63,061 nt of DNA from a virus (IMGVR_UViG_3300026546_000003:1-63061); one strand, 5' to 3'; positions 1 through 63,061 are shown, counted from the first letter of the stretch. Program-made: numbers and translations. The notes: generated by a model not told the origin, from the letters alone.

Positions 1-72
1 TCCCTTGTACTATATTTCACAAGAGGGGTATAGACTCCCCTTGTACTATATTTCACAAGCGAGGTCGTAGAC
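1..72. repeat. Two ~36-37 bp tandem repeat units, same family as 599-722
   Basis: cttgtactatatttcacaag at 4 and 40, followed by (a/c)g(g/a)ggt..tagac. Confidence 0.9.
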
Positions 73-116
73 TTCTTTTGTGAAAAAAAGAATTAGCTTG
101 CAATACCTATGCCAGC

Positions 117-248
117 TTACTCGAAAAAGTCGATTACTCGAAAATATTTTTTATCGAAATATACGCATAACCTAATCCATTCAGTATCGTTTACAGTTTC
201 CGGGAAAATGTAGTCAAAAGCCAGAGCGGTCAAAATTTCAAACTTCAT
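117..248 (-). CDS. 43-aa hypothetical protein, paralog of 1435..1566
   Basis: Manual translation MKFEILTALAFDYIFPETVNDTEWIRLCVYFDKKYFRVIDFFE; same length and shared MKFEIL...RLCxYFDxKYF...FF motif with 1435..1566; GAGG RBS. Confidence 0.7.
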   Translation of the reverse strand: MKFEILTALAFDYIFPETVNDTEWIRLCVYFDKKYFRVIDFFE

Positions 249-262
249 CTTAGAACCTCGTT

Positions 263-463
263 TTATTTTACCAGTTTCAGGAACAGATTTTTAACCAGAA
301 CAGAAGCGGTAACCGGATTAAAAAGGTTTTCAAACACATGATTATTAGCAACCCAGCAAGAAACGGGGGCGGAATTTTCATCTCCGCGCTCATAGGTAGT
401 AACCCAGAGATTAACGGTTCCATTTTCGTAATTAACTTTGTGGGCTTCGTGGTAGGTATACAT
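263..463 (-). CDS. 66-aa hypothetical (pre-early-like) protein, paralog of 1623..1835
   Basis: AGGAG RBS, strong upstream promoter, clear paralogy (KVNYENGT..LWVTTYERGDE..APVSC..NNHVF.NLFNPV). Confidence 0.8.
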   Translation of the reverse strand: MYTYHEAHKVNYENGTVNLWVTTYERGDENSAPVSCWVANNHVFENLFNPVTASVLVKNLFLKLVK

Positions 464-498
464 GATGAACTCCTTTTCTCTTTGTTTATCTACTATAT

Positions 499-527
499 AG
501 TATAATCGAAAAACCCTGAAATGTCAA
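499..527 (-). promoter_or_regulatory. sigma70-type promoter
   Basis: TTGACA-17nt-TATACT on the minus strand with AT-rich UP-like region; duplicated at 1871-1899. Confidence 0.85.
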
Positions 528-598
528 GTAAATTTTAGAAAAAAATGCACTTTTTTGATTAAAAAAACATTATAATTTTCTAATAATCAAATTAAATA

Positions 599-722
599 TT
601 TCACAAGCGAGGTCGTAGACTCCCTTTGTACTATTTTTCACAAGCGAGGTCGTAGACTCCCTTTGTACTATTTTTCACAAGCGAGGTCGTAGACCCGGCT
701 TGTACCATTTTGCACAAGCCGG
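599..722. repeat. 37-bp tandem repeat array; last unit forms a perfect hairpin (possible terminator of 736..939)
   Basis: (t/g)cacaag recurs at 601, 638, 675, 712; unit tcacaagcgaggtcgtagactccctttgtactatttt; terminal ccggcttgt-N10-acaagccgg. Confidence 0.95.
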
Positions 723-735
723 ATTTTTAGGTTAA

Positions 736-939
736 TTATTGGGCATAAATTGTATCAATTACCGCTTCCAAACCAGCCGAAATTTTAGCAATTTCCTGCT
801 CACTTTTCCCCTCTTTTTTTGCCTTGTTTTTGTAGCTGGGGATAAGCGTATTAATAACAGTTTCCCGGCGCATACCCATAACAAAAGCAATGGTTACAGC
901 GTCAACAATTTCCTTCAAAAGTTTATCCGCATTAGTCAT
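736..939 (-). CDS. 67-aa hypothetical protein
   Basis: GGAGG RBS; last gene of a tightly packed minus-strand micro-gene run. Confidence 0.7.
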   Translation of the reverse strand: MTNADKLLKEIVDAVTIAFVMGMRRETVINTLIPSYKNKAKKEGKSEQEIAKISAGLEAVIDTIYAQ

Positions 940-942
940 TTT

Positions 943-1065
943 TTAACCTCCGAAAACCTTGCAAAAAATTTCAATATTTTGAGCCATAAAAAGTTGTTGA
1001 CCGATAGCAAAAACCGAAAAAATCAAAACCGAAATATAAGCGAGAACACAGAAAAGTTTAGCCAT
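943..1065 (-). CDS. 40-aa putative membrane peptide
   Basis: MAKLFCVLAYISVLIFSVFAIGQQ... after a GGAG RBS; abuts neighbours; shorter than track ORF 943..1224. Confidence 0.55.
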   Translation of the reverse strand: MAKLFCVLAYISVLIFSVFAIGQQLFMAQNIEIFCKVFGG

Positions 1066-1066
1066 T

Positions 1067-1210
1067 TTATACACTCCAGAACATATGATAAACATGGGCA
1101 TTAGCAAACCAAAAATCAACACATTCGCCGCTTTCATATTCCCAGACCTGACCATCATAATCAAGGCGAAGCCCGGTAACATTGCAATCGGTGTCAGTAG
1201 AACTAAACAT
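1067..1210 (-). CDS. 47-aa hypothetical protein
   Basis: MFSSTDTDCNVTGLRLDYDG... preceded by GGAGG; shorter than track ORF 1067..1294. Confidence 0.6.
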   Translation of the reverse strand: MFSSTDTDCNVTGLRLDYDGQVWEYESGECVDFWFANAHVYHMFWSV

Positions 1211-1355
1211 TTTTTTCCTCCCACTTCGGCGCATAGTTGTCAAACATTTCATATTCCACAATAGGATTAATGATAAAGGGCTTGCTGTCTTCATAGACCT
1301 TAGAAGAGAGCTTGCAAGTGTAAATCATGAGAGCTTTCAGAATTTCGTATTTCAT
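1203..1355 (-). CDS. 50-aa hypothetical protein
   Basis: MKYEILKALMIYTCKLSSKVYEDSKPF...; AGGAG RBS directly downstream of promoter 1392-1420. Confidence 0.65.
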   Translation of the reverse strand: MKYEILKALMIYTCKLSSKVYEDSKPFIINPIVEYEMFDNYAPKWEEKNV

Positions 1356-1391
1356 TTTGTTTACTCCTTTTGTGGTTGACTTGATAAACTA

Positions 1392-1420
1392 CTTATATCA
1401 GTTGGCGGCGATTATGTCAA
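1392..1420 (-). promoter_or_regulatory. sigma70-type promoter
   Basis: TTGACA-17nt-TATAAG; promoter+leader+RBS module duplicated around 1603-1631. Confidence 0.75.
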
Positions 1421-1434
1421 GCGTTTTTTTGAGA

Positions 1435-1566
1435 TTAATCAAAAAAATTCATAATTTCAAAATATTTTCTGTCGAAGTAAGTACAAAGGCGCACGAACTC
1501 TTTATCCTGCAAACTATCCGGCATATCATAATAACAAGCTAATTCGACCAAAATTTCAAACTTCAT
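1435..1566 (-). CDS. 43-aa hypothetical protein, paralog of 117..248
   Basis: MKFEILVELACYYDMPDSLQDKEFVRLCTYFDRKYFEIMNFFD; AGGAG RBS. Confidence 0.7.
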   Translation of the reverse strand: MKFEILVELACYYDMPDSLQDKEFVRLCTYFDRKYFEIMNFFD

Positions 1567-1602
1567 TTTTTTAACTCCTATTGTGGTTGACTTGATGAAC
1601 TA

Positions 1603-1631
1603 CTTATATCATCTGTGTCTGATTATGTCAA
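1603..1631 (-). promoter_or_regulatory. sigma70-type promoter
   Basis: TTGACA-17nt-TATAAG; the -35 box overlaps the end of 1623..1835. Confidence 0.75.
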
Positions 1632-1835
1632 GCACTTTTTTACAAATTTTACAAAAAGATTTTTAGTGAGAACATCAGCATTAACCGGATTGAAAAGGTT
1701 CAGAAACACATGATTATTGACAGGGAAACAAGAAACAGGGGCTGTACTTTCGTCCCCTCTCTCATAGGTAGTAACCCAGAGGCCGGCAGTTCCATTTTCG
1801 TAATTAACTTTGTAGCTGTCTTTATGTGTGTACAT
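1623..1835 (-). CDS. 70-aa hypothetical protein, paralog of 263..463
   Basis: Paralogy, RBS and upstream promoter. Confidence 0.8.
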   Translation of the reverse strand: MYTHKDSYKVNYENGTAGLWVTTYERGDESTAPVSCFPVNNHVFLNLFNPVNADVLTKNLFVKFVKKCLT

Positions 1836-1870
1836 TGTGAACTCCTTTTCTCTTTGTTTATCTACTATAT

Positions 1871-1899
1871 AGTATAATCGAAAAACCTTGAAATGTCAA
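1871..1899 (-). promoter_or_regulatory. sigma70-type promoter
   Basis: TTGACA-17nt-TATACT within a ~150-bp block nearly identical to 464-610. Confidence 0.85.
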
Positions 1900-2040
1900 G
1901 TAAATTTTAGAAAAAAATTCATTTTTTTGATTAAAAAAACATTATAATTTTCTAATAATCAAATTAAATATTTCACAAGCGCGGTCTATATTTCGCCATC
2001 TATACTGAATTGGTTTGTTCTATAATTGGCCATCTATGTT

Positions 2041-2385
2041 CTATTGTCGATTGTATACAATATCGCTACCCTGTCTATTGTCGATTGTATACAATATCGC
2101 TACTCTGTATATTGTCGAATGTATACAATCGCGCTACTTTGCATATTGTCGATTGTATACAATATCGCTACCCTGTCTATTGTCGATTGTATACAATATC
2201 GCTACCTTGTCGATTGTATACAATCGCGCTAATCTATACCAGTTTAGTTCTATTTAGACTTGCATATTGTATACAGTATACAATACAATCCCTACCCTTT
2301 TAGTATAGATTAGAATTGTATACAGTCGATTGTATACAGTTGCGCTACCTTGCATATTGTATACAGTCTAATGTATACAATCCCG
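2041..2385. repeat. 34-bp tandem repeat array with palindromic core ATTGTATACAAT, degenerating rightwards
   Basis: Units at 2041, 2075, 2109, 2143, 2177 (ctattgtcgattgtatacaatatcgctaccctgt), a truncated unit at ~2207, and further TGTATACA cores to ~2380. Confidence 0.95.
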
Positions 2386-2564
2386 CTAAAAAGACTTTTT
2401 TCTCTGTTCTAATTCAAATAGCTTGTACCATTTTTCACAAGGGCGACACCCGGCCTATCTCTTTGTTTTTAATTCATGTGCTGATTGAATGTAAATAAAT
2501 GCCTAGTAATATCAACCACTTACGGGGGGCCTACTCTGGACTAGTGGTATATGGGATAAATGTA

Positions 2565-2733
2565 TTCACAACAATCAGAAATCGGGGGAAAATTTCAAAG
2601 TTACATGGTTCGGGTTACCTTACGAACATCCTCTTGCGTAGCAGAGGTTAATCTTTCACAACAATCAGAAATCGGGGGAAAATTTCAAAGTTACCTGGTT
2701 CGATTAACCTCTTGCGAAGCAGAGGTTAATCTT
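2565..2733. repeat. ~90-bp direct repeat (2 copies) with GC-GNA-GC hairpins
   Basis: ttcacaacaatcagaaatcgggggaaaatttcaaagttac at 2565 and 2655; cctcttgcg(t/a)agcagaggttaatc in both copies. Confidence 0.9.
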
Positions 2734-2781
2734 GCGGTGTTAGATTTTTTCAGTTCACATAGTTCCAAAAATATTTAATTC

Positions 2782-2811
2782 TTGACAACTACTATGTGAA
2801 TTTGTTATAAT
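2782..2811 (+). promoter_or_regulatory. sigma70-type promoter for the packaging/late operon
   Basis: TTGACA-18nt-TATAAT upstream of terS. Confidence 0.75.
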
Positions 2812-2870
2812 TAGACTATGAAAGATGGGGAAAACTTGTCAAATCAAAATCATATAAAAAGGATGTTAAA

Positions 2871-3287
2871 ATGTTGCCAGAGACACAAACTAATTCTATC
2901 GCTCTTCCTGTGCAGTTAATTCCGTTAGTGGGCGATTATTTATCAGGTGCGTCTATGGATAATTTAGCGACAAAGTATAATTTATCTATTAGCGAAGTGT
3001 CTGATTTTTTGAATAGGAAAGAAGTTCGCCAATACATTAAAACAGAGTTAGCGAATTACAAGTACACAAGTCGCAAACGTCGCATTGATCTTCTTTCACG
3101 CATTGTGGACGAACAGATTGAGTTTGCAGAAGAGAATGAAATGCCACTGTCGAAAAAGGATATTGTTGAAATTCTTAAGCTGCTACGGGAAGAAAATAAA
3201 GACATTGAAAACTTAGGCGTTGTCGAAGATCAAGGCGACAATGCGAAAAACCAGTACATAAATATTATAAATCAACTAAAGGCCTAA
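2871..3287 (+). CDS. Terminase small subunit (putative)
   Basis: N-terminal HTH-like segment (SMDNLATKYNLSISEVSDFL), directly upstream of TerL as in T5. Confidence 0.75.
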   Translation: MLPETQTNSIALPVQLIPLVGDYLSGASMDNLATKYNLSISEVSDFLNRKEVRQYIKTELANYKYTSRKRRIDLLSRIVDEQIEFAEENEMPLSKKDIVEILKLLREENKDIENLGVVEDQGDNAKNQYINIINQLKA

Positions 3288-3292
3288 ATTTT

Positions 3293-4531
3293 ATGAGTTA
3301 TTTTACGCTCTCTCCGGTTAAATTACTAGAGAAAAAGGGCATCTACTTAAATCCAAAACAAAAGGAAATAGTAAAAAGTGTTAATGACAATAGAGTTACG
3401 GTGGTTGTTGCTACTCGTCGTGGTGGTAAGTCTGAAATTGCCGCAGCTTGTAATATTTGTAAGTTGTTAGAGCCAGGTACTTATCAAGGTATTACAGCTC
3501 CTACAATGAACCATACAGATATTATTTTTTCTAATATTGTTGACACTTTTGAGCACCCGTTAGGAATTAAGCCATCTAAACTTAATAACAAAGATAAAGA
3601 TATTAGGTTTCAATGGCAATCTAGGGGAAAAGCTACTACACTAAAAAATAGAAAAACAATAGCAGGTAGAGCTTACAACTTATTTACGGGAGATGAGATT
3701 GGTCTTGCTGATTATATGGAAGATGAGAAATGGTTGTATCAAGAAGTTTTACCAGCTACTATTACTACTCAAGGCCATGTTTTAATTATTTCTACTCCAA
3801 GAGGTATGAATCACTTATATAACCTTTGGGAGTCAGCAGAGAAAGAAGCTGATTGGAATAGGATTAGGTATACTATTTGGGACGTTGACCATATTTCTAA
3901 AGAAGAGATTAAGAATATGGAGCGTCTGTACAAAGAAAGAGGTATGGAAAAGCTATGGGCGCAAGAGTTTTTAGCTGAATTTGTTTCTTTTGAAGGTGCT
4001 ATTTTTGATTTTATTCCAGAGGTAGTTTCCGAGTCTCCTGATCCTGATATTACTCTTGTTGGTATTGACCCTGGTACTCATCATGCTACTGTTAAGATTG
4101 AATTGAATAGTAAGCATGGTGTTTTTATTACTTTTGTCGATGAAGCTGAAAAATCTACTTCAGAACATGGGAAAGTATTACAGGAACTTGATGCTGACTA
4201 TTATTTCTATGACCCAGCTGCTAGACAATTTGCTCAAGATATGGTGTATGAGTTTGACATTCCTCTACACAAAGCAAAGAAAGACGTAGACGAAGGGATT
4301 AATTTTCTAAGGCGTTTACGGGATCATATTTTTGTTTTGAAAGATGTTGATGATATACTGATTAAGGAATGGTCAATGTATTCTCATAAAGATGGCCGGA
4401 TTGTTAAAAAAGCTGACCATACTATTGACGCCACTAGGTATGCGCTCTATACTGCATACTGTTTTTGGCCGGAGTATTTTGAATTTTTAGAACCTATAGA
4501 GGATTTGGATGAGCCTATTTTCAAGACTTAA
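3293..4531 (+). CDS. terL: Terminase large subunit
   Basis: Walker A RRGGKS, Walker B FTGDE, motif III ISTP, RNase H-like GIDPG and DHTIDATRY. Confidence 0.95.
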   Translation: MSYFTLSPVKLLEKKGIYLNPKQKEIVKSVNDNRVTVVVATRRGGKSEIAAACNICKLLEPGTYQGITAPTMNHTDIIFSNIVDTFEHPLGIKPSKLNNKDKDIRFQWQSRGKATTLKNRKTIAGRAYNLFTGDEIGLADYMEDEKWLYQEVLPATITTQGHVLIISTPRGMNHLYNLWESAEKEADWNRIRYTIWDVDHISKEEIKNMERLYKERGMEKLWAQEFLAEFVSFEGAIFDFIPEVVSESPDPDITLVGIDPGTHHATVKIELNSKHGVFITFVDEAEKSTSEHGKVLQELDADYYFYDPAARQFAQDMVYEFDIPLHKAKKDVDEGINFLRRLRDHIFVLKDVDDILIKEWSMYSHKDGRIVKKADHTIDATRYALYTAYCFWPEYFEFLEPIEDLDEPIFKT

Positions 4532-5657
4532 AGATTATTTTATTAGAGAGACTACTATTGTTAAGTTTAATGAAGTACAAGTCTCTGAGATTTTTTCTAC
4601 TACGTATGATGCTATTTCGGTCCTGGCGAGATGTATGGACTTAATAATTGATACTTGTGCGACTGTAGAATTTAATGTTTATGAGGATATTGGGCAATTT
4701 GACATACCCTCAAAGCATAAACAGTTTGAGAAATTACTTAATGACCCGCAAGCTGACTTTGGCGCATATGACTTTAGGCGAGCAATTTATAGAGATTTAC
4801 TATTTTCTGGTAATTCCTTTTTATATAATATTGGGAATGAAATACAAATCTTAAATGAAGTTGAATATTCTCCTTTGCCTAAATACGGTGATAAGCCTCT
4901 TGAACCGAATCGCCTTTGTCATATCCGCCTTTTAACTGATTATGATAGTGTAATGGGGAAATCGTACCTTACACGAATAGAAAAAGAACTTGATTTAATT
5001 GCTTCTATGCTTAACTTCCAGAAAAACTACTTCAAAAATAATGGTGTTCCTGGTATTATTTTAAAAAGTGAGAACCCATTGTCTTTGAAGCAGAAGGAAC
5101 GTATAGCTGAAGAATTTATGAATATGTACGGGATTATGAAAGGTAATGCTTCTAAACCTTTTATAGCAGATAACAATATTGCTGTGGATCCTATACAACA
5201 TTCACTTAAAGAACTGCAATTTAATGAAGGGGTTAAAGATCTTACCGAGCGTATTTGTTCTGGATTAGGAGTACCAGCCATTTTACTTAATTCTGGTAAT
5301 AATGCTAATATTATTCCGAATTATAAAATGTTTGTTTTTACTACTTGTTATCCATTACTTCTTAATACTGGTTCTGAATTAACTAAACACCTACATAACT
5401 TTTACAGTAATACGAAGAAGCTACGACTTAGACCGAATCTTGAATGCCTACCTTTATTACAAGATGATATGGTGAAACGTACTAATTCTATCAAGACTTT
5501 AGTAACTACAGGGATTATAACTCCAAATGAGGCTAGATCACAACTTCATTATCCTTCTAGTGATGATGAACTAGCTGATAAATTACTATTCCCTGCTAAT
5601 ATAACTGGTAATAATTTTGAACCTTCACCTGGAACACCTAATGAAGAAGACGAATAA
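4509..5657 (+). CDS. Portal protein (HK97/T5-like)
   Basis: DLLFSGNSF, NYFKNNGVPGIIL, ICSGLGVPAILL, GIITPNEAR motifs; follows TerL. Confidence 0.93.
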   Translation: MSLFSRLKDYFIRETTIVKFNEVQVSEIFSTTYDAISVLARCMDLIIDTCATVEFNVYEDIGQFDIPSKHKQFEKLLNDPQADFGAYDFRRAIYRDLLFSGNSFLYNIGNEIQILNEVEYSPLPKYGDKPLEPNRLCHIRLLTDYDSVMGKSYLTRIEKELDLIASMLNFQKNYFKNNGVPGIILKSENPLSLKQKERIAEEFMNMYGIMKGNASKPFIADNNIAVDPIQHSLKELQFNEGVKDLTERICSGLGVPAILLNSGNNANIIPNYKMFVFTTCYPLLLNTGSELTKHLHNFYSNTKKLRLRPNLECLPLLQDDMVKRTNSIKTLVTTGIITPNEARSQLHYPSSDDELADKLLFPANITGNNFEPSPGTPNEEDE

Positions 5658-5672
5658 TAAAGGAGGCTACAT

Positions 5673-7490
5673 GTGAGTAATACTAAGATTTTAAGATTGG
5701 ACTCATTACTAGAGTTTAAAGGCTACAAATCTGAAGGAGATGATGATTTTTATATTGAAGGTTATGCATCTACTCCAGCAGTTGATAGGGATCATGAAAT
5801 TCTTCCGGTTGATGCTATTGACCTAAAGAACTTTCAAAAGAACCCTATTATTCTATACCAACATAATCGAGACGAGCCGGTTGGTAAAGCTGTAGAAATT
5901 GAGAAACGTACTGAAGGTTTATGGATGAAAGTTCTCGTTTCTAAAGCTGCTACAAAAGTAAAAACTCTTATTGAGGAAGGAATTTTAAAAGCTTTCTCTG
6001 TAGGGTTTAGAATTAAGGATTGGGATTATAACGAAGCTCTTGACGCTTTTGTTTATAAGGATGTAGAACTATTTGAAACTTCTATTGTATCTATCCCTTG
6101 TAATCAGGAAGCACTATTTAGTCAAGTAAAGAGTTTTAATGATGAACTTAAAGATGAACTTAAGAAAAAGGATACTAAAAATCCAGAACCTATCAAAAAG
6201 GAGACAAAAGAGATGGATGAACTAAAAAAACTTCAAGAAGAAATGGAACGCATTAAGGCTGAAAAAGAAGCTCTTGAGGCTGAGAAAAAACTTAAAGAGC
6301 AAGCTGAAAAAGAAGCGAAGTTAGAAGCCGAGCGTGCCGAACTAAAAGAGGGTATCAAAACTCTTACTGATTCCCTAACCTCAATTTCTGAGTCGATCAA
6401 AGAAATTGAAGGCAAAATCGAAGCTGTTAAAGCCGAATATGATGAAAAACTAGAAGAGATGGAAAAACGTGCTCCGAAGGTTGAAAGTGTTCCGCTGTCT
6501 GCTAAGGAAATTGATGAATGCATGGATAGTTACAAAGAAGTTCTTATCCATACTATGCTATTCCCGAAAGACAAAATCGAAGAATCTAAGGCTTTCCAAG
6601 CACTAGATGAACGTATGAAAGCTGTTTCGCTTGATTCTCAATTCACTACTCGTGTTCATAGAGATCTTCTTCGTGATATCAAAAACGAAGCCTCTATTTA
6701 CCCACTGTTTAGAGAAATTCCAAGCAGCGTTACTACAGACACAATTCCATTTGGCCCAGAGCTAACAACTACTTGGGGATCAAGTGCTGTTGACCAAACT
6801 TTCACACCACTGAAAGTTAGCATTGATTACCACTCAATCTTTGGACGTCTGGACTACAACTACGTGGTAGATGAAGAAAGCATCATCGCGTGGCTGCCTT
6901 TCATTCGTACTAACATTGTGGAAGCTGTATCAAGTGGTATTGACGCACAGATTCTAGATGCTGCGTCTGCTCCAACTGCTACTTTCCGTGGTCTTGCTTC
7001 TTATGCTATGGGAGCTGGATATACTGTTGAAGTTGCTGATGAAGCTGACCTAGTTGTTGGCGATATTGATGCTGTTCGCGCTAAACTTTCTAAGTATGGT
7101 GTGAATCCTCGTAACCTAGTCATCGTTGTAAACAGTGATAAGTACCTACAACTAGTTGATGACGAGCTAGTTACTCCTATCGACAAGTTCGGTGCTGGCG
7201 CTACTATTAAAACTGGTGAACTAAGCAGAGTTCGTGGAATTAGCGTTATTGTTAATGATAATGCTCCAGGTTCTAGCGTTGCAGGTAATACTAACATTGC
7301 CTTCACTATGTTTAATACTAACGCTTTTGCAGTTAAAATGAAATCGTTTATGGTTGAGTTTGACAAGACTATTACTTCTCAAACTGGAATCCTAGTAGCT
7401 AGTGCGCGTGCAGGTTTCGGACCTCTGTACCCACAAACTGCTGGCGAAATTACTAATAGTATTGTTGCTGTTGGTGTCAATCCTGTTTAA
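5673..7490 (+). CDS. Fused HK97-type prohead protease + scaffold coiled coil + major capsid protein
   Basis: Protease motifs EGYAST, NPIILYQHN, AFSVGF, ETSIVSIPCNQEA; coiled coil; HK97-fold C-terminal part (GELSRVRGISVIVND); followed by a terminator. Confidence 0.9.
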   Translation: MSNTKILRLDSLLEFKGYKSEGDDDFYIEGYASTPAVDRDHEILPVDAIDLKNFQKNPIILYQHNRDEPVGKAVEIEKRTEGLWMKVLVSKAATKVKTLIEEGILKAFSVGFRIKDWDYNEALDAFVYKDVELFETSIVSIPCNQEALFSQVKSFNDELKDELKKKDTKNPEPIKKETKEMDELKKLQEEMERIKAEKEALEAEKKLKEQAEKEAKLEAERAELKEGIKTLTDSLTSISESIKEIEGKIEAVKAEYDEKLEEMEKRAPKVESVPLSAKEIDECMDSYKEVLIHTMLFPKDKIEESKAFQALDERMKAVSLDSQFTTRVHRDLLRDIKNEASIYPLFREIPSSVTTDTIPFGPELTTTWGSSAVDQTFTPLKVSIDYHSIFGRLDYNYVVDEESIIAWLPFIRTNIVEAVSSGIDAQILDAASAPTATFRGLASYAMGAGYTVEVADEADLVVGDIDAVRAKLSKYGVNPRNLVIVVNSDKYLQLVDDELVTPIDKFGAGATIKTGELSRVRGISVIVNDNAPGSSVAGNTNIAFTMFNTNAFAVKMKSFMVEFDKTITSQTGILVASARAGFGPLYPQTAGEITNSIVAVGVNPV

Positions 7491-7505
7491 TGGATAATTA
7501 ATACG

Positions 7506-7533
7506 TAGGGCCAAGCTTTAGGGTTTGGCCCTA
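7506..7533 (+). terminator. Hairpin, probable terminator after the capsid gene
   Basis: tagggccaagc/gtttggcccta stem; weak U-tract. Confidence 0.65.
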
Positions 7534-7565
7534 TCAATTAATTATTTATTTGAAAGGAGTTTTTA

Positions 7566-8069
7566 ATGACTATAGAAGAACTAAGAAAAGCTTTAAATAT
7601 TAACGAGGATGATACTAGTTATGATGATGTTCTAGAACGTCTATATGCACTAGCTAAAAAAATCTTCTACCAAAATACTAGAGTTAAGTTAGAGCAATCA
7701 GAGCAAACTGATTCTTATGTAAATTTTAATAGTGATGTTTGTTATTTGTATTCAGTTCCTGTCGTTTCTATCACTTCTATAGAAATTGACCAAGCCCCTT
7801 CCTCTTATTCTTATAGGGTACTTAATGATGCGATCTACTTTGATTTTCCGATTACTGCTAAGTTTCTGGATGTTACTTATATTTCTGGATATGATATTAT
7901 ACCTGTTGAGATAGACCAAGTATTAGTAAGTATTGTAGATTTTCTATTTAATTATGATGCTACTAAGACTTATATGTCTGGAAGTGGCGAAATGTTATTA
8001 GCTCCAAAAGATGTTGAATTGCCTAAATTAATTCAAGATAACTTAGCAATTTATCGAATAGGATTATAA
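7566..8069 (+). CDS. Head-tail connector/adaptor (gp6-like)
   Basis: MTIEELRKALNI..YDDVL, PVVSITSI, VTYISGYDIIP; position after MCP. Confidence 0.8.
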   Translation: MTIEELRKALNINEDDTSYDDVLERLYALAKKIFYQNTRVKLEQSEQTDSYVNFNSDVCYLYSVPVVSITSIEIDQAPSSYSYRVLNDAIYFDFPITAKFLDVTYISGYDIIPVEIDQVLVSIVDFLFNYDATKTYMSGSGEMLLAPKDVELPKLIQDNLAIYRIGL

Positions 8070-8070
8070 T

Positions 8071-9762
8071 ATGAAGGAAATTCGTAATACTGAAAAATAT
8101 GAGTACTCTAATGGGGGTTCTGGAGCGCCGAAAACAAAAGACTCAGAAGCTATTTTTAACTTTTTAAATAAAAAAACCCAAGCATTATATATTACTTCTG
8201 TTAGTGGATTTTCTCTTCCATTAAATAATATATTATTACCAGCTGGAAGTAAATATAGAACAAAACCTCAAGATGCTGGAGCTATGTCAGTCTCAAAAAA
8301 GTTAGCAAGTAATTGGGAAAAAATTAACTGGCTAGTATATTTAATTGGAGGAGTTTGGCAGAAAGCATTAAAATCTGAAAGAAATTTAAGAAAGTTTTTA
8401 TGCCCTACTTGTCATGGAACTTCTATTGTATTTTTTGGGAATGAATTGTCAATTAAGAACTTTATTGACCAACTTGCTGATTTAATAGGACGTGGAGACC
8501 AACAAGTTAGTGAAGTAGTTAAAAAACAAACTATTACATATTCCTTAGCTGAGTATTTAGAAAAGTATATTGGTGGTTCAGACCAAGCAGCTTTAGAAAA
8601 ATTTGCAAAAGAAATTGAATCTGTCTTAACTTATGAAGGAAAGTTTCAGTTTGCCATTGATATGCTTGATGAGAATACTAAAGATTTAAAAAGAGCTTGG
8701 GATGATGGTGGAATTACAGAAGTTATCAGTTGGAATAGATGGGAAAAATTAAGACCTAGATTTAAAAGATTACAAAAAAGTTTGAATGTTAATGGTCAGC
8801 AAGTTTTTGAAGCTTGTCCGATGTGTCGTGGAAGTGGTATTCTAGACTTAGGGCACGCATCAATTTATGGTAAAAAAGTTGATATTATTCGAGACTTGTA
8901 CATTGACTATATTATTAAAGATAAAGGAAAAGTGGCTGAAAAATTAAGAGGAGTTGATGGAAAAGATCCAGAACCCTCAGATATTTATGAAGCTAAGTGG
9001 AACCAAGAAATTCCTATTGAAAAGGTCTATGAATATTTCCAAGGAATGGAGTTAAAACCGGAACCTGCTAAATCTGTGTTAAAGAAAAATATCACAGAAC
9101 GAATGAGTAAGGATTTTCCTAAGTATTTACAATTTATTAAAGATTATAAAGAAAATCAAGAACCGGTTTGGACACAGTTATCACAGTTAGGTGTTACACA
9201 ACTTCAATATTATTTTGACGGACTTAGAGAAAATCCAGAGTTTGAGTTAGTTTATTATAATAAGAACTTAGATGATGCAACTGGTATAATTACTTTCAAG
9301 AGAGTTCTTAACCTATTTAATAAACTAAGTGACACAGCTAGAGTAGATACAGGAACGTTAAAAAACTATTTAGAGACAGAAAAAACTGATATTGCGAAAG
9401 AAGCTGTTAAATTTGCTCCACTTATAGGAGAAGAAGGAACAACTAATGCGCCTTATATTGGGCCTCATGTTGTTATTGACTCTCCGAATGTAATGCAACG
9501 TGCTGGAAAAATACAAAAATCAGGGTATAAAGCTCCTAATGTTCATACGTTTTTTAAGTATGCTCGATTATTTGCACCTCAAGATAAAAAGCTATTTCCT
9601 TATGGATTAGGAAAAGATACATGGTCAGATAGTGGAAAAACTATTACTGATATTGGTAGAGAAGCTTTTCCTGAAATATCTCCTGATAGAAATGGAACTA
9701 TGTTTGATTATTTATTAAAGAAGAAGTTTTTTATATTCTTCTGGCAAGGACATGATGTATGA
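8071..9762 (+). CDS. Large putative tail-completion protein with Zn-finger motifs
   Basis: Between connector and tail terminator; HK97 gp10-like RVDTGTLK motif; CPTCHG and CPMCRGSG motifs. Confidence 0.45.
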   Translation: MKEIRNTEKYEYSNGGSGAPKTKDSEAIFNFLNKKTQALYITSVSGFSLPLNNILLPAGSKYRTKPQDAGAMSVSKKLASNWEKINWLVYLIGGVWQKALKSERNLRKFLCPTCHGTSIVFFGNELSIKNFIDQLADLIGRGDQQVSEVVKKQTITYSLAEYLEKYIGGSDQAALEKFAKEIESVLTYEGKFQFAIDMLDENTKDLKRAWDDGGITEVISWNRWEKLRPRFKRLQKSLNVNGQQVFEACPMCRGSGILDLGHASIYGKKVDIIRDLYIDYIIKDKGKVAEKLRGVDGKDPEPSDIYEAKWNQEIPIEKVYEYFQGMELKPEPAKSVLKKNITERMSKDFPKYLQFIKDYKENQEPVWTQLSQLGVTQLQYYFDGLRENPEFELVYYNKNLDDATGIITFKRVLNLFNKLSDTARVDTGTLKNYLETEKTDIAKEAVKFAPLIGEEGTTNAPYIGPHVVIDSPNVMQRAGKIQKSGYKAPNVHTFFKYARLFAPQDKKLFPYGLGKDTWSDSGKTITDIGREAFPEISPDRNGTMFDYLLKKKFFIFFWQGHDV

Positions 9763-10157
9763 GTTCAAGAGTAGAAATAAAAAACGCAGTAATTCAAATT
9801 TTAGAAGAATCGGATTTATTTTATAAAGTATACCCAGAACCAACAAATATTGAAAAGGAGCGAAGTTTTCCAGTAGCATGGGTAAATTTAGGTCATGAAA
9901 ATATTTATTCTGGGGAAATGACTAAAACTAATTATATCCGATCAATTACATTGGAGATAACTATTGGATCTAAACATAATAGTTTACATGATACAACAAT
10001 GGATGAGCTAGTTGACAATGTTTTTACTTTATTAAAATCAAACTTTACTTTAAATAAAACAGCAATAAATTTAACGCCTACAAATATTATAACAGATGAA
10101 GGTTATTATCATCCTTATTCATTTGTAGCATTAACCTTTATAGTCCAGATGAGATAA
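9759..10157 (+). CDS. Tail terminator protein (putative)
   Basis: Size, FPVAWV..G.E motif, position before tail tube. Confidence 0.7.
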   Translation: MSSRVEIKNAVIQILEESDLFYKVYPEPTNIEKERSFPVAWVNLGHENIYSGEMTKTNYIRSITLEITIGSKHNSLHDTTMDELVDNVFTLLKSNFTLNKTAINLTPTNIITDEGYYHPYSFVALTFIVQMR

Positions 10158-10161
10158 GCAT

Positions 10162-10347
10162 ATGATTAAGTGCGAAAAATGTGGAAATATAATAAGTGAC
10201 ACAATGGTAATTAAGGCCGTTGCAGTCATTCAAATAAATTATAAAGAACAGTTATGTAACGTTAAATGTAGAAAATGTAAAAACTTCATTGAACGTATAC
10301 CTTTATCACAACTTATACGGACAAACCAAATAGTCCACGATTCTTAA
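10162..10347 (+). CDS. Small zinc-ribbon protein, Mu Com-like
   Basis: IKCEKCG...VKCRKCK, 61 aa. Confidence 0.55.
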   Translation: MIKCEKCGNIISDTMVIKAVAVIQINYKEQLCNVKCRKCKNFIERIPLSQLIRTNQIVHDS

Positions 10348-10359
10348 GGAGATTTAATT

Positions 10360-11769
10360 ATGGGTCAAATAACAGCTTTAGTAAAATCGTCTACTTTAGT
10401 TGCAATGCCAACTGATGCATCAACTGGGAATCCTGATACAACAAAAGCTCGTTCTATTGAAGTATCTGGTGCACCAACTTTTTCAGACAGTTTTGAAACT
10501 ATTGAGCGAAACGTTGTTAGACAGGCATTTTCAACTTATGCCCCACTTAGAGGATTAGAAACAACTTCTGGAACTATTACTGTTGAATTACATGGTTCTG
10601 GTAATGTTGCTGCACCACCGGAAACAGCTTTACTTTATAAATCCGCTCTTGGTTCATTGTATACACCGGCAGGAGTTACAGACGCTTGGATTCCAGCTGA
10701 TGGAGTTATTGCTTCAACTGTTGGAGATTTAGGACAGACTACTCCAGTTATTGATGAGATTCTTGATGGGTCTAATCAAAGTTACAGTCCGAAATTATGG
10801 TCGTATACTTTTCCAATTAGCCCAACTACAACAATTAAAGAAGAAGGATTTGAGCTAAACTTTCCAGTAAGAGTTTATTCAGATACAGAATTAAAAATTA
10901 TTGGCTTTATTACTAAAATAGATGAAGCTAATAAAACTATTACTATTGTTACTGAAAAAGATCCAAACACAATTACTTTAGTTGATGGAGCAAGTGCAGA
11001 TAAAGTAGACTGTGGATTCTTATTTTTATTACACAAAAAATATGATGCATCCTCAGATACTTATCCTCAAGTGCTGCAAACTACTGAAATGAACTTTGAC
11101 TATTTCCGTGGTGATATTGTTAAAGAACGTTGGTTTAAAGCTCTTGCAACTGAATTTTCTATTGATTTAAGTACCGGTCAAGTTTGTTTACCTTCCTTTA
11201 ACTGGGAAGGGGCAGAGGTAGGGTACTCAGATGATAGTTATTCGCCATCTGATTATACGATTAACACATTATATGACTCAAGTAGTTCTGACCCATTAGT
11301 TGTTCAATTAACTGATATTTACATGGCAGAAATTGATGAATATACTGATGATGAAGTAAAAGTAAATGAGTATTTCCAAGATTGTATTTCACAGATTCAA
11401 ATTACTTTAACTAACGAAGTATTTAAGAAGCAGTGTATTGCTTCTCTAGGAATTGGTGAGGTACTTAGAACATCAAGAGCAGTAACTGGAAGTCTGAATA
11501 CTTTCTATACTGGTAAAGAGTTCCAGGAAGCATTTAGAGCTGGTAACCTATATACTTTTAGATCAGTATTTAATTATGCTAAAGAACTGGGAACTAATGG
11601 CGAAAAACTCTTTACTACAGAGGCTGGTAATATTGTGGCTATCGCAATTCCACAACTTAAATTCTCTGAAGTTAGTGTAAGTGAAGATACTGGAATTTTC
11701 AAATACGATACTTCATTTAGTTGTGAACCTGTACGTGGTGATGATGAATTAATTATCGCATTTCTATAA
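10360..11769 (+). CDS. Major tail (tube) protein with internal insertion
   Basis: SGTITVELHGSG, RAVTGSLN, IAIPQLKF motifs; strong RBS; own terminator; precedes chaperone and TMP. Confidence 0.85.
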   Translation: MGQITALVKSSTLVAMPTDASTGNPDTTKARSIEVSGAPTFSDSFETIERNVVRQAFSTYAPLRGLETTSGTITVELHGSGNVAAPPETALLYKSALGSLYTPAGVTDAWIPADGVIASTVGDLGQTTPVIDEILDGSNQSYSPKLWSYTFPISPTTTIKEEGFELNFPVRVYSDTELKIIGFITKIDEANKTITIVTEKDPNTITLVDGASADKVDCGFLFLLHKKYDASSDTYPQVLQTTEMNFDYFRGDIVKERWFKALATEFSIDLSTGQVCLPSFNWEGAEVGYSDDSYSPSDYTINTLYDSSSSDPLVVQLTDIYMAEIDEYTDDEVKVNEYFQDCISQIQITLTNEVFKKQCIASLGIGEVLRTSRAVTGSLNTFYTGKEFQEAFRAGNLYTFRSVFNYAKELGTNGEKLFTTEAGNIVAIAIPQLKFSEVSVSEDTGIFKYDTSFSCEPVRGDDELIIAFL

Positions 11770-11775
11770 TATTCT

Positions 11776-11808
11776 AGGGGAGGGGGATTGTCTCCCTCCC
11801 CTTTATTG
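11776..11808 (+). terminator. Rho-independent terminator
   Basis: aggggaggggg/ctccctcccct stem followed by ttattgt. Confidence 0.75.
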
Positions 11809-11840
11809 TAACCTAAGAACTAAATACAAGGAGAAAGTAT

Positions 11841-12197
11841 ATGTTCGTCTTAACAAACACACAAAAAGAATTTATTCCTGAATCAGAAAAATCTTCTGAA
11901 AATCCCCTTACTTTTATTGTTATTCCCCCTACTAGACAAGTTGTTCTTTCACTACAAGAAGAACTATTTAAATCGCTTGATATTACAGATGACTTAAGTA
12001 TTAATGATCTTCCATTAGCTAAAATTATGGAACTATACTTATCGGCATGTGTAGTAGATTGGAAAAATGTAAAAGATGAAGAGGGAAATGACGTACCTTT
12101 TTCACAAGAAACATTTAAACAATTTAATAATGTTGAAATCCTTACAGAACTCTATAATTTTATTAAAGAGTTAGGTGAGGGTACTGAAAAAAACTAG
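11841..12197 (+). CDS. Tail assembly chaperone (G-like)
   Basis: CVVDWKNVKDEEGNDVPFS motif; upstream of TMP; ends in a slippery site. Confidence 0.85.
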   Translation: MFVLTNTQKEFIPESEKSSENPLTFIVIPPTRQVVLSLQEELFKSLDITDDLSINDLPLAKIMELYLSACVVDWKNVKDEEGNDVPFSQETFKQFNNVEILTELYNFIKELGEGTEKN

Positions 12198-12568
12198 ATG
12201 AACTCTACAATTTCGCTCTCCTAGCTAAATGGTACTTAAGTTTAGATTCTGAACTACAAAGAACCTGGGATTGCGAATATTGTAGAGAAAAGCATTTAGA
12301 TTCTGCTAGAAATTGTGAAGCAAAAGAAGGACAAAAGCCAGTTATTTTAAGTCCAACAATGGCATTTTCTGAGTGCCCGATTAAAACATTACGAAATCAA
12401 ATATGTTCACTTACATATAACTTAATAAAATCTACTCTGATGTCAGAAATGGGATTAGGACTTCCTCCATCAAAATTACTTGAGGAACCTAATATCTATT
12501 TTGTATATAGAGATGTTATTCGTAAAGCAGAGAATGATTTTGAAGATCAATATAAGGAAGTAAAATAA
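11841..12568 (+). CDS. Tail assembly chaperone GT-like, produced by programmed -1 frameshift
   Basis: A AAA AAC at 12188-12194 just before TAG; the -1 frame is open (LDELYNFALLAKW...) into ORF 12359..12568. Confidence 0.85.
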
Positions 12569-15500
12569 TGGCCGCAAAAGATCCTATAAAGTTATTAAAA
12601 GACCTTACTGCTGGATTTGATACCTTAGCTGCAAGTATTGCTAAAATTAAGTTTCCTAAAAAGAGTACAGGATTAAAGGAATTAAAAGCAGCTAATGTTA
12701 AGTTAATTGAGCAGAATAAGTTATTAGTTTCTCAAATTGCTGAGTTAATTAAAGCAAATAATGCGTATGGGACATCGGCTGTAAAAAATAATAAAAAAGC
12801 TGCTGATTCTCTAAAAGGTGTAACAAAACGAGAAGATGAACTTCTCAAAAAGTTAAACAAAGCAAAGAGTGCATTAAAGAAACAAAGAACTGAGATTAAC
12901 TCTTTTACTGGACGTATTAAAGCGGACTTTAGAAGACAGTTAGCTTGGTACCCAGCAAAAACAGTAACTCTTCAAACTTTAGCTATTCCAAAGAATGTTA
13001 TTCAATCGTATAGTGATTTTGAAGATAGATTATATAAAGTAAAATCTATTGGGCAGTTAACTACTAGTCAAATGCAAGATCTTTCTGATACTATTTTAGA
13101 AATGTCATTGCATACTAAATATACTGGTAAAGAACTGCTTGATGCTACAAAAACATTAGCACAAGCTGGGTTTAGAGGAGAAGAATTAACTGCTGCTATT
13201 GACCCGACGAAAAACTTAGCTACTGCTACCGGCTCTGATATGAGTACTGGTACAGACGTTATGTCTACCGTAATTAGGGCATATAAAAAACAAGCTAGTG
13301 ATTTTGCAGAAATTTCAGATCAATTAACTAATGCTGTAATTAACTCAAAACTTTCATTAACGGACTTATCCACTTCATTTGGATACGCAGCGTCTGCTGC
13401 AGCTCAAACAGGAGTAAGTTTAACTCAAACGATTTCATTATTAGGTGTTCTTGCTAATTCAGGTCTAAAAGCTTCTACAGCTGCTACAGGCCTACGAATG
13501 GCTCTATTAAAGATTACGGCACCTACCCGAAAAGGTAAAAAAGTACTAGCTGAAGCTGGATTATCTCCGGAAGATTTAGATATTGCTAAAAATGGGATTT
13601 ATGAAGTTTTAAAAGCTATTAACAAATTAAATAAAACGCAGATAATCGATTTCTTTGGTGCTCGTAGTGCTAACGCAGTTCTAGCATTTAAGAACGTAAC
13701 TGTTGAAGCTATTGAAGAACTTGAAAAATTAGTAGATACTGCAGGAACTGCTGCGGCAATGGAAGCAGAACAAATGCTTTCATTAGCTAACTCATGGAAA
13801 GAATTTAAGAACTCATTAACAGGTATTGGGATTACTGCAGGGGAAACCTTTGGTAAAGAGTTAGCATTAAATATTCGTGCCGCTGCAGCTATGATGAGAG
13901 ATTTAATTAAATACGTTGGCGGACTACGTAACTTATTAGTCGGTATTATTGCGTTAAAATTCTCATCTAAAATATTTGGGTTAGCGTCTTTAACAGATTA
14001 TAAAAAGGCTCTTAATGCAATTATTCTTACTTTTGCTAGATTTATTGGAACAGTAGGGACAGGTACTGGAGTTATTTCTGCATTTTCCTCATCAGTTGCA
14101 GGATTAGGAGCATCATTAGCACCATTAGTTCCAGTTGTTATTGCTTTAGGTGCAGCTCTAGTAGCATGGCAAGCATTTAATTATTTTGCTGATTCTTATG
14201 TTGATTCTGAACGATTTAGAACAAGTATTGTTGAAGCCAATGCTGCAATGGTTAAGCTTAACTCAAGTGCTCAAGAGTTAATTATAACTATGAGCAGAAT
14301 GTCTAAAGCTAATATTGGGCAAAAAGCTAAAGATGCAATTATTGAGGAAGCTAGACAAAAATTAATTAAGCAATATACAGAAGGAACTAATAAGTATATT
14401 GAAGCGGTTAAAAATGAAGATTCAGTTCTTGCTCGTCAGTTAGAAAATCTTCAAAAACAAGGTATTCAACAAATTAATGATATTACTGATCCTACACAAG
14501 TAGCGGCAGTAATTAAGAAAAACCGCAAAGCTATTAGGGATTTATTATTAAACTATGACCCAACAGCTACACTTGGTAAATTAACTGAATCTCAAAAAGC
14601 TGCAATTAATTATGATTTAAAACGACGTGAAAAATTATTACATCGTTTACAAGTTATCTTAGGTAAACAGACTAAAAAAGCACAGAAATTAGCTGCAAAA
14701 TCGTATTATGATTTTGTGAAAGACCCAGCTAATACTCAATTATTATCTGATGCTAGAACTCATGGGGAAAAAGCTAATTGGCTTTCTGAGTATACTCATG
14801 GTCTTGAGGATACCCAAGCTCTCAAAGAGCATAAAGCTGCGTTAAATAAATTAGCTGAGGGGCTAAGAAAGCAATTAGAAAATAGCGATTTAGCAGAAGA
14901 TGTAAAAGCAGCAATTCAAGAAGATTTAAATGCTGTTGAGTTAGAAGCAAGTATTATTGATTTATACATTCAAGCTTATATTCCTACTGATGATGAAATT
15001 GGTAAGTTTAAAATAATGGCTGCTGCTGCTTATAGAAAAGTTAATTCAGCAGCAATTCGGGAATATGAAGCAGGAATTAAAGCAGGTCTAGCTTCAAGTA
15101 AATTAAGTGCTGCAATAAAAGCTAAGTATAAACAAAAGTTTTATAATGACCTTGTTAAACCTTTTGAAGATGAAGCTCCAGAATTAGTAGCTAAACTTAA
15201 GAAATTAGCTGAGGAATTCTTTGGCTCATGGTCTAAAGATTTTGATAAACATAAAGATGATAAAACTACAAATGATAGCTTACGTAGACAGCTTTATGAA
15301 CAGCAAGTTATTATTAAAGAAGCCCAAGCTAAAATTCTTGAGATTCGGCAAAAAGGTTTAAATGACGAAGACCGTTTTAATGAAATTCAGAAACAAAAAC
15401 GAATAATTGCTAATGCTGAATTAAAAAAAATTAGTATTAAAGCGAGGCAGTCAAGATTAGCTAAAGACGCAAACATTGGGTTAATAAATAGAGAGGAAAA

Positions 15501-16668
15501 GGCTGATAAATCTTTAGCTAAGTTTAAGAGTCAATTACAGAAGGAGAAGGATCTTGTTCAACGCTACACTGATGATATGCGAAAGATTTTTTCTACTGAT
15601 GTAACAGGATTGCGTCCAAAGAAACTTGCTATCGAGTTAAAGAAAGAGAAAAAAGCCTTACGTAGTTTATATGACTCTGTTAAAAAATATGCTGCTGGCA
15701 TTAAAGATCCAAAATCACCTGTATTGTTATTTCTTAAAAAGTTAGAAGATAGAATCAATAAACTTGATAAAAAAATTAAAAAAACTGGTAGAGATTCTGT
15801 TAAAGAGGATATAAATGATACTCGTGATCAAATTGGTCTTGCTGTTGGTGAACGAGATTTTGCTGAAAAGATTGGAGATTCTGATAAAGTTGAGCAATTA
15901 AATATTGCTTTAATGGGTTTATACACACAGTTACGTGATCTTCAACTACAGGCTGCTAAGTTAGATCTTACAAATGGTCTTATTAATGAAGAACAATTTC
16001 ATGTTAGAACAGAGAAAATTCAGCAAGATTGGAAAAAGATGATAGCTGGATTAACTACTGAATCTGCAAAAGCTAGAGAACTTTATAACATGATTTTAGA
16101 TGATACTAGATCAGGTTTTGAAGATTTCTTTACCGACGTAATGGATGGGAATAAATCATTAGTAGACTCATTTAAAGATTTAGGTAAGAGTATTTTAGAT
16201 ATTTTCAAGAAATTAATAGCTAAACTTATGGCCGAAAAAATGATGAGCATGATTTTCGGCTCAGGAAATAATAAAACTGGATTTGCTACTGGTTTAATGG
16301 GTTTAGTCTCTGCATTAGTAGGTAAGGCACACTCTGGAGGCACAATTACTAGTACTACTCCAAAACTTACACGAGTTGATCCTACAATCTTCTTTAATGC
16401 TCCACGATTACATACCGGACTTTTAAGTGATGAATTTCCAGCTATTCTACAAAAAGGTGAGTCAGTAATTCCGAAAGGTGCTAAGATTCAAAATACCGCA
16501 CCTAAAGTTATTGTAAATGTTGAAAATAAGGCAGCAGATAAAGCTAGTTTTGAGACAACTGGAAGTCAATGGAATGGTGAAGAATTTGTTGTTAATACAA
16601 TAATCAAAAATATTAATAGTAACGGGCCTTTACGGGCTTTAGTTAGTAAAGGAGCAGGAGCAGTATAA
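12568..16668 (+). CDS. Tape measure protein
   Basis: 1366 aa helical/Ala-rich; TP901-type core (LAQAGF, LANSGLKASTAATGLR); C-terminal HSGG and AILQKGESVIP. Confidence 0.95.
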   Translation: MAAKDPIKLLKDLTAGFDTLAASIAKIKFPKKSTGLKELKAANVKLIEQNKLLVSQIAELIKANNAYGTSAVKNNKKAADSLKGVTKREDELLKKLNKAKSALKKQRTEINSFTGRIKADFRRQLAWYPAKTVTLQTLAIPKNVIQSYSDFEDRLYKVKSIGQLTTSQMQDLSDTILEMSLHTKYTGKELLDATKTLAQAGFRGEELTAAIDPTKNLATATGSDMSTGTDVMSTVIRAYKKQASDFAEISDQLTNAVINSKLSLTDLSTSFGYAASAAAQTGVSLTQTISLLGVLANSGLKASTAATGLRMALLKITAPTRKGKKVLAEAGLSPEDLDIAKNGIYEVLKAINKLNKTQIIDFFGARSANAVLAFKNVTVEAIEELEKLVDTAGTAAAMEAEQMLSLANSWKEFKNSLTGIGITAGETFGKELALNIRAAAAMMRDLIKYVGGLRNLLVGIIALKFSSKIFGLASLTDYKKALNAIILTFARFIGTVGTGTGVISAFSSSVAGLGASLAPLVPVVIALGAALVAWQAFNYFADSYVDSERFRTSIVEANAAMVKLNSSAQELIITMSRMSKANIGQKAKDAIIEEARQKLIKQYTEGTNKYIEAVKNEDSVLARQLENLQKQGIQQINDITDPTQVAAVIKKNRKAIRDLLLNYDPTATLGKLTESQKAAINYDLKRREKLLHRLQVILGKQTKKAQKLAAKSYYDFVKDPANTQLLSDARTHGEKANWLSEYTHGLEDTQALKEHKAALNKLAEGLRKQLENSDLAEDVKAAIQEDLNAVELEASIIDLYIQAYIPTDDEIGKFKIMAAAAYRKVNSAAIREYEAGIKAGLASSKLSAAIKAKYKQKFYNDLVKPFEDEAPELVAKLKKLAEEFFGSWSKDFDKHKDDKTTNDSLRRQLYEQQVIIKEAQAKILEIRQKGLNDEDRFNEIQKQKRIIANAELKKISIKARQSRLAKDANIGLINREEKADKSLAKFKSQLQKEKDLVQRYTDDMRKIFSTDVTGLRPKKLAIELKKEKKALRSLYDSVKKYAAGIKDPKSPVLLFLKKLEDRINKLDKKIKKTGRDSVKEDINDTRDQIGLAVGERDFAEKIGDSDKVEQLNIALMGLYTQLRDLQLQAAKLDLTNGLINEEQFHVRTEKIQQDWKKMIAGLTTESAKARELYNMILDDTRSGFEDFFTDVMDGNKSLVDSFKDLGKSILDIFKKLIAKLMAEKMMSMIFGSGNNKTGFATGLMGLVSALVGKAHSGGTITSTTPKLTRVDPTIFFNAPRLHTGLLSDEFPAILQKGESVIPKGAKIQNTAPKVIVNVENKAADKASFETTGSQWNGEEFVVNTIIKNINSNGPLRALVSKGAGAV

Positions 16669-17117
16669 TGGCAGTTCCTTATTTTGAAGATAAACAAGGA
16701 AATAAATATGGTGAGGGGGTATGTTATGATTACCCCTTTAACCATTATCACGAAAAGAATAGTATTAATTCTAAGTTTTCGGATGGGGTTGTAACTACAC
16801 GACCACGTATTACACCCCATTTAACTACATATGAGTTAGCTTTTAGAGCAATTCCTTTAAAAGACAAACTTGATATACAAAAATTGGAAGAGATTGTTGG
16901 TACCACAGAGCAATTTAAGTGGATGCCGAATATTGCAATTGATTTAAAAGATTATTGGACTGATCCAAATGATCCAAATGCAGAACCTGTGTTGGATATT
17001 AAAGAAAGAACTGTTAGGTTAGTTGAACCAATTCATTATAAATTAATTGCATTTCAACTTTATGATTTTGATATGAAACTACAAACCGCATTGGATTCTA
17101 TTTATGGATTATCGTAA
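16668..17117 (+). CDS. Distal tail protein (lambda M-like, putative)
   Basis: Position after TMP; FSDGVVTTRPR, QFKW. Confidence 0.65.
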   Translation: MAVPYFEDKQGNKYGEGVCYDYPFNHYHEKNSINSKFSDGVVTTRPRITPHLTTYELAFRAIPLKDKLDIQKLEEIVGTTEQFKWMPNIAIDLKDYWTDPNDPNAEPVLDIKERTVRLVEPIHYKLIAFQLYDFDMKLQTALDSIYGLS

Positions 17118-17829
17118 AAATTGGGCATTTAATATTGAAAAGAACTCTCTAAGTTCTGTATATCCTTGGTTGATAGCAGCTTACTTAGAGGCATTAGACG
17201 ATCCTAATTCAGAATATTATGAGTATCGGTATGTTATTGCCGATACTCAACCGTTAGATTGGGTTGATGAATTAGGACAACCTATTAAATTTTTGTCATA
17301 CCCTTTATCATTAGGAGGAATTGGAATGTCTTCTGATTCTTCTTTACCGAGTGTATCACTATTAACATTTAATTCACCAGTTTTAGTAAATTTGATAGAA
17401 GATAATAATGGGTTTATTGGAACTAGAGTAACTATTTTTATTATTAATGCAAATACTTTAAAAGACAATGATGAGAATCAAGTAACAATGGCAGAGTATC
17501 CGCTAAAATTTTCGTTTGTAATTGTTGACTGTAAAATTAAAGATTACATCACATTTACTTTAGGGGCTCCAAATTTTCTAGCTTACAAAATTCCTAATCA
17601 ACGTTTTTATCGCGATTTTTGTCCTATTCCTTTTCAAGGGGAACATTGTTGGATGAAAAATTTTACACCTAAACCTGGCCATGAACATTGTAGTAAATCA
17701 TGGAAAGACTGTCAAAAACATTGGGAAGAACAACATGCAGACCAACCAGATGATCCAGAATACCCAACAAGAGGACTTAGATTCCAAGGATTCCCAAATC
17801 TTAATAAAGGATCTTTTGTCTATTATTGA
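17104..17829 (+). CDS. Minor tail protein L-like
   Basis: C-terminal four-Cys cluster (FCP..FQGEHC...CSKSWKDC) and RFQGFP as in lambda gpL. Confidence 0.85.
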   Translation: MDYRKNWAFNIEKNSLSSVYPWLIAAYLEALDDPNSEYYEYRYVIADTQPLDWVDELGQPIKFLSYPLSLGGIGMSSDSSLPSVSLLTFNSPVLVNLIEDNNGFIGTRVTIFIINANTLKDNDENQVTMAEYPLKFSFVIVDCKIKDYITFTLGAPNFLAYKIPNQRFYRDFCPIPFQGEHCWMKNFTPKPGHEHCSKSWKDCQKHWEEQHADQPDDPEYPTRGLRFQGFPNLNKGSFVYY

Positions 17830-18250
17830 TTATAGAAGTCTTCCATCATGGTTTAAACAGGAACTTAAAAAAATTATTGGAAAACCATATAAGTTTAATT
17901 GTTTTGATGGGACTGGTTTTGATTGTTATACTTTAACTTATTATATTTACAAACTTATTGGAATTACCCTTCCGAAAGTTAATATTGCAGTGTATAGTTT
18001 ACGTCAAAATGCAAAATTAATTAAAGATAATAGTTTACAATTTAAACCAATTCCTTTTTCTGAACGTCAACCTTTTGATATTTTATTATTTAAAAGTTCA
18101 GAAGTAATTGACGCACACTTAGCAGTTTTGTTAGATAGAGAACATTTTATTCATATAGACAAAAATATAACAGTACGAATTGAGCCAATACAATTTAATA
18201 TTAGCTCAATTCAACTAAAGAGAGTATATAGATGGTTATCGCTGAATTAA
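17681..18250 (+). CDS. NlpC/P60 tail assembly protein (gpK-like); true start probably TTG near 17816
   Basis: IGKPY...GFDC, HLAV, FIH catalytic motifs. Confidence 0.85.
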   Translation: MNIVVNHGKTVKNIGKNNMQTNQMIQNTQQEDLDSKDSQILIKDLLSIIDYRSLPSWFKQELKKIIGKPYKFNCFDGTGFDCYTLTYYIYKLIGITLPKVNIAVYSLRQNAKLIKDNSLQFKPIPFSERQPFDILLFKSSEVIDAHLAVLLDREHFIHIDKNITVRIEPIQFNISSIQLKRVYRWLSLN

Positions 18251-21200
18251 TTGATCCTTTTGCGGATTCTTTTGAGTTTAAATCTCATGAATTTGAATTT
18301 AGACCTAATTGTACATTATCAGATTTTTTTCCTGAATTAGAAGAATTTACAATGCTTGTCAATGATGAGGAAGTCCCTTCAGATTATATTATTCAAGAAG
18401 ATGATATGATTGTTTTTACTCCCTATGTTGGGGGAAAAGTTGGTGGGTATATTGCTTTAGCGGTAGCTGTTATTGCATTAGCTATTGCTACTTGGGGAGC
18501 AGGACTTGCGATTGCTGGTGCGGTAGCTGCATCTGGAACAGCGATGGGGAGTATTGGAGCAGCAGGAGCATTAATAACAATGGAAGGAATTGCCTCAACA
18601 GTAGTGGCGGGAATGACTGTTGGAACTTGGGCACAGATAGGGTTAATGGCAGCAATGATGGCCTTTAGTTTATTATCTCAAAAAAGTGGGTTACCAAGTG
18701 ATGCTCCTACAGAGAAAGAAAGAAGTGTATATTTATGGGGACAAAATAAAACCCAATCTAAAGTTATGGCGCCTATTCCTATTCTTTGTGGAAAATTCCC
18801 TCTTTACGGTAACTTAGTCGCAGCAAGGTCTGAGACAATAAATGTTAAAGATTATACCCATCCTATGATTGACATCGGGTATTTTGAGTTTGTTTTGTGT
18901 GCAAATCCTATTACTAGAATTGACGAAATTTACCTAAATAAATTAAAAGCTAATACGATGGATGATGAAGATCTATCAATGTTTTATTTAGCAGGAAGTG
19001 AGGATCAAGGCTATTTATGTGGAATTACTGAGGGAAGCCAAGAAGAAAATGGTGTTTATAGATTTAATGACTTAGATAATGATCCATTATCTTTAGGTGA
19101 AGCTATTGTTCCTGGAAATATAACAGAGAAGGTTTGGAGTCATGATTTAATTCAACCAACTCATCTACCCTATGATGATTTTGTTAGCCCTGTTAGTAAT
19201 ATAGCCGTGCAAATTGGGACCCCAACATTCATTGAATTTCTTGGTAAATGTGATGAAAATGGAAATCTACTTCCAGAGCCAAATTTAGACCAAGACGATA
19301 AAGATGAAGCTGATGCAGGTACATTATATATTTTAATCGCTCAAAGAAAGAAAGAAAAAATAGTTATAGAGGATGATCCAGATAATACAGGTATGAGTCC
19401 TTATACAAGCCATGAAGAATGGGTATATCCTTCTGGTTCATATATAGAGGAATTAGAGGAAGTTTATAAACATACTTATTTAGTTCTAGACCCAGGATAC
19501 AATCCTTTAGATTATATGAGTGAAAATGACCCTACACAACCAGATTATACAAGATATTTTGGGTCTCCTCAACAAGTAATGAAAATTCAATATATTAGTA
19601 CAATAGATGCAGGAACTGATAAACCAAAATTCTTATTAAAAGTATTAACCTTTGATGCAAGACGAGGAACAATCGTTCCTGATAATCCTGGATTTTTCTC
19701 TAAAACAGTTCATTTGAATTATAGTAAAAATTATAATAAAGGTTATAAACATCCTTGGTATGTTGATTATGAGGATGAATCTAATGTATCACCTCCATTA
19801 GAGACTGAATCAATTTATCCAGATGAGATTATTTATCAATTATATGCAAAATCAGGAATGTGGACTAGTTTTATGTATAAAGCTAGTAAACAACATTGGC
19901 GTGAAGATTTTGCATGGATAACTCTAGAATGGAAAGTAATTGAATATAGAGATGATGGGACAATTAGAGCTTGTATGCTATCTTCTAAAGGTAGACCGAA
20001 TTATTGGTGTAATCCATGGGATAATTTATACCCAGGATACAAACCAGGGCTATTAGGAATTAAAGATTTTACTAAATTCGCAACAATTTATACTGTAAAA
20101 TTGACTGATATTATTACACATCCTTTAGTTACTGATCATCCAGATTATGGAGCACCTACTTATGGAAGGCCTCAGTTAGAAAATGGTAAATTAACAGGGA
20201 GAAGATACCTTGTTACTGTTAGAATTGTTGATCACGGATATTGGGGGGAAAAAGATTCACCAATTCTATGGAAACCATTAGGGATTAATGGAGAGTTACT
20301 ACCAACTTGTCGTTCATATGGTCAAGTTAATGATTCTAAATTTAATCATAATTTTTCTCCAGCAGATAAACCTGATTCAGAAAAAATACATTATGATATT
20401 ACTTTATACAGAACAAAAGAAATTAAGTATACAAATAACATAACTTATCCTAATAAGACATGTTTAGGAATGGCTTTTAAAGCTAGTGAGTCTCAAAAAG
20501 ATCAAATGCCTCAAATTAGTGTATTAGCGAGAAATAAGATTTTAGTTTGGGATGCTCCAGTAGTTGATGGGGAAATTGATTGGTCAACAGTTGAAGATTT
20601 TTCAAATCACTGGACATATAAACATTCTCGTAATCCTGCATATATTTGCTTAGATCTTTTATTTAACTCATATTATGGTGCGTGTATTGGAGGGTATGGT
20701 TCTAGCTCCCCTCAAGGCTCTCCAGAATTTAATGAAAAAGTTGCTGAATTTTGTAAAGCGGTAGATGTTAAAAAATTCTGTAAATTTGCTTTATACTGTG
20801 ATGATCCTGTTTCAACTATTGCTGGGTTAGAGCCAAAAACAAGTGAGCCTAGTGGGTTAGATGATCCTGATGAATGGGTGGGGGTTAATGAAGGTGAAAT
20901 TACTATGTGGTATCCAAAGCGCCATGTATTTAATGGGTTAATTGATACTGAAAAATCTGTTTTAGATGTTATTAACCGTATATTACAAGGATACGATGCT
21001 CAAGTTTTCTTTTCAGGTGATGCATTTTCATTATATTATAATGATGAAAGGTACTTAGATGATAATTTAGTCCCTGTACAGTTATTCACTTCCTCTACTA
21101 TTAAAGAGGGGTCTTTTATCCAAAGTTTTCTAAACCCAACATTAAAAGCGCACATTCTTGAAACAAGTTATTTAGATGAAAATAACTTTTATGAAAAGAC

Positions 21201-23205
21201 TCCAGTTATTTATATGCCATATGACATGAGTCAAGTAAAAGTAAATCAAAAAACTACAGTAGATTTATTTGGGTATACTAATAAACATCGTGTTATCCAT
21301 CAATTACATAAGATTTTACGTATAACTAATTTTATGACACAAGTTGTTGAGTTTGACACAGCAACTCAAGGGTTATCTTTACAAATTGGTGATTTAATTG
21401 GGGTAACTCATGAGTATATTGAATGGGGTGCTTCAGACATTTTTGATTTAAAAACTTCTGGGCGTGTATTAAAAACAGAAGGTGATAAAGTTTATTTAGA
21501 CAAAGTTATTAAACAAGAGCAATCTACTGTTAATTTAGCTGGGTACTTTATATTAATGCAGGCAGTTAATGATGATTCAGCCCGAGTTCAAGCAAAAATT
21601 AAAAGTTCTGTTGATACCCAAGATTTTACAATATTAACTTTAGAACAACCATTACCTTTTGAGTTTCCTATAGAGAGTATTTATATCTTAGGAAGAGTTG
21701 ATGAGTTATATAAAGATTGGATTGTTACTGATTTAACTATGAATGTTGATACAGTAAAAGTTAAAGCTGTAGAGTTTAATCCAGATTTATTCTCACCAAA
21801 TATGTTAATTACAGATATTTTTGCAGGGTATTTTAATGCAGATGATTGTAAACCAAGAAATTTAGAAGCATCATGTGATTTAGATCATTTTATTGTTTCT
21901 TGGTCTCCTCCTAAGTTTTTAGCGTCTAAGAAAGATAATGAATACCAAGTTTCTCTAGTAAAATATCTTATTTATTACAAATCTTTTGGAGATATTTGGG
22001 GAAGTTCTTATGAATCTAAATGGTCGTTAATAGGAGAAACTACTAATACTAATTTTATAGCAGAAAATCCACCAGAACATTATACAAAGTTATATAAAAT
22101 TGTTCCTGTTGTTAAAATTAATGGAAATGTTATGTACATTCCAACTTCATGGTGTGATTCTGTGGAACTCGTTTGTGATAGTACAATTCATGATTATTTA
22201 AAAGGCCCAAAAGTTACTCGAATTGAAGTTTCTGAGCCAAGATCTGGAATTGAGGATGTTGTAGATATTAATATTTATTTTGAACGAATTCCAGTTATTT
22301 ATAAAGAGCAAGACAATTGGATTGGGCTTTGGACATTATTTAGTGAAACAAACTCAGAAAATTGGTTAGGCCCACGAAACATTCAATTAACTAGAAATGT
22401 TCATAAACATGCAAAAGAACTTTATGTTAACACGATTGATGGATTACCTACTCGAAACGGGAAAGTTTTTGGGCTATTAGTAGTTGATAATAATGACATC
22501 ATAATGGTTACTAACTCTCAATGGATTTCTTCTTCTGAATACCGTTTAGATTTAGTATATCATGATGATCTTGCATTAAGTAGAAGATATGCATTATTTG
22601 ATTCTTATCCAGCTACGACCCAAGTTGTAAGTGCTCATTACGGATTTTGGCCAGTTAGGTATTTTGCTACTCATGAACATAATGGATTAGATGTAAGCCC
22701 AGCAGAGTCTCATTTAGTATTTAATACTATTTATAGATTTGACCCTGAAACAAATCAAATTATTTTAGCTGATCCAACTCAAGATGAGGAAGTTTGGAAG
22801 TTACAACAAACTAGTGCAAGTATTAGTAAATATTACACAATAACTTCAGGAAAAGAAAATGTTATTAGTTATCCTTCTACTTTAGGAGTTACGGAAGAGA
22901 ATAAATTTTTTATGGAAGTTGGTAAAAAATCTAAAGATACTAATGAATTTGAAATAAACTGGGCTTGGATGGTTAATAATGGTTGGACACATGATATTTT
23001 TGTCGCCGGCTTAAATAGAATGGAAAATTATAAAAAACTTGCTTATATTAAAGATTTCGGAGATAGTGAGCAATATATAACTTTAGCGGATGTTCCAACT
23101 CAAGAATCCGGAACGTATACTTGGGTGGGAATACAACATGCTAGAGAAGATCATGATGAAAATATTGGATATACATCTTATATTCCACTAGTTGAGGTTT
23201 TATAA
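18232..23205 (+). CDS. Tail tip/host specificity protein J-like with N-terminal gpI-like region
   Basis: 1657 aa; ubiquitin-like start plus hydrophobic Gly/Ala stretch, PIPILCG, YPN, SRNPAY, LQIGDLI, FnIII-like VSWSPP. Confidence 0.88.
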   Translation: MVIAELIDPFADSFEFKSHEFEFRPNCTLSDFFPELEEFTMLVNDEEVPSDYIIQEDDMIVFTPYVGGKVGGYIALAVAVIALAIATWGAGLAIAGAVAASGTAMGSIGAAGALITMEGIASTVVAGMTVGTWAQIGLMAAMMAFSLLSQKSGLPSDAPTEKERSVYLWGQNKTQSKVMAPIPILCGKFPLYGNLVAARSETINVKDYTHPMIDIGYFEFVLCANPITRIDEIYLNKLKANTMDDEDLSMFYLAGSEDQGYLCGITEGSQEENGVYRFNDLDNDPLSLGEAIVPGNITEKVWSHDLIQPTHLPYDDFVSPVSNIAVQIGTPTFIEFLGKCDENGNLLPEPNLDQDDKDEADAGTLYILIAQRKKEKIVIEDDPDNTGMSPYTSHEEWVYPSGSYIEELEEVYKHTYLVLDPGYNPLDYMSENDPTQPDYTRYFGSPQQVMKIQYISTIDAGTDKPKFLLKVLTFDARRGTIVPDNPGFFSKTVHLNYSKNYNKGYKHPWYVDYEDESNVSPPLETESIYPDEIIYQLYAKSGMWTSFMYKASKQHWREDFAWITLEWKVIEYRDDGTIRACMLSSKGRPNYWCNPWDNLYPGYKPGLLGIKDFTKFATIYTVKLTDIITHPLVTDHPDYGAPTYGRPQLENGKLTGRRYLVTVRIVDHGYWGEKDSPILWKPLGINGELLPTCRSYGQVNDSKFNHNFSPADKPDSEKIHYDITLYRTKEIKYTNNITYPNKTCLGMAFKASESQKDQMPQISVLARNKILVWDAPVVDGEIDWSTVEDFSNHWTYKHSRNPAYICLDLLFNSYYGACIGGYGSSSPQGSPEFNEKVAEFCKAVDVKKFCKFALYCDDPVSTIAGLEPKTSEPSGLDDPDEWVGVNEGEITMWYPKRHVFNGLIDTEKSVLDVINRILQGYDAQVFFSGDAFSLYYNDERYLDDNLVPVQLFTSSTIKEGSFIQSFLNPTLKAHILETSYLDENNFYEKTPVIYMPYDMSQVKVNQKTTVDLFGYTNKHRVIHQLHKILRITNFMTQVVEFDTATQGLSLQIGDLIGVTHEYIEWGASDIFDLKTSGRVLKTEGDKVYLDKVIKQEQSTVNLAGYFILMQAVNDDSARVQAKIKSSVDTQDFTILTLEQPLPFEFPIESIYILGRVDELYKDWIVTDLTMNVDTVKVKAVEFNPDLFSPNMLITDIFAGYFNADDCKPRNLEASCDLDHFIVSWSPPKFLASKKDNEYQVSLVKYLIYYKSFGDIWGSSYESKWSLIGETTNTNFIAENPPEHYTKLYKIVPVVKINGNVMYIPTSWCDSVELVCDSTIHDYLKGPKVTRIEVSEPRSGIEDVVDINIYFERIPVIYKEQDNWIGLWTLFSETNSENWLGPRNIQLTRNVHKHAKELYVNTIDGLPTRNGKVFGLLVVDNNDIIMVTNSQWISSSEYRLDLVYHDDLALSRRYALFDSYPATTQVVSAHYGFWPVRYFATHEHNGLDVSPAESHLVFNTIYRFDPETNQIILADPTQDEEVWKLQQTSASISKYYTITSGKENVISYPSTLGVTEENKFFMEVGKKSKDTNEFEINWAWMVNNGWTHDIFVAGLNRMENYKKLAYIKDFGDSEQYITLADVPTQESGTYTWVGIQHAREDHDENIGYTSYIPLVEVL

Positions 23206-26200
23206 TGGCTTTAAATACTACACCTACTACTTCATACACACACTCTAATAGAATAAATATTCCATTTTCTCAAAAAGGGATTGATTCTGATAAACCCTAT
23301 CTTGTGGGATCTGGTTTCCATGCTGGTGCTATTGATTTTTCTCGCTGGCAATCTACTATTGATGCGTATGTTGGAGTAGGTCTAAATTCTTACGGATTTT
23401 ATGGTATTAGTTATGATCCATTAGGAAATCTTCCAAATTATTTAGTATCAGTTCGTGGATGGAAAGATTCAGATTGGGGAAATGTTATTGCTGGTGAATT
23501 TAGAATTGGTGATAATGTTAAAGAAGATAATGGAACTTTAGTTGGTACGGATTGGCTTTGGTATAAGCCAGGAGTGGGCTTGAATATTTCAGGCCCACTT
23601 CTTCGTACCACTTCGTCAGATACTAACTTAATTACGTCTCCTAATTTTGACTCTTCTACTGAATTTGAGACTACTTTTACCCATCAAACTTCAGGTGGTT
23701 TTTCTGATAGTGCTTGTTTTGTTGCAAATGCTGATGGGTACTTACGAGTAAAAGGAAATAAGACTACTGATGGTTCCACTCATATTAGAGGGTCTATTTT
23801 TTCATTTATTTCTCCTGATTTTATTGGGGATATCTCTATAGTTGCGAAAGTCTATAATAAAGATGATGAATATTTAGGACAATCTTCCACTGCAATTACT
23901 GTATTAGGAAGTCAGTGGAGAAAGTCTTATTATGCATTACGTATAGACTCATATACAGATTTATTCCCCGATCATTTTACTATTGAATTACAAATTACTA
24001 ATTACCAATCCGGTTCAGTAATTTTCGATAATTGGAATGCTTATAAAGTTTTTACTTCCGCTTTTTCAAATTTAGATTTATCAGAGACTTTACCAGATAT
24101 ACCTAATGGAACGGTTGTTGATGCTACAGGATTTAGGGCATTTTCTAATAGTAACCTAACCTTTAAAGTAGACGCAGCTTCAGGAAATGTATTTACAAGA
24201 GGAAGTTTATTAGTTAATGGATATGTTCATTCAGGTCATATTTATAAAGCTGATAATACTGAAACAATAGATCCATATGAAGTTGTTTACTGGAATGGTT
24301 GTGGGGTTAATGAATATGGTATTTATGGTATTAAAGCGGAGGTTGACCAAAATGGAAATCACGTTTCTTCAACTTCTAAATTTCTACTAGCTGCTAAAGA
24401 ATTTGGTGACGGTGACCCTAATGGAACATACTGGGGAATGGGTGCTGAAAGTGGGGAATTTAGAGTTGGGGATGACTGTAGAAAGGTAAGTACATATTCT
24501 TTAGCAGGTAATTCTTATATTTGGTTTGAGCCTTCAACAGGGAATCTTAAAATAAAAGGTGCTGATGTATCTGCTAGTGCTTTTATCGCTACTACTGAGA
24601 TTAATAATATTTACTATTGGTCAGCGTTTAATGATACTGGATTTGCCTCAGGTTATACTGATGGAGCAACTTCGACTTATACTTTTTTTGTTAGTAATCA
24701 TGGAGGTTCTTTAAATACTGACCCAGGAGAACTTCGTTTAGGTGGAGACGTTGCCTCAAGAGCTACTTCTAGTCTATGGTTTACTCCTACTGACGGGTTA
24801 CATTTAGAAGCACCCCTAAAATTATCTCCTAATGATACTTCAGGAACTTCGGTATATATTGGAATTGAGGATACCAATGGGGATACTTATATTAGTGGTC
24901 AAGGTATAGCTTTAAGAGATCATTTATCATCATCATGGCGAGCTTTCCTTCTAAATTCTACTCATGATTTTGCTAAGAATAATAATGCGATTTTCTATGT
25001 AGGATCTGGGTATACAGAGGGAATTAGCCCAAATTTAGGAACTAGTTATCTATATTGGGATGGGCTAAACTTATATATTAATGGTCATGGAATAGAAGTT
25101 AAGGATGATAGTACTACTATTGGCACAAATGCTGGAGATGATGTTGAGTTAACTAATTTACATTTAAGTGGGGCATTAACTTTATCTAATAGTACTACTG
25201 CTAGTCCGTCTTCTTATATTGGGATTGAAAGCTCTAGTGGCGATACTTATATTAATGGGCAAGGTATAGCATTAAGAGATCATTTAGCTTCATCTTGGAA
25301 AGGTTTTTTACTTAATTCTAGTCATCCATTTGCTAAGAATAATAATCCAGTTTTCTATGTAGGATCTGGATATACAGATGGAACTAATCCAACTTTAGGA
25401 ACTAGTTATTATACTGGAATGGCTCAAATCTTTATATTAACGGACATGGTATTGATGTTGCTCCAACTACAACTACTATTGGTACAGGTAATGGAAATGA
25501 TGTTAAGTTAACTAATTTAGAATTAACAGGAAAATTAACATTAACTGGATCATCAAATACAAGTGGGGTTCCTTCTTCATATATTGGAGTAGTTGGAACA
25601 AATAGTGCGACATATATAAGCTCTGATGGAATAGCTATTAGGGCAAATAATACATGGCAAGCCTTTCTATTAGGTTCTCAACATCCATTTGCAGATAGTA
25701 CAAATGCTGTATTCTATGTTGGTAATGGTTATGTTAATGGATCTAATTTAGGAAGCAACCATATTTATTTTAATGGGAGTACTCTAGATATTACAATTAG
25801 TGGGGAAACTATTCTTCATGCAGGTAGTGATCTAGATTGGGATAAGTTAAATGGCGTTCCGGCTCCTGTAGTAACTAATGAATATGTTAAAACTATTTCT
25901 GCCACAGGTTGGTATAGAATTGCATCAAACCCAGGTAATAGAGCGCACGCCAAATTCTTAATTAAAAACACAGAAAATGGTAGGCATCAAACCACAGAAT
26001 TCTTAGTTGGTGTAGCCTATAATAGAGTTACCCAAATTGGTTTTTCATTACTTGCAAATACTACTTATGGTGCTAATGTTATAACTAAGGTTCGAGTATT
26101 AACAGCTGATACTTATGATGCCCAGTATGTTGAAGTTTATATTGATAACCCAGCCGGTAGTACTGATGGTTATCATATTTACATGAAAGATAATATCCAA

Positions 26201-27178
26201 ACAGATGGGTGGACATTACGCAATTTTACCGCAGGGTCTATACCTTCAGGATATACAGCTACAGAATTCCCAATAAGTAATGCGGATACTGTAGGAAATA
26301 CCGCAAACTGGGATAAAGTCGATGGAGCTAATAAACCTGAGGATAATGCGACTCAAGGAGCAGATTGGGCACTTACTTCTGATGGGATTTCAGGATTGCC
26401 TAGTATTCTTACTCCTTCTATAAGTGGTATGGCTCATTCTACAGGTATTAGTGTAAAAGCTACTGAAATTGTAGGATTTAAAAGTGGTACTAAAACTGTT
26501 CATTTAGACTCGTCAGGTAATTTTGCCTTAGGAAGTACTGGTGGAACGCGTTATTTATATTGGGATGGATCTTCTTTAACAGTGAAGGGGGAAATTTTAG
26601 CTACTTCTGGGCAATTTTTAAATACTTTTTATGTAGGAACTTCTTCTAATGGTATATTATTAAATGCAATTAATGCTCCTTATATGAGATCTACTACTTT
26701 TGATTCTTCTTCTGGATCAGACTCAAGTTATAAAGGATGGCAGTTAAATGCAAATGGTGATATTTATACTAGACGAATTGTAGGGAAATATTTAGATTCT
26801 AATGGAAATTTTGTTGATTCTCCTTTATGGGTAATAGGGGAGTCAGTACATATAGCTCCGTCTTATACATATAATGCAGGGGGACAACTTCATTTAGACC
26901 ATTATGGAGGAACCTGTGTTTTTGTAAATACACAAGGTCAAGGTAAAGAATTATTTCATTTTAATTCTGTGGGAGTAGGATTTCTAGGGGTAACTCCTGT
27001 CGATAAGCAATCTCTTGGAGGTGGAGGTAATTTATACTCTTATCCTTGGTCTGACTCAAGCACTCCAACAACAGACCAATTAGAGGCGGATATCTCGAAT
27101 ATAGCGTCTCAATTAAATACAATAACGCAATTATTATATAAATTTGGATTAGCATCCAATAACCCACAATGGAGTTAA
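23205..27178 (+). CDS. Tail fibre/spike-like protein (~1324 aa) interrupted by a 1-nt frameshift at ~25410; joins ORFs 23205..25511 and 26183..27178
   Basis: Internal ~120-aa repeats show that TSYLYW is broken by a missing base; the alternative frame from 25412 is open without stops to 27178. Confidence 0.8.
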
Positions 27179-27179
27179 T

Positions 27180-27491
27180 ATGCTTAAAACTAGACTATTA
27201 GATAAAATTAACCAAATAAATAAAAAACAAGATTTATTAGAATTATCTCATTTACTACATTTAGAAGTGACTATAGAGGATTTAGGTACCCCTATTTGGG
27301 TTAAAATAAAGAAAAGGGTACCTTTATTAAATCCAATAGAAAAGCAACAATTTTCTGATATTCATATCCAAAAATTAATTAACAATGTAGATAAAGTTAG
27401 AGTTGTTTTAGTTGACGGTTATTATGTTAACCCAGACTTACAAATAAAACTAAAACCAGAATGGGTAGATATTGTTAAGGAGAAAGACTAA
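27180..27491 (+). CDS. Hypothetical protein (possible fibre chaperone)
   Basis: Translationally coupled between fibre genes. Confidence 0.6.
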   Translation: MLKTRLLDKINQINKKQDLLELSHLLHLEVTIEDLGTPIWVKIKKRVPLLNPIEKQQFSDIHIQKLINNVDKVRVVLVDGYYVNPDLQIKLKPEWVDIVKEKD

Positions 27492-30400
27492 TGGCTTTAA
27501 CACCAGAACAAGAACAACAATTATTAGCACATCTTTCTAGTACTAATAATCCCCATATTACAACTAGTTCTCAAATTGGGATAGTTAACACAGACAACGT
27601 GCCGGAAGGTAGGATTAATTTATATGGAATTACTTCAACTAGTCTTGTTGTACCTATTAAAGATTGGTTTCCAGATGCAGTAAGTTATGGTTATGAAATT
27701 ACTAAAAATACTGGATGGGGAGTTAATTTATCTCAGGGGTATGTTTGGATTGGTGGTCAGCAATATAATAATACTGGTATTACTGATATTTTTCAAATTA
27801 CTCCTCCTAGTGGTAGTGATAGAACAGACTTAGTTTACTTAGATCAGAATAACGCGTCAACTGATTATACTTTATTACCAAGTATTCAGGAGGGGGATGT
27901 AACTCTCCCTTCTGGGTGCTTCGCACTTTGTGAGATTTTTGTTCCAAGTACTGCTACAGATATTACTCAATGTACTATTACTGATAAGAGAGTTTTAGTC
28001 GGAGATGTTAATGTTGAGGCTGCTGTAGATGCGGCAAATGAGGCAGAAACTTATAAAGATCAAGCTGCTACAAGTGCTAGTAATGCAGCAACTAGTGAAA
28101 CTAATGCCGCTAATAGTGCTAGTGCGGCTGCAACAAGTGAATCTAACGCAGCAACTAGTGAAACTAACGCATCAAATTCGGCTAGTGCTGCTGCTACAAG
28201 TGAGTCAAATGCTGCTAATAGTGCTAGTGCAGCGTCTACCAGTGAAACTAATGCATCTAATAGTGCTAGTGCTGCTGCAACTAGTGAGACTAATGCTGCT
28301 AATAGTGCTAGTGCTGCTGCTACAAGTGCTAGTAATGCAGCAACTAGTGAGTCAAATGCTGCTAATAGTGCTACTGCAGCTTCTACAAGTGAAACTAATG
28401 CAGCGAATAGTGAAACTAATGCATCGAATAGTGCTAGTGCCGCTGCAACTAGTGAAACTAATGCATCGAATAGTGCTACTGCGTCTGCTAACAGTGCTAG
28501 TGCCGCTTCTACAAGTGAAACTAATGCATCGAATAGTGCTAGTAATGCAGCAACTAGTGAATCAAATGCAGAGACTTATAAAAATCAAGCAGCAACTAGT
28601 GAATCAAATGCAGAGACTTATAAAAACCAAGCTGCTACAAGTGAGTCAAATGCTGCAAATTCTGCAAGTGCTGCGGCAAATAGCGCCACAAATGCATCAA
28701 ATAGCGAATCAAATGCTGCTACAAGTGCTACTACCGCTGTAAATGCGAAAGATACAGCAGTTACTTATAGAGATGAAGCATATGATTGGGCTGAAGAAGC
28801 CGAGGATACTCAAGTAACAGATAGTGCAGGCCATACCGGATATTCAGCATACCATTGGGCTAAAAAAGCGGAACAAAGTGCTGGTCAAGGTGATATGCAA
28901 AGTACTACCTATGACCCTAATAATATTGAAGCAGATGTTTTTAATCGAGCTAATCATACTGGCACACAAACAGCTAGTACTATTTCTGATTTTGATACAG
29001 AGGTTAGTAATAATACAGATGTAGCTGCTAATACTACTTTTCGTAATTCTAAAGGAACTGCGAATGGAGTTGCTGAATTAGACGCAAATGGAACAGTTCC
29101 TTCTGCTCAACTACCTTCATTTGTTGATGATGTTTTAGAATATAATGATTTTGCTAGTCTTCCAGCTACTGGAGAAACTGGAAAGATTTATATAACATTA
29201 GATGATAATAAGACTTATAGATGGGGTGGCTCAGTTTATGTAACTATTGGTACTTCTCTAGCTTTAGGGGAAACTTCTGATACTGCTTATAGAGGGGATC
29301 GAGGTAAAATAGCTTATGATCATTCCCAAACAGCTCATGCTCCAGCTGATGCTACTCATAATAGTCCAGATAGTACTTTATTAGATAGAGCTAATCATAC
29401 TGGTACTCAAACAGCTAGTACTATTTCTGATTTTGATACAGAGGTTAGTAATAATACAGATGTATCAGCTAATACAACACATAGAAATAGTGCTCATGCT
29501 CCTTCTGACGCTACTCATAATAGCCCAGATAGTACTTTATTAGATAGATCAAATCATACTGGTACTCAAACAGCTAGTACTATTTCTGATTTTGATACTG
29601 AAGTAAGTAATAATACAGATGTATCAGCTAATACAACACATAGAAATAGTCTTCATGCTCCTTCTGATGCTACTCATAATAGTCCAGATAGTACTTTATT
29701 AGATAGAGCTAATCATACTGGTACTCAAACAGCTAGTACTATTTCTGATTTTGATACTGAAGTAAGTAATAACACTGATGTATCAGCTAATACAACACAT
29801 AGAAATAGTCTTCATGCTCCTTCTGATGCTACTCATAATAGCCCAGATAGTACTTTATTAGATAGAACTAATCATACTGGTACTCAAACAGCTAGTACTA
29901 TTTCTGATTTTGATACTGAAGTAAGTAATAACACTGATGTATCAGCTAATACTACTTTTATTAATAATATAAATACTAGTATTGGTAATATAATGAATCC
30001 TTTGCTTCATTTACCTTTAAAGAATGGATTTAACATACCTTTTGGAGTTGGGGATGTTACTTTTACTCGCGCATCTAGTGCAACTTATATAGATTTGCAA
30101 GGTATTGTACAAAAAGTAGGAAATGATGAGCCAAGATTTTGTAAAGATGGTTTGCTTATGGAAGGGGAATCAACTAATTCACTACCGTATTCAGAAGAAC
30201 TTGATCATGCAGGTTGGTCTAAGTATAATTTAACAATTTCAGCAAATGCTACCACTGCCCCAGATGGGACAACTACTGCTGATGGATTAATTGCAGATTC
30301 AAATGGTTATTGGCACTCAGTAGAGAAGGATTATCTGTCTATTACTGGAAATATTTTCTCTTTTTCCTTCTTTGTTAAAAAAGGAGATAAAGATTGGGTC

Positions 30401-31189
30401 GGAATAGAGTTATATGCGTATGACTCTGAGGATGATGACATATTTTCTAGTGCTTTTTATTTTAATTTAGCGGATGGACTAGTAGGATCACTGCCTTCTG
30501 AAGGGACTAGTATAGATATTACTCAACTAGAAGATGGGTGGTTTTGGTGTAATGGTTCTCTAGAATACACAGGCTCTTCTACTATTGCTAGTATGGATTA
30601 TGTATTATTTCCTGCACATGCTGATGGGAACTCTGCGGTAACTGGGGATGGATCTACAATTAATATTTATATTTGGGGGACACAGTTAGAGCAATCTAAC
30701 CGTCCTACAAGTTATATTCCAACTACTAGTGGTGCAGTTACTAGAGCTATGGAACGGTGTTTTATTCCAGCTAAGGATAATTTACCTGGTACTAAGGAGC
30801 CAGTTACTGTTTTATTTGATTATAAATTAACAAGATTAATTGGAAGTTTTGGTTTTGCATTCGAACATAATGACACTTATTTACGTGTATATTTAGATAA
30901 TGATACAATTACTGGAAATATTACAAGTCGTCTCCTTGCAGTTAATGGGTTGGATACCCATAACGTTCATAGAATAGGACTACAAAAAGACGAATCAAAA
31001 ACACAATCAAAATTATTTATAAATGGTGTATTAAAAGTTACTGATGTACTTGGGTCTTCTACAATGGACCCTTCAGGTAATATTTATATTGGATGTGGAT
31101 CATGGGAGACTAATAGTTATTATGGGTGTATTTCTAATTTACGAATTTATGATAGAGCACTTACTACTGAAGAAATGAGGATTGCATAA
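27491..31189 (+). CDS. Long tail/head fibre protein with Stf-like repeats and C-terminal LamG/spike domain
   Basis: AATSETNAANSASA repeats; GVAELDANGTVPSAQLPS motif; 53-aa repeats; TFTRAS.ATY..GLL.E...TN module and LamG-type end. Confidence 0.85.
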   Translation: MALTPEQEQQLLAHLSSTNNPHITTSSQIGIVNTDNVPEGRINLYGITSTSLVVPIKDWFPDAVSYGYEITKNTGWGVNLSQGYVWIGGQQYNNTGITDIFQITPPSGSDRTDLVYLDQNNASTDYTLLPSIQEGDVTLPSGCFALCEIFVPSTATDITQCTITDKRVLVGDVNVEAAVDAANEAETYKDQAATSASNAATSETNAANSASAAATSESNAATSETNASNSASAAATSESNAANSASAASTSETNASNSASAAATSETNAANSASAAATSASNAATSESNAANSATAASTSETNAANSETNASNSASAAATSETNASNSATASANSASAASTSETNASNSASNAATSESNAETYKNQAATSESNAETYKNQAATSESNAANSASAAANSATNASNSESNAATSATTAVNAKDTAVTYRDEAYDWAEEAEDTQVTDSAGHTGYSAYHWAKKAEQSAGQGDMQSTTYDPNNIEADVFNRANHTGTQTASTISDFDTEVSNNTDVAANTTFRNSKGTANGVAELDANGTVPSAQLPSFVDDVLEYNDFASLPATGETGKIYITLDDNKTYRWGGSVYVTIGTSLALGETSDTAYRGDRGKIAYDHSQTAHAPADATHNSPDSTLLDRANHTGTQTASTISDFDTEVSNNTDVSANTTHRNSAHAPSDATHNSPDSTLLDRSNHTGTQTASTISDFDTEVSNNTDVSANTTHRNSLHAPSDATHNSPDSTLLDRANHTGTQTASTISDFDTEVSNNTDVSANTTHRNSLHAPSDATHNSPDSTLLDRTNHTGTQTASTISDFDTEVSNNTDVSANTTFINNINTSIGNIMNPLLHLPLKNGFNIPFGVGDVTFTRASSATYIDLQGIVQKVGNDEPRFCKDGLLMEGESTNSLPYSEELDHAGWSKYNLTISANATTAPDGTTTADGLIADSNGYWHSVEKDYLSITGNIFSFSFFVKKGDKDWVGIELYAYDSEDDDIFSSAFYFNLADGLVGSLPSEGTSIDITQLEDGWFWCNGSLEYTGSSTIASMDYVLFPAHADGNSAVTGDGSTINIYIWGTQLEQSNRPTSYIPTTSGAVTRAMERCFIPAKDNLPGTKEPVTVLFDYKLTRLIGSFGFAFEHNDTYLRVYLDNDTITGNITSRLLAVNGLDTHNVHRIGLQKDESKTQSKLFINGVLKVTDVLGSSTMDPSGNIYIGCGSWETNSYYGCISNLRIYDRALTTEEMRIA
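28050..28745 (+). repeat. Ala/Ser/Thr/Asn heptad coding repeats
   Basis: Recurrent gcaactagtgaaactaatgc / aatagtgctagt units. Confidence 0.9.
29336..29956 (+). repeat. 159-bp (53-aa) tandem coding repeat, ~4 copies, plus a partial copy near 28943
   Basis: gataga...aatcatactggtactcaaacagc at 29384, 29543, 29702, 29861. Confidence 0.95.
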
Positions 31190-32493
31190 TGAAATATAGT
31201 TCGTTAAATCAATTAAGTAAAACAGCTAGTAATTTAGAAGAGGAATATACTAAGAAGATAGATTTGCAACAAAGTCTAAATAAAATTAATAGACCATTAG
31301 TTCATATTCCATTTAAGAACTCATTGGATGTAGTTTGTGGAAATGGGCCAATAACTTTTGCCCGCTCTAGTAATGCAACTTATATAGATCGATATGGTGT
31401 ATTAAAGAAAGTTTCATCAGATGTTCCTAGATTCGAAGAAGATGGGCTTCTTGTAGAATTTGGGCTCACTAATTTATTAAAGTCTTCAGAGGAACTAAAT
31501 AATAGTGCTTGGGGAAAGACACGTGTTACTATTTCAGCAAACGCTACTAAAGCTCCTGATAAAACAACGACTGCTGATGGAATAATAGCAGATTCTAATG
31601 ATGGATCACATTGTTTACTCCAAAATGCCTCATCTTCGGATGGTATGATTGCTGCTTCATGTTTTTTTAAACCTGGAAGTGAAGATTTTGCTGGAATTTG
31701 GATTGACTTTAAAGATGCTTCATCAAATATAATAGGTCGAGGCTTCGTTATATTTAACCTTATTACTGGTGAGTATAATATTCATACACAAACAGACTGT
31801 GAGATTTCACCTTCAATAAGATTCCTTAGTAACGGATGGGTAAGAGTGGAAGAAATTATAAAATACACAGGTTCTTCTAGTGTAGATACGATAGTGTATT
31901 ATCCATGTAGCGCTGATAGTTTAACAAGTTACCAATTTACAGGGGATGGATCTACTATAACTACGTATGCTTGGGGGGCGCAATTAGAAAATTCTCCATA
32001 TTGTTCTAGTTATATACCAACAACTACTGGGCAGGCTACAAGACAAGTAGACGCTTGTTCTCTACCTGCTATGAATAACTTTCCCTATAAAATAATGACT
32101 ATGTGCTTTGATTATAAATTTATGCCATCTATTGGGTATGATCTTTCGCTTATTGACTATGATTATTCCCTTTTCTTTATATCCAAACAGAAAAATAAAA
32201 TTAAGTTTAGGATTTTTGGATATGAGGAAGATACATATGATATAGATTTACCTAGTCTTAATAGCTATGTAATTCGAACTGATGAGGAAAAATTTTACGT
32301 ATTTGTAAATGGAGAATTAGTTCTAACTCAACAGCACAACCATGATTATTTTGATGGATACGGAAATATGTATTTTGGAAGTTATGACAATAGTCTGTAT
32401 GCAGCTGGGGGATATATTTCAAATTTTAGAATATACGATAAATTCTTTACAGATGAGGAAATAAAATTATTAAATTTACTAGGAGATGATTAA
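31189..32493 (+). CDS. LamG/spike-domain protein, paralog of the C-terminus of 27491..31189
   Basis: ITFARSSNATYID, GLLVE, ISANAT.APD.TTTADG.IADSN, WGAQLE, SYIPTT, ISNFRIYD shared. Confidence 0.8.
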   Translation: MKYSSLNQLSKTASNLEEEYTKKIDLQQSLNKINRPLVHIPFKNSLDVVCGNGPITFARSSNATYIDRYGVLKKVSSDVPRFEEDGLLVEFGLTNLLKSSEELNNSAWGKTRVTISANATKAPDKTTTADGIIADSNDGSHCLLQNASSSDGMIAASCFFKPGSEDFAGIWIDFKDASSNIIGRGFVIFNLITGEYNIHTQTDCEISPSIRFLSNGWVRVEEIIKYTGSSSVDTIVYYPCSADSLTSYQFTGDGSTITTYAWGAQLENSPYCSSYIPTTTGQATRQVDACSLPAMNNFPYKIMTMCFDYKFMPSIGYDLSLIDYDYSLFFISKQKNKIKFRIFGYEEDTYDIDLPSLNSYVIRTDEEKFYVFVNGELVLTQQHNHDYFDGYGNMYFGSYDNSLYAAGGYISNFRIYDKFFTDEEIKLLNLLGDD

Positions 32494-33284
32494 TGAATAT
32501 AAAACCAATTTCTTACGCTGGGATTGTTCCTACAAAAGATGACAAAGATATTCTAACAACTTTAACTACAATAGGTTTTTCTGGCCCTCGTAAATTGCCT
32601 AGAGTTATTAAGTTATTTGATAAAGATGTAGAATATATTAGTATTGGCCAGTATGGACAAGTTTTAGTAGGTGGATGGCATAGAGAACTTCATACTATTC
32701 CTACACACTGGGAAGATTTTAAGGGTGAGAATATACTTCTAGCTCTTGGCCAGCCTATTTCCCTATTTGCTTGTGGAAATAGTGTAAAAATATTTGAAAG
32801 AAATGAGAGAATTGTTATTGATTTTAATGTTAAGGACTATGACAAGAAAATTAGACAGATGTTCCAAATTCATTTTCCATTAAAAGAGCCTAACATCGTA
32901 GAGTATCATTATTACAAAGTACACACAGAATATAATGTAATGATTGGTGCTTTAAGAAAGAAGGATGATTATGTTGAATGGACTGATGTGAAAGAGAACT
33001 GGTCATATAATCATGTAGCATTAAGAATTGATACATCTCCTTCGGCTACTGCTGCTGATGTACTAGAAGAATTAGAACAAGAACGCCAAAGGGAACTAAA
33101 TGCCGAAAGAGCAAGACAAATAAAAGACCTATCAAAAGAGCCTGACATTCCCTTAAAAGATGGGTATGAATGGAAGATTTTTTCTACACCTATGGGTAAA
33201 CTATGGCATCAAGTTCCAAAGGCGAAAGAAGAATTTGTTACTGTATTTGAGAATGATACTATAAAAGTTATGGTAAAGAAGTGA
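32493..33284 (+). CDS. Hypothetical protein
   Basis: 263-aa ORF coupled to the upstream gene. Confidence 0.7.
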   Translation: MNIKPISYAGIVPTKDDKDILTTLTTIGFSGPRKLPRVIKLFDKDVEYISIGQYGQVLVGGWHRELHTIPTHWEDFKGENILLALGQPISLFACGNSVKIFERNERIVIDFNVKDYDKKIRQMFQIHFPLKEPNIVEYHYYKVHTEYNVMIGALRKKDDYVEWTDVKENWSYNHVALRIDTSPSATAADVLEELEQERQRELNAERARQIKDLSKEPDIPLKDGYEWKIFSTPMGKLWHQVPKAKEEFVTVFENDTIKVMVKK

Positions 33285-33415
33285 TAATTAACTCAAAAAT
33301 TAGCCACAGAATCGAATACCGTAACTGAGAGATAGTGAGGTACCTAAGAGACAAAATTTCTTAGGTACCTCGCGATAAAAAAGACTAATTTGCTATGAAC
33401 TGAGGAGAACCGAGA

Positions 33416-33640
33416 ATGGATTTTGGGTCGTTATTAAAATTGCTATCAAGTTCTGAAGTTACAAAGCTCTTAAATCAAATGGTGGAAAAGAGTTCTACAG
33501 CTGATAAAACAAAATTAGAGTTTATTAATTTGCTTGTAGAAAATATGGATGATAAAGGAAAAGTTGATGTGAAGGATATAATCAAAAAACTTGTAAAACA
33601 TAGAACGGTATTTGATGATGAAGAATTTGGAATGGGATAA
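33416..33640 (+). CDS. Hypothetical protein
   Basis: GAGGAG RBS. Confidence 0.65.
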   Translation: MDFGSLLKLLSSSEVTKLLNQMVEKSSTADKTKLEFINLLVENMDDKGKVDVKDIIKKLVKHRTVFDDEEFGMG

Positions 33641-33773
33641 CTTATTAGCATTACTTATTATTGGCGTTCTGGGAGGAATTGCTATGTGGACAAGAACTGC
33701 TGATAACCAAATTGTTACTAGCATTATTTCTGGTATGATTGGTTATATAGCAAAAGGGAGTATACGTAAATGA
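33615..33773 (+). CDS. 52-aa two-TM protein, holin-like (putative)
   Basis: Manual translation MMKNLEWDNLLALLIIGVLGGIAMW...IVTSIISGMIGYIAKGSIRK; basic C-terminus. Confidence 0.5.
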   Translation: MMKNLEWDNLLALLIIGVLGGIAMWTRTADNQIVTSIISGMIGYIAKGSIRK

Positions 33774-33952
33774 AAAATTTTAATAAGTTATGGATAGTTT
33801 TAGGATTAGGATTCTGGGGCTTTGGACTTAAATTACAAAAAGGATATGGGACTGGTGGAGGAGAAATTGGAGAAACATTTTATTTAACTGATGATGCTGG
33901 GAATGTCCTAACTGACGACTCTGGAAATCCATTAACTTGGAGTGATGAATAA
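33770..33952 (+). CDS. Small fibre-adaptor-like protein
   Basis: YLTDDAGNVLTDDSGNPL tandem motif. Confidence 0.5.
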   Translation: MKNFNKLWIVLGLGFWGFGLKLQKGYGTGGGEIGETFYLTDDAGNVLTDDSGNPLTWSDE

Positions 33953-35208
33953 TGGGTACAAAAACTTTATACATAGATCATAATTTAATAGATGAAGACT
34001 TAACAGATTTTCCAGTAGCTATTGATTTAACGGACAAAGTTCCAGAGTTATGTAATGACTTAGGAGAAAATAAATATAAGTTTAAAGTAACACTAGAAGA
34101 TGGAACTGAATGTTATACTGAAATAGAATGTTGGGAAACCACAAATAAAGTAATCCATACTAAAATTCCTTTAGTTTCTTCTACAACTGATACTAAAATT
34201 AACTTGGAATGGGATGCTGCTTGGGACGATAATACTACATATATTGGTGAAACAGGTTCTGATGTTGCTAAGAATGTATGGGATAGTAACTATGTAGCAG
34301 TATACCATATGGCGCAAGATCCTAGTTCTGGTACTATATTAGATTCTACTAGTAATGCTTTGAATGGTACAGTCTATGGTAGTATGACAAGTGAAGACTT
34401 AATTGATGGAATTCTAGGAAAAGCTATTGACTTTGATGGGGTTGATGATTATATTCAAACGCCTCAAACAGATTTAATGAATATAGGAACTGGGGATATA
34501 ACATATTTAGTAAGTTATACAATTTTATCAGTTCCAGGTGATGACCATGCTCTTATTAGGTCAAATTGGGATACTCCCTCTTCTAATGGGGACATTGGTG
34601 CAGGTATTTTAACTTATAATGCTTCATCTGGGTTTAATTCTTGGGCGCATTTTAGAGATAATTCTGGAAATATAAAATCATCTGAAATTATTAATAAAGA
34701 TTTAGGACACCATATATTAGCATTAACAAGATCCACCCAAATTGGCACATTTTTTACAGATTTAGATCAATCTAGTATTTCAGATGCTACAGCCAATTAT
34801 AGTGGATATCAATACACTAGAATTGCTAATGATGCTAATGGAAATAAAGATTACGGAACTTATAGTGAAGTAAGAATTTCTAATATTGCTAGGTCAGGGG
34901 CATGGATTAAGGCTACTTATTATAACTTAACTACTGCGTTGATAGCTATAGCTCAAAATCATAATATTAAACCTCTATACTCACAAATTCATATTAAAGA
35001 CTTTATTTCCCCAACTAAATATCAACTTACTCATATAGGTAGAAGAAATGAAGTATGTTTTTGTTTAGAATTACAAACTTTATATATGTTTACTGAATTT
35101 GGAAATAGTTATGAAATAGATGGATTAAAGGTACTACAAACAGGACAAGGTGGCGATACTCGTTGGGTAGGAATTGCCGGAAAATACAATTATTACGAAC
35201 AGGAGTAA
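33952..35208 (+). CDS. DUF2341-like + LamG virion protein
   Basis: DEDLTDFPVAI, CYTEIECW, VWDSNYVAVYHM, GKAIDFDGVDDYI, SEVRISNIARS.AWIK. Confidence 0.8.
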   Translation: MGTKTLYIDHNLIDEDLTDFPVAIDLTDKVPELCNDLGENKYKFKVTLEDGTECYTEIECWETTNKVIHTKIPLVSSTTDTKINLEWDAAWDDNTTYIGETGSDVAKNVWDSNYVAVYHMAQDPSSGTILDSTSNALNGTVYGSMTSEDLIDGILGKAIDFDGVDDYIQTPQTDLMNIGTGDITYLVSYTILSVPGDDHALIRSNWDTPSSNGDIGAGILTYNASSGFNSWAHFRDNSGNIKSSEIINKDLGHHILALTRSTQIGTFFTDLDQSSISDATANYSGYQYTRIANDANGNKDYGTYSEVRISNIARSGAWIKATYYNLTTALIAIAQNHNIKPLYSQIHIKDFISPTKYQLTHIGRRNEVCFCLELQTLYMFTEFGNSYEIDGLKVLQTGQGGDTRWVGIAGKYNYYEQE

Positions 35209-35211
35209 ATA

Positions 35212-36591
35212 ATGGCTAATAGAGCATTTAACGAATTTATTCAATCTGGTGAGGTTCCTATAGTAAATCTTAATGGTTTTGACAGACAAGATGAACATAG
35301 TATGGGCTTTATAGATTTTGATGAGACTAATAGAACATTTTCTATTGAACCTTATGATGAAGAAGATGGGTTTTTCCCTTTAACTTTTTGGTGTAAAGGA
35401 AAAAAGTTTAGTTTAGATTCTGCCTATTATGAGGTAACTATTCCAGAGATTACAGGTTTATATTATTGTTACTTTGATAATGATGGAGTTTTACAATATA
35501 CTAGTGCGGATAATATTCCTGATGAGATTTTTACAGAATATGCATTAGTTGGATTTGTATATTGGAATAGTGAAAATCAGTCGTATATTGCAGGTGATGA
35601 AAGACATGGGATTACTATGGATGGAGTCACACATAAATATCTTCATCAAACAAGAGGAGCAGTATACGCAGAAGGAACCGAACCTGTAGGATTTACTGCT
35701 GGAACTACAAATTATACCTCAATTAGTGAAGGTAAAGGGTATGATGAGGATATTTTACATACTTTTAATGAAATGACAACTATTCCTTTTCTTTATAAAT
35801 CCGGAGGGCCACTTGAATGGACTGTAACTGACCCCGACACTAAATATGGGTTTACAGATGGTGGAAGTTCTTGTAAATGGAATAAATTAGACCCTGAATC
35901 TGGAGAGTGGTCATTGGCCGAAGCGGATGCTGATACTGATGTTCAACTTACATTTTTTGTAGCTATTCCAAGTACTTATGGAGAGAGTTATTATAAAATC
36001 ATTGGCCAATCAGCTTACCCAAATAAAGGTGCCGCTAGAAATGCAATTAAGACTGAGATTGAAAAATTAGAAACTTATGGGCTGCCTTCATTAGAGGTTG
36101 TTTTTTTATATGCAGTAATTTATAAAAAGAATGGAAATCTAGTTACTCAAGATGATGGAACTCTTTACTATGATTTAAGAGGATACAGAGCAACAACAAG
36201 TGGGCCTACTGTAGTTTCTGCTTCTAATATTCCTACTGACCCTACTAATTTTGGTAATAGACTTAACCCAACTGATACTGATGTTCAAAAAGCATTAGAA
36301 ACTATTTCCCAAGCTCCTACTACTTTATTTACTGTAATAAGTGCATATGAAACGGAAGAAGTAATAGACTTGACAAATGGAAATGGGGCTAATGGTGGAG
36401 CTTCTTCTTTATGGGGTGATACTATTACATATATTGGCTCTAATGAATACGAATTTGCTGCTAATAGAATTCAGTTTTTTGTAAATGGAACTTTATTACT
36501 TAAAGGTCAAACAGTAGAATGGGTTTCAAGTACTACAGTTAAATTTTGGATCCCATTAGAGCCTGGTGATCAATTTGTGGTGATACAATAA
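35212..36591 (+). CDS. Hypothetical structural protein
   Basis: 459-aa ORF with RBS in the fibre cluster. Confidence 0.7.
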   Translation: MANRAFNEFIQSGEVPIVNLNGFDRQDEHSMGFIDFDETNRTFSIEPYDEEDGFFPLTFWCKGKKFSLDSAYYEVTIPEITGLYYCYFDNDGVLQYTSADNIPDEIFTEYALVGFVYWNSENQSYIAGDERHGITMDGVTHKYLHQTRGAVYAEGTEPVGFTAGTTNYTSISEGKGYDEDILHTFNEMTTIPFLYKSGGPLEWTVTDPDTKYGFTDGGSSCKWNKLDPESGEWSLAEADADTDVQLTFFVAIPSTYGESYYKIIGQSAYPNKGAARNAIKTEIEKLETYGLPSLEVVFLYAVIYKKNGNLVTQDDGTLYYDLRGYRATTSGPTVVSASNIPTDPTNFGNRLNPTDTDVQKALETISQAPTTLFTVISAYETEEVIDLTNGNGANGGASSLWGDTITYIGSNEYEFAANRIQFFVNGTLLLKGQTVEWVSSTTVKFWIPLEPGDQFVVIQ

Positions 36592-38441
36592 TGGGAACAA
36601 AAACTTTATTAATAGATCATAATTTAATAGATGAAGATTTATTAGATTTTCCAGTAGCTATTGACTTATTAGATAAAGTTCCAGAATTATGTAATGACTT
36701 AGGAGAAAATAAGTATAAGTTTACAATTAAAGTTGATACTCCTGATACTTTTACAGAATTATTAATTCACTCTGATACTTTTAATGGGGATACAAATTTT
36801 GTGGATAGTTCAAAAAACAATTTTACTATCACACCTTATGGGGATATTATTCATAGTACTGTGCAAAGTAAAATTGGGGCTTCTTCAATGTATTTTGATG
36901 GAAGTAATAATTTTTTATCAATCGATTATTTTCCTAATTTTGGTACAGAAGATTTTACGATCGAATGGTGGGAATATTTATTAACAACTGCGGATGAATA
37001 TGCTCCAGTTTTTCAAACAGACAAAAATAGTACAACCTCTACTCGTTGTGGGTTAATGTTAGGATATAATTTTGGGGGAAAATCTACTATTTATGCATGC
37101 TCTGATCCAAATGCCTGGGATATTGCAAATGGAGTAGAGATTGCGCCATTAGATCCTAATACTTGGCATCATAAAGCTTTTGTAAGACAAGGAGATACTT
37201 TTTATATTTTTTATGATGGATCTTTAGTAAGTACTTTTACGAGTTCTCTTCCTATATACCAATGTAATGGTGTTGGACTCGGAGGACATAATACAGATTA
37301 TTTTTTATCAGCTTATATAGATGAGTTTCGAGTATCAATAGGTACGGCAAGATGGACTGAGAATTTTACACCACCAACTCAACCTTATCCCAATATTAGT
37401 GAATGTTATAATGAAATTGAGTGCTGGGAACCTACAAATAAAGTAATACATACAAAAGTCCCAAGAATTGAAAAAGATAATGATACTTATTTAACAGTTG
37501 AATGGGATGCTACTTGGGATGATAATACTACTTTTGTAGGAGAAACAGGTTCTGATGCTGCTAAGAATGTATGGGATAATAATTATGTAGCAGTATATCA
37601 TATGGCCCAAGATCCTAGTTCTGGTACTATATTAGATTCTACTAGTAATGCTTTGAATGGTACAGTCTATGGTAGTATGACAAATGAAGAGTTAATTGAT
37701 GGAATTCTAGGTAAAGCTATTGAGTTTGATGGGGTTGATGATTATATTGAAGGAACATTACCCTCATTTAATCAATTTACTGGACTTATTTCTTTTAAAT
37801 TAACAGAACAAATCGCTTCTGAAAGAGGATTATTATCTGGAGAAGATGCTAAAATTGCAATAAATATGATGAATAATAATACTCTTCGTTTTTTAACTAA
37901 TTATTCTTGGGTAACGAGTAGAGATGTGACAGTTGACCCAATTAATATGGATAATCATATTTATGTTGGACGAACAGATGGAAATTTAATTGATTATCTT
38001 TGGGATGGAGTAAAAGTACGAAGTGACTCTGTAGCAGGTAGTATTGACGCTAGTACTTTACGTATTGCACGATATGGAGATACTTATACTAAATCTTTAT
38101 ATTATGAAGTAAGAATTTCTAAAATTGCAAGATCTGATGCTTGGATTAAGGCTACTAACTATAATCTAACTAATTATTTTGTAACAGTAGCTCAAGATTA
38201 TACTATTAAACCTCTATATTCACAAATTCATATTAAAGATCTTATTCTACCTTATAAATATTGGTTATCTCAAACTGGTAGAAGAAATGAAGTATGTTTT
38301 TGTTTAGAGACTATGACTGGTTATGCCTTTGTTGAAAATGGGGCAGCATATACAGTAAATAACACTTCGGTTCTTAACACTGTTCAAGGAGGAGATACTC
38401 GTTGGGTAGGTGTTTATGGACAGTATAACTATTTTGGATAA
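36591..38441 (+). CDS. DUF2341-like + two LamG domains, paralog of 33952..35208
   Basis: Same N- and C-terminal blocks plus an inserted LamG (SKIGASSMYFDG...DFTIEWW...YIDEFRVSIGTARWTENFTPP). Confidence 0.82.
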   Translation: MGTKTLLIDHNLIDEDLLDFPVAIDLLDKVPELCNDLGENKYKFTIKVDTPDTFTELLIHSDTFNGDTNFVDSSKNNFTITPYGDIIHSTVQSKIGASSMYFDGSNNFLSIDYFPNFGTEDFTIEWWEYLLTTADEYAPVFQTDKNSTTSTRCGLMLGYNFGGKSTIYACSDPNAWDIANGVEIAPLDPNTWHHKAFVRQGDTFYIFYDGSLVSTFTSSLPIYQCNGVGLGGHNTDYFLSAYIDEFRVSIGTARWTENFTPPTQPYPNISECYNEIECWEPTNKVIHTKVPRIEKDNDTYLTVEWDATWDDNTTFVGETGSDAAKNVWDNNYVAVYHMAQDPSSGTILDSTSNALNGTVYGSMTNEELIDGILGKAIEFDGVDDYIEGTLPSFNQFTGLISFKLTEQIASERGLLSGEDAKIAINMMNNNTLRFLTNYSWVTSRDVTVDPINMDNHIYVGRTDGNLIDYLWDGVKVRSDSVAGSIDASTLRIARYGDTYTKSLYYEVRISKIARSDAWIKATNYNLTNYFVTVAQDYTIKPLYSQIHIKDLILPYKYWLSQTGRRNEVCFCLETMTGYAFVENGAAYTVNNTSVLNTVQGGDTRWVGVYGQYNYFG

Positions 38442-38455
38442 AGGAGAAGTAAACA

Positions 38456-38758
38456 ATGGGATTTGGTGACGTACCCTCAGTAACACAAGAAAGTAAAGCA
38501 CATTTACCTGAAGACTATAATAATAATCCTCTACAGGTAATGGCTCCAGTAAAAGAGTTTTTAAGTGTTTCTTCAGGAGAGGAAATAAATGTAGAAAATA
38601 TTAATGTAATTATGTTTGACGCAGATGTTGATTTATCTTTTGACTCAGAAGGAGAATCATTAATTTATTCTGGTTATCCTGCTCATACACCACTTGGAAT
38701 TCCTAGAGACGCATCTACTCTTACAGTTTCAGCAGATTGTGTAGCTATGTATATGTAA
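38456..38758 (+). CDS. Hypothetical protein
   Basis: AAGGAG RBS. Confidence 0.65.
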   Translation: MGFGDVPSVTQESKAHLPEDYNNNPLQVMAPVKEFLSVSSGEEINVENINVIMFDADVDLSFDSEGESLIYSGYPAHTPLGIPRDASTLTVSADCVAMYM

Positions 38759-39417
38759 TGGATGATAAAGAAGTACAAAAACAAATTGAAGAAGCTAAGG
38801 CTAGTAACTGCGCTATGCATCAAGAAGTATGGACAGATTTTACAACTCAATTAAATAAACTCACTTCTACTCAAAATTACCATGATAAAGAGATAGAAGC
38901 TTTACGAGATAATGTAAAAGAATTGCAGAAATTAACCTTAGCAATACAAGAACAGAATTTCAAAATAGATAGAGTACTAGATTCTCTTAATGATCGTAGA
39001 AGTGAAATAGATGCATTATTCTCAAAAGCTAGAACCTACGAAGCTAAATTTTCTGAGTGTCCATTACATAAGGAAAGAATTGAAAATAGATTTGTTGTTT
39101 TAGATGAGGATTTACAACGATCAAAAGAAGAGTGTAAAAAAGAACGAGATAAATTTCAAGAGACTATAGAACAAGAAATAGAGGACAAAATATATGCAGT
39201 TGCTAGCGGCCAAACTTTGTTTAGGTGGATTTTATCTCTTTTTCTTCTTATTACTGTGTCTGTGGTTGGTTATAATATTGACCAGACTATGAAAGTAACA
39301 AAAGAAATGCAACGGTTAAATGTACAAATCGAAAAACAAATTCAGAGAAGTGAGTATATGAGCCATGAAATAACTAAAAATACTAATGACATTGCGGAGT
39401 ATACTCACAAAAGGTAA
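38758..39417 (+). CDS. Coiled-coil protein with one TM segment (possibly lysis-associated)
   Basis: ATG overlapping the upstream stop; coiled coil followed by LFRWILSLFLLITVSVVGY; next to the endolysin. Confidence 0.6.
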   Translation: MDDKEVQKQIEEAKASNCAMHQEVWTDFTTQLNKLTSTQNYHDKEIEALRDNVKELQKLTLAIQEQNFKIDRVLDSLNDRRSEIDALFSKARTYEAKFSECPLHKERIENRFVVLDEDLQRSKEECKKERDKFQETIEQEIEDKIYAVASGQTLFRWILSLFLLITVSVVGYNIDQTMKVTKEMQRLNVQIEKQIQRSEYMSHEITKNTNDIAEYTHKR

Positions 39418-39423
39418 TATATT

Positions 39424-39858
39424 ATGATTTATTTTACCCCTAGTGAAATAAAATATTATGAACGCATGAGCCCGAAATTGCTGACGGCGCTAGATATGTT
39501 TAGAGAAAGATGTAATGCTCCAGTTTATGTAAGTCCTGCAGAAGGGGCTACCTGGAGACCAAGACATAAAGGATCTCATTCATATCATTCCTGTATACCA
39601 GGGCGCAATAAGCAATCTTGGGCAATAGATGTATTTCCTACTTGTGACCCATGGGAAGCTTTTATTGCAGCTACCTCAGTTCCAGAAATTAATGGAATTG
39701 GTTTATATCCACATTGGCGATTTAACTCACTAAAGTTTGGAATGCATTTAGATATTAGACATGATCCTAGAGTAGTATGGTGGGAACCTAAAGACCACGT
39801 TTATAGGACTATTCATTCATTTAAACATTTAGAACAATTAATAAAGGAATTTGATTAA
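39424..39858 (+). CDS. Endolysin, peptidase M15 family
   Basis: SxH (SYH), AID, GIGLY and HLDIR zinc-peptidase motifs. Confidence 0.85.
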   Translation: MIYFTPSEIKYYERMSPKLLTALDMFRERCNAPVYVSPAEGATWRPRHKGSHSYHSCIPGRNKQSWAIDVFPTCDPWEAFIAATSVPEINGIGLYPHWRFNSLKFGMHLDIRHDPRVVWWEPKDHVYRTIHSFKHLEQLIKEFD

Positions 39859-40337
39859 TGTATGTTGTAATTCATAATATCACAATGAATAAAGATGGTT
39901 ATGAATATCTTTATTCTGTTTATAATGATGATGATTCCATAATTTTAGGTAATCAAACTCATATTACTAGAAATCCATATCTTTCTGATGCTGATTTTGA
40001 GCAAAGTATTTTAAATAATTTTATTTCACCAACTTTATCTACGCAAAATATTTCTTTTGATGGTAGTGATTTAGATTTAAAACTTATACAACTTAAAACA
40101 GTAATAAAAGAAAAATTGATTGCTTATATTAAATCTACAGAAACTATAACCCAAGAAGGTATGGTAAATTATATTACAGATTCATTAGGAGAATTAGCTG
40201 GAAGTCTTACTAATAGCTTTGTAGAATTATATGTTGAAGAAGCATTCAATAGAAATTTAATTGAAAACCAAACATTAGAAGACTTAATTGTATTTATTAA
40301 AAATACTCCTATTGAATTATTACAGGAGATTAAATAA
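39858..40337 (+). CDS. Hypothetical protein
   Basis: Coupled ORF. Confidence 0.65.
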   Translation: MYVVIHNITMNKDGYEYLYSVYNDDDSIILGNQTHITRNPYLSDADFEQSILNNFISPTLSTQNISFDGSDLDLKLIQLKTVIKEKLIAYIKSTETITQEGMVNYITDSLGELAGSLTNSFVELYVEEAFNRNLIENQTLEDLIVFIKNTPIELLQEIK

Positions 40338-41932
40338 TGAGTATTGGTTATATTGATACCAGTCAAACTTTTAATGGAGATGGAAGTTCACCTGTAGGGG
40401 CCACAAGTGATGGTGGAGTAGGAGCTTTTAATAATATTCAAAGTTATTTCGATAAATCAGACATTTATGATATTGGATTATTAAGAAGATTAAATATTGG
40501 AGAAGAAATACCAGTAACTGCTGCTTTATATTTTAGATTTAATGGTAGCATAACTACTCCTATAAAATTAATTGGATATCCTTTTAGTATTAGTAAACAG
40601 AATATTCCAATTACTGAAGTTAACAGTTTGAGTAGGCTAGATGGAGAAAAATTTCAATTTACTTCAACTTCTACTGACTTAGGAGATTCATCTGATTATG
40701 ATCATTATTGGGATGGAGCAAAGATAACAATTCATCAACCAGGAAGTTTGAATGATGGATTAGTTAGAACTTGTATTTATTCTCAATATGATACTGACAG
40801 AATGGTTATTGGGCTTTTTCCAAATTTACCAGAAGCTCTATCTACAAGTGCAACTTTTGATATTACTTTAACTACAGAAGCTTATGGAGAATATTCTGTT
40901 CCTGATTGGGATAATGATACAAATTCTCGCCCAGTTATAGATGCAAATATTTCTTATGTATTTGGAGTAGGAAAAGCATATTGTGAAATTATAAATATGG
41001 CTATTCATATTACTTATACAGCTGATTCATTAGCTATCTCTAATGGATGTTCAATAACTAATATTGTAATTTATGGAGATCACTTAGGCTACTTTGATTT
41101 TAATAATAACTATTCAAATACAAGAGACCATATAAAAGATATATTTGTTTCAGCTAATTTAACATCTAGTCATGCATGTTTAGCTACTAATAATCAAATT
41201 AGGTTTAATATAGAAAATTTTCATGTAAATAAAGATTACCCGAATAGAAATTATGCTATTGGTACTTACTCTGTTAATCCTAACTTGATAAATTGTTCAT
41301 TCTTTAAAGTTGTTGGAGATCCTGCAGGGTCATTTTTAACATCAGGAGGCCCAGCTTCAGGACATAATCAAAATCTTGAGTTGTATGGAAAAATTACATA
41401 TGGGCCTACTGCACAATATGGAGTATATAATGTAAGTGTTTTAGAAAATTCACTTATTAATGGAGTTCCTTATAAGTATTATGCATCTAATTTATTTTAC
41501 TCATTATATAGTATTGACTCAACAAATTCAGATTGGCAAAATCCTTTAAGTAATGCAGATTTTATTTTAAAGTTTATTCCATCTAATTTAAGTTATAATG
41601 AGTCAATTATAAAAGTTTTTAAGCATCCAACATTACTACAAGCTAATACTTCAAAAACTATTTCATTACAAATTTATCCTAAAAACTGGTCAACTCCAAT
41701 TACTGGTGATAAGTTTTGGTTAGAAGTAAGGTATATTGATAAACCAACTGAATTTATTAGTAAAGTAGTATCAAGTAAAGATGACTCAATAACTTTTACA
41801 AATAATCAATGGAATACAATTTCACTTACGATTGATCCAGTAGAAGAGACTCAATTAGCTGAAGTTATGTGTTGTTCATGTATTTATGAATCTGGGGCCT
41901 ATATTTTATTTGACCCAGGTAGTGGAGCTTAA
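40337..41932 (+). CDS. Hypothetical beta-rich, probably structural protein
   Basis: 531 aa Asn/Ser/Thr-rich; YID....NGDGSSP..A......GAFNN start typical of beta-helix proteins. Confidence 0.6.
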   Translation: MSIGYIDTSQTFNGDGSSPVGATSDGGVGAFNNIQSYFDKSDIYDIGLLRRLNIGEEIPVTAALYFRFNGSITTPIKLIGYPFSISKQNIPITEVNSLSRLDGEKFQFTSTSTDLGDSSDYDHYWDGAKITIHQPGSLNDGLVRTCIYSQYDTDRMVIGLFPNLPEALSTSATFDITLTTEAYGEYSVPDWDNDTNSRPVIDANISYVFGVGKAYCEIINMAIHITYTADSLAISNGCSITNIVIYGDHLGYFDFNNNYSNTRDHIKDIFVSANLTSSHACLATNNQIRFNIENFHVNKDYPNRNYAIGTYSVNPNLINCSFFKVVGDPAGSFLTSGGPASGHNQNLELYGKITYGPTAQYGVYNVSVLENSLINGVPYKYYASNLFYSLYSIDSTNSDWQNPLSNADFILKFIPSNLSYNESIIKVFKHPTLLQANTSKTISLQIYPKNWSTPITGDKFWLEVRYIDKPTEFISKVVSSKDDSITFTNNQWNTISLTIDPVEETQLAEVMCCSCIYESGAYILFDPGSGA

Positions 41933-41934
41933 TT

Positions 41935-42255
41935 ATGAGTGGGCCTTTTATTTATAATTCTGAAGTTTTTCCAGAATTTGAAAAGTCTATTCCTTTAGTT
42001 TATAATTCTGAAGTATTTGCTGTTAATTTATTAAAAAGTAGTAGTACAAGTGTTGTAGGTATTGGAAAAGTAATATCAAATTCAACACAAAAAATAATGA
42101 CAGGAAATACTGAAATAAATGGAATAGGGACAGTTAAAGTAGAAGGAAAAAGACTTATTCCAGATAATGTAATAATAACTATTAAATCCAGATTGTTTAC
42201 TTATAAGGTTGAATCAGATTTAATAGTACCTAAAATTGAAAGTAAATTAGTTTAG
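41935..42255 (+). CDS. Hypothetical protein
   Basis: Coupled ORF; internal YNSEVF repeat. Confidence 0.6.
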   Translation: MSGPFIYNSEVFPEFEKSIPLVYNSEVFAVNLLKSSSTSVVGIGKVISNSTQKIMTGNTEINGIGTVKVEGKRLIPDNVIITIKSRLFTYKVESDLIVPKIESKLV

Positions 42256-42264
42256 GAGAAAAAT

Positions 42265-42618
42265 ATGGGGAAATGGACTGATAATGCTAAAAATACTATG
42301 CTTGATTCATTAACGACATTTTATGTATCAATCCATAGTGCAAATCCTGGAGAAAATGGGGATAATGAATTAAGTGGAACTAATTATAATAGAGTTCAAG
42401 CTTCATTATCACAAGCATCTTCTGGAAAACGAATATTAGAAACTGATGTAATAATGACTATTCCTGGAGGTTCAACTGTAGCGTATGTTGGATATTGGAC
42501 GGATGCTACTGGAGGAACATTTTTAGCTTATGATAGTGTTGCAGAAGAAACCTATATTGGGGATGGCCAATATGAAATTAAAGCAATTGAAACAATATTT
42601 AGTATAGAAGATGAATAA
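42265..42618 (+). CDS. Putative minor structural/fibre protein
   Basis: YVSIHSANPG..G.NELSG.NY.RV, VAYVGYW.DATGGTFL motifs common in phage structural proteins. Confidence 0.65.
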   Translation: MGKWTDNAKNTMLDSLTTFYVSIHSANPGENGDNELSGTNYNRVQASLSQASSGKRILETDVIMTIPGGSTVAYVGYWTDATGGTFLAYDSVAEETYIGDGQYEIKAIETIFSIEDE

Positions 42619-42949
42619 AACACCTGCCCACGTTAAATATGTGGAAGAAGAAAGCTCATGTGGAATAGAATTCTCTTTTTTTGATACTGATGAAATTACT
42701 CCAGTTACTCCTATTTCTTTATCTTATTCTTTAGTTAACAGAGATGGTGAAGTAATAAATAACTTAGAAAATATCCCATTAACACCAGCTGAAAAAGTAG
42801 TGATTAAACTATCTGGTCAAGATTTAGTATTACCTGAAAATGGGGAGAGTCAAAGGTATCTAGTAATAAGGGGAACATATAATAGTAATCAATTAGAAAT
42901 TTCTGATTTACACACTCAACACGAATTCACACTAAAACCTATAAAATAA
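42611..42949 (+). CDS. Hypothetical (Ig-like) protein
   Basis: Coupled ORF with alternating beta pattern. Confidence 0.55.
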   Translation: MNKTPAHVKYVEEESSCGIEFSFFDTDEITPVTPISLSYSLVNRDGEVINNLENIPLTPAEKVVIKLSGQDLVLPENGESQRYLVIRGTYNSNQLEISDLHTQHEFTLKPIK

Positions 42950-42960
42950 GGAGATTTAAG

Positions 42961-43377
42961 ATGAGAAAGTTTTTTATGTTTTTAATGGTAGCGTTATTTT
43001 TAAGTTTTTCAAGTATTAGTTTTGCTTGCACTCCAGGTTCTTGTGGACATAACCCTCCTCAATGTATCGGCGGAGAATGTCCTTATCTAGGGGTTATTCC
43101 TTATGTAGTGACAGATGGAAATTGGTGGACTGGAGTAGTGCTAACAAATGATAGTACTGAAGAAGCAACATATAAGCTTCTTATTTATACTCGTGCTGGG
43201 GATTTACTTATCAAAGAGTATGTAGTTGATCCTCATGGTCAAGAAATCTTTGTTCTACCTTTTAATGGATATGTTAAAGTAAATGTTGATAATGAAAAAT
43301 GTTATTGCTTAGTTTTACTAGGTAATCCAACTCAACTTATCTCATATTCAGTGCAATTTGAACAAGCTAATCCTTAA
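42961..43377 (+). CDS. Secreted protein with signal peptide
   Basis: MRKFFMFLMVALFLSFSSISFA signal; Cys-rich N-terminus; WWTGVVLTN. Confidence 0.7.
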   Translation: MRKFFMFLMVALFLSFSSISFACTPGSCGHNPPQCIGGECPYLGVIPYVVTDGNWWTGVVLTNDSTEEATYKLLIYTRAGDLLIKEYVVDPHGQEIFVLPFNGYVKVNVDNEKCYCLVLLGNPTQLISYSVQFEQANP

Positions 43378-43859
43378 TGAAGTATAGAACTGGTGATGCA
43401 ATAATAACTGTGTCTAGTCTATGGGTTCGTATTTTAACAGCAGAATCTTTTTCTCACGTAGGAATTATATTAGTTGAGAATGATAAAGTCTATGTTGTTG
43501 AAACTCACGAATCCATAGATAACACACGAAAAATATTGTTAGATACATGGTTAGAAAATTATGAGATCGTTTATGTAGGTCGTCCAATACCAGAGATTAG
43601 GCAATATAGACGTAAAATACAAGATAAGATTTATGAATATTTAAAGAAACCAGTTACAGAAAAGAAGTATGGTTATTTAACACTTCCTTTAGTTTGGTTT
43701 AATCAGATATTCACTAAACACAAAATGCCTCACCACTTAAATGTATGTTCTACTTTTGTGCAAGAAATGTGGAATAGTACTGGATGGACTTTTGGTAGGC
43801 TTATGGATCCAGGTGATGTAGCTATTGAAGGCTGTGATTTACTTAGGCGTATAAAATAA
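43377..43859 (+). CDS. Permuted papain-like NlpC/P60 (YiiX/YebB-like) protein
   Basis: TGD..., FSHVGI (His first), later VCSTFV (Cys), final PGD. Confidence 0.75.
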   Translation: MKYRTGDAIITVSSLWVRILTAESFSHVGIILVENDKVYVVETHESIDNTRKILLDTWLENYEIVYVGRPIPEIRQYRRKIQDKIYEYLKKPVTEKKYGYLTLPLVWFNQIFTKHKMPHHLNVCSTFVQEMWNSTGWTFGRLMDPGDVAIEGCDLLRRIK

Positions 43860-43903
43860 AAAAATCCCCTATCTCGGTTTTTACTTGAGATAGGGGATTT
43901 TTT
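43858..43903. terminator. Bidirectional rho-independent terminator between converging late and early operons
   Basis: aaaaaatcccctatctc/gagataggggattttttg. Confidence 0.92.
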
Positions 43904-44007
43904 GTTTGTATCTTCGATCTTTTTAACTACTGAACTCTCGCCCACCCTACGGTATTGGGGTTGAGTTAAGTGGAGTTAACTTTCTGATATTAGCCCCGCA
44001 GAAACAT

Positions 44008-44181
44008 CTAACCTACTCGGGCCTCATCTGTCGGTTTCACGGTGTCAGATGATTCTCTATATTGAGCAAGTTCTTCTTCAAGCTGTTGGATATAAGCTGC
44101 CATCTGTTGTTCTTGTTGATATTGACCCATAACCAATCTACCTAGCATACGTTCCACATCTTCCATAGTTAACTGATTCAT
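44008..44181 (-). CDS. 57-aa coiled-coil hypothetical protein
   Basis: MNQLTMEDVERMLGRLVMGQ...; AGGAGG RBS; follows dut. Confidence 0.6.
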   Translation of the reverse strand: MNQLTMEDVERMLGRLVMGQYQQEQQMAAYIQQLEEELAQYRESSDTVKPTDEARVG

Positions 44182-44694
44182 TTACTTCACCTCCTTATCC
44201 GTAGACCCAAATCCTCCAAGTCCACGTTCACTATCATCAAGTTTATCTACCTTAATAAAATTCGCTCTAAATACGGGACAGACAACACCTTGAGCAAATT
44301 TTTCACCTTTTTGGAGTATTACCTTTTCTTTTCCGTGGTTTGTGATAATAACTCCAACTTCATTTCTATACCCTGAATCAATAGTACCAGGAGAATTAGC
44401 TACACGAAGTTTTGTTCTAAGTGATAGGCCGCTTCTTGGGCGCACTTGGACTTCAAAACCTTCTGGAATTTCAAAGTATAGCCCAGTCTTAATTAGTACT
44501 GTTTGTCCAGGATATACTCTAGTTTTCTCTAGGCAAATGAAATCAAATCCACTATCTCCTGAGTGCGCGTATTGCGGCTCATAATCACCTACGTACTTAA
44601 TGTCAACTCTATTATACGTTTGTTTTAGCTCTGTTACTAGTTCTTTAACTTCAGTAGACTTTTTTGCCAGCTTTTCAATACCTTCGTACGCCAT
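44182..44694 (-). CDS. dut: Trimeric dUTPase
   Basis: Motifs DSGFD, RPRSG, GTIDSGYR, FAQ, RGLGGFGST. Confidence 0.97.
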   Translation of the reverse strand: MAYEGIEKLAKKSTEVKELVTELKQTYNRVDIKYVGDYEPQYAHSGDSGFDFICLEKTRVYPGQTVLIKTGLYFEIPEGFEVQVRPRSGLSLRTKLRVANSPGTIDSGYRNEVGVIITNHGKEKVILQKGEKFAQGVVCPVFRANFIKVDKLDDSERGLGGFGSTDKEVK

Positions 44695-44696
44695 TA

Positions 44697-45047
44697 TTAA
44701 CTCCTTGTGTCATTTATTAATTCGTTTAGTAGTTCCCGATTTTCATCACTATTACCATGAACTAGGTTAATTCTTAGTTTGATAAGCTTTTGGTAAATTT
44801 CCCCATACAACTCATGAAGCAATCCTCTTATTACATATTCTCTCATTGCTTCAATTTCATCTTCTCCACAAATTACGCTTGACCCTAACCTTAGAACGAC
44901 ATCATATTCATAATCATATTTATTTCTTGTTGTTACATTCTCAAAGATACTAGAGAATTCTGTTAAATATTCTTGATTAGGATATACATCTCGTTTTATA
45001 GCAGGTACCTTTTCCAATTTCTCTTTTATTTTACTCATTATCCACAC
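44697..45047 (-). CDS. Hypothetical protein
   Basis: Coupled ORF. Confidence 0.65.
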   Translation of the reverse strand: MWIMSKIKEKLEKVPAIKRDVYPNQEYLTEFSSIFENVTTRNKYDYEYDVVLRLGSSVICGEDEIEAMREYVIRGLLHELYGEIYQKLIKLRINLVHGNSDENRELLNELINDTRS

Positions 45048-47233
45048 CGACTATAGCCACAATTTTTACATTCAAAACAACCACTACTCATTACAACGCT
45101 TCCACCACATTCAGGACATTTTACTTTCACCTCCAATCCTTCTGTACATTTAAGTAATCCTTTTGCTATGGCATCTGGTAAACTCTGTACTGTCCAACCA
45201 TTAGCAAACTCTATACTTTCCCCTTTTATATCCAGCAAAGTAGTAATAACATCCTCTATATTACCACCTTGTTGTAGAAAAAGACTTATTAATCTACCAT
45301 ATCCTTCATTAATAGCTTTTTTATCAGAGCCACTTTTTGCAGAGCTGATAAATACTTCCATTGGTTTTTCTGTAATTGGATGGTAATTTACTGTAATATA
45401 TATTTTATCTTTCAACGGTATCATTATAGTTCTACCATCTAAAATTTCATGGCTTTCTCGTACTAAAGAAGTTGATGATACACCTAAAATACCAGCTCTA
45501 CTCCCTTCTCGATAAATAGTACAACCTTTACATTCTAATTCCCAAGCAAGTCTATAAATCTGGTCTACTTCTTCAATACTTACATCTTTTGGTAGGTTAG
45601 TGGTTACAGAAATACTACTATCAATATATTTCTGCAAAGTAGCTTGGAGTTTGATCTTTTTTACAGGATCAATTTCATGTGCTGTTACCATGTATTCTGG
45701 TTTCTTGATTGAGCCGGTAATTTCTTGATACTCTTTCCAAGCTCTATCATATACCTTGAAAACACTTTGACTTAAACTATCAGAGCGTCTTTCATATTCT
45801 AATTGGAAGATAGGTTCAATTCCGCTACTACAATCTGCTATAAGACTAATTGAACCACTAGGAGCCATTGTATTTAGGGCGCAATTCCGAATACCGTACT
45901 CTAACACATCATCGTAATCTAAAATGCCTCTATTAATTACTGTAGCTAGATGTCCTTTAATGTGTTCTGGTACAAATTTCGGATAGGCGCCCTTAGTCTT
46001 CGCCAGCTCAAAAGACGATTTATAACTTTCGGCTTCTAGTACAGCGCCAAGTTTATCCACAAAATCAATAGCTTCTTGGCTGTCATACTTAATTTTCATA
46101 TAAGCTAGACAATGCCCAATTCCTGTAAGACCTAATCCAATTCGCCTATAATCTTGCATTTGTTTATTTTGTTCATGGAGGGCGTGCTTGGTTCTGTCTA
46201 GTGTATTATCTAGAAAATTAACTCCAATCTTAATAACTCTAGCAAAATCCTCAAAATCAAAAACAGGGTTAGTGAACTTATTATGAACAAACCTAGCTAC
46301 ATTAATACTAGACAAACAACAAGCTCCATAAGCAGGTAAAGGTAGCTCTCCGCAAGGATTAGTTGTAAGGAGTTTGTTGTCATCTTCAGTACTATTGTCT
46401 TCACACATAGTATCCCAGTAGATGATGCCTGGTTCTGCACTATTCCAAGCCCGTTTAATTATTTCTCCCCATAGTTCAGCAGCATTAATAACCTTATAAA
46501 CTTTCTTTTTTCTATATGTATCACCAATTTTGAAGTAATTATATTCTGGATAATCATAACAAAATTGGATATTAGAAACTTCTTTATAATCCTCTACAGT
46601 GTAATCAATGAGTTCAGGATACCACAGTTCCCAATCTTTCTCTTCTTCAACAGCCATCATAAATGAATCAGTTACCTTTACACTTATGTTAGCGTTGGAG
46701 ATAGCAGTTTTATTATTATCATCTTTAATGCGAATAAACTGCTCAATATCAGGGTGGGAAATATGTTCAGTAATAATTAAAGCTCCACGTCTATTCTTTC
46801 CACCTATAATATTTGTAACCTTATCATAGATTTCCATAAAACTAATTGACCCAGAGCTTACTTTTGCGGCATTATTAACAGGAGCATTAATAGGGCGTAA
46901 AGGACTAATATCAATTCCTACTCCACCACCTGTTTTATATGTTTGAGCACACTCTTTAGCACACTCGAAAATAGCTTCAATACTATCATCTTTTAATGGA
47001 ATAACATAACAATTAGCTAGAGTAACATTCCCATCAACTCCAGCCCCAGCTAAAATCCGACCACCTGGAAGAAACTTTAATTCTTTGATTGCTTCGTATG
47101 TATCAATATAATCCATTCCCATTATTGCTTGGGCTACCCGTTTGAAAGTTTCTTCAGGGCTACTTTCTTCTGGAGTTTTATATTTCTCCACCCATACCTT
47201 ATTACGTAATTCGTCTTTAATTATCCCGTCCAT
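45038..47233 (-). CDS. nrdJ: Class II (adenosylcobalamin) ribonucleotide reductase with C-terminal TSCPD-like and Zn-ribbon domains
   Basis: FLPGGRIL, LANCYV, GGGVG, RRGA, TNPCGE, MAPSGSIS, IDSSIS; C-terminal CPECG..C..CGYSRCG; no nrdB nearby. Confidence 0.92.
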   Translation of the reverse strand: MDGIIKDELRNKVWVEKYKTPEESSPEETFKRVAQAIMGMDYIDTYEAIKELKFLPGGRILAGAGVDGNVTLANCYVIPLKDDSIEAIFECAKECAQTYKTGGGVGIDISPLRPINAPVNNAAKVSSGSISFMEIYDKVTNIIGGKNRRGALIITEHISHPDIEQFIRIKDDNNKTAISNANISVKVTDSFMMAVEEEKDWELWYPELIDYTVEDYKEVSNIQFCYDYPEYNYFKIGDTYRKKKVYKVINAAELWGEIIKRAWNSAEPGIIYWDTMCEDNSTEDDNKLLTTNPCGELPLPAYGACCLSSINVARFVHNKFTNPVFDFEDFARVIKIGVNFLDNTLDRTKHALHEQNKQMQDYRRIGLGLTGIGHCLAYMKIKYDSQEAIDFVDKLGAVLEAESYKSSFELAKTKGAYPKFVPEHIKGHLATVINRGILDYDDVLEYGIRNCALNTMAPSGSISLIADCSSGIEPIFQLEYERRSDSLSQSVFKVYDRAWKEYQEITGSIKKPEYMVTAHEIDPVKKIKLQATLQKYIDSSISVTTNLPKDVSIEEVDQIYRLAWELECKGCTIYREGSRAGILGVSSTSLVRESHEILDGRTIMIPLKDKIYITVNYHPITEKPMEVFISSAKSGSDKKAINEGYGRLISLFLQQGGNIEDVITTLLDIKGESIEFANGWTVQSLPDAIAKGLLKCTEGLEVKVKCPECGGSVVMSSGCFECKNCGYSRCG

Positions 47234-47983
47234 TTAATCTCCTTCAATAACTACAGAATTTACAACCAATTTCTTTATTTTATTTGTTACTTTGAATGAT
47301 TGAGTTTTCTGTTTTATCTCTTTTATGCTTAGAATTTTAATTGGTTTGGTAACGTATGCAGTATATTCTGAAGTAATTATATTTTCAAGAACTTCATAAC
47401 TATACTCAATAAACCAAAAATTACCTTCTTTTCGCAACATAGAAGGAATACCAAATAATGTTAATGCCAAATGTAACTCTTGTAAAAATTCGTAAGCATG
47501 ATAAAATCGAATACTATCAGTTTCAGGTTGTCGAAGATTTTTAGTTAACTCACAAATAAAATCTCCGATGAAACTTAAATTATTCTTTAGTAGTTTGAAA
47601 TCCTTTAAGCTTTTTATTTTATACATTTTAGTTACTTGTTTTGCGGCTTTGGCTTCACCTAAACAAGCGCGTACAACTAGCTTTACAAGTTCTTGGTCTT
47701 TGTATGGAAAAAATTGATTGCCAGCTAAATATGTGTAAACTATATCTCCAATCTTTAATTTCTCAATAGGAGTAAAGCCAAATACACTTGTTTTAATATT
47801 ACATTGGGAAAAATAGCTTACACAACAATTATCTAACTCAACTTTCCATACCCTATCAGTCTCGACCTCTTCAAATTTTGGGTCATAATAAAAGCCATTA
47901 AACTCTACCCTATGCTTTGTATTTTTTGCATAGGCAGGGACATAACCAATATTATATAACAATCTTTGGGTATTAGTTATCAT
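47234..47983 (-). CDS. Free-standing degenerate intein-like (Hint + LAGLIDADG remnant) protein
   Basis: MITNTQRLLYNIGYVP (block A-like), GFTPIEKLKIGD (block B-like), FLQELHLALTLFGIPS (endonuclease block-like), IKILSIKE...LVVNSVV (blocks F/G-like); catalytic Cys/His/Asn absent. Confidence 0.6.
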   Translation of the reverse strand: MITNTQRLLYNIGYVPAYAKNTKHRVEFNGFYYDPKFEEVETDRVWKVELDNCCVSYFSQCNIKTSVFGFTPIEKLKIGDIVYTYLAGNQFFPYKDQELVKLVVRACLGEAKAAKQVTKMYKIKSLKDFKLLKNNLSFIGDFICELTKNLRQPETDSIRFYHAYEFLQELHLALTLFGIPSMLRKEGNFWFIEYSYEVLENIITSEYTAYVTKPIKILSIKEIKQKTQSFKVTNKIKKLVVNSVVIEGD

Positions 47984-48215
47984 TCTTATCCTCTACCTCT
48001 TCAATATTAATAATTTGTGCTAAGATTTCAATACGTTTTATCAAGTCATCCATTTTTTTAAGTTCTTCAGCTTTTTTCTTATCAAGGTAATCCGCAATAA
48101 ACTCTAAAAGCAATAATAGCACAAAAAACGTAATCGCTATAGTAGGATGAATGAAACTAAGAAAATGCAATCCTAAAAACGTTGCATACATTAAAGTTAT
48201 TTTAAACATCATCAA
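47973..48215 (-). CDS. Two-TM membrane protein
   Basis: Hydrophobic N-half, charged coiled-coil C-half. Confidence 0.65.
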   Translation of the reverse strand: MMMFKITLMYATFLGLHFLSFIHPTIAITFFVLLLLLEFIADYLDKKKAEELKKMDDLIKRIEILAQIINIEEVEDKNDN

Positions 48216-48981
48216 ACTCCTTTATAATCTCTACGACTTCTTTTTTAATATCATCGGAAAGAATATCATCATTTACTAATTCTAAATCTACTAGCTTGAT
48301 ATTCCTTTCATATATATCCCTACCATTTAGAATACGTTGTTCAATTTTACTTTTAGTGTTTTTAGGGATACGCTCTTGTAGCTCTTCGAAATAATCAGCA
48401 TCATATTTTGTTAAGTATTTCAGAGCAGTTTTTAACCCAACTCGCTCTAACCCTTTAATATTATCTGATGTATCTCCTGCTAATGCTTTTGCTGTAATAA
48501 ATTGGTCTTTATTAGCAGCACCTTGTTCCTCTAAAGTAATAAATTTTTTCTTTGTGTAACTAAACTGAGGAACGTCAATTTGAAGTAAGTCAGCATCAGT
48601 ACTAAGAATTACACATTTACCTTTCAAATAATTAGCTACAAAATAAATTAAATCATCAGCTTCAATTCCTTCATAACTAATAACAGGAAAATAGAGATTA
48701 AGGATTTTAGTAATAGTAGGAAGCTTCTTAAAAAATTCTTTCAAATCTTCATAAAACTTGCCTTCTTTTTTTCTATTTCCTTTATACTCTGGATATAATT
48801 CTTTTCTATATTTTGAACCCTTATAATCAAGAAATATAATTACTTTATTACAAGCTAAACTATCCCTAAATGATGAAATATTGTTCAAAACTTCTTCAGC
48901 TATTTTATCTGCACTACCTTTTTTCTTTGCGAACCTAAAAATAAAGTTACTCAAATCTACTAGTAAATATCTATCACTCAT
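48202..48981 (-). CDS. 5'-3' exonuclease/flap endonuclease (T5 D15-like)
   Basis: LLVD, YRKELYPEYKGNR, EADD, STDADLLQ, LAGDTSDNIKG..VGLKTA. Confidence 0.95.
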   Translation of the reverse strand: MSDRYLLVDLSNFIFRFAKKKGSADKIAEEVLNNISSFRDSLACNKVIIFLDYKGSKYRKELYPEYKGNRKKEGKFYEDLKEFFKKLPTITKILNLYFPVISYEGIEADDLIYFVANYLKGKCVILSTDADLLQIDVPQFSYTKKKFITLEEQGAANKDQFITAKALAGDTSDNIKGLERVGLKTALKYLTKYDADYFEELQERIPKNTKSKIEQRILNGRDIYERNIKLVDLELVNDDILSDDIKKEVVEIIKEFDDV

Positions 48982-48984
48982 TAA

Positions 48985-49167
48985 TTAATCTCCTATAGCA
49001 CATTTAATTGTTAGGTTTTGCATATATGGCCTAACTCCAACTGACTCTGCTCTAGTAAAATATAAATCACAAATTTTACAACCAGTGCGTCTTTCAAATT
49101 CTTGCAGTTGTTGAAGAATTGACCTCTCTAATTTATCTCGTTCATTTTTTACTTCTAAGACATCCAT
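48985..49167 (-). CDS. Hypothetical protein
   Basis: RBS, tight packing. Confidence 0.6.
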   Translation of the reverse strand: MDVLEVKNERDKLERSILQQLQEFERRTGCKICDLYFTRAESVGVRPYMQNLTIKCAIGD

Positions 49168-49278
49168 TGGAACTCCTTTAACATTTTCTGTAACTCACAA
49201 AATTCCTTATACTCTTCTAAGGTTAGGTTAATAGTTATATCTCCAAAAATTAACTTAACAATATTTGAGTCTGTTACT

Positions 49279-49527
49279 TCAATCTTTATCTTCATGGTTA
49301 TACCTTTCCCTACAAATCATATATAACTGTTGGAGTGTTCCAGTATAGATAGGAGCAGTTATTAAACTTCGTAATCCATTGAGTAGTGCTTCTTTTCGAT
49401 AGAAAGTTTTTATTTTTTTCCAACCCCCATACCATGTTTTTTTATACAATGTCCATTTTATATCATCAAAAGCATCAAATTCTTCTTGTAATTTATAAAT
49501 CGACTTCACAATCAATCTCCATTTCAT
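49279..49527 (-). CDS. Hypothetical protein
   Basis: ORF in operon. Confidence 0.55.
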   Translation of the reverse strand: MKWRLIVKSIYKLQEEFDAFDDIKWTLYKKTWYGGWKKIKTFYRKEALLNGLRSLITAPIYTGTLQQLYMICRERYNHEDKD

Positions 49528-49786
49528 CTAAGGATTTCTTATATAGTTGCTCAATTTCTTCTTCACTAATAGGGCTAGTAGTTATATTAATATTTTCTGC
49601 AATGGGTTCTTTATTTTCTATTTCTTTTGTCTCGATTGTAATATGAGAAAATTCATTAGTATCCTCATCTATATATGCAGCGATATTAAACCTAGCATCA
49701 GGAATAAAATAATCCTGCAACATAAACCGTTCATAAGAGGTTTCCGGTACAATGTAAAACTTATTATTAGTGAATACAATTTCCAT
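49493..49786 (-). CDS. Hypothetical acidic protein
   Basis: RBS, coupled. Confidence 0.6.
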   Translation of the reverse strand: MEIVFTNNKFYIVPETSYERFMLQDYFIPDARFNIAAYIDEDTNEFSHITIETKEIENKEPIAENINITTSPISEEEIEQLYKKSLDEMEIDCEVDL

Positions 49787-49986
49787 TATTTTTCCTTTAT
49801 TACTGAAGTTCCATCACAAGTTGTATAAAATTCCCAGTACGGTTTTACTGGACTAACTTCTGGGAACCACGGAATATGAGTATCACGGCCTAGAATATTA
49901 TTAAGCAAATTTTGTAATTCTTTAGCTTTTTCAGCAGTTAGCTTAATTGTAACATCATCAATAACCAATTCAATCTTTACGTCCAT
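49786..49986 (-). CDS. Hypothetical protein
   Basis: AGGAG RBS, coupled. Confidence 0.6.
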   Translation of the reverse strand: MDVKIELVIDDVTIKLTAEKAKELQNLLNNILGRDTHIPWFPEVSPVKPYWEFYTTCDGTSVIKEK

Positions 49987-50436
49987 TTATTTCTCCTTTA
50001 CATATTTAGAAAGTACTTTAGGCATAATATCATCAAACAATCCAATAAGATATTTCCCGTAACGAAACGTTCCTTCAATGTATTCTTTATACTCTGCCAT
50101 ACAATAGATTTTTCCATAATTTTCACTCCATATTAAGATTCCAGGACGTTTACCTTTTTCTCTCTCTAATTGTTTAACCCATTTAGGGAGATTACCAGTA
50201 CCTTTAAGTAGCTCTTCCAATCTTATTTCCTTATATTTCTTACACTCAAAAACATAATCACATTTGAAGTTTTTAGGAAGTATATCTCCAGCTAAGGCTA
50301 AATTACCAGTTCGTGTTGCTACCCCTCCAGATTGTGGCGAAGTAGTCCATTTTCTATTAGTTACTTCTTCAAGTTTCTTACATATCTTATATTCGAACTG
50401 CTTTCCTTTTTGTCTACTATTCACCATCTGTATCAC
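49987..50436 (-). CDS. Holliday junction resolvase-like PD-(D/E)XK nuclease (T5 D14-like)
   Basis: NSRQKGKQFE, PQSGG, GDI, FECKKY. Confidence 0.88.
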   Translation of the reverse strand: MIQMVNSRQKGKQFEYKICKKLEEVTNRKWTTSPQSGGVATRTGNLALAGDILPKNFKCDYVFECKKYKEIRLEELLKGTGNLPKWVKQLEREKGKRPGILIWSENYGKIYCMAEYKEYIEGTFRYGKYLIGLFDDIMPKVLSKYVKEK

Positions 50437-50698
50437 ATAAATCTAATTGATGTTCTAACTCTTCAATACGGTGAGCTAGAACTACAATTACTGCAGCTAA
50501 ATCATAACAATTACTCCCATATTCACGTAGGATTTCATTAACTTCTCTAAGGGTTACATCATCCATTTGCTTTCTCCTTCTTTAATTGTTCTTTTGTAAG
50601 TTTCATTATATATGCGTGGTAAACATCGTAATCTTTCCATTTCTTATACTTATCCAAATGCTGCTTGAAAAGCTGATTAAATAATGTTCTAAATCTAT

Positions 50699-50887
50699 TC
50701 ATTTGGCTAAGAACTCTGCTGAAAAATGTTCAATAGTTGGTTGCTCTAATCTAGCTTCCAATTCTTTGATTTTATCTTCATATTCTAGGATTATAGAAAG
50801 AAGGTCAGCAATATCCATACCTTCCTCCATAATCTTAGTCAACCAATATAGCTCCTTACTACTGTAGTCCCCCTTACTTTTGTACAT
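50699..50887 (-). CDS. Hypothetical protein
   Basis: RBS, coupled to sbcC-like gene. Confidence 0.55.
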   Translation of the reverse strand: MYKSKGDYSSKELYWLTKIMEEGMDIADLLSIILEYEDKIKELEARLEQPTIEHFSAEFLAK

Positions 50888-52607
50888 TAGTTTTGTTCTC
50901 CTTTTTAATTAATACAAGTTGTGGGATATCAAACTCGTAATCATGGCAAACAATCATACTTGTTATATCTAATGTTTGAAGAGTTGTTACAATTAATTCT
51001 TTACCACCAGTATCAATAATATTTAGCAACTCATCAATAAAAAGAAAATTAGGAACTGGTTTCTCAATCTTTTCAAATATGCACCTAATAGCAAAAAGTA
51101 AAGCTAAATTAATTCTTCCACGTTCTCCTTGACTACAGTTTTCATAAGGGTATTCTTTGCCATTTTTTACTATCTTAGGCTTGATTTTTTCATTCATATC
51201 CAATTTTATTTTATATTGCGAAGTAAAGTTGGATAGCTCAATATTAATAAGTTTTTCTAAGAGTTCTAGACGCTTAGGAATTTGCTTTTCAATTATTACC
51301 TTATCACAAATTTCTAAAAGTAGCTCTAAGTCTTGTAATAATGTTCTTGATTCTTTTTCCTTTTCCTCTAATTGCGCGAGTTCGACCTTTGCATTTTCTT
51401 TATTTTTCTTCTCGGCATCTAAGTAAGCATTGTGACTTATTGCTTTTTCTCTTTCTTGTTTTACTTTTTCGTATTCTTCATTTTGCTTTTTGTCGAGTTC
51501 GCGCAGTCGGGTAATTTCATTCTCTATTTCTGTAACATCGGCAATCGAGATATACGCCAGCTTTTTTTGCGATTCGGTATAGAGAGTAGAAGCGTTCAAG
51601 TATTTTTTATATTTGTCTTGATGTAACTTTAACTCTCGTTGTTTTTCCTGTAATTCTTCTCTCGCTTTTTGTAACTTTTTAATATATTGTCTTTGTTCTT
51701 CTTCTAACTTTTCATCGTACTCTATCTTAGCTCCACAAGTAGGGCAAACACTGTAATCCTTTATTCTAAGCATTTTCTTGAGCTTTTCGATTTCTAACTC
51801 AATAATCCCATCTGCTTTTTGAACCCTACGAATTACCTCATTGTACTCTTCTTCTTTATTTTCAACTTCTTCTGGTTTTTCTACTTGCTCTAACTGTTTC
51901 TTTTCTTCTTCTAACTTTTTTGCTTCCCTAATTTTACTCTCTAGTTCATATATTTTATTACTAAGTCCTTCTAACTTTGGCAACTCTGGAACTGATAAAT
52001 ATTGAGAGTCTAATTCCTTTTCAATTATCTCCTCAAATACTTCTCGCTTTCCATCTATAGTTCTAAGAGTATTTTTAACTTCTTGTATACTCTCTCTTAA
52101 ATGGGGAACAGCATTTTTAACTTTCAGCAAATCATTAAAAATCAAAGTTATTAATTCTTTTTGCTGTTTTGGAGTTGCATCAAAAAATGGAAAGTAAATC
52201 GAACTAGATATATAAGTTAATGGCAACATCAATTCAAATGGTATCAAGTTTTCAAAGAAATCAGTTATTACTTTTCTACCATTCAAAATAACATTGCCAT
52301 TTTCAGATAAAGTACATTCGCTCTTTGTATAAGTTAGTACATAATCATCAACCCAAAGTTCAATCTTAAAATCTCCTTTAGTGAACATATTCTTAAGATA
52401 ACCTTTTTTAGTCTTAAGAACGTCTCTACTATATAAGGCTTGAATAATAAGATTGTAGATATTAGTTTTACCAATCCCATTAATACTATCTTCTGTACGC
52501 TTTTCGTCCAAATTTTTTCCAGTAATTTGGACAACGGAATTGGTAAACTCAATATCTAGCGACTCGAAACTATATACATTTTTAGCTTTAAGACGTTTTA
52601 TCTTCAT
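50874..52607 (-). CDS. SbcC/Rad50-like ATPase (T5 D13-like)
   Basis: Walker A NGIGKT, zinc hook CPTCG, signature CSQGE, Walker B LFIDE. Confidence 0.95.
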   Translation of the reverse strand: MKIKRLKAKNVYSFESLDIEFTNSVVQITGKNLDEKRTEDSINGIGKTNIYNLIIQALYSRDVLKTKKGYLKNMFTKGDFKIELWVDDYVLTYTKSECTLSENGNVILNGRKVITDFFENLIPFELMLPLTYISSSIYFPFFDATPKQQKELITLIFNDLLKVKNAVPHLRESIQEVKNTLRTIDGKREVFEEIIEKELDSQYLSVPELPKLEGLSNKIYELESKIREAKKLEEEKKQLEQVEKPEEVENKEEEYNEVIRRVQKADGIIELEIEKLKKMLRIKDYSVCPTCGAKIEYDEKLEEEQRQYIKKLQKAREELQEKQRELKLHQDKYKKYLNASTLYTESQKKLAYISIADVTEIENEITRLRELDKKQNEEYEKVKQEREKAISHNAYLDAEKKNKENAKVELAQLEEKEKESRTLLQDLELLLEICDKVIIEKQIPKRLELLEKLINIELSNFTSQYKIKLDMNEKIKPKIVKNGKEYPYENCSQGERGRINLALLFAIRCIFEKIEKPVPNFLFIDELLNIIDTGGKELIVTTLQTLDITSMIVCHDYEFDIPQLVLIKKENKTNVQK

Positions 52608-53536
52608 TCATTTTCTCCCATAATTTTAAGTAGGAGTTCTATGTAATTTTTCGGATTTGATATTTTGTAGTCCTTAACTAAAATCTCACTAAGAACTTCA
52701 TATATATCGTTATGAACTGGAATGTCAATGTTATCTCTCTGAATTACAACATTTTCCCCCTCATACTCACCTATTTCATCATAAGAAATTTCATACTCTA
52801 TATCAAATAAATCAGGTAACTCAATTTCTCCTATTTTTTCTTGAAGTTTGAGATAATAGTGATTAGGTAAGTGAAGACTCCGATGTTCAATACGATTATC
52901 AAATACACGATTATAACCAAAAATATCGCTACTAACATCGTTTATATCCCGTATTGTTTGCTTAAAAGTTCTATAAGGTGAAGAACTATAATAAATTTTG
53001 TCTGTATATTTAACAGTAGTATGGATATCAGATAGTAAAACTAATCTATACCCATCTAGTTTCTCCAAGTCATATTCCGCTTTACTATACTTTATCTTAT
53101 GTCGAATATGACTTAACAATACCTTATCTTTTACTACTGGAATTTCCTTCTTTTGTCGTATATAATAATTTGGAACTAATACATAATTTGTAGTTTCTAA
53201 CACATCAGTAGTAGTCCAAGTAATGTTTGGAAAGTCCCAGAAATGTAATATGTTTCCTAAATAATCGGCTCTTTGTGATTTGTGTTTTGTTCTATCATGG
53301 TTTCCTGCAACAATAAAAATAGGGCACTTAACATCTTGGATAAACGCAATAAACAAACCTATCTCTAATGCTGTGGGAACCTTATCAAATATATCTCCAG
53401 TAATTAATAGTTCGCTAGGGTCTTCTTCTAAAATGTACTGGAAAAACTTTAATAATCTTTCTATATACCATTTTTCGTTTGTCTCTGGAATCTTAATGTG
53501 CCAGTCTCCAGTATGAATTGCTTTATAATTACTCAT
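52604..53536 (-). CDS. SbcD/Mre11-like nuclease (T5 D12-like)
   Basis: GDWH, GDIFD, GNHD, SH, SDIH metallophosphoesterase motifs. Confidence 0.93.
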   Translation of the reverse strand: MSNYKAIHTGDWHIKIPETNEKWYIERLLKFFQYILEEDPSELLITGDIFDKVPTALEIGLFIAFIQDVKCPIFIVAGNHDRTKHKSQRADYLGNILHFWDFPNITWTTTDVLETTNYVLVPNYYIRQKKEIPVVKDKVLLSHIRHKIKYSKAEYDLEKLDGYRLVLLSDIHTTVKYTDKIYYSSSPYRTFKQTIRDINDVSSDIFGYNRVFDNRIEHRSLHLPNHYYLKLQEKIGEIELPDLFDIEYEISYDEIGEYEGENVVIQRDNIDIPVHNDIYEVLSEILVKDYKISNPKNYIELLLKIMGENE

Positions 53537-53540
53537 TCAT

Positions 53541-53702
53541 ACTTGTCTCCTTCCCCTAAGTTAGTTTCACAAAATTACCTATCCCACTACTGACCCCATA
53601 CCGAGATATTGGGCGGAGGGAGCGCAGATGGAATTGCTAAGTATTCGTCAGCAATTCTTATCATTCTGTACTCCACGCTCCCTCGCCCGCTCCTCGGTTT
53701 GG
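53541..53702 (-). ncRNA. Structured intergenic RNA element A (long irregular hairpin + conserved 3' motif)
   Basis: GC-rich stem-loop 53596-53702; core shared with element B. Confidence 0.55.
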
Positions 53703-53724
53703 ATTAATTTCCTACTGAATCAGG

Positions 53725-54393
53725 TTAAAAGGGGATATCGCTTTCAGGCTTAACATTAGCATCAGGTTGGCCGTACGCCTCATTAAGCATTTCAGTATCA
53801 AGGTAGGCAGTGTTCTCTTTAACCCATGCTACGTAATCACTCTTAGTTCCAGGATTGTAAAGCTCTTCCAGATTATACAGTTCAAGAGCTTGTTCCTCCG
53901 GTGTAAGAGGAGTACTACCACGCCCAGGTCTACAATTATACTTCACATTCATAGGCTTAGGGCCAGTACGCTCTTTGGTGATTACAATATCATAACCAGT
54001 TACAGGGTCAGCAGGGTCTCCATATTCATCATCAAGAGCAAGACTGTAAAGATACTGATAGACAGTGCTTTTTAGGATAAGGATTTTCATTTCAGGAGAG
54101 CCATTACCACGCACTAAGCAATTACATACGTAGAAAAACTCCTTCTGAGCATTTCCAAGCAATGGGTCTTCACTACTAATAGACTCGGTTTCTCTATTAA
54201 AGAACGGAGTAAGTTTAGGTTTCTTTTTACCATCACGAGTAGTAACCCAGTATCTATAATTAGGAAGAACTTCACCAACAAGTCTAATTTTAATACTTTC
54301 ACCTTCTTGCAGCTTAGACAGATTGATTTCCAGGTCTTGAGTATTAGGGCCAAAGTCGCCATTCTTTAGTTTTTTACCTTCACCAAACTTCAT
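53725..54393 (-). CDS. Single-stranded DNA-binding protein (T5 D11-like)
   Basis: IRLVG..LP.YRYWV, GDPADPVTGYDI...KERTGP...NVKY; acidic tail DIPF. Confidence 0.88.
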   Translation of the reverse strand: MKFGEGKKLKNGDFGPNTQDLEINLSKLQEGESIKIRLVGEVLPNYRYWVTTRDGKKKPKLTPFFNRETESISSEDPLLGNAQKEFFYVCNCLVRGNGSPEMKILILKSTVYQYLYSLALDDEYGDPADPVTGYDIVITKERTGPKPMNVKYNCRPGRGSTPLTPEEQALELYNLEELYNPGTKSDYVAWVKENTAYLDTEMLNEAYGQPDANVKPESDIPF

Positions 54394-54394
54394 A

Positions 54395-54856
54395 TTAACA
54401 CCTCTCTTTTGGAAGAATAATTCCTCCAGTTACATGTTTTACTAATTTCCTAATAACCAAGTCATTAGGCACTCTTCCTACTTTTTCGATTGGTATAAAC
54501 TTTTCAAAACTATAAGGAGCTACCATCGAAACTAACTCTAAATATCTTACTCTATCTTCTTCATAAATATCCTCCTTTATAATATCTATGTTATTTAACT
54601 TTATATTTGGGGTTACATTAAACACTGAATATCTTTTATGTGATTTATATTCTTTGTATGAGTAATAATCCCAATCTAATGTAGGATAGTCAGTAAGACA
54701 GAACTCTCTAATGAATTGTCGCATTGTCATAATAGCTTCTCCAAATTCAAAATGAAGATATGACAACATTACAACATCACTAGCATTGTTACTTATTTTT
54801 TGTATTTCTTGTAAGTTATAATTTAAGGGCAAGCTATTTTCAAGATTATACAACAT
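54395..54856 (-). CDS. Hypothetical protein
   Basis: ORF between D10-like and D11-like genes. Confidence 0.65.
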   Translation of the reverse strand: MLYNLENSLPLNYNLQEIQKISNNASDVVMLSYLHFEFGEAIMTMRQFIREFCLTDYPTLDWDYYSYKEYKSHKRYSVFNVTPNIKLNNIDIIKEDIYEEDRVRYLELVSMVAPYSFEKFIPIEKVGRVPNDLVIRKLVKHVTGGIILPKERC

Positions 54857-56132
54857 ATACTTTATAGCCTTTCTTATTATAAAATGCTAATCTAATCATT
54901 TGCTGATTATGAACATTAAACCCTTTACAACGTCCTTGCTTATACCAATAATCAAAAACTAAAGGAGTTTTCTTACCATCAACAGGTCTATTAATTCTCT
55001 TAATCCTTTGCTCTAACATTGGTAGATTATTATTAGGGTGAATTAAATGTAGTGTATCTAAATTTGGAATGTTAACTCCTTCTTGTAATGTAGTAGAGAT
55101 TATAAGTTTGTGTTCTTTAATTTTTTCATTTAAGTTATCTCGTTCCTCTGCTGATGAACTACCTGTAATTACTAAAGCATCAGGGAACATTTCAGCTAAT
55201 TTATCTACCGTCTCTAACCTAAAAGATAAAATTAACTGATGTCTATCTTTCCCTTTCTCTACTTTTTCTTTGATGGTATTGAGTAATTTTTCATTATCTT
55301 CAATATTATTCAAACATTCAACATACCCATCACTTTCTGGTAGAGCAATTCCAGTTTTAACAATCACAACTTGAGGAAGCATAGTGTCATCATATTCATT
55401 TATAACTTTTTTATCACTAAGCATCCAATCAGCAAGAAATTCCAATCTATCTTTTCTTTTGTATGTTCCAGTTACTCCTAGTTTCCAGTAAGCTTCAATA
55501 TTATTCAACACAAGCCTAAAAGTATTGGCAGGAACTCTATGACATTCATCAACAATAACAAGAGAGAACTTATTCCAAACCTGCTTCAATCTTTCTTCTT
55601 TACGTAAGGATTGGAAAGTTGCTACTGTTATATCATTAATTGTGAACTCTCCCTCACCAATCTTTCCAGGAATATACCCAAGAAGTTTTTCACATTCTTC
55701 TCGCCATTGATTAAGAAGAAATACTGAGTTAACTAAAATCAAAGTTTTAAGATTTAACTGAGCAATCAAATACAACATCATTACAGTTTTACCAGTTCCA
55801 GGAGGAGAGATTAAAATTCCTCTAGGTTCTGGAAGTATCTTATCAATAACTTCTTGTTGATAATCTCTTAACTTAATTGAGTTGTATAATTCATCTTCAA
55901 TGTATTTAAGAGTAGGAACCCTATCAAACGTTTCTCCATACTTCCAAACTAAATCATATGGATAACAAATATAATCTGCTCTGACTCCAACAGCAGAGTA
56001 AAGCTTGTTATCAACTTTTTTAGTATAGTTTTTTACATATTCTTTAGTTTTTAAGTATGCTCCAGTACTAAATATAGAATTCATTTTTATACTCTGAGTC
56101 CGTTGTCCAATCAGTATGAAAGAAAAGGCCAT
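54846..56132 (-). CDS. SF2 helicase (T5 D10/UvsW-like); true start probably MNSIF near 56084
   Basis: LRDYQ, PGTGKT, DECH, TGT, EGVNIP, QRIKRINR. Confidence 0.93.
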   Translation of the reverse strand: MAFSFILIGQRTQSIKMNSIFSTGAYLKTKEYVKNYTKKVDNKLYSAVGVRADYICYPYDLVWKYGETFDRVPTLKYIEDELYNSIKLRDYQQEVIDKILPEPRGILISPPGTGKTVMMLYLIAQLNLKTLILVNSVFLLNQWREECEKLLGYIPGKIGEGEFTINDITVATFQSLRKEERLKQVWNKFSLVIVDECHRVPANTFRLVLNNIEAYWKLGVTGTYKRKDRLEFLADWMLSDKKVINEYDDTMLPQVVIVKTGIALPESDGYVECLNNIEDNEKLLNTIKEKVEKGKDRHQLILSFRLETVDKLAEMFPDALVITGSSSAEERDNLNEKIKEHKLIISTTLQEGVNIPNLDTLHLIHPNNNLPMLEQRIKRINRPVDGKKTPLVFDYWYKQGRCKGFNVHNQQMIRLAFYNKKGYKVYVV

Positions 56133-56571
56133 CGACTTCTGCGATTATAGCATATGTAGCAGTTTTTTCTTTACTGACTGGTATTAAGTAAGGAATATCA
56201 TACGTTTCAGGAACTTGTATAACTCCCATTTTTTGTGAATAAAACTTTAATTTGGTTGTAAAGTGTTTGACTTTTACTTTACTGATTGGGATAACCACAT
56301 TCAAAGCATCAGTTAAAAATATTCTTTCTTTATATTTCTCTTTTCCATCAAATAACCCACTAGGTGTATAGATAACACTATAAGAATAAGGAAGATTTTT
56401 AATCGCAATATTAAAGGTATCATATAATCCTTGTTGCTTTAATAAATCAACACTTCCTAAAGTTAATGTAGTAGGTGTTTCCTTAATTCTTTTTGGTTTA
56501 TCTAATACAGCTAGTGGGAATTGTAAATCTTTCACTGACATAAAATTTCTTATCATTTTACTTCTCCCCAA
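56068..56571 (-). CDS. Hypothetical protein, syntenic with the T5 gene between pol and D10
   Basis: ORF in operon. Confidence 0.65.
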   Translation of the reverse strand: MGRSKMIRNFMSVKDLQFPLAVLDKPKRIKETPTTLTLGSVDLLKQQGLYDTFNIAIKNLPYSYSVIYTPSGLFDGKEKYKERIFLTDALNVVIPISKVKVKHFTTKLKFYSQKMGVIQVPETYDIPYLIPVSKEKTATYAIIAEVDGLFFHTDWTTDSEYKNEFYI

Positions 56572-58772
56572 CTAGGCCCCATTTCTACGTCCACACCAAT
56601 AGGAACCCAGCATGGAAGTACGTTTTGGATATGGCGTTTCAAAATACTGACTACTAAACTTACATCATCTTTATGACAAATTCCAACAATCGAGTCATGA
56701 ACCAGTGCGAAGGGCTCGAAACGTAAATCAAACTCTCTAACTTCTTTAATCCCAGAGCTATATCCAAACAAGTTAATATCAGAAGCAACGGATTGGATTA
56801 GCATATTTACGAGAGATTTTACGTGATGAGCAGCAGCCGCAGAGTTCATAGAGAAAACATCAGGGTCATATCTATATCTACCAAAATAAGTAGTAGCTTC
56901 CCCTGTTTGTTCAATCTTCATTTTATTTTTTCTAATCCATTCAGCAACTTTAGGAAATGCTTGATACCAAGTTTTAATTAAGTTTTTTGCTTCTCCATAA
57001 TCAATCTGTAACTCTTGAGCAATTCTTCCAGGCCCAGCAAGATAAAGAATAGCAAAGTTAATAGTTTTTGCTTTTTGTCGAAGGTCAGGAAACTTCTTTT
57101 TAACATCATTAGGAGTACAAGTAAGATTAAACATTTTAACAGCCGCAGAGCTATGAATATCTTCGCCATTAGCAAAAGCGTTTAGGATATTCGGCTCATT
57201 TGCAAGAACTCCAACTAACCAAAGTTCTGCGTTCTTTAAGTCCATGTTCAAAACTACATAATCTTTCTTATCAGGAACAAACAACTTCTTAACAGTCTTA
57301 TCAGTTGAAGGAATATTTTGGAAGTTAAGTGTTTTACCTGTAGCGAAGTCTCCTGCATTAGCATCTTTACCAGAACTTAACCGTCCAGAAGTTGTTCCAG
57401 TAATATTAAAACTGGTACGAACTCTACCATCTTCATCAATATTTTCTTTAATGTTTGTAAGATAAGTATTGACGAATTTGTTAAGAGTTCTATATTCTAA
57501 AAGTAACTTAGCAATAATAATTCCTTGATTAGCTAACTCATTTAGAACCTCTTTATCAGTACTAGGATTTCCAGTATCTGTTTGTTTGATACTTGTTAAA
57601 CCCATCTCTTCAAAAAACAAATGAGCTAATTGCTTTGGACTATTGAAGTTAATTTCAGCATCTTCACCACGCACCTTTCGTACTTCATGCATTAGCTTTC
57701 CATACAATTCCTTAATCTTTTTCTGTAGAGGAATCATAGTTGCATCAAGACGCTCTTCATCAATAGGTGCGCCGTTCAATTCCATATAGCCTAATTCTTT
57801 GATAGCGTCCATAATCTTAGGATATACAGGATTTTCAGTAAGCTCTTTCCATTTTTCCCAAAGCTGGTATGTAGCAACTCCATCATAGCAAGCATATTTC
57901 CCTAAAATCTCTGCTGGAAACATACTATAATCAAACTGTCCTACTTTAATCTTTCTAATACGACAAATTTTCTTCTTCTCATCTTGGAGGTCTTTATCAT
58001 AGAACCCAAGATTTGTGTATTTAAGGGAAAGAGGTTTAAGTCCTAACTCTTTTTCTTTACCAGACAGTTGAGCCAAAACCATTGTATCATGGATTTTAGT
58101 ATCATGTAAGTCAATCCCTTTCTGGATAAGATATTTCCAATCAAACTTAATATTATGACCAATAATCTCTTTATTCTTTAGAAGCTTGGTTAGGAGTTCT
58201 TTATCCAGAGTTTCCCAATCATAGTAGTAAGACTCAATACCATTAGGAGAGATAACAATACCAAGAATTTCTCCACGATAAGGATTAAGAGAAGAAGTCT
58301 CAATATCAATTACCAGCTCATTAAATCCTTTCAGATAATTATAAATATCTTTTAATGGGATAAAAGCATGCTCTGGATAATGAAATTCTTTAAGACTTTC
58401 CTCATTATTCCCAAACAGCAACTTATTCAAATGCTGGCTAAGTTTTGCTGACTCTTGAGGATACATTAGAGTGATTTTTGGGTCAATTAAACACCCAACA
58501 TTAATAGTTCTTTTACCTTTTTTATCCTTAAATTCTTCCCAATGCCCAGACAGTTTAGTAATACCAGTCTGACTAAATAGTTTCTTTAATGGCTCAGCTC
58601 CAACAACAATAATTTCTTTTACTTCATCAAAGATGTCATAATCAAATGTAACATCTTTAACATAAATTTTCTTTACAGGGTTAGGAACAAGATAAAGAAA
58701 TTCTGCATCTAAATCTTGTTCTTTAATAAAATCCTCAGTAAACTCTTCGGGGTATGATAAGCAATAAATCAT
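56553..58772 (-). CDS. Family A DNA polymerase with 3'-5' exonuclease
   Basis: ExoI DIET, ExoII HNIKFD, ExoIII YACYD; TSGRLSS, NFQNIP; motif A DLKNAE, B RQKAKTINF..LY, C VHDS. Confidence 0.96.
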   Translation of the reverse strand: MIYCLSYPEEFTEDFIKEQDLDAEFLYLVPNPVKKIYVKDVTFDYDIFDEVKEIIVVGAEPLKKLFSQTGITKLSGHWEEFKDKKGKRTINVGCLIDPKITLMYPQESAKLSQHLNKLLFGNNEESLKEFHYPEHAFIPLKDIYNYLKGFNELVIDIETSSLNPYRGEILGIVISPNGIESYYYDWETLDKELLTKLLKNKEIIGHNIKFDWKYLIQKGIDLHDTKIHDTMVLAQLSGKEKELGLKPLSLKYTNLGFYDKDLQDEKKKICRIRKIKVGQFDYSMFPAEILGKYACYDGVATYQLWEKWKELTENPVYPKIMDAIKELGYMELNGAPIDEERLDATMIPLQKKIKELYGKLMHEVRKVRGEDAEINFNSPKQLAHLFFEEMGLTSIKQTDTGNPSTDKEVLNELANQGIIIAKLLLEYRTLNKFVNTYLTNIKENIDEDGRVRTSFNITGTTSGRLSSGKDANAGDFATGKTLNFQNIPSTDKTVKKLFVPDKKDYVVLNMDLKNAELWLVGVLANEPNILNAFANGEDIHSSAAVKMFNLTCTPNDVKKKFPDLRQKAKTINFAILYLAGPGRIAQELQIDYGEAKNLIKTWYQAFPKVAEWIRKNKMKIEQTGEATTYFGRYRYDPDVFSMNSAAAAHHVKSLVNMLIQSVASDINLFGYSSGIKEVREFDLRFEPFALVHDSIVGICHKDDVSLVVSILKRHIQNVLPCWVPIGVDVEMGPSWGEVK

Positions 58773-59566
58773 CGTTCAATATTCCTCTTCAAAAATTCTT
58801 TCAAATTGCTAAGATTATTAGGGTCAGTATCATCTGGCATTTCAATAATCGTAGAATTTGGGTAGATATTATTTAACTTTTTAGCTGCTGAGTTTCCTGC
58901 AATATCCCCATCAAATAAGATATTAACATTTTTTGCTTTCATTCTACGGAGGAACTTGGAGAAAGCAAATACATTACCTGTTCCGAGAATTGCACAAACA
59001 TTCTCATATCCAGCTTGCCAAACAGATAAAGCATCAAACACTCCCTCAACCACAATCAAATTATTAGCAAAACAATTATAAAAGTTGTATGGAGTATATT
59101 TACCATAAAAGTTTATCTTATACTTCCCATTTAGTGGCTTTCTTACTAAACCTTTCAAATCATTAGTATCATAAATAGGAAATACAATCTCGTCAGGAAA
59201 AAACTTTGATGTGAAAACCTTAAAGAAATTAAATGTTTCTTTCGTGATACCCCTAAACTCTAAATTAAATGGTTCAGCGTCTTGAGGAATACCATTTAAC
59301 GAACTAAGATTTGAAACAATAGAGTTGAGAAGATTGTCCTTAATAGTCGCGACTACATCAATTTCAGGACGTTCAATAATTCCAAGCTCTTCTAGCAAAT
59401 AACTTAATGGCCCTGCTTTTCCACAACCAAAACACTTAAAGAAATCTTGTTTAATTCCTAGTGATGGCTTATCCTCATTATGGAAAGGACAACTAATAAA
59501 TACCCATTCTCCTTTATATTGAGGCTTACAATTATGATTACTTAAGATGTCATAGATTTCACTCAT
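58769..59566 (-). CDS. DNA primase (CHC2 Zn finger + TOPRIM)
   Basis: CPFHNEDKPS, CFGCG, VVEGVFDALS, FDGDIAG, DPN. Confidence 0.95.
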   Translation of the reverse strand: MSEIYDILSNHNCKPQYKGEWVFISCPFHNEDKPSLGIKQDFFKCFGCGKAGPLSYLLEELGIIERPEIDVVATIKDNLLNSIVSNLSSLNGIPQDAEPFNLEFRGITKETFNFFKVFTSKFFPDEIVFPIYDTNDLKGLVRKPLNGKYKINFYGKYTPYNFYNCFANNLIVVEGVFDALSVWQAGYENVCAILGTGNVFAFSKFLRRMKAKNVNILFDGDIAGNSAAKKLNNIYPNSTIIEMPDDTDPNNLSNLKEFLKRNIER

Positions 59567-60818
59567 CGTTATCCCTCAATGCAGATATACGTAAATTCGT
59601 CTTGTTAAATAGAAGACTAAATTTACAATCTGTCCCATTACGGATTTTAGAAGTATATAAATTTAATGTATCATTATTCCCGCCTTTTGATTTTTGGAAT
59701 AATAGAGACAAATCAACAGGGTCTTCAATCGCCTTAGCAAACTTAACTTTACCTTCTTCATCAATCTGTATAGGAGATAAAATTCCTACATCATTTGCGC
59801 GGGCTATTGTTTTTAACCCTTCTGCTCTATTAATCTGTACCTTCCAATCAATAGAGTCAGTTACCCCAGGCATCTTAATGATATTCAAGTAATCCACAAC
59901 CAAGTAATTAAGTGAGTGAAGCTGTTTTAATTTAGCCGCAATGTAGTTAATATCACTTAAATTACATAGTGGCATATCATACAAGAAGAATTTATGCTCT
60001 TTTCTTGGTAGTGAGTTATACGCCAGGGTTAATTTAGATTTGTCTACAACTGGTTCTTTCAGCATCTCAATGAACTCAGGAGTAGGTATACAAAAGAAAT
60101 TGGCTTTTTTAGTGAAGTATACTCGTAGTTGCTCATTGTCCAGCCTATTAAATTGTAAATCTTTAGCTGGCAATCCTGTAACCATAGCATCTAATCTGAA
60201 CCTCACTTCGGAAGCCCTCATTTCAATACTAATAAATCCAACAGTCTTTTTAAGTTTATAACGAGACAATGCAGTATGTAGAGCAAGGATTGACTTACCA
60301 CTTCCTCTATGTCCACCAATTAGGGCCAATTCAGAAGCAGCTAACCCACCATTAATCTCATCAAATTTTCCAATACCAAGAGGAACACGAGTAATATAAT
60401 CCTCTTGTTCTGGCATTTGAGAACAATCAATTTCTTCTACTTTTCCACTATCTTTCTGTGTATCTAGGAGTAAATCTTGAACCTGAGAGATAGTTTCCTC
60501 AAATTCGATTTCATTGTTAATAATAGAATATAACTTATCAAAAAAGACATACTTATTGTGTCTTTCTTCAATCTGGTCTAAATAAAAAGGTAATAATGAT
60601 TTGGATATCTCAGTAACATCAGTGAAAAGGTTCTTATTATTGACAAGAGCTGAGAAATCCTGTAATGTAGGTAGGTCGTCATATTTTTCTCTGTACTCTT
60701 TCAGCTTTATAAAATATGACTTAATTTTGGAATCTAATAATTTGGCCTCGTCTATAGAAAGCAAGACCATGTAATCTTGGTTCTTTAGTATATAATGTAA
60801 GATACTTAGCTCAATCAC
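59559..60818 (-). CDS. Replicative DnaB-like helicase (likely GTG start at 60818)
   Basis: GHRGSGKS, SIEM, VVDYLN, SKIRNG; GGAGG RBS before GTG. Confidence 0.93.
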   Translation of the reverse strand: MIELSILHYILKNQDYMVLLSIDEAKLLDSKIKSYFIKLKEYREKYDDLPTLQDFSALVNNKNLFTDVTEISKSLLPFYLDQIEERHNKYVFFDKLYSIINNEIEFEETISQVQDLLLDTQKDSGKVEEIDCSQMPEQEDYITRVPLGIGKFDEINGGLAASELALIGGHRGSGKSILALHTALSRYKLKKTVGFISIEMRASEVRFRLDAMVTGLPAKDLQFNRLDNEQLRVYFTKKANFFCIPTPEFIEMLKEPVVDKSKLTLAYNSLPRKEHKFFLYDMPLCNLSDINYIAAKLKQLHSLNYLVVDYLNIIKMPGVTDSIDWKVQINRAEGLKTIARANDVGILSPIQIDEEGKVKFAKAIEDPVDLSLLFQKSKGGNNDTLNLYTSKIRNGTDCKFSLLFNKTNLRISALRDNDE

Positions 60819-60850
60819 ACATCTTCCTCCATTTTCTAAGTTGTACACCC

Positions 60851-60879
60851 ATTATAGCACATTTTGGGTTCGCTGTCAA
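60851..60879 (-). promoter_or_regulatory. Consensus sigma70 promoter of the replication operon
   Basis: TTGACA-17nt-TATAAT. Confidence 0.9.
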
Positions 60880-60903
60880 GTTCTAAATTCTAACATCAAG
60901 TAG

Positions 60904-61059
60904 TTAGACTTGTGGAGGTTTGAAGAAAGATTTTAGACGATGATTAAATAAGTACCAGAACATAGAACAATATTCACACGCCATCTTCTTGCATTGTATC
61001 ATTTTGTTCATCTTGCAGGGTATCGGGACTATCTGTGGTGGTCTCTTTTGAAATTTCAT
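60904..61059 (-). CDS. 51-aa Cys-rich protein
   Basis: Manual translation with CKMNKMIQCKKMACEYC. Confidence 0.45.
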   Translation of the reverse strand: MKFQKRPPQIVPIPCKMNKMIQCKKMACEYCSMFWYLFNHRLKSFFKPPQV

Positions 61060-61150
61060 AATACTTACCTATATCGCACTCCCAACATTGAAGAGGGGTT
61101 GTGCATACTGTATCTTCATTATACTTACATAAAAATTCTATCAACGGCAT
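60974..61150 (-). CDS. 58-aa Cys-rich protein
   Basis: Manual translation with CKYNEDTVCTTPLQCWEC; immediately downstream of element B. Confidence 0.45.
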   Translation of the reverse strand: MPLIEFLCKYNEDTVCTTPLQCWECDIGKYYEISKETTTDSPDTLQDEQNDTMQEDGV

Positions 61151-61340
61151 ACTTTATTCCCTTAAGTTAGTGTCAAAAATTTAGAAGTCAGTTACGAGCC
61201 CGAAATTCGCTAAAATAAGACTCACTTGCTCACCCAGATGCTACCGTACGCGCCTCACTTCTCTCGTATGAATTTTATTAGTTATCGCCACGGATTCTTA
61301 TCGTTCTGGACTGTGCGAGAGCGAGCGGGAGAATTTCAGT
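61151..61340 (-). ncRNA. Structured intergenic RNA element B, related to element A
   Basis: Stem-loop with G-U pairs on the minus strand; shares AGT(A/C)CAGAA(T/C)GATAAGAAT...CATCTG and ACTAACTTA with element A. Confidence 0.55.
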
Positions 61341-61354
61341 TGTGAGTTGTATTA

Positions 61355-61392
61355 GAAACAAGAAAACCTGGAGCCTTTGCAGACTCCAGGTT
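61355..61392 (-). terminator. Rho-independent terminator
   Basis: aacctggagtc-tgcaaa-ggctccaggtt followed by ttcttgtttct on the minus strand. Confidence 0.85.
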
Positions 61393-61400
61393 CTAGGAAA

Positions 61401-61820
61401 TTAATTTATAGCATTATTGAGAAATGTGCGGTAAGTCTCCATAAGTTTATTAGTTGTAATGGAGGTACTAGGTGTTGTATAAATAAAAGTTGCTCCCACT
61501 GATTTACCTACAGCTAACTTTTGGAAATCAACTGAGTCAGCCATTCTGTTATAACAAATCTTTCCACCAATAGTAAGGTCAAATTCATCAATATCATGAC
61601 AAAATGCTGAAGTTGTAACCAGAGATTTAGTAGGAACATGGAAAAGAGTGCAGTAATATACTCTAAAATCATTATCAGGACAGCTATACATTTCATTAAT
61701 CATAAACTCTTTCCACCAATCTTTTTTAGGTACAAGATTACGTTTCATTAGTTGCTTGTTGATAGCCTTTACTACATCACTGTTCTTTTCTAGCTTTTCA
61801 AATTTGTCGGTAAAGCTCAT
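61401..61820 (-). CDS. Hypothetical protein
   Basis: AGGAG RBS; followed by a terminator. Confidence 0.75.
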   Translation of the reverse strand: MSFTDKFEKLEKNSDVVKAINKQLMKRNLVPKKDWWKEFMINEMYSCPDNDFRVYYCTLFHVPTKSLVTTSAFCHDIDEFDLTIGGKICYNRMADSVDFQKLAVGKSVGATFIYTTPSTSITTNKLMETYRTFLNNAIN

Positions 61821-61839
61821 TTTCTTCTCCTTTTCTTAG

Positions 61840-62079
61840 TTATTTTTTATACTCTAGCTCCATAATAAGTTCAATATAATGGATAGCTTTTTTCAAATCT
61901 TCTATCCCATTTTTGTCTCTATGGCGCACAACATATTTAATTACATTTGACTCACAGAATGGCAACTTATTAACTTGGCAAAATTCTACTGGTTGGATTT
62001 TGAAAGATTTATAATGGTCTCCACCTTCTTGTTTCTCTAAGGCGCAGGAAGAGACATAAATGGCAGGTTCTTCAGGCAT
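61840..62079 (-). CDS. DUF3310 protein (T7 gp1.7-like nucleotide kinase family)
   Basis: GGDHY...IQPVEF...NVIKYVVRH..KNGIEDLKKAIHY. Confidence 0.88.
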   Translation of the reverse strand: MPEEPAIYVSSCALEKQEGGDHYKSFKIQPVEFCQVNKLPFCESNVIKYVVRHRDKNGIEDLKKAIHYIELIMELEYKK

Positions 62080-62100
62080 TTAGTTATCTCCTAGTAAATT

Positions 62101-62181
62101 TGGTGGAGCTGGTGGGAATCGAACCCACGTCCTACTAAATGCGCATCGGCTTTAATAGCAGTCGAAACCATTCACAGCCCC
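62101..62181 (-). ncRNA. Mini-tmRNA: tmRNA tRNA-like domain lacking the mRNA-like domain
   Basis: GGGGCUG-UGAAUGGUUUCGA-CUGCUA-[18 nt]-UAGUAG-GAC-GUGGG-UUCGAUU-CCCAC-CAGCUCC-ACCA; G3:U70 pair, stemless D-loop, no anticodon loop. Confidence 0.8.
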
Positions 62182-62193
62182 ATATATTGTATT

Positions 62194-62269
62194 TGGTGGT
62201 TCCTGGTAGAGTTGAACTACCGACGCAGAGATTTTCAGTCTCTCGCTCTACCTCCTGAGCTAAGGAACC
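62194..62269 (-). tRNA. tRNA-Phe(GAA)
   Basis: Full cloverleaf, AGAGA-CTGAAAA-TCTCT, encoded CCA. Confidence 0.95.
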
Positions 62270-62277
62270 GTAGTTTT

Positions 62278-62354
62278 TGGTACCCCCAGCAGGACTCAAA
62301 CCTGCGACCTATGGTTTAGAAGACCATTGCTCTATTCAACTGAGCTATAGGGGC
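62278..62354 (-). tRNA. tRNA-Arg(UCU)
   Basis: Cloverleaf, ATGGT-CTTCTAA-ACCAT, encoded CCA; T-loop TTTGAGT. Confidence 0.93.
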
Positions 62355-62360
62355 ATAATG

Positions 62361-62451
62361 TGGAGGAGGGTAAGAGATTCGAACTCTTAACTCCTTTTAC
62401 AGAGTAGACGGTTTTCAAGACCGACTGACTTTCCCCACTGTCCAACCCTCC
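62361..62451 (-). tRNA. tRNA-Ser(UGA)
   Basis: Long variable arm, CGGT-CTTGAAA-ACCG, encoded CCA. Confidence 0.9.
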
Positions 62452-62595
62452 TTATCTTAAAAGTTCTGCAAAAACAGATGCAAATAATATAAGACTTACA
62501 CCAGCATTTAAGCCTGATAAAAACATAAAATTATTCATAAACATTGTACAACTAACTATAGCATTAAGAATAGCAAATAACAGTACAATAGCCAT
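62452..62595 (-). CDS. 47-aa two-TM membrane peptide
   Basis: MAIVLLFAILNAIVSCTMF...; AAGGA RBS; fills the gap between tRNAs. Confidence 0.55.
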   Translation of the reverse strand: MAIVLLFAILNAIVSCTMFMNNFMFLSGLNAGVSLILFASVFAELLR

Positions 62596-62615
62596 AATCT
62601 TATCCTTTTTTATTT

Positions 62616-62689
62616 TGGCAGGGCGACTCCGAATCGAACAGAGAACAAAGGTTTTGGAGACCCTTATTTTACCATTAAACTACCGCCCC
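62616..62689 (-). tRNA. tRNA-Trp(CCA)
   Basis: Cloverleaf, AGGGT-CTCCAAA-ACCTT, encoded CCA. Confidence 0.92.
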
Positions 62690-62698
62690 ATAATGATT

Positions 62699-62773
62699 TG
62701 GTGGAGAGTACGGGAATCGAACCCGTAGTCATAGCGTGCAAAGCTATTGGTTTCCCAGTTAACCGAACTCCCC
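62699..62773 (-). tRNA. tRNA-Ala(UGC)
   Basis: G3:U70, ATAGC-TTTGCAC-GCTAT, encoded CCA. Confidence 0.93.
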
Positions 62774-62929
62774 TTAAATAATTTCCCAGGCACTTGTAGT
62801 TTTATACCAATCTGGCCCATATTTACGAGCTTTTTTATGGTAACGCCGCTTATTCCACTTAGTCCATTTTGCAAATTTTCTAGTTTTACACCTATATCGT
62901 TTAGCAATAGCATATGATTTCTTTTTCAT
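62774..62929 (-). CDS. 51-aa highly basic peptide
   Basis: MKKKSYAIAKRYRCKTRKFAKWTKWNKRRYHKKARKYGPDWYKTTSAWEII; AAGGAG RBS; fills the gap between tRNA-Asp and tRNA-Ala. Confidence 0.65.
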   Translation of the reverse strand: MKKKSYAIAKRYRCKTRKFAKWTKWNKRRYHKKARKYGPDWYKTTSAWEII

Positions 62930-62946
62930 GCTAAACTCCTTAGTAA

Positions 62947-63021
62947 TGGCGGCCCATAGGAGAATTGAACTCCTGTTACTAGGTTGACAACCTAGCGTTC
63001 TTACCGTTGAACTAATGGGCC
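62947..63021 (-). tRNA. tRNA-Asp(GUC)
   Basis: Cloverleaf, CTAGG-TTGTCAA-CCTAG, encoded CCA. Confidence 0.95.
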
Positions 63022-63061
63022 TTATTCAAATCTTAAACACTGAAAACATCTTTGATAGTCG

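What the first reader, a model, noticed from the sequence alone, without database searches (positions are those of the whole stretch)
62101..62181. Phage-encoded mini-tmRNA: complete tRNA-like domain with no tag-coding domain
Seen in sequence: the last RNA of the tRNA array (minus strand, 81 nt) reads GGGGCUG UGAAUGGUUUCGA CUGCUA UUAAAGCCGAUGCGCAUU UAGUAG GAC GUGGG UUCGAUU CCCAC CAGCUCC ACCA. It has an alanine acceptor stem with G3:U70 and discriminator A, a D-loop without a D-stem ending GGUUUCGAC, a helix 2a (CUGCUA/UAGUAG), the 3-nt GAC linker, a perfect T-arm and encoded CCA. Established knowledge: these are the hallmark 5' and 3' ends of bacterial tmRNA (ssrA) and form the SmpB-binding surface. 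The ~250-300 nt of pseudoknots and tag ORF are replaced here by an 18-nt loop. TLD-only tmRNAs are known to me from some protist mitochondria but not as a described phage system. A normal tRNA-Ala(UGC) lies ~500 nt upstream, so this RNA is not needed to decode alanine. Inference: it may be alanylated and (a) sequester host SmpB/EF-Tu to block trans-translation, or (b) accept nascent chains from stalled ribosomes without adding a degradation tag. Either could counter host defences that cleave mRNA or tRNA.
Basis: partly seen in the sequence, partly recalled or inferred. Interest (0 to 1): 0.92.

Follow-up and report, generated by a model that had tools for sequence, protein, structure and literature searches.

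The report
Phage tmRNA reduced to tRNA-like domain
This uncultured phage carries an 81-base RNA gene that keeps only the alanine-accepting, tRNA-like end of the bacterial ribosome-rescue RNA (tmRNA) and has lost the tag-coding part; one such phage RNA was already published, but many phage genomes turn out to carry similar ones.

Summary
Window 62101-62181 (-) reads exactly as reported and matches Rfam tmRNA RF00023 end to end at 75.3 bits (cut-off 47). Only 14 nt stand where the model has 308 positions of pseudoknots and tag frame. ARAGORN calls neither a tRNA nor a tmRNA there.

It is not a new kind. Mycobacteriophage DS6A has a published "TLD only" tmRNA (passages). My covariance model scores DS6A and the window alike, at 67.1 and 66.8 bits.

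It is also not rare. Their helices covary strongly. G3:U70 with A73 was kept in 111 of 115 sequences found without constraining the acceptor stem.

Most likely mechanism, inferred: host AlaRS charges it, host SmpB binds it, and it competes with host tmRNA on stalled ribosomes, so rescue proceeds without the SsrA tag. A pure SmpB sponge is the main rival. Expression, charging and binding are untested.

Verdict: new member of a known kind, with unreported breadth.

The parts
62101..62181 (-). TLD-only tmRNA (mini-tmRNA), 81 nt with encoded CCA
   Evidence: Rfam RF00023 at 75.3 bits over model positions 1-374. Own model R1 at 66.8 bits.
62175..62181 (-). Acceptor stem, 5' strand (RNA positions 1-7, GGGGCUG), including G3 of the G3:U70 alanine identity pair
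   Evidence: Sequence. In alignment A3 this helix is paired in 99.7% of cells and G:U stands at pair 3 in 94 of 96 rows, but G3:U70 was imposed by the pattern that collected those rows. The unconstrained test is, where G3:U70 with A73 is kept in 111 of 115 sequences.
62162..62174 (-). D region without a D stem (positions 8-20, UGAAUGGUUUCGA). G19 and A20 form the non-standard G.A/A.G pairs with A52 and G51.
   Evidence: Rfam alignment, NC line marks these pairs 'vv'. G13, G14 and U16-A20 are invariant in A1, though the search pattern required them.
62156..62161 (-). Helix 2a, 5' strand (positions 21-26, CUGCUA)
   Evidence: Rfam alignment. All 6 pairs of this helix change on both sides across the family.
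62138..62155 (-). 18-nt cap (positions 27-44, UUAAAGCCGAUGCGCAUU) in place of the pseudoknots and tag frame
   Evidence: 14 nt replace 308 model positions. There is no GCN...stop frame inside it. A29 and C33 are at least 90% conserved in A1.
62132..62137 (-). Helix 2a, 3' strand (positions 45-50, UAGUAG)
   Evidence: Contigs of public runs show variants at 62134 and 62135.
62129..62131 (-). G51 A52 C53 junction ('GAC')
   Evidence: A52 is invariant and G50 and C53 are at least 90% conserved in A1, although the pattern did not require them.
62112..62128 (-). T arm (positions 54-70, GUGGG UUCGAUU CCCAC)
   Evidence: The T stem is paired in 100% of cells, and 3 of its 5 pairs change on both sides.
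62101..62111 (-). Acceptor stem 3' strand (CAGCUCC), discriminator A and CCA
   Evidence: A73 with G3:U70 is kept in 111 of 115 sequences found without constraining the acceptor.
62194..63021 (-). Array of six ordinary tRNA genes upstream on the same strand: Asp-GUC, Ala-UGC, Trp-CCA, Ser-UGA, Arg-UCU, Phe-GAA
   Evidence: ARAGORN. Rfam calls five of them as tRNA; the Ser gene appears only below threshold, as tRNA-Sec.
61840..62079 (-). First protein gene after the RNA (79 aa, DUF3310). Its start codon lies 21 nt after the CCA and is preceded by AGGAG.
   Evidence: Pfam PF11753, E 2.7e-12.

Best explanation
The gene encodes a tmRNA reduced to its tRNA-like domain (TLD). Its identity is close to certain (about 0.95). 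The rest is inferred.

The RNA is probably transcribed with the tRNA array that heads the minus-strand replication module, and cut out by the host's tRNA-processing enzymes. Host AlaRS would charge it through G3:U70 and A73. Host SmpB would bind it at the D-loop and GAC junction. EF-Tu would deliver it to ribosomes stalled on broken mRNAs.

There it would compete with the host's full-length tmRNA and accept the nascent chain. It has no resume codon, tag frame or stop codon. The chain would therefore get alanine, or perhaps several alanines through repeated rounds, instead of the SsrA degradation tag. The phage would in this way uncouple ribosome rescue from SsrA tagging during infection.

The stated confidence is for this whole mechanism.
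For: Identity:
- Rfam tmRNA at 75.3 bits, with no tRNA or tmRNA call by ARAGORN.
- My model R1 gives the window 66.8 bits and the published TLD-only RNA of DS6A 67.1 bits, against at most 30.3 bits for ordinary tRNAs.

Selection on the RNA:
- 92 TLD-only forms were aligned with 4 other matches.
- 97.4% of cells are paired, against 69.5% in shuffles (0 of 500 shuffles reach it).
- The covariation score is 0.642, against 0.07-0.09 when partners are slid.
- All 6 pairs of helix 2a change on both sides.

Charging seems to matter. A scan anchored only on the D-loop, GGAC and T-loop left the acceptor stem free. It gave 115 unique sequences. G3:U70 with A73 is kept in 111 of them, and 109 of those also have at least 6 of 7 acceptor pairs. 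Positions 4-7 covary freely.

The SmpB-side junction is conserved where the pattern did not require it: A52 invariant, and C21, G50 and C53 at least 90%.

The phage must use host factors. The 63-kb record has no SmpB, Pth or RF-1-domain gene.

There is no tag frame. The window's cap has no GCN...stop. Only 34 of 176 forms have one, fewer than the 34% seen in shuffles.

Published work on engineered equivalents (review PMC3929946, passages):
- A TLD fragment made of the 5' 25 and 3' 34 residues joined by a loop binds SmpB in crystals.
- A TLD fragment with SmpB supports polyalanine synthesis without mRNA.

A pure poison is unlikely. Bacterial chromosomes keep such genes beside a full-length ssrA in 4 of 4 genomes tested. 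In Poribacteria the neighbouring gene is conserved in 18 of 21 loci.
Against: - Nothing shows that this RNA is made, charged or bound. No RNA run holds the locus.
- The only experiment on such a molecule reached me through citing passages alone. [quoted passage not shown]
- After transfer to a TLD-only RNA the ribosome has no stop codon, so release would need another factor. No such factor is encoded near these genes: a tblastn with one SmpB, one Pth and one RF query found nothing in 188 viral loci plus the window (1.67 Mb in the loci), though single-query sensitivity is limited.
- The benefit to a phage is not established.
- The host is unknown, so compatibility with its SmpB and AlaRS cannot be judged.
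- Alignment A3 was fitted to the model's structure, which favours pairing. The slid-partner control and the separate parse, which did not use that alignment, soften this concern.
Confidence: 0.45

Rival explanations
1. Pure SmpB sponge. The RNA works off the ribosome by sequestering host SmpB, and perhaps AlaRS or EF-Tu. This shuts down trans-translation as a whole. Charging and peptidyl transfer are irrelevant.
For: Hudson et al. [quoted passage not shown] 2009 (passages). The 2025 database paper repeats that it inhibits the endogenous tmRNA in E. coli. The SmpB-contacting D-loop and GAC junction is conserved. No phage SmpB gene is present.
Against: A sponge does not need alanine identity, yet G3:U70 with A73 is kept in 111 of 115 sequences found without constraining the acceptor stem. 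Bacteria keep such genes beside their own full-length ssrA, which is odd for a simple inhibitor. I could not read Mao et al. 2009 (not held).
Confidence: 0.27
2. Decoy for host RNases or defence nucleases. A ready-made tmRNA fragment binds RNase R, or nucleases recruited by type III CRISPR or other RNA-targeting defences, and so blunts them.
For: The AcrIIIA1 paper (PMC11662646, passages) reports that a staphylococcal phage anti-CRISPR protein carries t(m)RNA fragments, with the main tmRNA fragments about 90 nt long. These fragments bind RNase R stably and co-purify with Cas10-Csm during infection. The paper also notes that tmRNA-SmpB regulates RNase R.
Against: No AcrIIIA1-like partner or any other conserved neighbour exists: the largest neighbour cluster is in 11 of 129 dereplicated viral loci (the window, scanned with them, belongs to none of the 25 largest clusters), and the top clusters are capsid, portal, protease and similar genes. 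This reading does not explain the strict conservation of the alanine identity set and the SmpB junction. The link is by analogy only.
Confidence: 0.07
3. Non-functional remnant or artefact: a decayed tmRNA gene, an attachment-site fragment of host ssrA, a degenerate tRNA-Ala, or a misassembly.
For: Some phage matches to the 3' half are of this kind. In Gordonia phages Ruthy and Yeezy the match lies beside the tyrosine integrase and scores only 23-30 bits with R1. The single-sequence fold is only z = -2.11.
Against: Both gene ends are present and paired, and no tyrosine integrase is in the record. Family-wide compensatory changes show purifying selection. One 185-nt contig of a public run spans 62097-62269 with no gaps and 7 differences, although that run may be the source sample. 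A Christensenella genome's mini differs from its own ssrA in the acceptor stem, so it is not a recent deletion copy. ARAGORN finds no tRNA at its default or 90% threshold.
Confidence: 0.03
4. Processing signal only. The tRNA-like fold serves as an RNase P/RNase Z cleavage site that separates the tRNA array from the downstream mRNA, and the released RNA has no role.
For: It is the last RNA before the first protein gene, whose start codon follows 21 nt later. In one relative (L078) a Pistol self-cleaving ribozyme lies about 100 nt upstream, which shows that processing elements occur there.
Against: Any tRNA would serve this purpose. It does not explain the tmRNA-specific D-loop and GAC junction or the alanine identity. 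44 of 60 loci examined have no tRNA call at all near the RNA and one more has only a call overlapping the RNA itself, so it is usually not part of an array.
Confidence: 0.04

Closest known systems
TLD-only tmRNA of mycobacteriophage DS6A (tmRNA Website entry; Mao et al. 2009, as cited in PMC4131195 and PMC11915505)
   Same: Both are phage-encoded, in the standard gene order, about 80 nt long, with acceptor stem, D-loop, helix 2a, a short cap and T arm. Both have an A-rich stretch followed by a small hairpin in the cap. R1 scores are equal: DS6A 67.1 bits, window 66.8 bits.
   Different: DS6A is a temperate actinophage of high G+C. Its RNA stands alone upstream of a DNA pol III gene, has a GGUGGUCGAC D-loop and no encoded CCA, and does not reach Rfam's cut-off. 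The window's RNA is in a 33% G+C phage with no integrase found, ends a tRNA array, encodes CCA, and scores 75.3 bits in Rfam.
Canonical bacterial tmRNA (SsrA, Rfam RF00023)
   Same: The whole tRNA-like domain is shared: acceptor stem with G3:U70, A73 and CCA, D-loop GGNUUCGAC, tandem G.A pairs, helix 2a and T arm.
   Different: The window's RNA has no pseudoknots, resume codon, tag frame or stop codon; 14 nt stand for 308 model positions. It cannot complete trans-translation as known.
CDS-less organellar tmRNAs (jakobid mitochondria, Mallomonadaceae plastids)
   Same: They are natural tmRNAs without a tag frame, about 65 bp in the plastid cases, thought to act with SmpB (PMC11915505, passages).
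   Different: They are organellar genes that are the only tmRNA of their compartment. Here the RNA enters a cell that has its own full-length tmRNA. I did not test similarity to the mitochondrial model; it did not appear in the E-value scan.
Engineered TLD fragments used in structural and in vitro work
   Same: The design is nearly the same as the short natural forms of 61-68 nt: 5' 25 and 3' 34 residues joined by a loop. They bind SmpB, and with SmpB they support polyalanine synthesis without mRNA (PMC3929946, passages).
   Different: They are laboratory constructs from Thermus and E. coli tmRNA. The natural 76-86-nt class, which includes the window's RNA, has an extra conserved A-rich stretch and small hairpin in the cap.
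Full-length and two-piece phage tmRNAs (mycobacteriophage PegLeg; Melnitz-like marine myophages)
   Same: They are phage-borne ssrA genes, often beside tRNA genes. PegLeg's 403-nt tmRNA lies between tRNA genes. ARAGORN finds tmRNA genes in 402 of 18,146 phage genomes (PMC9004378, passages).
   Different: Those keep the tag frame. ARAGORN does not detect the TLD-only forms: in 60 loci it called 0 correctly and 4 wrongly. Such censuses therefore miss them.

Membership tests
tmRNA (Rfam RF00023), tRNA-like domain | Score at or above the curated gathering cut-off, and best within the tRNA clan | tested here: met
   75.3 bits against 47, E 1.8e-27, model positions 1-374. Lower-scoring clan matches were dropped.
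tmRNA (Rfam RF00023), tRNA-like domain | 7-bp acceptor stem with G3:U70, discriminator A and a 3' CCA (alanine identity) | tested here: met
   Read directly from the sequence. Actual charging is not testable here.
tmRNA (Rfam RF00023), tRNA-like domain | D-loop without a D stem (GGNUUCGAC), tandem non-standard G.A pairs, helix 2a and the GAC junction | tested here: met
   Rfam alignment with 'vv' marks at G19/A20 and G51/A52. Helix 2a covaries in the family.
Canonical tmRNA (complete SsrA) | mRNA-like domain with resume codon, tag reading frame and stop codon, flanked by pseudoknots | tested here: not met
   14 nt replace 308 model positions. ARAGORN finds no tag peptide. No GCN...stop frame is in the cap.
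TLD-only tmRNA (DS6A type) | One continuous RNA under 100 nt, in standard order, in which helix 2a is capped directly | tested here: met
   81 nt. R1 gives 66.8 bits for the window and 67.1 for DS6A, with ordinary tRNAs at or below 30.3.
TLD-only tmRNA (DS6A type) | Encoded by a phage | tested here: met
   The record holds head, tail, DNA polymerase, primase, helicase and RNR genes and is a virus record.
TLD-only tmRNA (DS6A type) | Inhibits host tmRNA function when expressed | not testable with these tools
   Known only from citing passages about the DS6A-like molecule. The primary paper is not held.
Ordinary tRNA-Ala or pseudo-tRNA | Cloverleaf with a D stem and an anticodon arm bearing a 7-nt loop | tested here: not met
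   ARAGORN makes no call at its default or 90% threshold, and at 80% calls a 'tRNA-???' with a 2-nt anticodon. The real tRNA-Ala of the window scores 26.6 bits with R1, against 66.8 for this RNA.
Two-piece (permuted) tmRNA (RF04321) | Acceptor piece encoded upstream of the coding piece, with the TLD formed by two RNAs | tested here: not met
   Only 22.5-22.6 bits against a cut-off of 47, and not at the full locus. The TLD here is one continuous strand.
Mitochondrial tmRNA (RF02544) | Match to the mitochondrial TLD-only model | tested here: inconclusive
   It is not listed in the E-value scan, but weaker matches of the same clan are hidden by the tool.

The most novel reading that the evidence does not exclude
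TLD-only tmRNAs are not a DS6A oddity. They would be a widespread, almost unannotated class of small RNAs in phages of many hosts, and in some bacteria as conserved chromosomal genes beside the normal ssrA (for example Poribacteria). Together with host SmpB they would form a minimal, template-free system: it takes over stalled ribosomes and adds alanine or oligo-alanine instead of the SsrA tag. Phages would use it to handle the flood of broken mRNAs during infection or under RNA-cleaving defences.
Probability: 0.2. Interest if true: 0.8.

Novelty: new member of a known kind. Interest (0 to 1): 0.55.

Why it matters
It is still unsettled what a tmRNA without its message does, both for jakobid mitochondria and for the single published phage case.

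This window shows that the form is not confined to one mycobacteriophage. It is a diverse family under clear selection, it keeps its alanine identity, and standard annotation does not see it: ARAGORN misses or miscalls it, and the DS6A record does not annotate it.

That offers many natural variants for testing whether such RNAs block trans-translation, replace it with an untagged or alanine-tail rescue, or act as decoys. It also means that censuses of phage tmRNA genes undercount.

Tried and rejected
Searches for relatives of this phage:
- A near-identity search of 2 kb around the locus in the phage collection found no match.
- A tblastn of the 563-aa ORF found none.
- The DNA polymerase is at most about 32% identical to T5-like and Vibrio phage polymerases, so no host could be inferred.
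- The DnaB-like helicase as query gave one 4.6-kb viral contig that stops before the array (L179) and one 2.2-kb metagenome contig (L181).

Expression and assembly:
- No RNA holder was listed for the locus.
- The runs laid were contigs only and are fragmented across the array.

Cultured phages that matched the 3' half:
- Ruthy and Yeezy matches lie beside an integrase and look like attachment sites.
- Rb1 and SM1 score only 29-35 bits.
- In cr50_1 the match lies near the 5' end of a 496-nt annotated tmRNA and scores only 23.6 bits with R1.
- None is a clear TLD-only form.

Searches for a partner protein:
- Clustering of ORFs within 4 kb in 129 dereplicated loci found no cluster in more than 11 loci.
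- A tblastn with one SmpB, one Pth and one RF query found nothing in 188 viral loci plus the window, 1.67 Mb in the loci. Sensitivity is low.

Methods set aside:
- The MAFFT alignment A1 misaligned the 5' ends, so I did not use it for pair counts.
- The single-sequence MFE and centroid folds give other helix registers.

Tools and papers:
- Mao et al. 2009 is not held.
- Supplementary tables of the tmRNA database papers were not seen. They may list further phage TLD-only entries.

Full report
**1. The observation**

Rfam's tmRNA model RF00023 matches it from model position 1 to 374 at 75.3 bits (gathering score 47, E 1.8e-27). The alignment shows these parts:
- the 7-bp acceptor stem;
- the D region GGUUUCGAC;
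- the two non-standard G.A pairs;
- helix 2a, CUGCUA/UAGUAG;
- the junction and the T arm;
- ACCA at the 3' end.

Only 14 nt stand where the model has 308 positions. Overlapping matches of one clan are reduced to the best, so the tRNA model scored lower here.

ARAGORN calls six ordinary tRNA genes upstream on the same strand: Asp, Ala-UGC, Trp, Ser, Arg and Phe. It calls nothing at this place. With its threshold lowered to 80% it reports a 'tRNA-???' with a two-base anticodon.

A pattern of the conserved letters matches once in the window and in none of 100 shuffles.

The single-sequence fold is only modestly better than shuffles (z = -2.11) and prefers another register for the central helix.

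**2. Surroundings**

The window is a whole virus record of 63,061 bases, linear and estimated 55% complete.
- G+C content is about 33%.
- A structural module lies on the plus strand.
- A replication module lies on the minus strand: RNR, an SbcC-like protein, helicases, a family A DNA polymerase, primase and a DnaB-like helicase.
- The tRNA array and this RNA lie at the 5' end of the minus-strand module.
- The next gene, a DUF3310 protein, starts 21 nt after the CCA.

No SmpB, peptidyl-tRNA hydrolase, RF-1-domain or tyrosine integrase gene is in the record.

The nearest cultured phages share only about 32% identity in the polymerase. The host is unknown.

**3. A family, not a singleton**

The scans:
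- A strict pattern found 4 further viral contigs.
- A third pattern left the acceptor stem free.
- A scan of one genome for each of 185,579 species gave 49 hits.
- In all I hold 175 distinct forms besides the window's.
- The subclass with the window's acceptor stem, counted in full, has 60 viral contigs and 29 distinct sequences.

Model and covariation:
- I built covariance model R1 from 28 sequences.
- R1 scores all 92 forms searched at 43.4-95.5 bits. Ordinary tRNAs and the 3' end of a full-length phage tmRNA score at most 30.3 bits.
- On the resulting alignment 97.4% of cells are paired, against 69.5% in shuffles (0 of 500 shuffles reach it).
- The covariation score is 0.642, against 0.07-0.09 when partners are slid.
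- All six pairs of helix 2a change on both sides. The alignment was fitted to the model, which favours pairing.

As an independent check, Rfam's curated model of 19 sampled loci as tmRNA at 51.6-79.5 bits. The exception is DS6A.

**4. What is conserved without being imposed**

The first scans required GGGG...CUCCA, so G3:U70 was built in.

The third scan constrained only the D-loop, GGAC and the T-loop. Of its 115 distinct sequences:
- 111 keep G3:U70 with A73;
- 109 of those also have at least 6 of 7 acceptor pairs;
- positions 4-7 vary with compensating changes.

Conversely, the junction was not required by the first relaxed pattern. There A52 is invariant, and C21, G50 and C53 are at least 90% conserved.

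No tag frame is conserved. 34 of 176 forms contain any GCN...stop frame in the middle region, fewer than the 34% in shuffles, and the window's form contains none.

**5. Context across the family**

Among 60 loci, ARAGORN found neighbouring tRNA genes in 15, some of them arrays of up to 28 genes. In one further locus its only call overlaps the RNA itself (a miscall as tRNA-Glu), and in 44 it called no tRNA. It miscalled three of the RNAs as long tmRNAs with odd tags. Rfam prefers the short form in the two of these loci that I checked (L078 and L015).

No protein gene is linked to the RNA. The largest neighbour cluster occurs in 11 of 129 dereplicated viral loci (the window, scanned with them, belongs to none of the 25 largest clusters). 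The top clusters are prohead protease, capsid, WhiB, portal, a DnaB-like protein and endonuclease VII.

A tblastn with single SmpB, Pth and RF queries found nothing in 188 viral loci plus the window, 1.67 Mb in the loci.

**6. Comparison with what is known**

Hudson, Lau and Williams 2014 list 'Mycobacterium phage DS6A (TLD only)'. [quoted passage not shown] 2009 (passages).

The 2025 tmRNA database paper screened RefSeq viruses. It names DS6A as the phage case, alongside CDS-less plastid and mitochondrial forms (passages).

I located the DS6A RNA at JN698994 28478-28560. It is unannotated in the record, scores 67.1 bits with R1, and has the same cap design as the 76-86-nt class.

My literature searches found no other phage case and no survey of this breadth. 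Two gaps remain: the primary 2009 paper is not held, and supplementary tables were not seen.

**7. Mechanism**

What is shown for engineered equivalents (review PMC3929946, passages):
- TLD fragments bind SmpB in crystals.
- Together with SmpB they mimic a whole tRNA.
- With SmpB they support polyalanine synthesis without mRNA.

What is inferred for this RNA: processing from the array transcript, alanylation, SmpB binding, EF-Tu delivery, competition with host tmRNA, and acceptance of the nascent chain without a tag.

I prefer this reading to a pure SmpB sponge for two reasons:
- The alanine identity set is under selection.
- Bacteria keep such genes beside their own full-length ssrA in 4 of 4 genomes tested. 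In Poribacteria the same neighbour gene is present in 18 of 21 loci.

The sponge reading keeps the only experimental support, and I know that support only second hand.

A decoy role towards RNase R or defence nucleases rests on analogy with AcrIIIA1-bound t(m)RNA fragments (passages).

Remnant, attachment-site or artefact readings are largely excluded.

**8. Verdict**

The finding is real. The RNA is a new member of a known kind, TLD-only phage tmRNA, in a very different phage and in a tRNA array.

Noticed in passing
L130-L178 (genome contigs); for example L149 4650-4732 and L143 3025-3107: 21 Candidatus Poribacteria genomes carry a conserved TLD-only tmRNA of about 83 nt, without encoded CCA, on the chromosome. 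In 18 of 21 loci it lies next to a PLP-dependent decarboxylase gene. Two of two genomes tested also have a full-length tmRNA elsewhere, at 177-185 bits. It looks like a vertically inherited second, tagless tmRNA gene.
   Followed up: partly
L134, L142, L157 (Nostoc); L162, L167, L250 (Christensenella MAGs); L067 (viral contig): Three Nostoc genomes share one TLD-only form. Two Christensenella MAGs carry a form identical to that of viral contig L067, inside a tRNA array, so it is probably a prophage. In the one Christensenella genome checked (G004) and the one Nostoc genome checked, a full-length tmRNA is also present. In G004 the full-length gene has a different acceptor stem from the short form.
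   Followed up: partly
L078 6093-6154 (-): A Pistol self-cleaving ribozyme (Rfam RF02679, 51.9 bits, cut-off 34.5) lies about 100 nt upstream of the TLD-only tmRNA of this viral contig.
   Followed up: no
L128/L129 (JN698994, phage DS6A) 28478-28560: The published TLD-only tmRNA of DS6A is not annotated in the GenBank record and does not reach Rfam's gathering score. It lies just upstream of gp34 (DNA pol III). The phage also encodes an RtcB-like RNA ligase, gp76.
   Followed up: partly
L078, L015, L045, L077: ARAGORN miscalls TLD-only forms. Three are called as tmRNAs of 324-343 nt with unlikely tag peptides, and one as a 91-nt tRNA-Glu. Rfam prefers the short form in L078 and L015, the two I checked.
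   Followed up: yes
window 62138-62155 (-) and alignments A1, A2: The 76-86-nt class shares an A-rich stretch (UAAAR) followed by CC and a small 3-bp hairpin in the cap. A29 and C33 are at least 90% conserved. From recall, this resembles the 5' strand of helix 2b of full-length tmRNA. Its role is unexplained.
   Followed up: partly
window 62452-62595 (-) and 62774-62929 (-): Two small ORFs sit between the tRNA genes, each behind a Shine-Dalgarno-like sequence. One is a 47-aa hydrophobic peptide and the other a 51-aa Lys/Arg-rich peptide.
   Followed up: no
window 62134-62135: Contigs of two public runs carry A>G and C>A here, in the 3' strand of helix 2a. The array region is assembled in many short variant contigs, which suggests several related phage strains. 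I could not see whether the partner bases change too.
   Followed up: no
window 62364-62452 (-): The tRNA-Ser(UGA) gene appears in the E-value scan only as a sub-threshold tRNA-Sec match (40 bits, cut-off 47). ARAGORN calls it tRNA-Ser.
   Followed up: no
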